Source of the DNA: a virus
Lineage: Duplodnaviria; Heunggongvirae; Uroviricota; Caudoviricetes
IMG/VR virus record: IMGVR_UViG_2698536657_000013
Coordinates: 1-5,110 of that record
DNA length: 5,110 nt
Reading direction: 5' to 3' (one strand)
Part shown: piece after piece, positions 1-5,110 of the stretch
Position numbering within the stretch: the stretch's first letter is position 1
How the letters are laid out: each line of letters starts with the position of its first letter
The notes under the pieces: generated by a model
Database searches by the model: none
What the model was told of the DNA's origin: nothing
The model's input: only the letters and a program-made list of their open reading frames with translations
Position numbers and translations under genes: made by a program

Positions 1-485
1 AGGAAATATCAAAAGTTCTTATGAATGTGGCCATTGTCAACGGCATTAAGATGGCCGCAAACAGTATGTCCGGTGCAGGAGGATTTTTCGGCAGTATAGG
101 CAACTGGCTGGGTGGCGCGGTGGCAAATGCAAAAGGCGGCGTTTATACCTCGGCAAACCTGAGTGCATACAGTAACAGTATTGTGGACACGCCCACGTAC
201 TTTGCCTTTGCAAAAGGGGCAGGGCTGATGGGGGAAGCCGGACCTGAAGCCATCATGCCCCTGACCCGGGCAGCGGATGGTTCACTCGGCGTGCGTGCGG
301 TGGGCAGTATGAACGGCAGTGCGGGTCTGGTGTATTCCCCGGTGTACCACATTGCCATTCAGAATGACGGCGCTAACGGGCAGATAGGGCCGGAAGCGGT
401 GGGCACCCTTGTGCAACTGATTGACCAGCGGGTACAGGCGGTGATGTTATCCATGCGTCGTGACGGAGGAATGCTGAGTGGATGA
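1..485 (+). CDS. Tail tape-measure protein (lambda gpH-like), C-terminal part; 5' end lies outside the window (codon_start 3)
   Basis: Frame 3 is open from the window edge (no in-frame stop before the listed ATG at 21) to TGA at 483-485. Gly/Ala/Ser-rich C-terminal sequence. Stop overlaps the GTG start of the M homolog by 8 nt, as expected for H-M in lambdoid tail operons. Confidence 0.75.
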   Translation, partial: EISKVLMNVAIVNGIKMAANSMSGAGGFFGSIGNWLGGAVANAKGGVYTSANLSAYSNSIVDTPTYFAFAKGAGLMGEAGPEAIMPLTRAADGSLGVRAVGSMNGSAGLVYSPVYHIAIQNDGANGQIGPEAVGTLVQLIDQRVQAVMLSMRRDGGMLSG

Positions 486-819
486 GATTAAGACCCTTCA
501 CTGGTGTCCCCGGGAAGGGATGCAGGTGACGGAGAAACCGTCGGTGGTGACGGTGAAGTTTGGCGACGGTTATCAGCAACGTCGTCCGGCAGGACTGAAT
601 GCGCAACTGAAGACCTTTCAGGTGGTTTTTCGGGTGACAACGGATGCTGAGCGGGAGGCACTGTCCGCGTTTCTGTCATGGCATGGTGGTTACCGGGCTT
701 TTTTGTGGAAGCCCCCGAAACATAACCGGACGGTCAGGGTGGTGTGCCGGGAGTGGAGTATTACGGATAACGCCCGGTACAGTGATTTCAGTTGCACGAT
801 AGAGCAGGTAGTCAGATGA
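478..819 (+). CDS. Minor tail protein M (lambda gpM-like)
   Basis: 113-aa ORF with GTG start at 478, preceded by GGAGGA (464-469). Product shows gpM-like blocks (VKFGDGYQQRRPAGLNA, HGGYRAFLWKPP) as recalled from the family. Lies between the tape-measure and L homologs. Confidence 0.85.
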   Translation: MDEIKTLHWCPREGMQVTEKPSVVTVKFGDGYQQRRPAGLNAQLKTFQVVFRVTTDAEREALSAFLSWHGGYRAFLWKPPKHNRTVRVVCREWSITDNARYSDFSCTIEQVVR

Positions 820-839
820 GAATTATCCTATAAATCACT

Positions 840-1017
840 CTTTATTGTTTAGTTGTTAATTATTTTTAATCTGTCTTGTCAGAAAGTGCGAAATCGATCT
901 TGTATTTACATTTTGTTACATAATATAAATTGAACTAAGAATTTGTATTAAAATATTTTAATTTTTGTTCATGACATCTGAATGCATGAATAGTTCAGTT
1001 TAAATAAGGATTAAATC
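840..1017 (+). promoter_or_regulatory. AT-rich upstream region of the porin moron; candidate sigma70 promoter and RBS
   Basis: Intergenic stretch after the M stop (817-819) is strikingly AT-rich compared with the GC-rich tail genes. One candidate promoter is TTGTAT (900-905), 18 bp spacer, TATAAA (924-929). SD AAGGA at 1006-1010 lies 7 nt before ATG 1018. The exact promoter cannot be fixed from sequence alone. Confidence 0.35.
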
Positions 1018-2172
1018 ATGAAAAAAACGACAGTGGCACTTTCTGCTGTAGCAGTGGCAGTGATGTTTGCTGCGGGGGTGCAGGCAGCAGAAGTTTATAA
1101 TAAAGATGGTAATAAACTGGATCTTTACGGGCGTGTAACCGCTCTGCATTACTTCTCGGATGATAAAGGTAATGACGGAGACCAGACTTATGCTCGTCTC
1201 GGCTTTAAAGGCGAAACGCAGATTAATGATCAACTGACCGGATTTGGTCAGTGGGAATACCAGTTCTCTGGTAACAAAACGGAATCTGAAGGTTCCGCGG
1301 GAAATAAAACCCGTCTGGCATTTGCAGGTCTGAGATTTGCAGATGTTGGTACCATTGATTACGGACGTAACTATGGTATTGCTTATGATGTCGGATCATA
1401 TACTGACGTACTGCCTGAGTTTGGTGGTGATGGCTGGACGCAGACCGATAACTTTATGACGGCCCGAACTTCCGGTGTCCTGACTTACCGTAATACAGAC
1501 TTCTTCGGGCTGGTTGATGGTCTGAATTTTGCGGCGCAGTATCAGGGCAAAAATGAGCGTGATGACCTTCAGAAGGCTAATGGCGACGGGTATGGTTTCT
1601 CGGCCAGCTATGAGTTTGATGGTTTTGGTTTTGTCGCTGCGTATACCAAGTCAGATCGTACCGATAAGCAGGTTCAGGGGTTGAACGGTACTGCAGATGT
1701 TCTTGATCCTGAATCAGGTAAAAAGGTTGGAGAAAAAACAGTTGACTCAGGTAGTGTGGCAAAAGGTAAACATGCTGAATTCTGGGGAACTGGTCTTAAA
1801 TATGATGCCAATAACCTGTATCTGGCAGCAGTGTATTCTGAAACCCAGAATATGACGACCTTTGGTGATCAAGGTGTTGCGGATAAAGCTCAGAATATCG
1901 AAGCCGTTGTTCAGTATCAGTTTGATTTTGGTCTGCGCCCGTCCCTTGCCTACCTTCAGTCCCGCGGACAGGATGTTATGGTTGGTGGTGTGAACCATGG
2001 CGATCAGGATCTGGTTAAATATATTGATGTCGGTGCGACTTATTACTTTAACAAGAATATGTCCACCTATGTTGATTATAAAATTAACCTGATTGATGAA
2101 AGTGAATTTACCCGGAAAGCCGGTGTTGCGACAGATAATATCGTTGCTGTGGGTATGACTTATCAGTTCTGA
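1018..2172 (+). CDS. Outer-membrane general porin, OmpC/OmpF/PhoE family (prophage-borne NmpC/Lc-like lysogenic-conversion porin)
   Basis: 384-aa ORF. Signal peptide [23 protein letters not shown] followed by mature N-terminus [16 protein letters not shown]. Porin hallmark blocks: [109 protein letters not shown]. Ends in ...YQF, the beta-barrel C-terminal aromatic. Codon and base composition are more AT-rich than the flanking tail genes. Confidence 0.95.
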
Positions 2173-2198
2173 TTATTGCTGATAAGTTAATAAATACG

Positions 2199-2250
2199 GG
2201 CCGTCTGCCCTTACAGGCGGCCTGTATCAATGAAAACACAGTTTTCATTG
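2199..2250 (+). other. Two adjacent stem-loops in the porin 3' flank (RNA stability or protein-binding elements)
   Basis: Hairpin 1 at 2199-2222: GCCGTCTG / CAGGCGGC, 8 bp with one G-U pair and a 6-nt loop. Hairpin 2 at 2228-2250: perfect 10-bp inverted repeat CAATGAAAAC-aca-GTTTTCATTG. Neither is followed by a clear T-tract. Confidence 0.3.
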
Positions 2251-2345
2251 GTCACTGCGATCAGCAATTGCCATCTGGCATGTGCTGATTTAACTTTCTG
2301 TTATTACCTTTATTGGTTTTATTTTAAATTGGACTTTTATTGTTC

Positions 2346-2369
2346 GGGGCGCGTCTGCGCCCCTTTTTT
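2346..2369 (+). terminator. Rho-independent terminator ending the porin moron transcript, 12 nt upstream of L
   Basis: GGGGCGC (2346-2352), loop GTCT, GCGCCCC (2357-2363), followed by TTTTTT (2364-2369). Perfect 7-bp GC stem plus T-run. Confidence 0.7.
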
Positions 2370-2381
2370 ATGGGCGGATAT

Positions 2382-3080
2382 ATGCAGGATATTCACGAAG
2401 AAAGCCTGAACGAGTCGGTTAAGTCAGAGCAGTCACCGCGGGTGGTGCTCTGGGAAATCGACCTGACGGTGCAGGGCGGTGAGCGGTATTTTTTCTGCAA
2501 TGAGCTGAATGAAAAAGGGGAGCCGGTGACCTGGCAGGGGCGTGAATATCAGGCGTACCCGATTGAGGGCAGCGGCTTTGAGATGAACGGAAAGGGCAGC
2601 AGTGCCCGCCCGTCGCTGACGGTGTCCAATCTTTTCGGGCTGGTCACCGGGATGGCGGAGGATTTGCAGAGCCTGGTGGGTGCCACGGTGGTCCGCCGCC
2701 GGGTGTATGCGCGTTTTCTGGATGCGGTGAATTTTGTGGCAGGGAATCCTGAGGCAGACCCTGAGCAGGAGCTGACGGACCGGTGGGTGGTGGAGCAGAT
2801 GTCATCGCTGACGGCCATGACGGCCTCGTTTGTGCTGGCGACACCGACGGAGACGGACGGTGCGTTGTTTCCCGGTCGCATCATGCTGGCGAACACCTGT
2901 ATGTGGGATTACCGGGGCGATGAGTGCGGGTATAACGGTCCGGCAGTGGCGGATGAGTTCGACAACCCCACCACGGATATCCGGAAGGACAGATGCAGTA
3001 AATGCATGCGCGGGTGTGAGATGCGCGGCATGGTGGCTAATTTTGGCGGTTTCCTTTCCATCAATAAACTTTCGCAGTAA
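2382..3080 (+). CDS. Tail tip protein L (lambda gpL-like)
   Basis: ATG at 2382 (MQDIHEESLNE...). The ORF-track start at 2340 is a TTG inside the terminator hairpin and is unlikely. gpL-like blocks: VVLWEIDLT, GGERYFFCNELNEKGEPVTWQG, GKGSSARPSLTVSNLFG, FPGRIMLANTC, FGGFLSINKLSQ. C-terminal Cys cluster present. Stop TAA at 3078-3080. Confidence 0.9.
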   Translation: MQDIHEESLNESVKSEQSPRVVLWEIDLTVQGGERYFFCNELNEKGEPVTWQGREYQAYPIEGSGFEMNGKGSSARPSLTVSNLFGLVTGMAEDLQSLVGATVVRRRVYARFLDAVNFVAGNPEADPEQELTDRWVVEQMSSLTAMTASFVLATPTETDGALFPGRIMLANTCMWDYRGDECGYNGPAVADEFDNPTTDIRKDRCSKCMRGCEMRGMVANFGGFLSINKLSQ

Positions 3081-3090
3081 ATCCCGTTTT

Positions 3091-3834
3091 ATGACACAGA
3101 CTGAATCAGCGATTCTGGCGCATGCCCGGCGGTGTGCGCCAGCGGAGTCGTGCGGCTTCGTGATAAGCACCCCGGAGGGCGAACGGTACCAGCCCTGCGT
3201 GAATATCTCCGCAGAGCCGGAGGCGTATTTTCGTATTGCACCGGAAGACTGGCTGCAGGCACAGATGCAGGGGGAGATTATGGCGCTGGTCCACAGTCAT
3301 CCCGGTGGTCTGCCCTGGCTGAGCGAGGCTGACCGGCGGCTGCAGATAAAGAGTGCCCTGCCCTGGTGGCTGGTCTGCCGGGGCGACATTCACCGGTTCC
3401 GCTGTGTGCCGCACCTGACCGGACGGCGCTTTGAACACGGTGTGACGGACTGTTACAGCCTGTTCCGGGATGCATACCATCTGGCGGGGATAACGCTGCC
3501 GGATTTTGTGCGTGAGGATGACTGGTGGCGCAACGGCCAGAACCTGTACCTGGACAACCTGGCGGACAACGGCTTTTACCGGGTGTCTCCGTCCTGTGCA
3601 CAGGCGGGCGATATCCTGCTGTGCTGCTTTGGTTCATCGGTGCCGAATCATGCCGCCATTTACTGTGGCAACGGTGAACTGCTTCACCATATACCTGAAC
3701 AACTGAGTAAACGGGAGAGGTATTCTGAAAAATGGCAACGACGAACGCATTCTGTCTGGCGTCACCGCCACTGGTCCGTATCTGCCTTCACGGGGATTTA
3801 CAACGATTTGGTCGCCGCATCAGCCTGTATGTGA
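3091..3834 (+). CDS. Tail tip assembly protein K (lambda gpK-like); JAB/MPN (JAMM) metalloprotease-like domain plus NlpC/P60 domain
   Basis: ATG at 3091 (MTQTESAILAHARR...), 11 nt after the L stop. The ORF-track start at 2830 overlaps L in another frame and is rejected. JAMM motif HSHPGGLPWLSEAD (H-x-H-x7-S-x2-D) starts at nt 3292. NlpC/P60-like Cys (GVTDCYSLF) and His (VPNHAAIY). Overlaps the I gene by 103 nt as in lambda. Start is uncertain: lambda's own K annotation is shorter, so a later start is possible. Confidence 0.85.
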   Translation: MTQTESAILAHARRCAPAESCGFVISTPEGERYQPCVNISAEPEAYFRIAPEDWLQAQMQGEIMALVHSHPGGLPWLSEADRRLQIKSALPWWLVCRGDIHRFRCVPHLTGRRFEHGVTDCYSLFRDAYHLAGITLPDFVREDDWWRNGQNLYLDNLADNGFYRVSPSCAQAGDILLCCFGSSVPNHAAIYCGNGELLHHIPEQLSKRERYSEKWQRRTHSVWRHRHWSVSAFTGIYNDLVAASACM

Positions 3835-4412
3835 ACACGGCAGCGGAGGCCATCCGTGCCCTGTCGCTGCAGGTGCCGGGATTCCGCGGTCAGATGAACG
3901 AAGGCTGGTATCAGATACGTATTGCCGGTGAGGATACCGCGCCGGAGGCGGTGTATGCCCGTCTTCATGAGCCACTGAGCGGGAGGGCCGTGATTCATAT
4001 TGTACCGCGGCTGGCCGGAGCCGGGGGAAATGGTGTTTTTCAGGTGGTGCTGGGGGTTGCAGCGATTGTCGGGTCATTTTTCACTGGTGGTGCAACACTG
4101 GCGGCATGGGGCGCAGCCCTGAGTGCCGGAGGGCTGACTGCCACCACGATGCTGTTCTCACTGGGTGCCAGCATGATACTGGGTGGTGTGGCTCAGATGC
4201 TGGCCCCGAAGGCAAAGACGCCGGAGTATAAAAGTACGGATAACGGTAAACAGAACACGTATTTTTCGTCACTGGACAACATGATTGCCCAGGGTAACCC
4301 GATGCCGGTGCCTTACGGTGAAATGCTGGTTGGTTCACGACGGATATCCCAGGATATCAGCACCCGTGATGAGGGCGGAGACGGGAAAGTGGTGGTTATC
4401 GGGCGGGGATAA
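3732..4412 (+). CDS. Tail assembly protein I (lambda gpI-like; N-terminal ubiquitin-like beta-grasp domain)
   Basis: 226-aa ORF MATTNAFCLASPPLVRICLHGDLQRFGRRI... with gpI-like blocks (YQIRIAG, VIHIVPR.AGA, Gly/Ala-rich hydrophobic segment, GKQNTYFSSLDNM.AQGN, YGEM.VGSR). Starts inside the 3' end of K. Stop TAA at 4410-4412. Confidence 0.9.
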   Translation: MATTNAFCLASPPLVRICLHGDLQRFGRRISLYVNTAAEAIRALSLQVPGFRGQMNEGWYQIRIAGEDTAPEAVYARLHEPLSGRAVIHIVPRLAGAGGNGVFQVVLGVAAIVGSFFTGGATLAAWGAALSAGGLTATTMLFSLGASMILGGVAQMLAPKAKTPEYKSTDNGKQNTYFSSLDNMIAQGNPMPVPYGEMLVGSRRISQDISTRDEGGDGKVVVIGRG

Positions 4413-4451
4413 AAATAAAAAAAATCCCGCAGAGTTAGTGGAGCTGCGGGA
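4411..4451 (-). terminator. Rho-independent terminator, minus strand (cassette A)
   Basis: Read on the minus strand: stem TCCCGCAG / CTGCGGGA (4425-4451, 8 bp, 11-nt loop) followed by a U-run (plus-strand A-tract 4411-4424). The U-run abuts the stop codon of I, so it is convergent with the tail operon. Confidence 0.6.
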
Positions 4452-4509
4452 AATAACGATGAAGATTAATGTTATGGAGTTATTTTTTTGGGCAGAAAAA
4501 CATTAACGC
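4411..4509 (-). ncRNA. Putative small RNA, cassette A (about 100 nt, minus strand)
   Basis: Bounded by minus-strand -10 TATAAT (plus coordinates 4516-4521) and the terminator at 4411-4451. No convincing ORF with an RBS. Body contains A-rich runs and the pyrimidine motif AACUCC. Ends with a U-tail. Start is estimated, not mapped. Confidence 0.3.
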
Positions 4510-4542
4510 AGCGAAATTATAAGCGCTACATGGATTTTGCGA

Positions 4543-4564
4543 AAATGTGAAGAAATTCAGAAAT
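4543..4564. promoter_or_regulatory. CRP-like box (AAATGTGA-agaaat-TCAGAaat) upstream of the minus-strand -10 of cassette A
   Basis: Matches the CRP consensus AAATGTGA-N6-TCACATTT with one half-site mismatch (TCAGA). The 5' T of TGTGA is 25 bp from the minus-strand TATAAT, placing the site centre roughly 41-45 bp upstream of the predicted start (class II-like). Confidence 0.35.
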
Positions 4565-4640
4565 TTTTTGCTGCAGAGGTGCAGGGAGCTTGCCGGGTAT
4601 CTGTGGCAGAAGACAGAAAACATCATGCCGGGGTTAAGGG

Positions 4641-4676
4641 ATAAAAAAATCCCGCAGAGTTAGCGGAGCTGCGGGA
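4641..4676 (-). terminator. Rho-independent terminator, minus strand (cassette B)
   Basis: Same 8-bp stem (4650-4657 / 4669-4676) followed on the minus strand by 7 U (plus-strand A-run 4643-4649). Confidence 0.6.
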
Positions 4677-4740
4677 CAGAACCGATGAAGATTAACGTTC
4701 AAGGAGTTTTGTTTTTATTGACCCGAAAAAACTGTAACGC
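4641..4740 (-). ncRNA. Putative small RNA, cassette B (about 100 nt, minus strand)
   Basis: Bounded by minus-strand -10 TATCAT (4747-4752) and the terminator at 4641-4676. Body shares AACUCCUUGAACGUUAAUCUUCAUCG with cassette A. Confidence 0.3.
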
Positions 4741-4773
4741 CCCGGAATGATATCTGCCATGGGGACGCACAGG

Positions 4774-4795
4774 AAATGTGAAGAAATTCAGACTT
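4774..4795. promoter_or_regulatory. CRP-like box, cassette B
   Basis: AAATGTGA-agaaat-TCAGActt. Same 25-bp offset to minus-strand TATCAT (4747-4752). Confidence 0.35.
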
Positions 4796-4877
4796 TTTCT
4801 GTCGCAGGTTTACAGAACGGATTACCGCCGGGGTACCAGTGGCGTAAATGAGCCGGATGTTGTGGTGCGGCTGAAGC

Positions 4878-4917
4878 AAAAAAATCTCCCGTAATATCGC
4901 CGGATACTGACGGGAGA
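4878..4917 (-). terminator. Rho-independent terminator, minus strand (cassette C)
   Basis: Stem TCTCCCGT / ACGGGAGA (4885-4892 / 4910-4917) followed on the minus strand by 7 U (plus-strand A-run 4878-4884). Sequence differs from A and B but pairing is fully preserved. Confidence 0.55.
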
Positions 4918-4980
4918 CGAATAGTCACCTTAAGGAGGTCTGATAATTATTGCTTTTATTGAGCAAAAAAACTGTAACGC
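4878..4980 (-). ncRNA. Putative small RNA, cassette C (about 100 nt, minus strand)
   Basis: Bounded by minus-strand -10 TATAAT (4987-4992) and the terminator at 4878-4917. Body contains ACCUCCUUA, identical to the 16S rRNA anti-Shine-Dalgarno sequence. Confidence 0.3.
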
Positions 4981-5013
4981 TGCATCATTATAGCGGCTAC
5001 AGGCAATTGCCGG

Positions 5014-5035
5014 AAATGTGAAGAATTTCAGAAAT
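5014..5035. promoter_or_regulatory. CRP-like box, cassette C
   Basis: AAATGTGA-agaatt-TCAGAaat. Same 25-bp offset to minus-strand TATAAT (4987-4992). Confidence 0.35.
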
Positions 5036-5051
5036 TTTATTCCGTCATGAC

Positions 5052-5083
5052 ACAGGCACCCTCCGGGGTGCCTGTCGTTTTCT
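5052..5083 (+). terminator. Rho-independent terminator, plus strand
   Basis: ACAGGCACCC (5052-5061), loop TCCG, GGGTGCCTGT (5066-5075), then cgTTTTcT (5076-5083). Perfect 10-bp stem. The T-run is modest (4 T). Confidence 0.5.
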
Positions 5084-5110
5084 GGCATAAACAGATTCAG
5101 ACATCAGACA

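Follow-up and report, generated by a model that had tools for sequence, protein, structure and literature searches.

We identified a porin cassette of 1562 bp between tail genes M and L of a lambda-like prophage of Escherichia coli, and consider it probable that this cassette is a self-contained porin-replacement moron of a lambdoid prophage. The window, by which we mean the whole stretch of 5,110 nucleotides analyzed, carries at this junction a regulatory region, a porin gene, a structured 3' untranslated region (3'UTR), a terminator and a new ribosome-binding site for L. The cassette is a variant of a known phage trick, that of the prophage porins NmpC and Lc plus the RNA IpeX, and occupies a site in the phage genome that is new for it. 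Its most informative part is the structured, IpeX-like 3'UTR, which the earlier note on this DNA had missed. The tail genes and the main parts of the cassette are as follows.

478 to 819, plus strand: tail gene M, minor tail protein (Pfam PF05939 Phage_min_tail, E 3e-33)
820 to 2381, plus strand: whole cassette, 1562 bp
1018 to 2172, plus strand: porin gene, 384 aa (Pfam Porin_1, E 2e-144, profile positions 1-337 of 337)
2372 to 2378, plus strand: putative Shine-Dalgarno-like GGGCGGA for L, at the cassette end, proposed from sequence
2382 to 3080, plus strand: tail gene L (Pfam PF05100 Phage_tail_L, E 1e-92)

ORFs and Pfam matches place K (JAB and NlpC/P60) and I downstream of L, and the cassette reads in the same direction as the tail operon, left to right. 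The insert is bounded on the left by the TGA stop codon of M (817-819) and on the right by the start codon of L. The relative Stx1_14744 (L007) has no porin, and its M stop and L start overlap (TGATG, ..CTGATGCAGG..), so the extra DNA of the window is exactly positions 820-2381, and the coordinates of the earlier note are correct to the base. The cassette is also absent from the prophage of EAEC 042, in which M and L abut. The claim that the two genes are normally adjacent therefore holds, and the proposed comparison of M-L junctions revealed an M stop overlapping the L start in relatives without the porin. The cassette variants all carry a nearly invariant ATGGGYGGA at their 3' end (one variant has ATGAGTGGA). 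We infer that the cassette-borne GGGCGGA may replace the M-L translational coupling that was lost.

Over its full length, the window matches a complete E. coli chromosome (NZ_CP045712) at 99.6% identity. We detected the cassette in 109 of 5426 complete E. coli genomes (~2%), and the tail block was matched in 4374. The match to a complete chromosome, together with the 109 carrier genomes, indicates that the cassette is not an assembly artefact. Further carriers are 29 IMG/VR contigs and one Citrobacter prophage, and the Citrobacter farmeri copy is likewise ordered M-porin-L. None of the 268 related records of the phage collection contains the insert. Universal presence in related prophages, which the earlier note had named as an argument against its reading, is thus not what we observe. 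We found no member of this porin lineage in representative genomes of any species. At every locus open to examination the placement was between M and L: L lies downstream at 34 of 34 loci and M upstream at all 33 whose contig extends far enough, with M identities ranging from 48 to 100%. M or L was found within 3 kb at none of the 51 NmpC/Lc-type phage porin loci examined, which bears out the earlier impression of an unusual insertion site. These results show that lambdoid tail operons have a stable slot for cargo at the M-L junction. A literature search returned no relevant description of a porin between tail genes or of a 'prophage-encoded porin'. The 'phylogenetically distinct porin' of EAEC 042 (PMC2808357) was considered as an earlier description and rejected: that porin is most likely a chromosomal gene between drpB and hchA, and M and L are adjacent in the 042 prophage.

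The predicted protein has the characteristics of a general diffusion porin (PF00267). The profile is matched over its full length, and comparison with OmpC, OmpK36, PhoE and OmpF in the PDB gave E-values of about 1e-132 to 1e-110. A signal peptide spans aa 1-23 (..AGVQA, followed by AEVYNK), the constriction-loop motif LPEFGGD, with its PEFGG core, is present, and the C-terminal end ..TYQF provides the terminal aromatic residue. The AF2 model has the 16 strands; with a mean pLDDT of only 64.5 it is of moderate quality and was used solely for strand and loop boundaries. The full-length Porin_1 match and the terminator at 2346-2369 agree with the earlier description of a complete OmpC-family porin gene that has its own upstream region and terminator. 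The product comparison proposed earlier gave identities of 71-72% to NmpC, Lc and OmpD, and of 64.5% to K-12 OmpC. The M-L porins form a separate monophyletic clade, and the database ranking around them has a gap between 77-81% and 70% identity. The nearest outgroup porins, P0026 (77%) and P0025 (71%), lie outside phage tail contexts. Judged by these comparisons, this is a separate, old porin lineage.

The porin ORF is intact in 33 of 33 loci analyzed, with amino-acid identity at 84.6% against just 47.9% at four-fold degenerate sites. Between the most divergent variants, identity is 74-78% in the upstream region and 77-78% in the 3'UTR, as against 46-48% at synonymous sites. All three parts of the cassette are under purifying selection. 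The barrel and the constriction loop are conserved, and each porin region other than one predicted surface loop is at least 78% identical.

1657 to 1770, plus strand: codons of predicted surface loop L5 (aa 214-251), the hypervariable part

Mean pairwise identity in L5 is 57.7% and its length ranges from 16 to 41 aa (11 distinct proteins).

The earlier note had taken a sharp contrast in base composition as a sign of horizontal acquisition. GC content is 22.7% in the upstream region (198 bp), 45.3% in the porin coding sequence and 41.1% in the 3'UTR (209 bp, closing with the intrinsic terminator); the flanks have 55.8% (H/M side) and 58.7% (L-K-I side). The calculation thus upholds the contrast of the whole cassette with its surroundings (41.9% vs 56-59%). 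The low GC of the coding part is usual for this porin group (Lc 44.1%, ompF 47.8%), so that accessory status rests most firmly on presence/absence polymorphism and mosaic flanks, not on composition. The interpretation as a moron is strengthened by the minority status of the insert, the intact porin, the conserved upstream region, the invariant terminator and the adjacency of the flanking genes in related phages.

The AT-rich upstream region might be silenced by H-NS, in which case the gene would be a silent or decaying passenger, unexpressed in any relevant condition. The nmpC gene of K-12 is itself a pseudogene, and the portal and J genes of the prophage in the best-matching genome are frameshifted. 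Nevertheless, we regard this explanation as highly improbable, given that the ORF has remained intact at every locus though synonymous divergence is near saturation, that conservation extends to the noncoding flanks and covariation to the RNA helices, and that the cassette occurs with tail modules whose M is only 48% identical, which indicates that it was retained through much recombination.

We identified the following candidate elements upstream of the porin gene.

905 to 921, plus strand: putative OmpR-box-like site TTTACATTTTGTTACAT, from sequence
930 to 959, plus strand: candidate promoter, with -35-like TTGAAC (930-935), 18-nt spacer and -10-like TATTTT (954-959)
1005 to 1010, plus strand: porin Shine-Dalgarno TAAGGA

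The 20-mer at 905-924 differs from the ompF F1 site at 3 positions and from the ompC C1 site at 5; the two reference sites were each located exactly in K-12. The OmpR-box-like pattern occurs once in the window and in 0 of 200 shuffles, and its core (TTTACATT..ACA) is kept in all variants, consistent with control by OmpR. The promoter hexamers are sigma-70-like and weak (8/12), below the threshold of the consensus scan. Nearly all of the 15 distinct upstream variants keep the ATTGAA and AAATATTTTA blocks and differ in the spacer, a pattern that makes the two blocks a candidate promoter. The AAGGA of the Shine-Dalgarno sequence is invariant in all variants.

The 3'UTR is predicted to fold into a series of hairpins that closes with an intrinsic terminator.

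2173 to 2377, plus strand: IpeX-family structured 3'UTR RNA (MFE -82.8 kcal/mol, z = -9.4)
2196 to 2225, plus strand: hairpin 1, arms 2196-2207 and 2214-2225
2228 to 2250, plus strand: hairpin 2, CAATGAAAAC / GTTTTCATTG
2260 to 2289, plus strand: hairpin 3, ATCAGCA / TGCTGAT, with a variable apical part
2288 to 2312, plus strand: conserved unpaired stretch AUUUAACUUUCUGUUAUUACCUUUA, antisense to the host ompC translation start (-13..+12)
2346 to 2369, plus strand: intrinsic terminator GGGGCGCGTCTGCGCCCC + T6, with 7 G-C pairs and a 4-nt loop, 12 nt before the L start

Among the M-L variants, 99.2% of cells are paired in the true register, compared with 36-46% in slid controls, and 8 pairs show compensatory changes. 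Hairpin 1 has 3 compensatory pairs when only the M-L lineage is compared and 9 in the wider family; there is no T-run downstream of it, so it is not a terminator. Hairpin 2 has 4 and 7 compensatory pairs, respectively. Hairpin 3 has one, and its stem is kept although the apical part is deleted in some variants. The terminator stem is invariant in all variants and homologous to that of nmpC/ipeX. A covariance model built from the M-L 3'UTRs matched the K-12 and PA-2 ipeX regions over their full length (38 bits, E ~1e-6, the E-values being rough), and it matched every NmpC-type locus, always directly after the porin stop codon. It gave no match at 78 chromosomal porin loci or at K-12 ompC and ompF. 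The family-wide alignment has 95.9% of its cells paired and compensatory changes at 19 of its 38 pairs, counts that are inflated because this alignment was fitted to the model. Like IpeX, the element lies between a porin stop codon and a Rho-independent terminator (2173-2369), and both RNAs have the same three-hairpin fold. On the strength of this likeness in sequence and structure, the 3'UTR RNA is a homologue of IpeX. A scan of the window against Rfam gave no match at E up to 1, which is uninformative since Rfam is without an IpeX family; in the controls, the K-12 ipeX region likewise gave no match and K-12 micF was found.

The unpaired stretch AUUUAACUUUCUGUUAUUACCUUUA is complementary to the start region of ompC and additionally matches the ompF Shine-Dalgarno region. 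The predicted duplex with ompC has 23 bp and two 1-nt bulges, at -23.0 kcal/mol. Duplexes were predicted in windows, with shuffles and a genomic background, as prediction over the whole UTR gave meaningless long duplexes. Across 22,386 background windows this energy was reached only at the ompC site, at the stretch's own antisense and at one site in the porin coding sequence, placing the ompC duplex in the 5e-4 tail. All variants keep this duplex (-20.7 to -23.0 kcal/mol) despite 4-5 substitutions or indels. Of 5371 E. coli genomes, 5366 have an ompC start region with at least 99% identity. Pairing of the stretch with the start region of the porin gene itself reaches just -8 to -12 kcal/mol. 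The site in the porin coding sequence (1162-1181) pairs more strongly with the same stretch, at -25.1 kcal/mol, and about one equally good chance site per 180 kb is therefore to be expected. The RNA element of the cassette appears designed to pair with the mRNA of the real ompC.

We tentatively propose that mobile porin genes of Escherichia phages carry a dedicated 3'UTR RNA family that pairs directly with the starts of host ompC and ompF, and that porins are thereby swapped; we would not yet expect this to prove correct. The proposed family, which is uncurated, comprises IpeX, the cassette element and relatives beside non-phage porins. IpeX is reported to lower OmpC and OmpF (PMC12197685, PMC7177473). 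Two reviews describe it as having no complementarity to ompC and its action as free of base pairing (PMC10690425, PMC3617542), so that homology to IpeX alone does not imply an antisense mechanism. If direct pairing is correct, the textbook view of IpeX would be overturned, and the prophage would replace the major porins by a version of its own, which has a hypervariable loop, instead of merely adding one.

Alternatively, the porin may be simple cargo, a fitness or virulence factor for uptake, bile or antibiotic permeability or antigenic variation, with hairpins that only stabilize or terminate the mRNA and host porins left untouched. The strong purifying selection on the porin fits such a role, and so does the hypervariability of a surface loop, which is typical of pressure by the immune system or by phages. 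The two reviews and the one chance duplex of equal strength in the background fit it too. We nonetheless find it rather unlikely, because few parts of the 3'UTR are as well conserved as the unpaired stretch, whose ompC register is kept through compensating substitutions and an indel. In addition, stabilizing or terminating an mRNA would not call for 200 nt of RNA with three covarying hairpins, conserved much better than synonymous sites, and the homologous nmpC/lc RNA is the one reported to lower both host porins.

Small antibiotics enter the cell mainly through porins, to which many phages and colicins also attach. In a lysogen, the cassette would be transcribed from its own promoter and the phage porin would enter the outer membrane. 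The 3'UTR RNA would probably be processed from the porin mRNA, as IpeX reportedly is from its own, and would pair with the start regions of the ompC and ompF mRNAs, reducing host porin. The cell surface would then display the phage-specified porin in place of OmpC and OmpF, and the outcome may be a changed sensitivity to porin-dependent phages and colicins (superinfection exclusion, after the PA-2/Lc paradigm) and a changed permeability. The terminator would keep the downstream tail genes silent in the lysogen, and during lytic growth Q-antiterminated late transcription would pass through the cassette. Expression of a prophage porin has a precedent: in an LF82 lysogen, the level of NmpC from prophage Perceval is 10-fold above background (PMC9928086). 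The C-terminus of J is 87% identical to the J proteins of Stx phages, 50% to that of lambda and 49% to that of phage 434. The receptor of the tail tip is not inferable from this comparison, and J thus supplies no argument for self-exclusion.

As the cassette is sense-oriented in a late tail operon, a porin swap would run in lytic growth too. This orientation, opposite to that of nmpC in DLP12 and lc in PA-2, which oppose Q-lysis transcription, raises the question of whether the porin and RNA serve chiefly late in infection, for example by stripping receptors from lysing cells so that progeny are not lost on debris, any lysogen phenotype being secondary. The ribosome-binding site that the cassette supplies for L also means that it is integrated into operon expression. 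We consider a mainly lytic role improbable, however, since the conserved control region, the OmpR-like box and the terminator point to expression independent of late transcription, and porin assembly and the dilution of existing OmpC are slow relative to a lytic cycle.

The closest known systems are NmpC of the cryptic prophage DLP12 and Lc of PA-2. They too are prophage general porins with a signal peptide of the type MKK.TVA.SAVA.., and they share with the cassette the 5'UTR motifs TGACATC .. AATAGTTCA and a 3'UTR layout of three hairpins, an unpaired stretch and a GGGGCG..CGCCCC-T terminator. However, NmpC and Lc lie between Q and the lysis genes in antisense, whereas the cassette lies between M and L in sense. 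Its porin, only 71-72% identical and in a separate clade, is not an NmpC/Lc porin in the narrow sense, and its L5 is much longer and hypervariable. The cassette has an OmpR-box-like site, whereas the PA-2 record has annotated CRP sites. On ompC, the cassette stretch covers -13..+12 and the K-12 IpeX match about -24..-10.

Like the chromosomal antisense sRNAs MicF and MicC, the cassette RNA is predicted to form an imperfect duplex of ~20-25 bp over a porin Shine-Dalgarno sequence and start, and its unpaired stretch is similar to the 5' end of MicF (TTAACTTT.T.TTATTACC; z ~3 in a local alignment). The Rfam MicF model, however, does not match the window, and the best target of the cassette RNA is ompC rather than ompF. 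The cassette RNA belongs to the 3'UTR of a mobile porin gene instead of coming from a free-standing, divergently oriented gene. The anti-sRNAs of EHEC prophages (PMC4104026) were also considered and rejected as a match, being located downstream of PR'. The predicted 23-bp duplex can be mutated and restored, which makes the cassette a clean test case for IpeX-type RNA action.

Morons inside tail operons, HK97 gp15 among them, are said to have been described by Juhala et al. 2000 and Cumby et al. 2012. As in the cassette, morons of the gp15 type are extra DNA with its own signals between normally adjacent tail genes, and they are thought to protect the lysogen from superinfection. HK97 gp15 is a small inner-membrane protein, whereas the cassette encodes a porin and a regulatory RNA and occupies another junction.

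If the proposed action is correct, a cassette that adds one porin and lowers the resident ones would alter drug permeability, phage therapy targets and surface antigenicity. The carriers make up ~2% of sequenced E. coli, many of them Shiga-toxin-producing, and the gene is annotated merely as 'porin OmpC'. With chromosomal OmpC the cassette porin does share its superfamily and its fold, along with the PEFGGD motif of the constriction loop and a YQF at the C-terminus. Orthology with chromosomal ompC, as the PGAP name would imply, is ruled out by the identity of 64.5% and by the location outside the ompC locus, in a prophage tail operon without micF upstream or any MicF match nearby.

ORF calls and Pfam matches identify the window as the tail-tip block of a lambdoid prophage, with the features listed below.

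Features of the window
up to 485, tape-measure gene, 3' end only
478-819, tail gene M
905-921, OmpR-box-like site TTTACATTTTGTTACAT, within the 198-bp upstream region
930-935, candidate -35-like TTGAAC
954-959, candidate -10-like TATTTT
1018-2172, porin gene
2288-2312, conserved unpaired stretch AUUUAACUUUCUGUUAUUACCUUUA, between hairpin 3 and the terminator
2346-2369, strong intrinsic terminator
2382-3080, tail gene L
3091-3834, tail gene K (JAB and NlpC/P60)
ending at 4412, tail gene I
4413-5110, I-J spacer, about 700 bp, gene-free, preceding J

In Stx1_14744, a relative without the porin, the M stop codon overlaps the L start codon (CTGATGCAGG). This overlap sets the extra DNA of the window at 820-2381 (1562 bp), and the insert that the earlier note placed between M and L is exact to the base. 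A complete OmpC-family porin gene and its own terminator are present, as the note had read them. The note had also taken the AT-rich composition as a sign of horizontal acquisition. GC content is 22.7% in the upstream region, 45.3% in the porin coding region and 41.1% in the 3'UTR, compared with 55.8% and 58.7% in the left and right flanks, so the contrast itself holds. However, composition alone is weak evidence of foreign origin, because low coding GC is usual in this porin group (Lc 44.1%, ompF 47.8%). Presence/absence polymorphism is stronger evidence: the tail block was matched in 4374 of 5426 complete E. coli genomes and the cassette in only 109, with none among 268 related records of a phage collection, so the porin is not universal at the M-L junctions of relatives. 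The moron interpretation of the insert is supported.

The gene encodes a general porin of full length (Pfam Porin_1, E 2e-144; PDB porins down to E 7e-132), 71-72% identical to NmpC, Lc and Salmonella OmpD, 64.5% to K-12 OmpC and 61% to K-12 OmpF. Among 5.8 billion database proteins, the close relatives (77-98% identity) belong almost entirely to E. coli, with one belonging to Citrobacter farmeri; the ranking has a gap below 77%, with the next at about 70%. Neighbour-joining places these relatives in one clade, sister to the NmpC/Lc/OmpD group. We compiled 34 loci of this M-L lineage (porin at least 83% identical; 5 from E. coli genomes and 29 from IMG/VR). L lies downstream of the porin in all of them and M upstream in 33 of the 33 whose contig extends far enough, with M proteins 48-100% identical to that of the window. 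The Citrobacter copy also has the order M-porin-L. Neither M nor L was found within 3 kb of the porin in any of 51 NmpC-type loci (69%), and the nearest outgroup porins (77% and 71%) have non-phage and plasmid-like surroundings. Among the 80 best matches, the lineage was absent from species-representative genomes. Automatic annotation names the cassette gene merely 'porin OmpC', and we found no description of the lineage or its position in the searchable literature.

The main new finding of the cassette is its structured 3'UTR. The 203 nt following the porin stop codon fold at -82.8 kcal/mol, compared with -46.5 +/- 3.9 for shuffles (z = -9.4). Three hairpins and the terminator are backed by 10 distinct variants, in which 99.2% of cells are paired (slid partners give 36-46%) and both sides have changed at 8 pairs. 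The K-12 nmpC 3'UTR, the region described as ipeX, shares this layout (z = -8.7), and the terminator and the motif before it are alike in the two. A covariance model built solely from M-L 3'UTRs matched the K-12 and PA-2 ipeX regions at 38 bits (E about 1e-6), every tested NmpC-type locus at about 38 bits, and the loci of the non-phage and plasmid-like outgroup porins, L094 and L095, at 83 and 52 bits. All matches are full length and immediately 3' of the porin stop codon. There was no match at K-12 ompC or ompF, and in a specificity control covering 469 kb around 80 porin genes from other enterobacteria, only the two NmpC-type loci matched. In the wider family alignment 95.9% of cells are paired, with compensatory changes in 19 of 38 pairs, counts that lean towards structure because the alignment was fitted to the model. 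Rfam contains no family for it, and the cassette 3'UTR defines an uncurated one. A weak opposite-strand match in the window (2043-2247, minus; 19 bits, E 0.05) is not a second element; it overlies hairpins 1 and 2, whose near-palindromic form makes such a match expected.

Members of the family also lie behind the non-phage porin genes, at L094 4939-5112 and L095 5120-5290. The L094 porin adjoins CdiI and BON-domain genes; that of L095 lies downstream of a gene for alkaline phosphatase, and its contig also carries genes for ParM/StbA plasmid partition. Both RNAs retain the motif UUUAAYUUUCAU, which is complementary to the first ompC codons.

Read as its reverse complement, the highly conserved stretch at 2288-2312 is almost identical to the translation start of K-12 ompC (as DNA, cassette TTTAACTTTC-TGTTATTA-CCT against ompC antisense TTTAACTTTCATGTTATTAACCCT). 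The predicted duplex of 23 bp, interrupted by two single-base bulges, covers ompC -13 to +12; its energy is -21 to -23 kcal/mol, varying with the stretch taken, compared with -14.6 +/- 1.8 for shuffles. Against a background of 22,386 windows (180 kb of E. coli and prophage DNA), this energy is reached at just three places: the antisense of the stretch itself, the ompC site and a site within the coding sequence of the cassette porin, and thus the per-window chance is about 5e-4. The ompC register is common to all variants (-20.7 to -23.0 kcal/mol), although they carry 4-5 differences. Some of these offset one another: a C-to-U change is accommodated as a G-U pair, and a bulge is closed by an inserted A. 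For the variants, pairing is also predicted at the Shine-Dalgarno region of ompF (-18.9 to -23.2); it is poor at their own porin start regions (-8 to -12). Among 5371 E. coli genomes, 5366 carry an ompC start region with 99% identity or more. Direct pairing of the window RNA with ompC is a prediction, and the cassette offers a sharply testable RNA target. The site in the porin gene, in the loop L1 codons for DKGNDGD, would form a contiguous 20-bp duplex (1162-1181 with 2294-2315, -25.1 kcal/mol); it may reflect chance, or may mask the antisense stretch intramolecularly in unprocessed mRNA.

According to two reviews (PMC10690425, PMC3617542), IpeX is not complementary to ompC and its action does not involve pairing. 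This conflicts with our computed match, in which AACCUUCUGUUAUAU of the K-12 nmpC 3'UTR (L006, the nmpC locus, 2370-2529 minus) pairs with ompC -24 to -10 (L009, the ompC leader) over 15 bp including one G-U, at -20.6 kcal/mol compared with -13.9 +/- 2.2 for shuffles.

Upstream of the porin, the 20-mer from 905 differs from the ompF F1 OmpR site at 3 positions and from the ompC C1 site at 5, both references confirmed in K-12 sequence. The window holds a single occurrence of the degenerate OmpR-box pattern, compared with none in 200 shuffles, and all cassette variants retain the core of the pattern. Two blocks 3' of the box, containing TTGAAC and TATTTT, are conserved in nearly all variants around a variable spacer. 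Their sequence suggests a weak candidate promoter, which would put the box at about -60 to -40; a consensus scan of the window did not call it. Short motifs are common to the cassette and nmpC/lc 5'UTRs.

Between the window and the most divergent cassette variants, four-fold degenerate sites are only 46-48% identical, and the lineage is therefore old. The corresponding identities of 85-87% for the porin protein, 74-78% for the upstream region and 77-78% for the 3'UTR show purifying selection on the protein and, in both noncoding parts, constraint far above that on silent sites. Relative to L024, another cassette locus, the upstream region is 74% identical and the 3'UTR 100%, revealing breakpoints within the cassette. 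Identities of M and L do not follow that of the cassette; cassette and tail genes therefore reassort. Porin variation centres on the predicted surface loop L5 (aa 214-251; 16-41 residues; mean pairwise identity 57.7%), with all other segments at 78% or more and the constriction loop L3 at 97% (boundaries taken from a moderate-quality AF2 model, pLDDT 64.5).

In PA-2 lysogens, Lc is made and OmpC is lost, and with it the PA-2 receptor. Given this precedent, and because its 5'UTR motifs, porin and 3'UTR RNA are all related to the nmpC/lc unit, the most economical reading of the cassette is a porin-replacement module settled elsewhere in the phage genome. A prophage porin with an IpeX-type RNA is already known, and the cassette extends that theme. 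Unlike nmpC/lc, it sits at the M-L junction in sense orientation inside the late operon, its porin has a long hypervariable L5, it carries an OmpR-like box, and its antisense stretch spans the ompC start codon.

The chromosome of E. coli FHI_NMBU_11 matches the whole window at 99.6% identity, in a region that belongs to an ompW-integrated prophage of about 59 kb. This strain's prophage lacks stx at the usual site, which is filled by a DNA methyltransferase gene (L001/L091). Genes for a YadA-like adhesin and a 1330-aa S6-family autotransporter protease lie 3' of the tail fibre genes (L001 29000-38100, L091), and frameshifts are annotated in the portal and J genes. Strain cM8a carries ClpP protease, Arc repressor, YlcI and antirepressor genes at the L-K junction (L002 6228-8365), and several Stx phages (records H3, H25) have an antirepressor gene somewhere inside the tail-tip block. 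With cargo at these other positions, the block apparently offers more than a single slot.

A unit of about 230-240 bp is present three times in the I-J spacer, in diverged form (68-73% identical, for example across 4495-4567, 4726-4798 and 4966-5038); Stx1_14744 has a single unit. An Rfam scan of the repeats gave no match. They may represent small-RNA genes in tandem, or else an array with a regulatory role. Every unit carries, on the minus strand, a terminator-like hairpin and T-run (about 4415-4442, 4643-4667 and 4877-4925), and also contains an invariant, CRP-box-like near-palindrome, AAATGTGAAGAA(A/T)TTCAGA. Unit 1 has a promoter-like site on the minus strand (4543 to 4516, 10/12), and the plus strand of the spacer holds the mini-ORFs MKINVMELFFWAEKH and MKINVQGVLFLLTRKNC.

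What the first reader, a model, noticed from the sequence alone, without database searches (positions are those of the whole stretch)
4411..5110. Three tandem ~230-bp degenerate cassettes occupy the space after tail gene I
Where lambda runs straight from I into J, this element has about 700 bp with no credible ORF. It is organised as three direct repeats of one cassette, each with the same ordered motifs: A-tract plus hairpin, then AAAAAcwkTAACGC, then AAATGTGAAGAAATTCAGA. Cassettes A and B are close copies; C is diverged but has the same layout. Conservation is at the nucleotide and structure level, not in any reading frame, which points to RNA genes or regulatory DNA rather than protein.
Basis: seen in the sequence. 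Interest (0 to 1): 0.75.

Follow-up and report, generated by a model that had tools for sequence, protein, structure and literature searches.

The report
Three tandem prophage small-RNA genes
The 700 bases between tail genes I and J hold three diverged, head-to-tail copies of a gene on the opposite strand for a known Hfq-dependent prophage small RNA (PasB in EPEC, EcOnc22-24 in EHEC); the RNA family is known, but the three-gene array has not been described.

Summary
Three cassettes of about 230 bp, with periods of 231 and 240, fill the I-J spacer, and their similarity is far above chance (z = 19-44).

Read on the minus strand, each cassette is a complete small-RNA gene. It has a conserved upstream box (TTCTGAAnnTCTTCACATTT, with a CRP-like core), a -10 element, a 93-103 nt RNA that starts GCGUUA, and a rho-independent terminator with 7-8 U.

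The cassettes are homologous to PasB. PasB is the Hfq-dependent sRNA that lies in the I-J spacer of prophage PP6 in EPEC E2348/69. The cassettes also match EcOnc22/23/24, which lie in the I-J spacers of Sakai prophages Sp15, Sp14 and Sp11.

One such gene is the norm:
- 79 of 80 loci retrieved through protein I have at least one copy.
- 1,825 of 5,426 complete E. coli genomes have one. RefSeq annotated no feature under the 40 matches listed.
- Arrays are rare. Three loci have two copies and one locus has three. 18 genomes hold most (at least 80%) of this array.

The three RNAs keep the promoter box and the terminator module but differ in the single-stranded region that probably pairs with targets. 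All three carry a CUCCUU-type stretch that resembles the anti-Shine-Dalgarno sequence.

Verdict: a real feature of a known family in a new tandem arrangement, of moderate interest. Transcription and targets of these three copies are inferred, not shown.

The parts
4417..4509 (-). sRNA gene A (PasB family), predicted 93-nt RNA: GCGUUAAUGUUUUUCUGCCCAAAAAAAUAACUCCAUAACAUUAAUCUUCAUCGUUAUUU + terminator. The terminator stem arms are 4425-4432 and 4444-4451; the U-tail is 4417-4424.
   Evidence: The covariance model R1 scores 92.2 bits, E 2e-14 (this copy is in the training set). It is 86% identical to the EcOnc22-locus RNA and 80% to PasB. The fold is -17.5 kcal/mol, z -3.9, with a terminator hairpin.
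4516..4564 (-). Promoter A: -10 TATAAT at 4521-4516, -35 TTCGCA at 4543-4538, and the conserved upstream box (CRP-like core TGTGAAGAAATTCAGA, 4546-4561 on the + strand).
   Evidence: The promoter scan finds a 10 of 12 match with a 16-bp spacer. The box matches the CRP core with one mismatch; 3 matches were found where 0.15 are expected. The box is the best-conserved upstream stretch in 32 of 32 unique promoters from loci retrieved through protein I.
4643..4740 (-). sRNA gene B, predicted 98-nt RNA. The terminator stem arms are 4650-4657 and 4669-4676; the U-tail is 4643-4649.
   Evidence: R1 scores 86.3 bits, E 3e-13. It is 83% identical to PasB and 88% to single-copy alleles such as L252. The terminator scan finds it at 4667-4651 on the minus strand.
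4747..4795 (-). Promoter B: -10 TATCAT at 4752-4747, a poor -35, and the conserved box (core 4777-4792).
   Evidence: The same TATCAT -10 and the same box occur in alleles that are the sole copy in other prophages (L256 type). The CRP-like core has one mismatch.
4878..4980 (-). sRNA gene C, predicted 103-nt RNA, the most diverged copy. Its single-stranded region is CAGACCUCCUUAAGGUGACUAUUCG. It has a different, longer terminator stem (4886-4916) and a U-tail at 4878-4884.
   Evidence: R1 scores 53.4 bits, E 4e-7. The RNA is 100% identical in the other three-copy locus, L245. The fold is -25.2 kcal/mol, z -3.0.
4987..5035 (-). Promoter C: -10 TATAAT at 4992-4987, a poor -35, and the conserved box (core 5017-5032).
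   Evidence: The same promoter type (TTTCCGGCAATTGCCTGTAGCCGC[A/T]ATAAT) drives single-copy alleles, for example L249.
5052..5085 (+). Plus-strand hairpin of 10 bp followed by a U-rich tract (CGUUUUCUGG), just upstream of the J ribosome-binding site. It looks like an intrinsic terminator. Only decayed relics of it remain upstream of cassettes A (about 4583-4612) and B (about 4820-4845).
   Evidence: The terminator scan finds it. The fold is -27 kcal/mol, z -5.4. Across 12 distinct sequences 98.3% of cells are paired, with one compensatory pair (C-G to U-A). Six one-sided changes stay paired as G.U on the + strand only.
4629..4643 (+). Junction relic CGGGGTTAAGGGATA, which resembles the last codons of gene I (CGGGGATAA at 4404-4412). 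A weaker relic, GTTGTGGTGCGGCTGA, lies at about 4858-4873.
   Evidence: Repeat D3 covers 4404-4457 and 4629-4682 at 83%. This implies that the duplicated unit was the whole spacer from the end of I to the start of J. The weaker relic is my own reading of the sequence.

Best explanation
The I-J spacer carries three independently transcribed genes on the minus strand, antisense to the late tail operon. They encode Hfq-dependent, trans-acting small RNAs of the PasB / EcOnc22-24 family.

Each gene has its own sigma-70 promoter. The promoter is preceded by a family-wide conserved box, probably an activator site; cAMP-CRP is my best guess.

Each gene also has its own rho-independent terminator. The terminator hairpin and its U-tail, together with an A-rich ARN tract, would form the Hfq-binding scaffold.

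Between these modules lies a single-stranded region that contains a CUCCUU-type stretch resembling the anti-Shine-Dalgarno sequence. In A and B it also contains the conserved UUAAUCUUCAU. This region is the likely seed that pairs with ribosome-binding or start-codon regions of target mRNAs.

The three copies share the regulatory and Hfq modules but differ in the seed. The array would therefore put three target specificities under one signal in the lysogen.

The array arose by duplication of the whole spacer, from the end of I to the start of J, and by exchange with alleles from other lambdoid prophages.

Shown here: the anatomy, the homology, the position and the copy-number variation. Taken from the literature for homologues: expression, size and Hfq dependence. 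Inferred: transcription of these three copies, the identity of the regulator, the seeds and the targets.
For: Anatomy: every cassette has the box, a -10, a 93-103 nt body and a terminator with 7-8 U on the minus strand.

Homology to PasB:
- The PasB coordinates (NC_011601.1, 1466343-1466261, minus strand, 83 nt) and its northern probe AATCCCGCAGTGATCGCGGAGCT come from PMC8550237 table S6.
- These coordinates fall in the I-J spacer of PP6.
- That spacer aligns with the cassettes over its whole length.
- RNA identity to PasB is 80% for A, 83% for B and 75% for C.
- In that paper PasB was validated by northern blot, has 37 RIL-seq partners, and falls by log2 -6.8 in a hfq deletion.

Homology to EcOnc22/23/24:
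- Tree et al. 2014 table S2 lists them with a northern band of about 85 nt that is destabilised in a hfq deletion.
- Model hits lie in the I-J spacers of Sp15, Sp14 and Sp11, on the strand opposite to I and J. They sit 122-124 bp from the published peak starts in all three. That is consistent with a shift of about 127 bp between the two versions of the genome record, which I inferred from one other Sakai RNA.

Family-wide constraint:
- 79 of 80 loci retrieved through protein I have a hit directly after I, always antisense.
- The -10 keeps A at position 2 and T at position 6 in all variants, and the box is invariant in 31 of 32 unique promoters, while the sequence around them varies.
- The most conserved internal stretch is UUAAUCUUC, and most of its substitutions are transitions.

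Not coding:
- No small ORF has a Pfam match.
- Single-base length changes in the U-run shift the frame.
- The antisense mini-ORF survives in only 20 of 46 variants, with frameshifted products.

All three copies are intact. C is 100% and B 97% identical in the independent locus L245, and 18 complete genomes have a match covering at least 80% of the array.
Against: - There are no expression data for this array. Transcription of A, B and C rests on homology and on intact signals.
- The terminator stem barely varies in sequence, so there is almost no covariation support for it. RNAalifold recovered only 3 pairs.
- The folds of B and of PasB are not more stable than shuffles (z -0.9 and -0.7).
- My predicted +1 gives RNAs of 91-103 nt, whereas PasB is annotated as 83 nt and EcOnc22 as about 85 nt. 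Either the 5' 16 nt are processed off or the start site is elsewhere.
- The CRP-like core is centred at about -44.5 from the predicted start, not at the canonical -41.5 or -61.5, so activation by CRP is uncertain.
- B and C have poor -35 elements.
- No target is known for any member, and the RIL-seq paper derived no seed for PasB.
Confidence: 0.8

Rival explanations
1. Only one copy works. This would most likely be the I-proximal copy A, which occupies the position of the single gene in other prophages. B and C would then be decaying by-products of an unequal crossover with no function of their own.
For: - Arrays are rare: 4 of 80 loci retrieved through protein I, and 18 of 5,426 genomes.
- B and C have weak -35 hexamers.
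- C scores only 53 bits.
- The J-proximal cassette of the two-copy arrays lacks the canonical -10 and scores 28-30 bits.
- The plus-strand hairpin copies inside the array have clearly decayed.
Against: - B and C keep every functional signal intact: the box, a -10 with A2 and T6, the GCGUUA start, and a hairpin followed by 7 U. The non-functional parts of the same duplicated unit (the hairpin and the relic of the end of I) have decayed.
- C replaced the whole terminator stem with a different, stronger one.
- B's promoter type is the sole promoter in many single-copy prophages.
- C and B are 100% and 97% identical in L245, although the I-proximal cassette there is a different allele.
Confidence: 0.12
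2. The cassettes act mainly in cis on the phage's own late operon. Convergent transcription, and pairing of the RNAs with the fully complementary I-J stretch of the late mRNA, would lower or time the expression of J (the host-range tail tip protein). More cassettes would give stronger control. The plus-strand terminator hairpin before J would belong to the same control point.
For: - The genes always lie antisense inside the late operon, exactly between I and J.
- A conserved plus-strand terminator-like hairpin sits just before the J ribosome-binding site.
- The RNAs are complementary to any late transcript that reads through.
Against: - PasB makes 37 trans interactions on Hfq in EPEC, 30 of them with mRNAs, including core-genome genes.
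- The RNAs do not overlap the coding sequence or the ribosome-binding site of I or J. RNA A ends 5 nt after the I stop codon, and RNA C starts about 130 nt before the J ribosome-binding site.
- In some prophages a sodC gene replaces the promoter, which shows that the slot tolerates unrelated cargo.
- This reading does not exclude trans action.
Confidence: 0.1
3. Each cassette is a small toxin-antitoxin-like pair, comparable to the tandem ldr/rdl or ibs/sib repeats of E. coli. A short plus-strand peptide (MKINV..., 15-22 aa) would be controlled by the antisense RNA.
For: - A plus-strand ATG lies opposite the conserved UUAAUCUUCAU in A, B and PasB, giving MKINVMELFFWAEKH, MKINVQGVLFLL... and MKINVKELFLLL....
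- The tandem direct-repeat organisation resembles the LDR and SIB loci (my own knowledge).
Against: - Only 20 of 46 unique variants keep the ATG. The commonest allele has ACG and no ORF.
- The peptides change completely after residue 5 because of frameshifts.
- The length of the U/A run varies by single bases.
- C has no such ORF.
- No small ORF has a Pfam match.
Confidence: 0.03
4. The region is a decayed fragment of a protein-coding gene, or purely structural DNA such as a recombination site or repeat element, with no RNA product.
For: Nothing is annotated here in the 40 RefSeq matches listed, and Rfam has no match.
Against: - Homologues are experimentally detected RNAs.
- The promoter and terminator signals are the conserved parts.
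- No frame is conserved and there is no Pfam match.
Confidence: 0.02

Closest known systems
PasB (pathogenicity-associated sRNA B) of EPEC O127:H6 E2348/69, prophage PP6. Described by Pearl Mizrahi et al. 2021, Sci Adv (PMC8550237); distribution surveyed by Zhu, Shabalina and Storz 2026, bioRxiv 10.64898/2026.05.13.724894.
   Same: - Same slot (the I-J spacer of a lambdoid tail module) and same antisense orientation.
- Same promoter box, -10 element, GCGUUA start and A-rich tract.
- Same CUCCUU and UUGAUCUUCAU motifs.
- Same CCCGCAG...CUGCGGG terminator.
- The whole 240-bp spacer aligns.
   Different: - Here there are three genes in tandem, not one.
- RNA identity to PasB is only 75-83%, with different bases in the putative seed.
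- C has another terminator stem and lacks UUAAUCUUC.
- The 2026 survey used word size 28 and found only near-identical variants. Its smallest distance between copies was 28 kb, and it concluded that copies come from separate prophages, not from tandem duplication.
EcOnc22 / EcOnc23 / EcOnc24 of EHEC O157:H7 Sakai, prophages Sp15, Sp14 and Sp11 (Tree et al. 2014, Mol Cell, PMC4104026, table S2).
   Same: - They are Hfq-crosslinked sRNAs in the I-J spacers, on the strand opposite to I and J.
- The northern band is about 85 nt and is destabilised without Hfq.
- Cassette A is 86% identical to this allele.
   Different: - There is one copy per prophage.
- They were never characterised beyond the table.
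- As far as I found, the link between EcOnc22-24 and PasB is not stated in the papers read. Table S6 of PMC8550237 lists no EHEC homologue for PasB.
AgvB / AsxR anti-sRNAs of EHEC lambdoid prophages (Rfam RF02702, RF02703).
   Same: - Prophage cargo sRNAs that bind Hfq.
- Modular design: a conserved 3' scaffold joined to a variable pairing region.
- ARN motifs.
- Several related copies per genome.
   Different: - Different sequence: no Rfam match even at E up to 10.
- Different slot: downstream of PR', near stx and the lysis genes.
- Shorter, at 51-60 nt.
- They act as sponges of core sRNAs, which has not been shown for the PasB family.
Tandem paralogous sRNA genes that share a regulator, such as OmrA/OmrB in E. 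coli and PrrF1/PrrF2 in Pseudomonas (my own knowledge).
   Same: Adjacent, independently terminated paralogues with the same upstream regulatory site and partly different bodies.
   Different: - Those are core-genome genes in pairs, and their seed is the conserved part.
- Here the genes are phage cargo, there are three copies, and the putative seed is the part that differs.
HnrS (EcOnc10-12), the multicopy prophage sRNA that represses hha (Poudyal et al. 2026, PMC13502914).
   Same: A multicopy, Hfq-associated sRNA in the late regions of EHEC and EPEC prophages, with up to about 9 copies per genome.
   Different: An unrelated sequence at a different slot, between Rz and the small terminase subunit in Sp10. 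The model gives no hit there (E 0.71). It is not the same RNA.

Membership tests
PasB / EcOnc22-24 prophage sRNA family | The gene lies in the spacer between tail genes I and J of a lambdoid prophage, on the opposite strand. | tested here: met
   In the window, I ends at 4412 and J starts at about 5126. PasB lies in the same slot, as do the Sakai loci. Of 80 loci retrieved through protein I, 79 have an antisense hit directly after I.
PasB / EcOnc22-24 prophage sRNA family | Sequence homology to the experimentally defined RNA. | tested here: met
   The whole spacer aligns with the PasB locus. RNA identity to PasB is 80% (A), 83% (B) and 75% (C); identity to the EcOnc22 locus is 86%, 84% and 66%. 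C is the weakest member, at 53 bits.
PasB / EcOnc22-24 prophage sRNA family | A rho-independent terminator with a U-tail of at least 6 (the Hfq proximal-face module). | tested here: met
   The stems are 8, 9 and 15 bp, followed by 8, 7 and 7 U.
PasB / EcOnc22-24 prophage sRNA family | Its own promoter. | tested here: met
   The -10 is TATAAT, TATCAT and TATAAT, placed 7 nt before the conserved GCGTTA. Only A has a good -35. The -10 A2 and T6 and the upstream box are conserved across the family. Promoter activity was not measured.
PasB / EcOnc22-24 prophage sRNA family | A transcript of about 83-85 nt that binds Hfq and is unstable without it. | not testable with these tools
   This is shown only for homologues: northern blot, RIL-seq and hfq-deletion RNA-seq for PasB, and CRAC and northern blot for EcOnc22.
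AgvB / AsxR anti-sRNA family (Rfam RF02702/RF02703) | A match to the family covariance model, and a location downstream of PR'. | tested here: not met
   cmscan of both strands at E up to 10 gives no AgvB or AsxR match. The location is the tail operon.
CRP-activated promoter (class I or II) | A TGTGA-N6-TCACA core. | tested here: met
   Each box is TGTGAAGAA[A/T]TTCAGA, a 9 of 10 core match. These are the only three matches in the window, against 0.15 expected.
CRP-activated promoter (class I or II) | The site is centred near -41.5 (class II) or near -61.5, -71.5 and so on (class I). | tested here: not met
   Counting from the -10 and the predicted +1 (the G of GCGTTA) puts the centre at -44.5 (my count on the sequences). 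The start site has not been mapped, so an error of 2-3 nt is possible.
CRP-activated promoter (class I or II) | Expression depends on CRP and cAMP. | not testable with these tools
   There is only indirect support. PasB is higher in overnight static LB than in exponential DMEM, the opposite of the pattern shown by the sRNA Spf. That Spf is repressed by CRP is my own knowledge. Growth phase, RpoS or oxygen could explain the same pattern.
Type I toxin-antitoxin tandem repeats (ldr/rdl, ibs/sib) | A conserved small ORF opposite the antisense RNA. | tested here: not met
   The start codon is kept in only 20 of 46 variants, and the products are frameshifted.

The most novel reading that the evidence does not exclude
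The I-J slot works as a seed-diversifying sRNA array. A fixed promoter box and a fixed Hfq scaffold are reused, while recombination between co-resident lambdoid prophages stacks alleles with different pairing regions. A single prophage then delivers several co-regulated regulators.

Copy C carries ACCUCCUUA, which is identical to the 3' end of 16S rRNA (my own knowledge of that sequence). It could act as a general mimic of the anti-Shine-Dalgarno sequence, or as a sponge, rather than as a gene-specific regulator.
Probability: 0.15. Interest if true: 0.6.

Novelty: new variant of a known kind. Interest (0 to 1): 0.4.

Why it matters
PasB-type genes are among the commonest unannotated features of E. 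coli. They occur in about a third of complete genomes, with up to 10 places per genome, and RefSeq showed no feature under any of the 40 matches listed. They are abundant partners of Hfq in both EPEC and EHEC.

This analysis adds five points to what is published.
1. PasB and EcOnc22-24 are the same family.
2. The family is far more diverse than the BLAST-based survey saw.
3. Nearly every prophage with this tail module carries one copy in the I-J slot.
4. All members share an upstream box, which predicts a common regulator.
5. Some STEC prophages stack two or three diverged copies.

If the three RNAs have different targets, one prophage could rewire several host pathways under one signal. The finding also gives a concrete case for an Rfam family and for genome annotation.

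It is not a new kind of element.

Tried and rejected
- **Rfam.** A scan of the whole window, both strands, at E up to 10 found nothing relevant. The only match in the region was a terminator-only match to anti-hemB at 17 bits.
- **Tandem Repeats Finder.** No array was reported, because the copies are too diverged.
- **RNAalifold on 46 family members.** Only 3 pairs were found and there was no covariation. The terminator stem is conserved in sequence, so it is uninformative.
- **Species-representative genomes.** I scanned them for the 18-base box. Nearly all hits were chance matches in unrelated phyla. Of the first 100 loci, only E. albertii and a contaminant contig labelled Streptomyces carry the RNA.
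- **HnrS (EcOnc10-12).** I considered it because it is multicopy, with up to 9 copies. I rejected it because it lies at a different locus and has a different sequence.
- **svsR of prophage NC-SV.** Rejected: it lies at the 3' end of cI.
- **AgvB and AsxR.** Rejected.
- **A 5' stem between GCGUUAAUG and AACAUUAAU.** It is predicted in A but is not supported in B or in PasB, so I dropped it.
- **Other readings of the box.** By eye I tried a LexA box, a marbox, sigma-32, sigma-E and sigma-54 promoters, and OmpR and IHF sites. None fits as well as CRP. This was my own inspection, not a test.
- **Plus-strand mini-ORF.** Rejected.
- **PasB target list.** I did not extract it from the RIL-seq tables, because the rows are scattered over about 40 parts.
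Full report
**Context**

The window is the tail module of a lambdoid prophage. It contains the end of the tape-measure gene, then M (478-819), an inserted porin gene (1018-2172), L, K (to 3834) and I (3732-4412), followed by 700 bp without a credible ORF.

A 99.6%-identical stretch in E. coli FHI_NMBU_11 has the same gene order. There J starts 16 bp beyond the end of the window. The finding therefore covers the complete I-J spacer.

- The repeat finder reports a three-copy family with spacings of 231 and 240 bp, and an 83%-identical repeat of the hairpin region.
- The three cassettes align at 73% mean column identity.
- Their local alignment scores (124, 78 and 58) lie 19-44 standard deviations above dinucleotide shuffles. 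Comparisons with other parts of the window stay at shuffle level.
- Tandem Repeats Finder misses the array because the copies are under 70% alike.

**Anatomy on the minus strand**

Read on the minus strand, every cassette has the layout of a small-RNA gene, in this order:

1. An AT-rich conserved box, AAAATTTCTGAA(T/A)TTCTTCACATTT.
2. A -35 region: TTCGCA in A, poor in B and C.
3. A -10 element: TATAAT, TATCAT and TATAAT.
4. Seven bases later, the invariant GCGTTA.
5. A U-run, a short G+C patch and an A-rich tract (AAUAAAAACAAAAC in B).
6. CUCC(U/A)U.
7. In A and B, UUAAUCUUCAU.
8. A G+C-rich hairpin followed by 7-8 U.

The promoter scan picks up A, with a 10 of 12 match. The terminator scan picks up B's hairpin on the minus strand. 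The predicted RNAs are 4509-4417 (93 nt), 4740-4643 (98 nt) and 4980-4878 (103 nt).

All three fold with the terminator hairpin. A and C are significantly more stable than shuffles and B is not.

**Identity**

Rfam has no match on either strand. The literature does.

*PasB.* Table S6 of Pearl Mizrahi et al. 2021 gives PasB of EPEC E2348/69 as an 83-nt minus-strand RNA at NC_011601.1 1466343-1466261. Its northern probe, AATCCCGCAGTGATCGCGGAGCT, is nearly the terminator sequence of cassettes A and B. Those coordinates fall between the I and J genes of prophage PP6. The whole 240-bp spacer there aligns with each cassette.

PasB was validated by northern blot. It has 37 Hfq-mediated partners and drops by log2 -6.8 without Hfq.

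*EcOnc22-24.* In EHEC Sakai, table S2 of Tree et al. 2014 lists EcOnc22, 23 and 24 in Sp15, Sp14 and Sp11 as homologous Hfq-bound RNAs, with a northern band of about 85 nt that is destabilised without Hfq.

I built a covariance model from 46 distinct family members. It hits the I-J spacers of exactly these three prophages, on the strand opposite to I and J. The hits lie 122-124 bp from the published peak starts in all three. That constant offset fits the shift of about 127 bp between the two versions of the Sakai record. I inferred that shift from one other Sakai RNA whose terminator I could locate in the newer record.

So PasB and EcOnc22-24 are one family, and cassettes A, B and C belong to it. 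RNA identity to PasB is 80%, 83% and 75%, and A is 86% identical to the Sakai allele.

**How common, and how many copies**

- I retrieved 80 prophage loci through protein I, independently of the RNA.
- Of these, 79 have a model hit starting within about 10 nt of the I stop codon, always antisense. The one exception is truncated.
- Three loci have two hits. One locus (L245) has three, as the window does.
- Spacer lengths cluster at about 240 bp (one gene), 345, 424 (two genes), 715 (three genes) and 854 bp.
- Cassette A with its promoter finds 5,435 places in 1,825 of 5,426 complete E. coli genomes, up to 10 per genome. No feature was annotated under any of the 40 matches listed.
- A match covering at least 80% of the array is present in 18 genomes.
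- Deposited Stx phages hold a single copy.
- Among the species-representative genomes screened, only E. albertii (plus one contaminant contig) has the gene.

The 2026 survey of Pas sRNAs used BLAST with word size 28. It saw only near-identical PasB variants, found a minimum of 28 kb between copies, and argued against tandem duplication. Cassettes A-C share no 28-base word with E2348/69 PasB. This is by my inspection. They would therefore have been invisible to that search.

**What is conserved tells what matters**

In the sample retrieved through protein I, 32 distinct promoter regions were compared.
- The box TTCTGAAnnTCTTCACATTT is invariant in 31 of them.
- The -10 always keeps A at position 2 and T at position 6.
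- GCGTTA is nearly invariant.
- The -35, the spacer and everything further upstream vary.

Inside the RNA, the best-conserved unpaired stretch is UUAAUCUUC, and most of its substitutions are transitions. This agrees with the survey's proposal that the PasB seed lies just upstream of the terminator.

The sequence does not code for protein.
- The small ORFs have no Pfam match.
- The U-run varies in length by single bases.
- The plus-strand mini-ORF opposite the seed is kept in only 20 of 46 variants, with frameshifted products.

**The regulator is a hypothesis**

Each box contains TGTGAAGAA(A/T)TTCAGA, a 9 of 10 match to the CRP core. These are the only three such matches in the window, where 0.15 are expected.

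PasB is higher in overnight static LB than in exponential DMEM, the reverse of the pattern shown by the sRNA Spf. That Spf is repressed by CRP is my own knowledge.

Against CRP, the site is centred at about -44.5 from the predicted start, which is not a canonical position. Growth phase could also explain the expression pattern. I put CRP at roughly one in three. An UP element or another factor remain open.

**How the array arose**

Behind the terminator of B lies CGGGGTTAAGGGATA, a relic of the last codons of I.

Upstream of the boxes of A and B lie decayed copies of the hairpin that, in single-copy spacers, precedes J. The duplicated unit was therefore the entire spacer.

The copies are not recent duplicates of one another: RNA identity between them is 66-83%.
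- B is closer to single-copy alleles of other prophages (88%) than to A (83%).
- A is 94% identical to the I-proximal copy of L242, a two-copy locus, and 87% identical to single-copy alleles.
- C's promoter is the type that drives single-copy alleles such as L249.
- L245 has the same C and B but a different I-proximal allele.

This pattern points to exchange between co-resident lambdoid prophages.

**The plus-strand hairpin**

At 5052-5075 a 10-bp hairpin followed by a U-rich tract lies just before the J ribosome-binding site.

Across 12 distinct sequences 98% of cells pair. One pair changes on both sides. Six one-sided changes remain G.U pairs only when read on the plus strand. It is therefore a plus-strand RNA element that looks like a terminator.

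Its role is unknown. It may stop stray transcription from entering J in the lysogen, or it may be part of the J leader.

**Mechanism and confidence**

With about 0.8 confidence, these are three independently transcribed genes for Hfq-dependent sRNAs of the PasB family.

Less certain, at about 0.5, is that all three are functional with different target sets. The support is that every signal is intact while the non-functional parts of the duplicated unit have decayed.

The pairing regions all contain an element that resembles the anti-Shine-Dalgarno sequence.
- A has CUCCAU and B has CUCCUU.
- C has ACCUCCUUA, which equals the 3' end of 16S rRNA (my own knowledge).
- C lacks UUAAUCUUC.

No target is known for any member.

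A cis-antisense effect on the late mRNA is possible and does not exclude trans action.

**Verdict**

The element belongs to a family described in 2014 and 2021 and surveyed in 2026. The new points are the tandem three-gene arrangement with diverged pairing regions, the EcOnc22-24 = PasB link, the shared promoter box, and the near-universal occupancy of the I-J slot. Interest is moderate.

Noticed in passing
window 820-2370 (gene at 1018-2172, + strand): A 384-aa OmpC/OmpD-like porin gene is inserted between tail genes M and L. It has its own AT-rich upstream region and two terminator-like hairpins downstream (about 2196-2226 and 2345-2368). RefSeq calls it 'porin OmpC'. The closest porins in deposited phage genomes are only 69% identical. 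It is probably a lysogenic-conversion gene in an unusual slot.
   Followed up: partly
L257 3178-4040 (also L248, L265, L271, L277, L280, L282, L286, L288, L289, L292): In at least 11 of the 80 related prophages the I-J spacer is 854 bp and carries a minus-strand Cu,Zn superoxide dismutase (sodC-like) gene with its own terminator. This gene replaces the PasB promoter and box. The PasB-like RNA body and its terminator remain downstream without a recognisable -10. The I-J junction is therefore a general slot for cargo genes.
   Followed up: partly
L264 3178-3530 (345-bp spacers; also L266 and L317): An extra minus-strand terminator-like hairpin (AACCCCGGTATCAGCAGATACCGGGGTTTTCTTTC) lies between J and the PasB promoter. 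It may mark another small transcript.
   Followed up: no
L242 1778-1864, L244 3360-3446, L247 3361-3447: These are two-copy arrays with a spacing of 179 bp. The J-proximal copy resembles cassette C (CUCCUUAAGGUGACUAUUCG and the same kind of terminator). It has about 16 extra bases between the box and a weak -10 (TAGATT) and lacks the GCGUUA start. It scores 28-30 bits.
   Followed up: partly
window 5052-5085 (+ strand): A conserved plus-strand hairpin and U-tract lie just before the J ribosome-binding site. The hairpin shows one compensatory pair, and its wobble pairs form only on the plus strand. Its function is unknown.
   Followed up: yes
L186 2177-2272: A 3.4-kb contig in an assembly labelled Streptomyces flavalbus carries a full-scoring PasB-like gene (91 bits). 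This is almost certainly contamination of that assembly by an E. coli prophage.
   Followed up: no
window 2228-2294 (- strand): There is a sub-threshold Rfam match to the E. coli sRNA C0299 (17.8 bits against a gathering score of 40, E 7.9), just downstream of the porin gene. It is probably chance.
   Followed up: no

What the first reader, a model, noticed from the sequence alone, without database searches (positions are those of the whole stretch)
4411..4980. Each cassette is built like a minus-strand small-RNA gene
In all three cassettes a -10 hexamer reads on the minus strand (TATAAT, TATCAT, TATAAT at plus coordinates 4516-4521, 4747-4752, 4987-4992). About 100 nt downstream on that strand is a GC hairpin followed by 7-8 U. 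The predicted RNAs start with a conserved GCGUUAnnGUUUUU, contain A-rich stretches and end with a U-tail, features typical of Hfq-dependent sRNAs. Lambdoid prophages of pathogenic E. coli are known to carry many Hfq-binding sRNAs in moron positions, but I cannot confirm identity with any named sRNA from memory.
Basis: inference. Interest (0 to 1): 0.7.

Follow-up and report, generated by a model that had tools for sequence, protein, structure and literature searches.

The report
Three tandem PasB-family prophage sRNA genes
The three repeats between phage tail genes I and J are real small-RNA genes of an already validated Hfq-dependent family (PasB in EPEC, EcOnc22-24 in EHEC), here present as an unusual three-copy array whose third copy is an unnamed divergent relative.

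Summary
The window is a lambdoid prophage tail region (H, M, an OmpC-like porin moron, L, K, I; J starts just past the end). The I-J spacer holds three minus-strand cassettes. Each has a conserved upstream module, a -10 hexamer, a GCGUUAnnGUUUUU leader, an (ARN)3-5 run, a hairpin and a U7-8 tail.

Cassettes 1 and 2 are homologues of PasB. PasB is an 83-nt, Northern-validated, Hfq-dependent sRNA of EPEC E2348/69 that lies in the same I-J slot on the antisense strand. They are also homologues of EcOnc22/23/24 of EHEC Sakai (Hfq CRAC peak, about 85 nt, destabilised without Hfq). The published EcOnc22/23/24 Northern probe is the exact complement of that RNA body. Cassette 3 is a distant paralogue with a different body and terminator ("type B"), present in about 2% of complete E. 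coli genomes and not named anywhere I could find.

Rfam has no family for any of them. What may be new is modest:
- Arrays of 1-4 cassettes occur.
- Type B is an unnamed paralogue.
- An invariant CRP-like palindrome lies upstream of every promoter, at a non-canonical -44.5.

A conserved antisense small ORF is ruled out. Overall this is a known kind with new members, of low to moderate interest.

The parts
4417..4509 (-). Cassette 1 sRNA gene (PasB/EcOnc22 type). It has leader GCGUUAAUGUUUUU, an (ARN)3 run at 4487-4479, the conserved block UUAAUCUUCAU, and a terminator with stem CCCGCAG/CUGCGGG, an 11-nt loop and U8. Its 3' end lies 5-8 nt from the stop codon of gene I.
   Evidence: The profile hit has E = 7e-22. 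Identity is 75% to PasB and 83% to the Sakai EcOnc22 RNA.
4516..4543 (-). Cassette 1 sigma-70 promoter: -35 TTCGCA (4543-4538), a 16-nt spacer, and -10 TATAAT (4521-4516). The predicted +1 is G4509.
   Evidence: The consensus scan scores it 10 of 12. The -10 lies at a fixed offset of 48 nt from the module start in 63 of 69 unique related units.
4543..4564 (.). Conserved upstream module of cassette 1, a CRP-like palindrome: AAATGTGA-AGAAAT-TCAGAAAT. It is centred at -44.5 relative to the predicted +1.
   Evidence: Three copies are found against 0.01 expected. It is the most conserved block of the cassette in a sample chosen through protein I, independently of the cassettes.
4643..4740 (-). Cassette 2 sRNA gene (PasB type). 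It has leader GCGUUACAGUUUUUU, an (ARN)4 run at 4719-4708, the block UUAAUCUUCAU, the same terminator stem, and U7.
   Evidence: The profile hit has E = 9e-24. Identity is 78% to PasB and 83% to the Sakai EcOnc22 RNA. The terminator is also called by the scan.
4747..4752 (-). Cassette 2 -10 hexamer TATCAT. The -35 region (TTCCTG) is poor, so this promoter is probably weaker or depends on an activator.
   Evidence: Read from the sequence. TATCAT is the -10 in 10 of 69 unique related units.
4774..4795 (.). Conserved CRP-like upstream module of cassette 2.
4878..4980 (-). Cassette 3 sRNA gene, the divergent 'type B' paralogue. It shares the leader GCGUUACAGUUUUUUU and has an (ARN)5 run at 4960-4946. 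Its body contains ACCUCCUUAAGGUGACUAUUCGU, where ACCUCCUUA is, from my memory, the 3' end of 16S rRNA. It has a different 15-bp bulged terminator (CUCCCGU...ACGGGAG) and U7.
   Evidence: The full-length hit to the PasB-type profile is weak, E = 5.5e-7. Identity to PasB and EcOnc22 is 61-68%. The fold gives z = -3.0. The body occurs in 110 of 5426 complete E. coli genomes. Three subtypes are seen in IMG/VR.
4987..4992 (-). Cassette 3 -10 hexamer TATAAT (-35 region TTCCGG).
   Evidence: Read from the sequence.
5014..5035 (.). Conserved CRP-like upstream module of cassette 3.
3831..4412 (+). Tail assembly gene I (context). The array begins immediately after its stop codon. Gene J starts at about 5126, just beyond the window.
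   Evidence: Pfam Lambda_tail_I and the RefSeq annotation of the 99.6%-identical locus.
5052..5085 (+). Plus-strand terminator-like hairpin (ACAGGCACCC-TCCG-GGGTGCCTGT followed by CGTTTTCTGG) between the last cassette and J. It is context, not part of the sRNA genes.
   Evidence: The scan finds it. The same hairpin is present in the E2348/69 and Sakai spacers.

Best explanation
The I-J spacer of this lambdoid prophage carries three tandem, independently promoted sRNA genes of the PasB/EcOnc22-24 family, all transcribed antisense to the late tail operon.

**How each gene is built and transcribed**
- Each gene is read from its own sigma-70 promoter. A strictly positioned, invariant CRP-like module precedes each promoter.
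- Each gene ends at a Rho-independent terminator. That terminator works only in the antisense direction, because on the sense strand the hairpin is followed by AAATAAC, ACAGAAC or ACGAATA rather than a T run. Late transcription from I into J should therefore not be terminated.

**What the RNAs look like**
- They are about 90-100 nt long and largely unstructured apart from the terminator.
- They carry an (ARN)n run and a U7-8 tail, the two features that contact the distal and proximal faces of Hfq.

**How they probably act**
- They are stabilised by Hfq and act in trans by base pairing. The likely pairing regions are the conserved single-stranded block UUAAUCUUCRU and a neighbouring, variable CUCCUU-like (anti-Shine-Dalgarno-like) stretch.
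- Cassettes 1 and 2 are partly redundant PasB variants. Cassette 3 is a diverged paralogue with a different body and probably different targets.

**What is shown and what is inferred**
- Shown here: homology, position, strand, promoter and terminator anatomy, and conservation.
- Shown by others for homologues: expression, size and Hfq dependence (both families), and many RNA partners (PasB, by RIL-seq).
- Inferred: expression of these three particular copies, the seed, control by CRP, and any function of cassette 3.
For: **Identity**
- A profile of 57 non-window PasB-type RNAs hits cassette 2 (E = 9e-24), cassette 1 (7e-22) and cassette 3 (5.5e-7), all on the minus strand.
- An alignment with the E2348/69 unit shows a shared promoter, leader, body and terminator.

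**Position**
- PasB lies 6 nt after the I stop codon and antisense to I and J in E2348/69.
- The same holds for EcOnc22/23/24 in Sakai prophages Sp15, Sp14 and Sp11. The paper used NC_002695.1. Calibrating the coordinate shift on AgvB gives +137 to +146.
- The first 23 nt of the published Northern probe are the exact complement of the Sakai RNA.

**Experimental evidence in homologues**
- Northern bands of 83 and about 85 nt; loss in the hfq deletion mutant (log2 fold change -6.8); 37 RIL-seq interactions; PasB is usually the second RNA in chimeras.

**Ubiquity**
- In a sample chosen only through protein I, 79 of 79 I-J spacers carry at least one PasB-type body on the antisense strand and none on the sense strand.

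**Anatomy**
- The terminator is the only conserved structure. Its stem is invariant, with one compensatory GC-to-AU change.
- (ARN) runs of 3 or more occur in 52 of 59 variants, against 6% of shuffles.
- The module is the most conserved block and has a fixed spacing to the -10.

**Hint of CRP control**
- The module matches the CRP consensus at 14 of 16 half-site positions.
[quoted passage not shown] Spf is known, from my memory, to be repressed by CRP.
Against: - There is no expression data for this strain or for these exact copies.
- Cassette 2 has a TATCAT -10 and a poor -35, and its whole-RNA fold is not better than shuffles (z = -0.8).
- Cassette 3 has no validated close relative. One type-B subtype (B2) lacks a recognisable -10, so some type-B copies may be dead.
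- Homologues are reported as 83-85 nt, but the TATAAT-based start predicts 91-98 nt for those same loci. The true 5' end, or a processing step, is therefore unresolved.
- The CRP-like site is centred at -44.5. This is off the canonical class II position (-41.5) by about a third of a helical turn, so activation by CRP is uncertain.
- The published analysis found no common target motif for PasB. The motif table has no PasB entry.
Confidence: 0.88

Rival explanations
1. One or two of the cassettes, most likely cassette 2 or cassette 3, are decaying duplicates left by unequal recombination between related prophage I-J spacers. They would no longer produce a stable or functional RNA, and only one copy would be active.
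For: - Arrays contain clearly degraded members. The third unit of the four-cassette array in L056 has GTGCAT in place of the -10.
- Type-B subtype B2 has no good -10.
- Cassette 2 has a weak promoter, and its fold has z = -0.8.
- Full three-cassette arrays like this one occur in only 18 of 5426 genomes.
Against: - All three window copies keep an intact module, a -10 with A at position 2 and T at position 6, the leader, the ARN run, the hairpin and the U7-8 tail.
- The cassette 2 variant with TATCAT is common among single-copy loci, where it is the only copy.
Confidence: 0.25
2. The RNAs act mainly in cis. They would be antisense RNAs to the I-J spacer of the late tail-operon mRNA of this or a related phage, for example directing processing or lowering J expression, rather than acting as trans regulators of host genes.
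For: - They are perfectly complementary to the late transcript by construction.
- The location is fixed: 79 of 79 I-J spacers in this clade carry one. A pure moron cargo would be expected to be more mobile.
Against: - RIL-seq found 37 trans partners for PasB in a lysogen where late genes are silent.
- The RNAs cover neither the J ribosome-binding site nor the I coding region.
- The cis and trans roles are not mutually exclusive.
Confidence: 0.15
3. The conserved block encodes a small protein on the plus strand (MKINV...), making the locus a type I toxin-antitoxin-like pair or a small tail-operon gene. The minus-strand features would then be secondary.
For: - In PasB and in cassettes 1 and 2 the plus strand reads ATG AAG ATT AAY GTN.
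- The few differences among these three fall on third codon positions.
Against: - Across 59 unique variants the start codon is ATG in only 33; it is ACG in 19 and ACA in 6.
- The downstream frame and length are not conserved.
- There is no convincing Shine-Dalgarno sequence.
- The peptide is not hydrophobic like Ibs, Ldr or Hok peptides.
Confidence: 0.02
4. The hairpins are structural elements of the late operon, such as terminators, insulators or mRNA-stability elements acting on the plus strand, and the minus-strand promoter-like hexamers are coincidental.
For: A separate plus-strand terminator-like hairpin does exist just upstream of J at 5052-5085.
Against: - On the plus strand each cassette hairpin is preceded by the A run, not followed by a T run.
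- The promoter module, its spacing and the -10 are conserved on the minus strand.
- Minus-strand transcripts were detected experimentally in homologues.
Confidence: 0.02

Closest known systems
PasB sRNA of EPEC O127:H6 E2348/69 (Pearl Mizrahi et al. 2021, PMC8550237; surveyed by Zhu, Shabalina and Storz 2026, bioRxiv 10.64898/2026.05.13.724894)
   Same: - Same slot: the I-J spacer of a lambdoid tail operon, on the antisense strand.
- Same promoter module, TATAAT, GCGUUA leader, UUAAUCUUCAU block and CCCGCAG/CUGCGGG terminator with a U tail.
- Cassettes 1 and 2 are 75-78% identical to it.
   Different: - E2348/69 has one copy; this window has three in tandem.
- Terminator loops and the stretch before the conserved block differ.
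- Cassette 3 has another body and terminator, is only 68% identical to PasB, and its body gave BLAST matches in only 110 genomes.
- The preprint does not mention tandem PasB arrays, promoters, CRP or the EcOnc names.
EcOnc22/EcOnc23/EcOnc24 of EHEC O157:H7 Sakai prophages Sp15, Sp14 and Sp11 (Tree et al. 2014, PMC4104026, Table S2)
   Same: - Same slot and strand.
- The RNA is 83% identical to cassettes 1 and 2.
- Hfq crosslinking, a Northern band of about 85 nt, and destabilisation in the hfq deletion mutant.
   Different: - There is a single cassette per prophage in Sakai.
- These RNAs were never characterised beyond the table.
- I found no statement linking them to PasB in either PasB paper.
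AgvB and AsxR prophage anti-sRNAs (Rfam RF02702, RF02703)
   Same: They are short, Hfq-binding sRNAs carried by lambdoid prophages of pathogenic E. coli in moron positions, convergent with phage genes, with ARN motifs.
   Different: - They lie in a different place, downstream of PR'/stx rather than in the tail operon.
- They are 51-60 nt long and unrelated in sequence.
- Their covariance models do not hit this window, although AgvB was found by the same method in the Sakai control locus.
Tandemly duplicated sRNA genes such as OmrA/OmrB and PrrF1/PrrF2 (cited in the Zhu et al. discussion)
   Same: They are head-to-tail sRNA paralogues that share ends and promoter logic but have diverged internal regions.
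   Different: - Those are core-genome pairs with known regulators (from my memory, OmpR and Fur).
- Here the array is phage-borne, varies from 1 to 4 units between phages, and mixes two body types.

Membership tests
PasB / EcOnc22-24 sRNA family | Sequence homology of the RNA to the validated members | tested here: met
   - nhmmer with a profile built without any window sequence gives cassette 2 E = 9e-24, cassette 1 E = 7e-22 and cassette 3 E = 5.5e-7 (full length but low accuracy).
- Identity to PasB is 78%, 75% and 68%; identity to the Sakai EcOnc22 RNA is 83%, 83% and 61%.
- The criterion is clearly met for cassettes 1 and 2 and only distantly for cassette 3.
PasB / EcOnc22-24 sRNA family | Location in the spacer between tail genes I and J, on the strand antisense to the tail operon | tested here: met
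   - Window annotation comes from the 99.6%-identical RefSeq locus and from Pfam.
- The E2348/69 and Sakai loci have the same arrangement.
- 79 of 79 protein-I-anchored spacers carry the RNA body on the antisense strand.
PasB / EcOnc22-24 sRNA family | Rho-independent terminator with the invariant CCCGCAG/CUGCGGG stem and a U run of 6 or more | tested here: met
   - Cassettes 1 and 2 have the invariant stem plus U8 and U7.
- Cassette 3 does NOT. It has a different, longer stem (CUCCCGU...ACGGGAG) plus U7. It is therefore a paralogue and not a PasB variant in the strict sense.
PasB / EcOnc22-24 sRNA family | Own promoter: the conserved upstream module and a -10 hexamer at fixed spacing, followed by the GCGUUA leader | tested here: met
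   All three cassettes meet this.
PasB / EcOnc22-24 sRNA family | A stable transcript of about 83-85 nt whose abundance depends on Hfq | not testable with these tools
   This is known only for the E2348/69 and Sakai copies. Sequence proxies are present in all three cassettes: an (ARN)3-5 run and a U7-8 tail.
Any Rfam 15 family (including AgvB, AsxR, STnc100, IsrG, IS009, Esr41) | A covariance-model match | tested here: not met
   - No match with E up to 1 in the window.
- No match in the E2348/69 and Sakai I-J loci at E up to 0.1, nor over any cassette in the other array loci at E up to 1.
- In the same run, AgvB and STnc100 were recovered in a control locus.
Type I toxin-antitoxin pair (Ibs/Sib-like: an sRNA fully antisense to a small ORF, in tandem repeats) | A conserved small ORF with a conserved start codon on the strand opposite the sRNA | tested here: not met
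   The start codon is ATG in 33, ACG in 19 and ACA in 6 of 59 unique variants. Frames and lengths are not conserved.
CRP-activated (class II) promoter | A CRP consensus site centred at -41.5 | tested here: inconclusive
   - The site matches 14 of 16 consensus half-site positions, is invariant and has fixed spacing.
- Its centre is at -44.5 from the predicted +1, which is not canonical.
- Dependence on CRP or cAMP cannot be tested here.
- The only hint is that PasB and Spf vary in opposite directions between growth conditions.

The most novel reading that the evidence does not exclude
The I-J spacer of this phage clade may work as a modular, expandable sRNA array.

- One invariant, probably catabolite-responsive (CRP-like) promoter module would drive interchangeable sRNA bodies.
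- Those bodies diversify in the pre-seed stretch and the terminator loop, and multiply by unequal recombination into arrays of 1-4 units.
- One of them is an unnamed second sRNA (type B, cassette 3). Its single-stranded ACCUCCUUA copies the anti-Shine-Dalgarno end of 16S rRNA and would target ribosome-binding sites.
- The same antisense slot can instead take a protein moron (sodC) that replaces the promoter module.
Probability: 0.3. Interest if true: 0.5.

Novelty: new member of a known kind. Interest (0 to 1): 0.3.

Why it matters
- **Naming.** The finding gives a name and published experimental support to what looked like anonymous repeats. These are copies of an Hfq-dependent prophage sRNA already validated in EPEC and EHEC.
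- **Linking two literatures.** It connects two names, PasB and EcOnc22-24, that I did not find linked anywhere.
- **Annotation gap.** The family has no Rfam model and is not annotated in RefSeq, so it is missed in hundreds of STEC and EPEC genomes.
- **Open leads.**
  - Tandem arrays of 1-4 cassettes exist.
  - A divergent type-B paralogue has an anti-Shine-Dalgarno-like sequence.
  - An invariant CRP-like site precedes every promoter.

  If confirmed, these would tie expression of a phage-borne regulator to the host's carbon status. They would also show one way that prophages diversify sRNA repertoires.

Tried and rejected
- **Rfam scans.** I scanned the window and related loci at permissive thresholds and found nothing over any cassette. 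The method did recover AgvB and STnc100 in a control locus.
- **AgvB/AsxR identity.** Rejected. Those RNAs lie downstream of PR'/stx and are 51-60 nt long, and their covariance models do not hit the window.
- **Plus-strand small ORF or type I toxin.** Rejected. The start codon and frame are not conserved. The sRNA strand has no ORF of 8 or more codons.
- **Leader-to-seed helix.** A long-range helix between the GCGUUA leader and the UUAAUC block appears in the cassette 1 fold. RNAalifold does not support it across 34 variants; only the terminator is conserved.
- **Pairing with window genes.** I tested the three RNA bodies against the translation-initiation regions of the window's own genes, including the OmpC-like porin, using duplexfold with shuffles. 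The porin gave p = 0.14-0.86. The one p = 0.007 among 15 tests was not pursued.
- **Literature search for sequence strings.** Searching full text for body and probe sequence strings found nothing relevant.
- **Scan of species-representative genomes.** The 19-nt module pattern (17 specified bases) gave 82 hits, close to my estimate of about 69 chance hits. Only three carry a PasB-type RNA: Escherichia albertii and two tiny contigs in non-enteric assemblies that are probably contamination.
- **EcOnc22 coordinates.** Taken at face value in the current Sakai record, they fall upstream of the promoter. This was resolved as a genome-version shift and confirmed by the probe sequence.
Full report
**Context.** The window is the tail-tip region of a lambdoid prophage.
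- The genes are the end of the tape-measure gene (21-485), M (478-819), an OmpC-like porin moron (1018-2172), L (2382-3080), K (3091-3834) and I (3831-4412). J starts about 16 nt beyond the window.
- This layout comes from the RefSeq annotation of a 99.6%-identical STEC chromosome and from Pfam.
- The finding concerns the roughly 700-nt spacer between I and J.

**Checking the observation.**
- Three direct repeats of about 230-240 nt fill the spacer.
- On the minus strand each repeat has a -10 hexamer: TATAAT at 4521-4516, TATCAT at 4752-4747 and TATAAT at 4992-4987.
- A GCGUUAnnGUUUUU leader starts 7 nt downstream of each -10.
- Each RNA has an A-rich run that reads as (ARN)3, (ARN)4 and (ARN)5.
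- Each ends in a GC hairpin followed by U8, U7 and U7.
- The simple scanner calls only the cassette 1 promoter (TTCGCA-16-TATAAT, 10/12) and the cassette 2 terminator, because its rules exclude 11-nt loops and bulged stems. The minimum-free-energy folds show all three terminators.
- On the plus strand each hairpin is preceded by the A run and followed by no T run. The terminators are therefore one-directional and should let late transcription pass from I to J.

**Identity.** Rfam 15 has nothing here, but the literature does.
- Table S6 of Pearl Mizrahi et al. 2021 (PMC8550237) places PasB of EPEC E2348/69 at NC_011601 1466343-1466261 on the minus strand. It is 83 nt long and its Northern probe is AATCCCGCAGTGATCGCGGAGCT.
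- That position lies 6 nt after the stop codon of tail assembly gene I, upstream of J and antisense to both.
- An alignment of the E2348/69 unit with the three cassettes shows a shared upstream module, -10, leader, body and terminator.
- A profile HMM built from 57 unique relatives, excluding all window sequences, hits the window exactly three times, all on the minus strand. The E-values are 9e-24 for cassette 2, 7e-22 for cassette 1 and 5.5e-7 for cassette 3.
- PasB was confirmed by Northern blot, falls by log2 6.8 in an hfq deletion mutant, and has 37 RIL-seq partners.

**A second, older name.** Table S2 of Tree et al. 2014 (PMC4104026) lists EcOnc22, EcOnc23 and EcOnc24 in Sakai prophages Sp15, Sp14 and Sp11.
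- They have Hfq CRAC peaks, a Northern band of about 85 nt, and are "Destabilised" in the hfq deletion mutant.
- All three peaks fall in I-J spacers on the strand antisense to the tail genes.
- The paper used NC_002695.1. Calibrating the shift to the current record on AgvB gives +137 to +146, which places the peaks on the RNA body.
- Decisively, the first 23 nt of the EcOnc22/23/24 Northern probe (GGGAGAGAACGATGAAGATTAAC) are the exact reverse complement of the Sakai spacer RNA.
- Cassettes 1 and 2 are 83% identical to that RNA.
- I found no text linking EcOnc22-24 to PasB. The PasB row in Table S6 carries no EHEC-homologue note, and the 2026 preprint does not mention EcOnc.

**How general the family is.**
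- Scans of IMG/VR gave 59 unique PasB-type RNAs.
- In a sample drawn only through protein I, and therefore independent of the cassettes, 79 of 79 I-J spacers carry at least one PasB-type body on the antisense strand and none on the sense strand.
- About 13-15% of complete E. coli genomes have matches.
- Outside E. coli, only Escherichia albertii was credibly found.

**Anatomy across variants.**
- The only conserved structure is the terminator. Its 7-bp stem is invariant, with one compensatory GC-to-AU change, and its loop is hypervariable.
- The body is single-stranded. It has a nearly invariant UUAAUCUUCRU block, the region Zhu et al. propose as the seed. A variable CUCCUU-like stretch precedes it.
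- (ARN) runs of 3 or more occur in 52 of 59 variants, against 6% of shuffles.
- These features fit an Hfq-dependent base-pairing sRNA.

**Cassette 3.**
- It shares the module, the -10 and the leader with the others.
- Its body differs (ACCUCCUUAAGGUGACUAUUCGU), and so does its terminator, a longer bulged stem.
- This "type B" body occurs in 110 of 5426 complete genomes, mostly STEC. It has three subtypes, one of which lacks a good -10.
- In my sample it appears only in arrays together with a PasB-type unit next to I.
- I found no name or data for it.
- I treat it as a diverged paralogue whose expression is plausible but unproven.

**Arrays.**
- Most spacers have one cassette, but arrays of two, three (this window and a few relatives) and four (L056) occur. 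Some arrays include units with mutated -10 hexamers.
- Only 18 of 5426 genomes carry this full three-cassette arrangement.
- The 2026 preprint discusses tandem duplication only to exclude it for PasA and PasD, and says nothing about PasB arrays.

**Promoter module.**
- Upstream of every -35 lies AAAA(A/T)TTCTGAAnnTCTTCACATTT. On the plus strand this reads AAATGTGA-N6-TCAGA.
- It occurs three times in the window against 0.01 expected.
- It is the most conserved block of the cassette in the protein-I-anchored sample.
- Its distance to the -10 is fixed in 63 of 69 units, although the sequence in between varies.
- It matches the CRP consensus at 14 of 16 half-site positions, but it is centred at -44.5 rather than -41.5.
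[quoted passage not shown] From my memory, Spf is CRP-repressed. This is consistent with CRP activation but does not prove it.

**Rejected alternatives.**
- A plus-strand small ORF (MKINV...) is not conserved.
- Plus-strand terminator or insulator roles do not fit the sequence or the published transcripts.
- A cis-antisense role on the late mRNA remains possible alongside trans action.

**Unresolved.**
- The start predicted from TATAAT gives 91-98 nt for the validated loci, but 83-85 nt are reported. The true 5' end, or a processing step, needs mapping.

**Verdict.** The family is already known under two names, and this locus adds new members and a tandem arrangement. Interest is low to moderate.

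Noticed in passing
L321 (IMG/VR) and 12 similar loci; I-J spacer of about 850 nt: In about 13 of 79 protein-I-anchored spacers a Cu/Zn superoxide dismutase gene (sodC, Pfam Sod_Cu, E = 4e-32) with its own terminator lies on the sRNA strand. It sits exactly where the PasB promoter module would be, and the PasB-type body and terminator remain directly downstream (junction ...CCCTCTCTGAGTTAATG...). The I-J spacer therefore acts as an antisense moron slot. In these phages the sRNA body may be made only by read-through or be silent.
   Followed up: partly
window 1018-2172 (+), with flanks 820-1017 and 2173-2370: An OmpC-like porin gene (Pfam Porin_1, E = 2e-144; annotated ompC in RefSeq) is inserted as a moron between tail genes M and L. 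It has an AT-rich upstream region and a strong terminator at 2346-2363 plus T6. E2348/69 lacks this insert: there M is directly followed by L.
   Followed up: partly
window 5052-5085 (+): A 10-bp GC-rich hairpin followed by CGTTTTCTGG, terminator-like on the sense strand, lies between the last cassette and the J start. It is conserved in the E2348/69 and Sakai spacers, with changes that keep the stem. Its role is unknown; it might insulate J from non-antiterminated transcription or act as a 5' structure of the J message.
   Followed up: no
window terminator loops 4433-4443 and 4660-4670; related loci: The 7-bp terminator stem is invariant, but its 7-17 nt loop is hypervariable between variants and often C-rich (CUCCGCUAACU, CUCCGCGAUCA, CCUCCAUACA, UUCCUGUCCGCGAUCA). 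The loops are unusually large for terminators and could be a second interaction site. This is untested.
   Followed up: no
L056 (IMG/VR_UViG_2728369607_000007), positions about 620-1600 on the minus strand: A four-cassette array in one I-J spacer, in the order (from J towards I) PasB type, type B3, a PasB type with a mutated -10 (GTGCAT), and PasB type. It is the largest array seen.
   Followed up: partly
L248 (Parendozoicomonas haliclonae, 460-nt contig) and L264 (Streptomyces flavalbus, 3.4-kb contig): Full-length PasB-type RNAs (E about 1e-20) lie on very short contigs of non-enteric genome assemblies. These are most likely E. coli phage contamination of those assemblies.
   Followed up: no
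Sakai NC_002695.2 compared with Table S2 of Tree et al. 2014: The EcOnc coordinates in the 2014 table refer to NC_002695.1. Around 1.94-2.9 Mb they are offset by about +137 to +146 nt in the current record. Read at face value they point to the wrong side of the promoter.
   Followed up: yes

Follow-up and report, generated by a model that had tools for sequence, protein, structure and literature searches.

Three minus-strand hairpins in the I-J gap of a lambdoid prophage and their relation to the terminators of PasB/EcOnc22-type small RNA genes

Organization of the I-J gap

The DNA analysed here (the window, 5,110 nucleotides, positions 1 to 5,110 of IMG/VR record IMGVR_UViG_2698536657_000013) is the tail region of a lambdoid prophage, with open reading frames corresponding to the end of the tape-measure gene, M, an OmpC-like porin, L, K and I. 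The segment 4413-5110 corresponds to the I-J gap (between the tail genes I and J) of this Stx-phage-like E. coli prophage, and all three hairpins described below lie inside it. The closest database match, with 99.6% identity over 4380-5110, is the chromosome of E. coli strain FHI_NMBU_11 (NZ_CP045712), where the annotation of the corresponding locus lists tail assembly protein I, an unannotated gap of 713 nt and gpJ. Parts of 4380-5110 are matched in 724 of 5426 complete E. coli genomes, at a median of three places per genome.

The repeat search identified three perfect 8-bp inverted repeats in the gap. Hairpins A (4425-4432/4444-4451) and B (4650-4657/4669-4676) have the same arms, TCCCGCAG/CTGCGGGA, separated by loops of 11 nt, and hairpin C (arms TCTCCCGT/ACGGGAGA, 4885-4892/4910-4917) has a loop of 17 nt. 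On the plus strand each of them is immediately preceded by a run of A residues (A8, A7 and A7 for A, B and C, respectively; coordinates as for the U-tracts in Table 1). Because the A-run precedes the hairpin and no T-run follows it on the plus strand, only the minus strand reads as a hairpin followed by a U-tract (U8, U7 and U7). A scan for perfect 8-bp stems with loops of 3-20 nt and at least six T within 2 nt returned exactly three features in the window, these three hairpins, all on the minus strand, as compared with a mean of 0.004 per window (0.001 per 4413-5110) in 2000 dinucleotide shuffles, which rules out chance palindromes. The hairpins and adjacent A/T-runs described in an earlier reading of this DNA from its letters only (the sequence-only reading) are therefore real; the strand had been missed in that reading: only on the minus strand does the T-run lie 3' of the hairpin.

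Hairpin B was also reported by a consensus terminator scan (minus strand, 4667-4651), and in folds of the minus strand the terminal hairpin was retained in both the minimum-free-energy and the centroid structures. The stems of 8-9 bp contain six G-C pairs in A and B and five in C. The loops are longer than those usual for intrinsic terminators (typically 3-8 nt); in the fold of C an inner helix cuts the effective loop to 4 nt, and loops of 4-16 nt are found in the homologues.

The I-J gap is built of three direct repeats of ~230 bp, the copies being spaced by 225-240 bp and following each other as C, B and A on the minus strand (Table 1). Read on that strand, a unit starts with the motif TCTGAA(T/A)TTCTTCACATTT, followed ~24 nt on by TATAAT or TATCAT, then by GCGTTA(A/C)(T/A)GT with a T-run, a body of ~60 nt and finally the hairpin with its U-tract. 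Promoter A matches the sigma-70 consensus on the minus strand at 10 of 12 positions, and its conserved upstream motif TCTGAATTTCTTCACATTT (4543-4561) is close to the CRP consensus TGTGA-N6-TCACA; the internal promoters, B and C, have weak -35 elements. A conserved presumed seed, UUAAUCUUCAU, is found at about 4459-4469 in unit A, and in unit C its place is taken by the conserved core AAGGUGACUAUUCGU. The sequence upstream of the J-proximal unit, with the GC-rich hairpin at 5052-5075, recurs in degenerate form as the spacers between the units, so the whole ~230-bp unit appears to have been duplicated in tandem, and the copies would have diverged afterwards. This GC-rich hairpin, a part of the ancestral ~230-bp unit, is degenerate in the internal copies and conserved in other loci, where one of its pairs covaries from C-G to T-A.

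Table 1 Features of the window (ORF, open reading frame; coordinates are those of the window)
Feature	Position	Strand	Description
M	478-819		ORF list
OmpC-like porin	1018-2172		ORF list
L	2340-3080		ORF list
I	3732-4412		ORF list; stop codon 4410-4412
Terminator A	4417-4451	-	Putative; stem UCCCGCAG/CUGCGGGA, 11-nt loop, U8 (4417-4424); 5 nt past the I stop codon
sRNA unit A, PasB/EcOnc22-type	4417-4509	-	Predicted 3' end ~4417; 5' end ~4494 by homology to the published PasB 5' end, or ~4509 if the start is 7 nt after TATAAT
Promoter region A	4516-4561	-	-10 TATAAT (4516-4521); -35-like TTCGCA (4538-4543), 16-nt spacer
Terminator B	4643-4676	-	Putative; stem UCCCGCAG/CUGCGGGA, 9 bp with flanking G-C, 11-nt loop, U7 (4643-4649)
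sRNA unit B, PasB-type	4643-4740	-	Predicted 5' end ~4726 (PasB homology) or ~4740 (from TATCAT)
Promoter region B	4747-4792	-	-10 TATCAT (4747-4752); conserved motif TCTGAATTTCTTCACATTT (4774-4792)
Terminator C	4878-4917	-	Putative; outer stem UCUCCCGU/ACGGGAGA, inner helix AGUAUC/GAUAUU in the 17-nt loop, U7 (4878-4884)
sRNA unit C, diverged paralogue	4878-4980	-	Predicted 5' end ~4965, or ~4980 counted from TATAAT
Promoter region C	4987-5032	-	-10 TATAAT (4987-4992); conserved motif TCTGAAATTCTTCACATTT (5014-5032)
GC-rich hairpin	5052-5075	+ (tail-operon strand)	10 bp, then CGTTTTCT; just upstream of J

Relation of the units to PasB and EcOnc22-24

[quoted passage not shown] 2021, PMC8550237). 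It has been validated by Northern blotting and depends on Hfq, with a log2 fold change of -6.8 in the hfq deletion strain and 37 RIL-seq partners (PMC8550237). In RefSeq the PasB interval is flanked by the genes for a tail assembly protein (1465674-1466255) and for gpJ (from 1466496), to both of which it is antisense, and its RNA-seq-defined 3' end (NC_011601 1466261) coincides with the last T of the U7 that follows the CCCGCAG/CTGCGGG hairpin. In O157:H7 Sakai, homologous Hfq-CRAC peaks designated EcOnc22, EcOnc23 and EcOnc24 have been reported in prophages Sp15, Sp14 and Sp11, respectively (Tree et al. 2014, PMC4104026, Table S2), and EcOnc22 was seen on Northern blots as an RNA of ~85 nt, destabilised in the absence of Hfq (PMC4104026). 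All three peaks fall within the I-J gaps of these prophages, antisense to the tail genes and at a constant offset; each of the three gaps contains one unit almost identical to unit A, the Sp15 copy being about 94% identical to it as judged by eye. The published Sakai coordinates refer to an older genome version, and the shift of ~+137 to +146 nt that we applied was calibrated solely on AgvB, located by Rfam in NC_002695.2 at 1.94 Mb, distant from the EcOnc22 region near 2.9 Mb; once this AgvB-derived shift is applied, the body of the sRNA, and not the part of the gap upstream of it, is the probable site of the CRAC peaks.

When the 83-nt PasB sequence was used as a blastn query, units A and B were recovered with 80% and 82% identity, respectively, and unit C was not found by this search. 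An nhmmer profile built from the sequences (and no structure) of 59 family members, none of them from the window and none C-type, matched A at 4512-4418 (E = 3.4e-23), B at 4741-4643 (E = 1.2e-22) and C at 4982-4881 (E = 5.9e-7), in each case along the full model length. The presumed seed UUAAUCUUC, just upstream of the terminator, is present in A and B and absent in C. On this homology units A and B are assigned to the PasB/EcOnc22 family as its members, and unit C is classified as a diverged paralogue with a different presumed seed, not a PasB orthologue, because AAGGUGACUAUUCGU replaces the conserved presumed seed UUAAUCUUC. With E values up to 1 accepted, the window gave zero matches to Rfam families (AgvB, AsxR, Esr41 and STnc100 among them), and in the same scan of the Sakai and E2348/69-type loci the AgvB locus was the sole match.

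The likeness to PasB extends from the location, the I-J gap of a lambdoid prophage with the gene antisense to tail genes, to the internal order of elements, since the upstream motif, TATAAT, GCGTTA with its T-run, the AAUCUUC core and the CCCGCAG/CUGCGGG-U7 terminator of PasB are also found in the window units; the window differs in having three copies 225-240 bp apart, one of them with a different seed region. EcOnc22/23/24 have nearly the same sequence as unit A, whereas in Sakai there is one unit per prophage; no function or target of the EcOnc22/23/24 unit was found in the literature. AgvB, AsxR and further 'moron' sRNAs of prophages (Tree et al. 2014; RF02702, RF02703) are likewise Hfq-bound and combine conservation of the 3' terminator module with variation of the 5' pairing region, but their locus is downstream of PR', their sequence is different and their length is 51-60 nt. 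Classification of the cassettes as anti-sRNAs of the AgvB/AsxR type was rejected on the basis of locus and sequence.

The hairpins thus correspond to the 3' ends of prophage sRNAs that are known from experiments and depend on Hfq. The hairpins and the sRNA family are already known; the arrays of two to four copies and the C-type variant appear to be undescribed.

Stem conservation and the extent of covariation

Homologous units were gathered in three ways: from IMG/VR by the promoter motif, independently of the terminator, from species-representative genomes, and from E. coli genomes searched with the C body. The sample comprised ~69 distinct units and 48 distinct terminator segments. Over the latter the stem is nearly invariant and the loops vary freely. 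Two stem classes could be distinguished, (U)CCCGCAG/CUGCGGG(A), with loops from 4 to 16 nt of very varied sequence, and CUCCCG(U)/(A or G)CGGGAG, characteristic of C-type units.

The hairpin of unit C would be a remodelled homologue of the A/B hairpin, based on the same TCCCG/CGGGA core. It might instead have come in as a module, through recombination with a different sRNA gene, its likeness to A and B being that of any C-rich/G-rich stem. Such an origin would suit a family that is visibly mosaic, with promoter spacers, 5' parts, seeds and loops reassorted among the variants, and with two discrete stem classes that lack intermediates. It is unlikely in view of the profile alignment, which spans the whole C unit including TCCCG-(t)-CAG...CGGGA, and of the 5' arm and the beginning of the loop (CAG..UCCG), which C has in common with A and B.

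Remodelling on a common core also bears on the claim of the sequence-only reading that between A/B and C the primary sequence had changed while all eight pairs were kept by compensation. In MAFFT (two runs) and nhmmer profile alignments, none of which used structure, both stem types align on the core 5'-TCCCG...CGGGA-3', and relative to this core the 8-bp stems of A/B and C are offset by 2 bp. In this register five pairs are identical and one pair changes on both sides. The latter, just above the core, is C-G in A and B, U-A in unit C of the window and in two other loci (L063, L173), and U·G in four more (L011, L027, L169, L170), and it represents a genuine compensatory change with wobble intermediates. 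The two extra pairs at the bottom of the C stem were gained one-sidedly, the 5' UCUCCCG being the same as in the Sakai PasB-type copy and the 3' GGGAUU having become GGGAGA; the top A-U and G-C pairs of A and B are lost in C, with the inner helix in their place.

The stems of A/B and C would be position-for-position homologues, with several pairs swapped by compensatory double substitutions and the covariation by itself proving selection on structure, if they were compared without gaps from the U-tract: four of the eight pairs then differ on both sides and all eight still pair, and C is a true homologue of A and B according to the profile match. We regard this as improbable, since three structure-blind alignments put TCCCG/CGGGA in register, the TCUCCCG strand of C is identical to that of a Sakai PasB-type copy with the two bottom pairs changed on one side, only one pair covaries, and the ungapped register leaves the two stem classes without intermediates. 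The retention of all eight pairs is an artefact of the ungapped end-to-end comparison of the stems, because the structure-blind alignments use the shared core, and the eight-pair compensation between A/B and C is mostly a matter of alignment register. This corrects a covariation argument that was plausible but misleading; the single double-sided change is what stands of it.

Across the family compensatory changes are real but sparse. In 24 distinct stems anchored on the core three C-G pairs are invariant; another pair is G-C in 22 stems, A-U in one (L016) and broken in one (L079); a further one is U-A in 19 and C-G in one (L169); and one is C-G in 18, U-A in three and U·G in three. The covariation score for these sequences, which are related by descent, was 0.166 versus 0.102 in shuffles and was reached by 0 of 500 of them, the slid controls being lower. 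Because the sequences are related, the family-wide covariation is supportive of the structure, not decisive. The search for homologues with the stem disrupted and no compensatory change, proposed along with the claim, yielded isolated decayed copies only: in L079 an uncompensated G to U change (G to T in DNA), with an alternative stem possible, and in L052 and the C-type unit of L174 an interrupted U-tract. The proposal that the hairpins are functional terminators rather than chance palindromes gains support from the minus-strand U-tract, the homology to detected sRNAs and the conservation of the stem.

Predicted transcription, regulation and distribution of the arrays

We consider it likely (probability of roughly 0.85) that the I-J gap holds three tandem, independently transcribed sRNA genes antisense to the tail operon, each ended by its hairpin terminator. 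We infer the expression of these three copies from their homologues, for which RNAs of ~83-85 nt, binding to and dependence on Hfq, and a 3' end at the U-tract have been demonstrated (PMC8550237; PMC4104026). Each unit would be a self-contained 'moron'-type sRNA gene with its own sigma-70-type promoter, a transcript of ~80-100 nt and a Rho-independent terminator. The hairpin and the U-tract would halt RNA polymerase before its antisense entry into the next unit or into gene I; transcription of unit A is predicted to end 5 nt from the I stop codon.

A plus-strand role of the hairpins, in terminating or attenuating tail-operon transcription between I and J, or termination in both directions, would agree with their position within a plus-strand operon and with the separate terminator-like hairpin on that strand at 5052-5075. 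It is hardly credible given the A-run before each hairpin, with AAUAACG, CAGAACC or CGAAUAG after it and no U-tract, the plus-strand folds, which favour the hairpin less clearly, and the terminator scans, which place the hairpins on the minus strand only. A coding role of the cassettes, with small plus-strand proteins (MKINVMELFFWAEKH in A and MKINVQGVLFLLTRKNCNAPE in B; MKINV...) and incidental hairpins, can practically be dismissed, for although ATGAAGATTAA(T/C)GTT is common to A and B and followed by short ORFs, the ATG is lost in many homologues (CAT to CGT or TGT on the sRNA strand, i.e. ACG or ACA on the plus strand), A and B differ in frame and length, a Shine-Dalgarno sequence is missing upstream, and the conservation pattern matches an sRNA seed (AAUCUUC) and not codons.

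In Hfq-dependent sRNAs the U-tail and the terminator hairpin constitute the site bound by the proximal face of Hfq, and by analogy the same elements (the 3' module) of minus-strand transcripts from the window units would be a likely Hfq binding site. Sibling or tandem Hfq sRNAs such as OmrA/OmrB, PrrF1/PrrF2 and Qrr1-5 are the products of duplicated genes with their own promoters and terminators, in which conservation of the 3' parts contrasts with partial divergence of the pairing regions. Those are core-genome genes, unlike the array of the window, which is placed inside a phage structural operon and varies from one to four units between prophages. A recent survey of Pas sRNAs likewise treats the U-tail/terminator as the Hfq site, proposes as the seed of PasB the single-stranded stretch that immediately precedes the terminator and describes the function of Pas sRNAs as not yet elucidated (Zhu, Shabalina and Storz 2026, bioRxiv 10.64898/2026.05.13.724894). 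The most likely mode of action of the window RNAs would be regulation in trans by base pairing of the corresponding stretch, UUAAUCUUCAU in units A and B, AAGGUGACUAUUCGU in unit C.

The upstream motif, TCTGA-N6-TCACA, agrees with the CRP core at nine of ten positions and is kept in units retrieved without using it as the key (L171, L173). Counted from the conserved TATAAT, transcription would begin ~15 nt before the 5' end published for PasB, which instead agrees with a second conserved box, TAnnnT. This ambiguity of the start carries over to the position of the CRP-like site, whose centre lies at about -44.5 from the TATAAT-based start and at about -60 from the published PasB 5' end (class I sites being at -61.5 and class II sites at -41.5). 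PasB is more abundant in LB than in virulence-inducing medium, and CRP-repressed Spf behaves in the opposite way (PMC8550237). Control of the units by CRP is suggestive only, a lead and not a result. Two other readings of the conserved motif were rejected, a LexA box (CTGT-N8-ACAG), whose essential CAG is CAT here, and a -35 element (TTCACA) for TATAAT, from which it is separated by a spacer of 24 nt.

Among the collected loci, which are not a random sample, a PasB-type unit (P) stood alone in 115, a C-type unit (C) alone in one (L173), the array C-P was found in seven, C-P-P in the window and a near-identical genome locus (L001), and P-C-P-P in three (L063, L171, L174). The four-unit arrays contain a third seed class, GGUUAGUCAACAUCGU, so that at least three classes have been seen (UUAAUCUUC, AAGGUGACUAUUCGU and GGUUAGUCAACAUCGU). 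In the survey of Zhu et al. PasB copies showed few nucleotide differences and no two of them were less than 28 kb apart (bioRxiv 10.64898/2026.05.13.724894); units A and B, 80-82% identical to PasB, were probably too diverged for that published BLAST survey of a large database. The family is far more diverse than the survey implies, which may be relevant to the evolution of sRNAs and to the biology of Shiga-toxin phages.

We tentatively propose, at a little short of even odds, that the I-J gap is a dedicated slot for an expandable array of one to four Hfq sRNAs, which grows by duplication of the ~230-bp unit and diversifies by swapping of seed and loop modules, the common regulated promoter motif and the terminator core being kept. 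If so, a single prophage could deliver co-regulated regulators with different targets, a possibility unseen by the PasB survey, which reports no tandem copies.

A scan of species-representative genomes for the promoter motif (18 specified bases) gave almost only chance matches outside Enterobacteria; the real matches were in Escherichia albertii and in two evidently contaminated contigs, labelled Streptomyces flavalbus (L145) and Asaia platycodi (L130). The family appears, from this distribution of the motif, to be confined to Escherichia/Shigella phages, in line with the published view. Arrays of two to four divergent paralogues occur in about 2% of complete E. coli genomes, mostly of Shiga-toxin-producing strains, and none of the array genes is annotated or represented in Rfam. 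Of the 5426 complete E. coli genomes, 84 carry the triple array over >=80% of its length, and the C-type body, annotated in none, is found in 110, mostly Shiga-toxin-producing strains from humans and cattle.

Conserved elements flanking and within the sRNA units

Upstream of every sRNA unit in the gap between tail genes I and J lies a conserved 19-nt motif (see the table), which is near the CRP consensus TGTGA-N6-TCACA. The published expression pattern of PasB, higher in LB and opposite to that of Spf, is compatible with activation by CRP. Within the sRNA, the 5′ segment GUUAAUGUU could base-pair with AACAUUAAU, which lies shortly before the seed, the presumed pairing stretch ahead of the terminator hairpin, and the same holds for the homologues. 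Variants of the two segments seem to co-vary, e.g. UUAGUGU with ACAUUGA in PasB. Such pairing would be possible only with the transcript start based on the TATAAT motif and not with the published PasB 5′ end.

On the strand of the tail operon a GC-rich hairpin stands immediately before J, and most loci have conserved it ahead of the unit nearest to J. It carries a compensatory change of a C-G pair to T-A (GGCAC..GTGCC versus GGCAT..ATGCC), and intermediates with a mismatch exist. Transcripts of this strand lacking antitermination may be terminated there, or the hairpin may act as an RNA end.

Features of the tail region and I-J gap
Feature	Window position	Strand	Description
Conserved motif	4543-4561, 4774-4792, 5014-5032	minus	TCTGAAnnTCTTCACATTT, 19 nt, upstream of each sRNA unit
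Possible 5′ pairing	4500-4512 with 4462-4473	minus	GUUAAUGUU with AACAUUAAU
Hairpin before J	5052-5075	plus	10 bp, then CGTTTTCT
Porin gene	1018-2172		OmpC-like, 384 aa, between M and L
Porin gene flanks	820-1017 and 2173-2370		promoter-like leader / terminator-like hairpins
First downstream hairpin	about 2196-2226		terminator-like
Second downstream hairpin	2346-2363		terminator-like, GGGGCGCGTCTGCGCCCC then T6

Extended arrays, disrupted units and probable contaminant contigs

Two homologous loci, L171 (322-1236) and L174 (323-1231), have I-J gaps of approximately 910 nt, each with four tandem units in the order PasB-type, C-type (the diverged paralogue), a third seed class (GGUUAGUCAACAUCGU) and PasB-type; L063 also contains four units in this order. 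The U-tract of the C-type unit of L174 is interrupted (GGGAGATTCTTTAC).

In L058 and L130 an insertion interrupts the sRNA unit directly behind the conserved motif; the inserted sequence starts with TGAACCGCCCCGGGAATCCTGGAGAC and encodes the beginning of a transposase-like ORF, and we take this to be the end of an IS3-family, IS629-like element. Two contigs carrying E. coli prophage sequence of the sRNA family are labelled Streptomyces flavalbus (L145, 3.4 kb) and Asaia platycodi (L130, 546 bp), and almost certainly represent contamination of non-enterobacterial genome assemblies.

The porin gene and the state of the prophage

The tail operon that holds the sRNA array also contains a second self-contained "moron", the porin gene, which is inserted between M and L and preceded by an AT-rich leader; in the matching genome its PGAP annotation is "porin OmpC". 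In L001, the locus from a genome identical to the window, the array is followed by the tail-tip gene J (6747-10221), which begins right after the stretch covered by the window and bears a frameshift according to its annotation; the prophage may therefore be defective yet retain its sRNA array.

What the first reader, a model, noticed from the sequence alone, without database searches (positions are those of the whole stretch)
4452..4960. Pyrimidine-rich anti-Shine-Dalgarno-like motif in the predicted RNA bodies
On the minus strand the three bodies contain AACUCCAUAAC (A), AACUCCUUGAAC (B) and ACCUCCUUAAGG (C). The last contains ACCUCCUUA, identical to the anti-SD at the 3' end of 16S rRNA. A single-stranded CUCC element is a common seed for sRNAs that occlude ribosome-binding sites, so these RNAs could repress translation of host or phage mRNAs.
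Basis: inference. Interest (0 to 1): 0.5.

Follow-up and report, generated by a model that had tools for sequence, protein, structure and literature searches.

The report
Seed motif in tandem PasB sRNAs
The CUCC stretch is real and sits at the same position in three side-by-side copies of a known prophage small RNA (PasB family), and published interaction data for the EPEC homologue, re-analysed here, place it at the front edge of the region that pairs with target mRNAs, often at ribosome-binding sites.

Summary
The window is a lambdoid prophage tail module (H-M-porin-L-K-I). The I-J spacer (4413-5110) holds three tandem ~230-bp units. Each unit has a promoter, a ~95-nt RNA and an intrinsic terminator on the minus strand. 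Units A and B are homologues of PasB, an Hfq-dependent sRNA validated in EPEC E2348/69, which lies at the same I-J position and orientation. Unit C shares the promoter and 5' third but has a different 3' body and terminator.

Across 36 distinct PasB-type variants the motif is semi-conserved: CUCC in 23, and most of the rest are C-to-U changes. It is predicted mostly unpaired in 35 of 36.

I re-analysed 29 published PasB RIL-seq target fragments. Complementarity is enriched only for PasB nt ~29-60. It peaks on AACUCCUUCACAUUG against random, generic start-site and other-sRNA-target controls. About a third to a half of the predicted sites cover Shine-Dalgarno or start codons.

CUCC is the 5' edge of a longer seed, not a stand-alone anti-SD. 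The 9-nt 16S identity in C is not conserved in C's relatives. No repression has been shown. These are new members of a known family, and the tandem, seed-diverged array is not in the literature I could search.

The parts
4417..4509 (-). Unit A predicted sRNA (about 93 nt), PasB-type
   Evidence: It aligns with E2348/69 PasB at 77% over the RNA and 79% over the whole unit. The fold has a 5' helix, a 25-nt loop containing the motif and a terminator. The start is inferred from the -10 box.
4471..4481 (-). Motif A, AACUCCAUAAC (seed box 1)
   Evidence: Exact match. CUCC has P(unpaired) 0.84-1.0.
4459..4469 (-). Unit A seed box 2, UUAAUCUUCAU
   Evidence: AUCUU is invariant in 36 distinct variants. 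The homologous PasB region is enriched for target complementarity.
4417..4450 (-). Unit A terminator hairpin (4426-4450) plus U8 tail (4417-4424)
   Evidence: It closely matches the published PasB Northern probe AATCCCGCAGTGATCGCGGAGCT, differing in the loop.
4516..4521 (-). Unit A -10 box, TATAAT
   Evidence: The promoter scan gave 10/12 matches, with TTCGCA at a 16-nt spacer.
4546..4561 (-). Unit A conserved upstream block, TCTGA-N6-TCACA (CRP-like)
   Evidence: Both half-sites are invariant in 34 distinct promoter regions. The CRP assignment is an inference and was not tested.
4643..4740 (-). Unit B predicted sRNA (about 98 nt), PasB-type
   Evidence: 79% identity to PasB and 82% to A. Terminator hairpin plus U7.
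4697..4708 (-). Motif B, AACUCCUUGAAC (seed box 1)
   Evidence: Exact match. CUCC has P(unpaired) 0.38-0.75.
4685..4695 (-). Unit B seed box 2, UUAAUCUUCAU
4747..4752 (-). Unit B -10 box, TATCAT
   Evidence: It aligns with TATAAT of A, C and PasB.
4777..4792 (-). Unit B conserved upstream block, TCTGA-N6-TCACA
4878..4980 (-). Unit C predicted sRNA (about 103 nt), a divergent 'C-type' paralogue
   Evidence: It shares the promoter and first ~35 nt with B, but has a different 3' body and a longer terminator. The body is found in 21/5426 complete E. coli genomes and in no phage record, and is never annotated.
4928..4939 (-). Motif C, ACCUCCUUAAGG (contains ACCUCCUUA, the 16S 3' end)
   Evidence: Exact match. 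ACCU/AGGU forms a predicted 4-bp hairpin with CCUUA in the loop. P(unpaired) for C,U,C,C is 0.14, 0.22, 0.97, 0.95.
4987..4992 (-). Unit C -10 box, TATAAT
5017..5032 (-). Unit C conserved upstream block, TCTGA-N6-TCACA
5052..5075 (+). 10-bp hairpin followed by a T-run, just upstream of J; part of the repeated unit (degenerate copies in A and B)
   Evidence: The terminator-like scan found it. It is conserved in E2348/69. Degenerate copies appear as repeat D7.
3831..4412 (+). Tail assembly gene I (left border of the spacer)
   Evidence: Pfam Lambda_tail_I. RefSeq annotation in the 99.6%-identical locus L001, where gpJ starts 15 nt beyond the end of the region matching the window.

Best explanation
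The I-J spacer of this lambdoid prophage carries three tandem, diverged paralogues of the PasB small-RNA gene, transcribed antisense to the tail operon.

Each RNA has the following layout: a conserved 5' end (GCGUUA plus a U-run), an A-rich (ARN-like) tract, and a pyrimidine-rich seed. A Rho-independent terminator with a U-tail follows.

The most likely mode of action is that of an Hfq-dependent trans-acting sRNA. Hfq holds the U-tail and the A-rich tract. The exposed seed pairs with purine-rich mRNA stretches of the type NNNNAAGGAG. When such a stretch is the Shine-Dalgarno or start region, 30S binding is blocked. The UCC/CUCC bases supply the SD-complementary part and the variable bases next to them supply specificity. 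The three paralogues (UCCAUAACA, UCCUUGAAC, UCCUUAAGG) should therefore address different mRNA sets.

Shown here or in the literature: the family identity, the position, the Hfq dependence of PasB, and the localisation of target complementarity to this region of PasB.

Inferred: expression of A, B and C; their transcription start sites; translational repression as the outcome; and the division of targets among the paralogues.
For: Context:
- The flanking genes are the tail genes M, L, K and I, with a porin gene inserted between M and L (Pfam). gpJ follows directly in the 99.6%-identical locus L001.

Homology:
- PasB is given at NC_011601 1466343..1466261, minus strand (table S6 of PMC8550237). 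That lies between I and J of prophage PP6.
- PasB aligns with units A and B through promoter, 5' end, motif, box 2 and terminator.

Family:
- 80 IMG/VR loci found with the I protein give 76 units and 40 distinct RNAs with the same layout.
- The motif columns are 81-97% conserved, and the substitutions are mainly C to U, which still pairs with G.
- The motif is predicted mostly unpaired (P>0.5) in 35/36 variants.

Experimental data on PasB:
- A Northern blot confirmed the RNA. It is strongly reduced in the hfq deletion (log2FC -6.8 and -2.4), and it has 37 RIL-seq partners.

Re-analysis of RIL-seq:
- Complementarity of 29 target fragments is enriched only for PasB nt ~29-60, peaking at nt 34-48.
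- This holds against random windows, 102 generic start-site windows and 17 targets of other sRNAs.
- Compact duplexes lie at napF (-17..+6, 16 bp), caiF, yijD SD, gshA, ydbJ and tolC.

Paralogue divergence:
- The seed of A pairs much less well with the PasB targets (mean -13.7 against -19.0 kcal/mol), so the seeds have diverged.
Against: - No expression, Hfq-binding or target data exist for A, B or C themselves.
- The start sites are inferred. The published PasB 5' end is about 15 nt downstream of my predicted start.
- Pearl Mizrahi et al. found no common target motif for PasB.
- At least half of the predicted sites are CDS-internal or at 3' ends, where RIL-seq signal can reflect Hfq co-occupancy rather than regulation.
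- Duplex energies ignore accessibility. The controls, although three kinds were used, come from about 100 kb of one genome.
- RNAalifold supports only the terminator, so there is no covariation evidence for a conserved scaffold that presents the motif.
- In C half of the motif is predicted paired. C-type relatives in two-unit spacers lack a -10 box.
Confidence: 0.6

Rival explanations
1. The RNAs act mainly in cis. They are perfectly complementary to the late tail transcript between I and J. They would then trigger RNase III cleavage, transcriptional interference or silencing of leaky J expression. On this reading, CUCC is just the complement of GGAG on the mRNA strand. This is compatible with the trans model.
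For: The units always lie antisense to the late operon at the same junction, in 66 of 80 related loci. The array triples the antisense dose. The unit also carries a plus-strand terminator-like hairpin in front of J.
Against: PasB has many trans partners and depends on Hfq, whereas fully complementary antisense RNAs usually do not need Hfq. No chimera with its own antisense region is in the lists I read. The same slot can hold sodC instead, so the junction tolerates unrelated cargo. The conserved seed-like boxes next to variable bases fit trans pairing better.
Confidence: 0.2
2. CUCC is a passenger conserved by recent common descent. The working seed is only the invariant box 2 (UUAAUCUUCAU), close to the single-stranded site proposed by Zhu et al.
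For: Box 2 is more conserved (AUCUU 100%) than the motif (81-97%). Windows over box 2 are also enriched in targets. Several strong duplexes use only box 2, for example tolC, yhiD and ydbJ. One variant has lost the motif (UUAU).
Against: The strongest enrichment lies on the windows that contain UCC/CUCC (nt 34-48), under all three controls. In 20 of 29 targets all four motif bases pair in the best 14-nt duplex. The substitutions in the motif are almost all C to U, which preserves pairing with G. C keeps the motif but has lost box 2.
Confidence: 0.15
3. The GGAG on the plus strand is coding or a true SD. A small plus-strand peptide gene (MKINV...) would overlap the RNA, as in a type I toxin-antitoxin pair, with the minus-strand RNA as antitoxin.
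For: Plus-strand ORFs exist: MKINVKELFLLLGQKNTNAAKL (E2348/69), MKINVQGVLFLLTRKNCNAPE (B) and MKINVMELFFWAEKH (A). Three third-position differences occur in the first five codons (my reading).
Against: In about half of the 36 variants the ATG is ACG or ACA (box 2 reads AAUCUUCGU or AAUCUUUGU). Unit A has a 5-nt deletion that shifts the frame. C has no ATG. No SD lies at a proper distance.
Confidence: 0.03
4. Unit C is a genuine anti-SD mimic. It would pair with any strong SD (UAAGGAGGU) and act as a broad translational damper or decoy, rather than as a gene-specific sRNA.
For: It has 9/9 identity to the 16S 3' end. The family consensus already carries CUCCUUA, the last 7 nt of 16S.
Against: C-type relatives read AACUCCUUA. 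ACCU is predicted paired. The body occurs in only 21/5426 genomes. There are no expression data. No phage start site in the window stands out as a target.
Confidence: 0.05

Closest known systems
PasB sRNA of EPEC E2348/69 (Pearl Mizrahi et al. 2021, PMC8550237; Zhu, Shabalina & Storz 2026 preprint, 10.64898/2026.05.13.724894)
   Same: It has the same genomic slot (between tail genes I and J), the same antisense orientation, and the same promoter block and -10. It also shares the 5' end GCGUUA, the AACUCC motif, AUCUUCAU and the terminator stem CCCGCAG/CUGCGGG. Identity to A and B is 77-79%.
   Different: Here there are three tandem copies, whereas the preprint reports the closest pasB copies as 28 kb apart (table in its supplementary Fig. 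S7) and, for pasA, concludes that copies are not tandem duplicates. The bases next to CUCC differ in each copy. Unit C has a different 3' half and terminator. The preprint describes PasB as the least variable Pas sRNA, but the I-J slot holds at least 40 distinct RNAs.
AgvB and AsxR 'anti-sRNAs' of EHEC prophages (Tree et al. 2014, PMC4104026)
   Same: They are prophage-encoded, Hfq-bound short RNAs. They form families with one conserved part and one variable part, and they sit at a fixed slot in lambdoid phages.
   Different: They lie at the PR' moron site, not in the tail operon. They are 51-60 nt long with a variable 5' end and a conserved 3' part, and they act by sponging core sRNAs (GcvB, FnrS). 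No Rfam hit to RF02702 or RF02703 was found here.
Hfq class II sRNAs such as ChiX and MgrR (own knowledge: Schu et al. 2015)
   Same: They have an A-rich ARN-type tract upstream of the seed plus a U-tail terminator, and a pyrimidine-rich seed that pairs at ribosome-binding sites.
   Different: There is no sequence relationship. The class assignment was not tested here.
C-rich-seed sRNAs that occlude SD sequences, e.g. RsaE/RoxS of Firmicutes (own knowledge)
   Same: The principle is the same: an unpaired C/U-rich element pairs with the G-rich SD.
   Different: Those are from a different phylum and family, work independently of Hfq, and carry several CCC loops. Here there is a single linear seed.
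Sib/Ibs type I toxin-antitoxin repeats (own knowledge)
   Same: They are tandemly repeated units, each encoding a small antisense RNA.
   Different: They require a conserved toxic peptide ORF on the opposite strand. That ORF is not conserved here.

Membership tests
PasB sRNA family | The gene lies between lambdoid tail genes I and J, antisense to the late operon. | tested here: met
   PasB's coordinates fall between the tail assembly protein gene and gpJ in E2348/69. The window units follow gene I, and gpJ follows in L001.
PasB sRNA family | Sequence homology to PasB over the RNA and its promoter. | tested here: met
   A is 77% and B 79% identical over the RNA. C is 69%, mostly in the promoter and 5' third. 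An nhmmer profile of the family finds the same unit in other loci at E 1e-18 to 1e-22. C is a divergent member at best.
PasB sRNA family | Rho-independent terminator with a U-tail (Hfq-binding module). | tested here: met
   All three have GC-rich hairpins followed by 7-8 U.
PasB sRNA family | Expressed as a transcript of about 80-100 nt whose stability depends on Hfq. | not testable with these tools
   This is shown only for PasB in E2348/69 (Northern blot; log2FC -6.8 in the hfq deletion).
PasB sRNA family | Single-stranded seed upstream of the terminator that pairs with RIL-seq partners. | tested here: inconclusive
   For PasB itself, target complementarity maps to nt ~29-60 including CUCC. 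For A, B and C only the conservation of the boxes and the predicted accessibility could be checked.
Any Rfam family (including AgvB, AsxR, Esr41, STnc100, IpeX-like) | Match to a curated covariance model. | tested here: not met
   cmscan of the whole window at E up to 1 gave no match. No tRNA or tmRNA was found.
Type I toxin-antitoxin (Ibs/Sib-like) | A conserved small ORF with a start codon on the strand opposite the RNA. | tested here: not met
   The ATG is replaced by ACG or ACA in about half of the variants. A has a frameshift, and C has no ATG.
Anti-SD mimic (identity to the 16S rRNA 3' end) | An ACCUCCUUA stretch that is conserved and exposed. | tested here: not met
   It is present only in C of this window and its two near-identical loci. 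Relatives have AACUCCUUA, and ACCU is predicted paired.

The most novel reading that the evidence does not exclude
The I-J junction of lambdoid phages is a dedicated slot for a fast-evolving sRNA cassette. The promoter, the Hfq module and an SD-complementary anchor (CUCC) stay fixed, while the adjacent specificity bases diversify. Tandem duplication, as in this three-gene array, lets one prophage carry several retargeted regulators. One of them (C) has drifted into a full 9-nt anti-SD mimic that could damp translation of strong-SD host mRNAs.
Probability: 0.12. Interest if true: 0.7.

Novelty: new member of a known kind. Interest (0 to 1): 0.4.

Why it matters
PasB is among the most connected accessory-genome sRNAs in EPEC. 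Its RIL-seq partners include ler, map, bfp, per, rpoS, ftsZ and tolC, yet its function and seed are unknown.

This work places the seed on AACUCCUUCACAUUG...UCUUCAU. The I-J slot carries dozens of seed variants, sometimes two or three in tandem in STEC prophages. Together these results give concrete, testable predictions for how prophages rewire host and virulence gene expression. They also suggest that BLAST-based surveys underestimate the diversity of this family.

It is not a new kind of regulator.

Tried and rejected
- Rfam (E up to 1) and ARAGORN found nothing.
- Plus-strand small peptide or type I TA idea: rejected because the start codon and reading frame are not conserved.
- A second plus-strand ORF starting at TTG after GGAG: its frame differs between the units and E2348/69, by my reading. 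I dropped it.
- Full-length RNAduplex of PasB against its targets pairs the whole RNA through huge loops and is uninformative. I replaced it with 12-nt window scans.
- Conserved 5' helix enclosing the motif: it is visible in A (GUUAAUGUU/AACAUUAAU), and some variants show compensatory changes. However, its register shifts between variants, and RNAalifold keeps only the terminator. I do not claim it.
- Targets among the phage's own start sites (M, porin, L, K, I, J): none is beyond background. The best is J with C, at the 4th percentile.
- Genome-contig search for the family outside Escherichia returned only contaminant-like contigs and lambda-like loci without the unit.
- IpeX-like RNA downstream of the porin gene: no annotation and no Rfam support.
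- Searching the RIL-seq tables by phrase failed because of tab separators. I read the tables part by part instead.
Full report
**What the window is.** The window encodes the end of a tape-measure protein, then minor tail protein M (478-819) and an OmpC-like porin (1018-2172). Next come tail protein L (about 2382-3080), K (JAB plus NlpC/P60 domains, about 3091-3834) and I (3831-4412). A 99.6%-identical locus in STEC strain FHI_NMBU_11 shows that gpJ starts 15 nt beyond the end of the region matching the window. The finding therefore lies in the I-J spacer (4413-5110) of a lambdoid prophage tail operon.

**Checking the observation.** The spacer consists of three direct repeats spaced 231 and 240 bp apart. 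Read on the minus strand, each repeat has four elements:
- a highly conserved block, TCTGA-N6-TCACA;
- a -10 box (A TATAAT, B TATCAT, C TATAAT);
- about 95-103 nt of RNA;
- a GC-rich hairpin followed by 7-8 U.

By itself it is weak. CUCC occurs 7 times in the spacer against 3.9 expected (P=0.10). The 9-mer shared with the 16S rRNA 3' end extends a 7-mer that is simply the family consensus.

**Identity.** Rfam and ARAGORN gave nothing. The literature gave the decisive lead. Pearl Mizrahi et al. (2021, PMC8550237) validated five prophage sRNAs in EPEC E2348/69. For PasB, their table S6 gives an 83-nt RNA at NC_011601 1466343..1466261 on the minus strand, and the Northern probe AATCCCGCAGTGATCGCGGAGCT. 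The probe closely matches the terminators of units A and B, differing in the loop. The coordinates fall between the tail assembly gene I and gpJ of prophage PP6, antisense to them. The alignment runs through the promoter block, -10 box, 5' end GCGUUA, AACUCC, AUCUUCAU and the terminator. Identity over the RNA is 77% for A and 79% for B.

Unit C shares the promoter and the first ~35 nt with B. It then continues with CUCCUUAAGGUGACUAUUCGU and a different, longer terminator. Its body occurs in only 21 of 5426 complete E. coli genomes, mostly human STEC isolates. It is absent from the phage collection and is never annotated.

**The family.** Using the I protein I fetched 80 IMG/VR loci. The I-J spacer lengths fall into five classes:

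| Spacer length | Loci | Content |
|---|---|---|
| ~235-260 nt | 50 (49 IMG/VR loci plus the E2348/69 reference locus L002) | one unit |
| ~340 nt | 10 | one unit plus extra sequence |
| ~425 nt | 3 | two units |
| ~715 nt | L001 and L006; the window has the same three-unit spacer | three units |
| ~850 nt | 14 | no unit |

The ~850-nt spacers carry a minus-strand Cu,Zn superoxide dismutase gene instead of a unit. The junction is therefore a reverse-oriented cargo slot.

The 76 units give 40 distinct RNAs. This is far more diversity than the 'few nucleotide differences' reported for PasB in the 2026 preprint of Zhu, Shabalina and Storz. Their supplementary table gives the closest pasB copies as 28 kb apart, and for pasA they conclude that copies are not tandem duplicates. 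VT1-Sakai (Sp15) carries one unit with the same motif as unit A. Outside Escherichia-type phage DNA I found no unit.

**Anatomy and conservation.** I aligned 36 distinct PasB-type RNAs. The conserved elements are the 5' GCGUUA, a U-run, an A-rich tract, AAYUCY and UUAAUCUU, followed by the terminator. The bases between the two pyrimidine boxes and most of the 5' half vary. Key figures are:
- The motif columns are 0.81, 0.94, 0.97 and 0.81 identical.
- 23 of 36 variants have contiguous CUCC. The others read UUCC, CUCU, UUCU, CCCC, CUACC or UUAU.
- These substitutions are mostly C-to-U transitions that still pair with G.
- AUCUU in box 2 is invariant.

RNAalifold supports only the terminator. 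A 5' helix that encloses the motif in a 25-nt loop is clear in unit A but shifts register between variants, so I do not claim it.

**Is the motif unpaired?** Partition-function folding gave these results:
- Unit A: mean P(unpaired) of CUCC is 0.95.
- Unit B: 0.59.
- Unit C: 0.14, 0.22, 0.97 and 0.95 for the four bases. ACCU pairs with AGGU and presents CCUUA in a small loop.
- Across the family: median 0.71, and above 0.5 in 35 of 36 variants.

**Is it the seed?** PasB is strongly Hfq-dependent (log2FC -6.8 and -2.4 in the hfq deletion) and has 37 RIL-seq partners. I read the PasB rows of table S3. There are 8 rows in the activating condition: the seven mRNA partners bfpB, bfpI, ftsZ, galE, ler, perB and rplX (all annotated CDS), plus a chimera with the pasA-E2348C_0689 intergenic region. 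There are 34 rows in the non-activating condition: 25 CDS, 4 5'UTR, 2 IGR, 2 IGT and 1 antisense.

I fetched 29 of these regions from the E2348/69 genome and plasmid. I then scanned the PasB body in 12-nt windows with RNAduplex. Complementarity exceeds that of length-matched random genomic windows only for nt ~29-60. The maximum is at ACUCCUUCACAU, with mean energies 3.2 kcal/mol better, 16 of 29 targets in the best decile of controls, and Wilcoxon p=9e-6.

The same profile holds against 102 generic translation-initiation windows. This rules out a trivial 'any SD' effect: AACUCCUUCACA and UCCUUCACAUUG are 2.6-2.7 kcal/mol better, p about 1e-5. It also holds against 17 targets of other sRNAs, MWU p 0.001-0.03.

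Compact duplexes are listed below, with positions relative to the start codon.

| Target | Position | Note |
|---|---|---|
| napF | -17..+6 | 16 contiguous bp, -26 kcal/mol |
| caiF | -11..+18 | |
| yijD SD | inner helix about -18..-6 | reached from the fabR fragment |
| gshA | -18..+14 | |
| ydbJ | -22..+16 | |
| tolC | from -5 | |
| gene after E2348C_2648 | -11..+22 | |

Four targets share the mRNA motif UGUGAAGG(A), which pairs with UCCUUCACA. Other predicted sites are internal or 3'-terminal: map, yhhX, bfpB, yhiD, espC, the 3' end of ler, and rpoS at +30..+67. In 20 of 29 targets all four CUCC bases pair in the best 14-nt duplex.

It supplies the SD-complementary bases, and the adjacent variable bases give specificity. 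This is a computational re-analysis of published chimeras, not proof of regulation. The original authors found no common target motif for PasB.

**Consequences for the three paralogues.** The bases after UCC differ: PasB UUCACA, A AUAACA, B UUGAAC, C UUAAGG. The seed of A pairs much less well with the PasB targets, with mean -13.7 against -19.0 kcal/mol. The array therefore most likely encodes three regulators with different target sets. I could not run a genome-wide target prediction. Among the phage's own start sites nothing stands out.

**Rivals.**
- A cis-antisense role on the I-J late transcript cannot be excluded and is compatible with the trans model. Hfq dependence, many trans partners and the interchangeability of the slot's cargo argue against it being the main role.
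- A plus-strand peptide (MKINV...) overlapped by the RNA looked attractive at first, because three third-position differences occur in five codons. It fails on the family alignment: the ATG is ACG or ACA in about half of the variants, A is frameshifted and C has no ATG.
- The idea that C is a true anti-SD mimic rests on a 9-mer that its closest relatives lack, and half of the motif is predicted paired.

**Comparison with known systems.** A and B are new sequence variants of PasB, and C is a divergent paralogue. In kind they are ordinary Hfq-dependent sRNAs with a pyrimidine-rich seed, comparable to class II sRNAs such as ChiX and MgrR (own knowledge). They also resemble the prophage sRNA families of Tree et al. 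2014, which occupy a different slot and act as sponges. Three things are not in the literature I could search: the tandem, seed-diverged array; the breadth of variation in the I-J slot; and the mapping of the PasB seed from RIL-seq data.

**Verdict.** These are new members of a known family, and the interest is moderate.

Noticed in passing
window 1018-2172 (+), flank 2165-2385: An OmpC-like porin gene (Pfam Porin_1, E 2e-144) is inserted between tail genes M and L. It has its own AT-rich upstream region and a strong terminator at about 2345-2370. The same junction occurs in 86 of 5426 complete E. coli genomes.
   Followed up: partly
window 4546-4561, 4777-4792, 5017-5032 (-): Every unit has TCTGA-N6-TCACA about 44 bp upstream of the predicted start. 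Both half-sites are invariant in 34 distinct promoters while the centre varies. It resembles a CRP site (9/10 core bases). PasB is reported higher in LB than in glucose-rich DMEM. The spacing is not the classical -41.5, and nothing was tested.
   Followed up: partly
L009 2082-2934 and 13 similar loci: In about 850-nt I-J spacers the sRNA unit is replaced by a minus-strand Cu,Zn superoxide dismutase (sodC-like) gene. The I-J junction therefore acts as a reverse-oriented cargo slot.
   Followed up: partly
window 5052-5075 (+): A perfect 10-bp hairpin followed by CGTTTTCTGG lies just upstream of J. It is conserved in E2348/69, where a better T-run follows. It looks like a plus-strand terminator inside the late operon, and degenerate copies lie in units A and B.
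   Followed up: no
window 4443 and 4668 (-): A second CUCC lies in the 11-nt terminator loop of units A and B (CAG-CUCCRCUAACU-CUG). Many family members have CUCC, CCUCC or UUCC there.
   Followed up: no
E2348/69 loci L083, L088, L092, L093: The PasB RIL-seq partners ler, caiF, napF and fabR/yijD share the mRNA motif UGUGAAGG(A), complementary to UCCUUCACA of PasB. The original paper reported no target motif for PasB.
   Followed up: yes
L003, L005, L008 (two-unit spacers): The J-proximal C-type unit in these loci has the conserved upstream block but no recognisable -10 box. It may be a decayed copy or may use another promoter.
   Followed up: no
L106-L120 (genome contigs): Identical 68% matches to the I protein occur on low-coverage contigs of Bacillus, Pseudomonas, Shewanella, Bradyrhizobium and others. 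They look like phage lambda DNA contamination of those assemblies. Three further contigs (L105, L129, L136), labelled Streptomyces, Parendozoicomonas and Clostridiales, carry E. coli-type PasB units.
   Followed up: no
window 4482-4492, 4709-4722, 4946-4962 (-): An A-rich tract of ARN-type triplets (for example AAC AAA AAC AAC in PasB) lies directly 5' of the motif in all units. This suggests Hfq distal-face binding, as in class II sRNAs.
   Followed up: no

Follow-up and report, generated by a model that had tools for sequence, protein, structure and literature searches.

Between the tail genes I and J of a lambdoid prophage from pathogenic E. coli lies a non-coding array in which one CRP-like box recurs upstream of three minus-strand promoters, at a constant distance from the -10 hexamer. 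The arrangement raises the question of what these promoters transcribe, which factor reads the box, and from what position it acts. The genes concerned are relatives of PasB, which is among the most interaction-rich accessory sRNAs of EPEC and for which no control of transcription has been published; neither a promoter, nor CRP, nor a transcription start is discussed in the two reports that describe it (PMC8550237; 10.64898/2026.05.13.724894). A conserved operator with a concrete candidate ligand would supply a testable route to the signal that controls PasB.

The I-J gap and its cassettes

The window (the whole 5,110-nt stretch of DNA analysed here) is the tail region of a prophage of this kind and is 99.6% identical to NZ_CP045712. 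Its genes run in the order H (the end only), M, an OmpC-like porin moron (1018-2172), L, K, I (3831-4412, plus strand), about 700 nt of non-coding DNA, and J, the start of which lies some 16 nt beyond the end of the window. The moron, which is on the plus strand between tail genes M and L, encodes 384 aa annotated as 'porin OmpC', and is flanked by an AT-rich region upstream (830-1017) and by a terminator of its own near 2344-2368. The I-J intergenic gap is occupied by the cassette array and, between the J-proximal box and J, by a terminator-like GC-rich hairpin followed by CGTTTTCTGG (5052-5075, plus strand), which is kept beside the J-proximal cassettes in most related loci. An Rfam search of the window returned no match, even at E values of up to 1.

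The non-coding stretch consists of three tandem repeat copies (A, B and C, in order of coordinate), spaced by 231 and 240 nt, and each of these cassettes is a self-contained minus-strand sRNA gene. Read on that strand, the layout is an A-tract, a TCTGA-N6-TCACA box, 24 nt, a -10 hexamer, 6 nt, the motif GCGTTA and approximately 95-105 nt, with a GC-rich hairpin and then a U-run at the 3' end; when folded, the predicted RNAs resemble typical sRNAs with intrinsic terminators. The predicted sRNA A (4417-4509, minus strand) has its terminator hairpin at 4425-4451, followed by the U-run, and its start is placed at the G of the conserved GCGTTA, 7 nt past a -10 hexamer TATAAT (4516-4521, minus strand), with a -35-like TTCGCA at 4538-4543 and a 16-bp spacer. 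The predicted sRNA B (4642-4740, minus strand; terminator hairpin 4649-4677, then a U-run) follows a -10 hexamer TATCAT (4747-4752, minus strand), and the predicted sRNA C (4877-4980, minus strand) follows TATAAT (4987-4992, minus strand); cassettes B and C are without a good -35, and an extended -10 is absent from every cassette. Cassette C has its promoter and 5' end (GCGUUACAGUUUUUUU) in common with A and B, the shared part of the transcript being its first 16 nt or so, whereas its terminator (4884-4918) is unlike theirs and its body (…CAGACCUCCUUAAGGUGAC…) is also different.

Two further features of the array concern possible RNA pairing. In sRNA A (4417-4509, minus strand), a pairing of the 5' end, GUUAAUGUU, with AACAUUAAU of the presumed seed (z = -3.7) could mask the seed; this pairing is absent in B and in the PasB of E2348/69. 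A CA-rich stretch, CACCACAACA (window 4856-4866, minus strand), in the interval bounded by the cassette C terminator and the cassette B box, resembles GcvB target sites but lies outside the predicted transcripts.

Relationship to PasB

PasB is an Hfq-dependent, Northern-validated sRNA of EPEC E2348/69 (Pearl Mizrahi et al. 2021, PMC8550237; Zhu, Shabalina and Storz 2026 preprint, 10.64898/2026.05.13.724894), annotated on the minus strand of NC_011601 at 1466343-1466261 in prophage PP6, and is embedded in phage structural operons (10.64898/2026.05.13.724894). It occupies the I-J gap of PP6, with the architecture of the cassettes in the window: antisense to the tail operon, with the box, the 24-nt spacing, TATAAT and the GCGTTA start. 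On alignment, A, B and the single VT1-Sakai cassette are PasB homologues over their whole length, and the terminator of cassettes A and B matches the PasB Northern probe. A and B are thus members of the PasB family as defined by a minus-strand gene in the I-J gap with similarity in seed and terminator. Cassette C resembles PasB in promoter, 5' end and general layout only; its body and terminator differ. Hfq-dependent expression is known for the E2348/69 gene and is putative for the three copies in the window.

Other prophage sRNAs were considered and set aside. AgvB and AsxR occupy the PR' moron site and are unrelated in sequence, so that an AgvB-type anti-sRNA identity is rejected; HnrS (EcOnc10-12) is found between the lysis genes and terminase in Sakai Sp12 rather than between I and J, and svsR is located at the 3' end of cI.

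The box and its match to CRP

The window contains TGTGANNNNNNTCAGA at exactly three places, plus-strand positions 4546-4561, 4777-4792 and 5017-5032. For TGTGA-N6-TCAGA, 0.01 occurrences are expected by chance and none of 200 dinucleotide shuffles reaches three; the three boxes are paralogues of one repeat, however, and therefore count as one independent event. The preliminary description regarded this as the best-conserved block of the repeat, at a fixed offset from the -10, and in both respects it was right: AAATGTGAAGAA(A/T)TTCAGA, including the AAA flank, is the longest invariant run in the cassette alignment, and the T of TGTGA lies 25 bp from the minus-strand -10 in all three cassettes, corresponding to the 24-nt spacer. 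Cassette B, which it called degenerate, is less so than claimed, having a -10 (TATCAT) that matches at five of six positions with A2 and T6 kept. The -35 elements, all described as poor, are indeed so in B (TTCCTG) and C (TTCCGG), each matching at 2/6 positions, but not in A, where TTCGCA matches at 4/6 with a 16-bp spacer and the promoter scan gives a score of 10/12.

The strength of the CRP match was assessed with a symmetrised weight matrix, for which the classical set of 18 CRP promoters supplied 23 sites. These sequences were checked for internal consistency only: all 18 promoters came to 105 nt, and the site positions yielded CRP-like 22-mers except for one shifted by 1 nt and one that was cut by the start of its sequence and omitted. 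The 22-mers score 16.1 bits in cassette A (4543-4564, minus strand; AAATGTGAAGAAATTCAGAAAT on the plus strand, with TCTGA-ATTTCT-TCACA as the box on the sRNA strand), 15.8 bits in cassette B (4774-4795, minus strand; AAATGTGAAGAAATTCAGACTT) and 16.3 bits in cassette C (5014-5035, minus strand; AAATGTGAAGAATTTCAGAAAT), compared to 16.2 for lac, 17.1 for tnaA, 12.2 for galE and 24.0 for a perfect consensus. In leave-one-out scoring with this matrix, the boxes outscore 21 of the 23 classical sites. A score of at least 15.8 bits has a probability per position of 1.2e-6 in uniform random sequence and 1.8e-6 at the composition of the array, and no other 22-mer reaches the box score among 436,000 background positions of related phage DNA. 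The claim of a CRP-consensus match is thereby borne out as statistically strong and lac-like: it was to be abandoned if the matrix scored the boxes no better than shuffled sequence, and only 0.1% of dinucleotide shuffles of 4413-5110 attain the box score. Against the CRP-site consensus AAATGTGATCTAGATCACATTT the boxes match at 14 of 22 positions; the one important mismatch lies in the right half-site, where position 18 is G instead of C, and this G is itself invariant. K-12, for which CRP ChIP data exist, probably has no PasB-type locus.

Conservation across the family

So that the sampling should not depend on the box, I-J junctions were gathered by searching with protein I in IMG/VR and in one genome per species, and two DNA-pattern scans were added to this set. 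An HMM built from the spacer, -10 and 5' end only, with the box left out, recovered 199 family copies in 53 distinct contexts; the exact TCTGA-N6-TCACA is present in all but two of these, one being a contig end and the other a weak chance match. Both pentamers are invariant in 59 of the 59 unique family modules sampled, as are the TTT after the pentamers and an upstream A.AAAA, whereas the central spacer varies and takes at least seven forms (ATATCT, ATTTCT, AATTCT, AACTCT, GTTTAT, ATTTAT and TTTTCT, the last from a diverged four-cassette array), in which T at position 4, mostly C at position 5, and T at position 6 are conserved. Invariant half-sites around a varying centre are as expected for a dimer site of the CRP type. 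The spacer from box to -10 is 24 nt in 56 of the 59 modules and 23 nt in three; most of its columns contain three or four different bases despite the fixed length, and the sRNA bodies carry indels. The gap between the -10 and GCGTTA is always 6. Taken together, the constant half-sites, the variable centre and the fixed spacing point to a protein-binding operator held in register with the core promoter.

The -35 position is variable. In 32 of 56 unique promoters the box is closely followed by TTCACA (5/6, with a 16-bp spacer), and the abundant B and C types have a poor -35. Given this variability, the poor hexamers of the B and C types and the lack of an extended -10, something upstream must compensate. 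EHEC and EPEC prophages, and Stx1, Stx2 and non-Stx phages alike, carry an identical box, an argument for a ligand that is encoded by the host rather than specific to a phage.

Arrays in the loci sampled hold between one and four cassettes per I-J gap. In a set of 80 IMG/VR loci chosen by protein I similarity, 61 have one cassette, three have two, one has three and 15 are box-less; among complete E. coli genomes, 724 of 5426 (approximately 13%) match the I-J array region, and 80% or more of the three-cassette array is present in 84. In 13 of the 15 box-less loci the PasB-like body is kept and the entire promoter has been replaced by a minus-strand sodC-like gene, making these loci natural promoter-less or re-wired PasB copies. 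The replacement (in our loci L010, L019, L027, L033, L039, L042, L044, L048, L050, L051, L054, L064 and L070) removes the box, spacer, -10 and first transcript bases and leaves the body and terminator; the incoming gene encodes a Cu,Zn superoxide dismutase-like protein, has its own terminator, and joins at …CTCTGA|GTTAATGTTTTT.

Several individual loci are unusual in other ways. The four-cassette array (L304, positions 780-1530 on the reverse strand of IMGVR_UViG_2728369607_000007) is contained in one I-J gap and has more diverged boxes (TCTGA-ATTTAT/TTTTCT/GTTTAT-TCACA), -10 hexamers of CATAAT or GTGCAT, and bodies of both the PasB and the C type. In another locus (L300, near 5763, reverse strand), an IS629-like end (TGAACCGCCCCGGGAATCCTGGAGACTAAAC…) follows directly after the -35 of a PasB-type promoter, the box being intact. 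Identical lambda-like I genes with 68% identity to the query (L087-L100 and others) come from assemblies of Neobacillus, Pseudomonas, Shewanella, Bradyrhizobium, Enterococcus and others, and a PasB-type cassette is found on a 'Streptomyces flavalbus' contig (L085); these I genes and this cassette look like phage or E. coli DNA contaminating the assemblies.

Promoter geometry

If the -10 occupies -12 to -7 and transcription begins, as predicted, with the G of GCGTTA, the box extends from -52 to -37 and its centre falls at -44.5. The preliminary description had likened the geometry to that of class II promoters, in which CRP takes over the -35 contact. Here 24 nt separate TCACA from the -10, compared to 21 in galP1 (centre -41.5) and 20 in deoP2 (centre -40.5). 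The resemblance fails on this count, the predicted centre being -44.5 rather than -41.5, and the 22-mer overlaps the -35 hexamer position by only 1 bp, which would leave CRP beside sigma region 4 and not in its place. The hexamer itself ranges from poor in B and C, through 4/6 in A, to 5/6 in 32 of the 56 unique family promoters. A displacement of 3 bp corresponds to a rotation of about 100 degrees, making the AR2 and AR3 contacts of class II impossible.

The predicted position departs from published spacing rules. Hollands et al. 2010 (PMC2859248) place the CRP sites of class I promoters at -61.5 or farther from the start, and describe those of class II promoters as 'usually centred at -41.5'; CRP near -50 activates 'only very weakly', and moving the site to -44.5 in the sigma-28-dependent aer promoter abolished activation (PMC2859248). 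A periodicity of approximately 10.5 bp has been confirmed, with even -40.5 behaving erratically (Forcier et al.), and, so far as the account in PMC2859248 and the work of Gaston 1990 as cited there extend, -44.5 matches no known position from which CRP activates a sigma-70 promoter. Counted from the predicted start, the box is likewise not at -61.5 or helical turns upstream of it, as class I would have it.

Other assignments of the core promoter do not restore a canonical distance. The published 5' end of PasB, which derives from read coverage, lies 15 nt downstream of the predicted start and, if adopted, would place the box at about -59.5; no -10 hexamer is found where such a start would need one, and we treat this end as a coverage artefact or a processed end. 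A search for an alternative -10 at 21 nt from the box, the distance that would rescue class II, found none, the candidates being GCTTAT, CGCTAT and AGATAT. The TTCACA inside the box was rejected as a -35, its 24-bp spacer being too long. A plus-strand promoter for J that uses the box was also rejected: the sole -10-like sequence, CATAAA (5086-5091), is without the final T, and the box is equally conserved in internal cassettes with a different plus-strand context.

Published expression data

CyaR and McaS are activated by CRP, and Spot 42 (Spf) is repressed by it. PasB reaches higher levels in overnight static LB cultures than in mid-log DMEM, and its published RIL-seq chimera counts are 258 in DMEM and 1820 in LB. 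Spf moves in the opposite direction to PasB (7925 in DMEM, 387 in LB) and CyaR rises as PasB does (4299, 7362), but McaS falls (903, 211), from which it follows that the comparison does not discriminate for CRP control; growth phase, oxygen and medium differ between the two conditions at once. The published expression is compatible with control by CRP without being diagnostic, and neither confirms nor excludes it.

What reads the box

Judged by its conservation and placement, the box is best regarded as a conserved, position-fixed upstream operator of the sigma-70 promoters of the PasB family. Of the factors compared, CRP-cAMP alone has a specificity that the box matches, and the match is a strong one. 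We therefore tentatively consider host CRP-cAMP, acting in a non-canonical manner, to be the best candidate ligand, with a probability of roughly 0.4. The CRP-cAMP dimer would be bound at about -44.5, directly abutting the -35 position, where the AR2 and AR3 contacts of class II would be unusable; it might help to recruit RNA polymerase by other means, for example through an AR1 contact with alpha-CTD combined with bending of the DNA, and its contribution would be greatest where the -35 is weak, as in cassettes B and C.

Several properties of the family tell against CRP. Besides the predicted centre at -44.5 and the invariant G at position 18, where CRP prefers C, most of the promoters are near-consensus (TTCACA-16-TATAAT) and should not need an activator, and the conservation of the upstream A-tract and of N6 positions 4-6 is not explained by CRP. 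The box and A-tract might instead together form a CRP-independent promoter element, either UP-like or the activator site of another host factor, a reading that we regard as a serious rival, though a somewhat less probable one. Such an element would span about -60 to -34, which is the place of UP elements, and the invariant A.AAAA and T-rich sequence at -60 to -52 fits the distal half AAAWWT. It would also cover conserved bases beyond those that CRP reads, among them the non-consensus C in TCTGA, and it suits promoters that mostly look strong by themselves. The position of -44.5, although wrong for CRP, is normal for activators that abut the -35; lambda cI at PRM, for instance, activates from just upstream of the -35. 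On the other hand, invariant G and C in an element that should tolerate A/T are unlike the minor-groove selection of alpha-CTD, and only 7 of the 14 specified positions match the UP consensus NNAAAWWTWTTTTNNNAAANNN, which describes an A/T-rich sequence at -59 to -38, the distal AAAWWT fitting and the proximal subsite not.

As for another host factor, none of the other E. coli factors compared fits the box, whereas the CRP match has P ~1e-6. Comparison by eye with consensus sequences gave no fit to FNR (TTGAT-N4-ATCAA), to LexA (CTG-N10-CAG, where the box has CTG-N10-CAT), or to TyrR, GalR, Fis, IHF, sigma-54, sigma-E or the P2 Ogr dyad; for Cra/FruR, a TGAAAC half is confined to the VT1-Sakai variant, and the bases that carry the information coincide with variable positions. 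Among the IMG/VR matches listed, the box is confined to the PasB family and unrelated chance matches, which gives no sign of a dedicated regulon.

The mosaic structure of the modules might instead indicate that the box is kept mainly as a recombination joint between exchangeable cassettes, with no regulatory role of its own. Upstream-flank types, N6 variants and spacer classes are indeed combined in several ways; in the B-type spacer class, two flank types and two N6 types are found in all four pairings. Arrays of two to four cassettes exist as well. We think this very unlikely as an explanation, since it accounts neither for invariant pentamers around varying bases, nor for the fixed distance to the -10, nor for a CRP match at P ~1e-6. 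The original proposal, that of a canonical class II CRP promoter in which the -35 is replaced and the array is switched on under carbon limitation, has in its favour the strength of the motif, the poor -35 of cassettes B and C and the higher level of PasB in LB than in DMEM, but a gap of 24 nt compared to 20-21 in deoP2 and galP1, the resulting centre of -44.5, an overlap of only 1 bp with the -35 position, the lack of an alternative -10 at 21 nt downstream of the box and a 5/6 -35 in the majority of family promoters make it highly improbable.

Implications and comparison with known systems

If host CRP-cAMP does act on these promoters from -44.5, the geometry would fall outside the scheme of class I and class II, and the family would offer a natural test case for the spacing rules. 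Control by CRP, if true, would connect riboregulation by prophages of EHEC and EPEC with carbon status. In the tandem arrays, one promoter module is reused with different sRNA bodies, which bears on how prophage sRNAs diversify. That a single host signal, cAMP-CRP from -44.5, switches on a whole array of riboregulators with different seeds through the invariant operator they share is a further reading, but a decidedly unlikely one.

The class II promoters galP1, melR and deoP2 resemble the cassettes in having a site of the TGTGA-N6-TCACA type near the core promoter and, in some cases, a weak -35; in those promoters, however, the site is centred at -41.5 or -40.5 and replaces the -35, whereas the cassette box, with its predicted centre at -44.5, abuts it. 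A precedent for CRP activating from a non-standard position is provided by the aer promoter, with CRP at -49.5 and sigma-28 (PMC2859248), although aer depends on sigma-28 and its shorter promoter, and the cassettes have a -10 of the sigma-70 type. UP elements such as that of rrnB P1 are similar to the box in being A/T-rich, conserved, located at -60 to -38 and able to offset a weak -35, but the invariant pentamers of the box, which contain G and C and are arranged in dyad symmetry, are atypical of UP elements, and the consensus match is partial.

Among sRNA genes, CyaR, McaS and Spf would follow the same logic as the cassettes, namely an Hfq-dependent sRNA with a promoter that reads cAMP-CRP. 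Those three belong to the core genome and their control by CRP has been shown experimentally; the cassettes are prophage-borne and tandemly multiplied, and their control by CRP is predicted. The PasB of E2348/69 has a seed region similar to those of the cassettes (…AACUCCUU..A.UUAAUCUUCAU…) and a similar terminator, and the window differs in presenting three cassettes in tandem, where Pas genes are typically single per prophage (10.64898/2026.05.13.724894).
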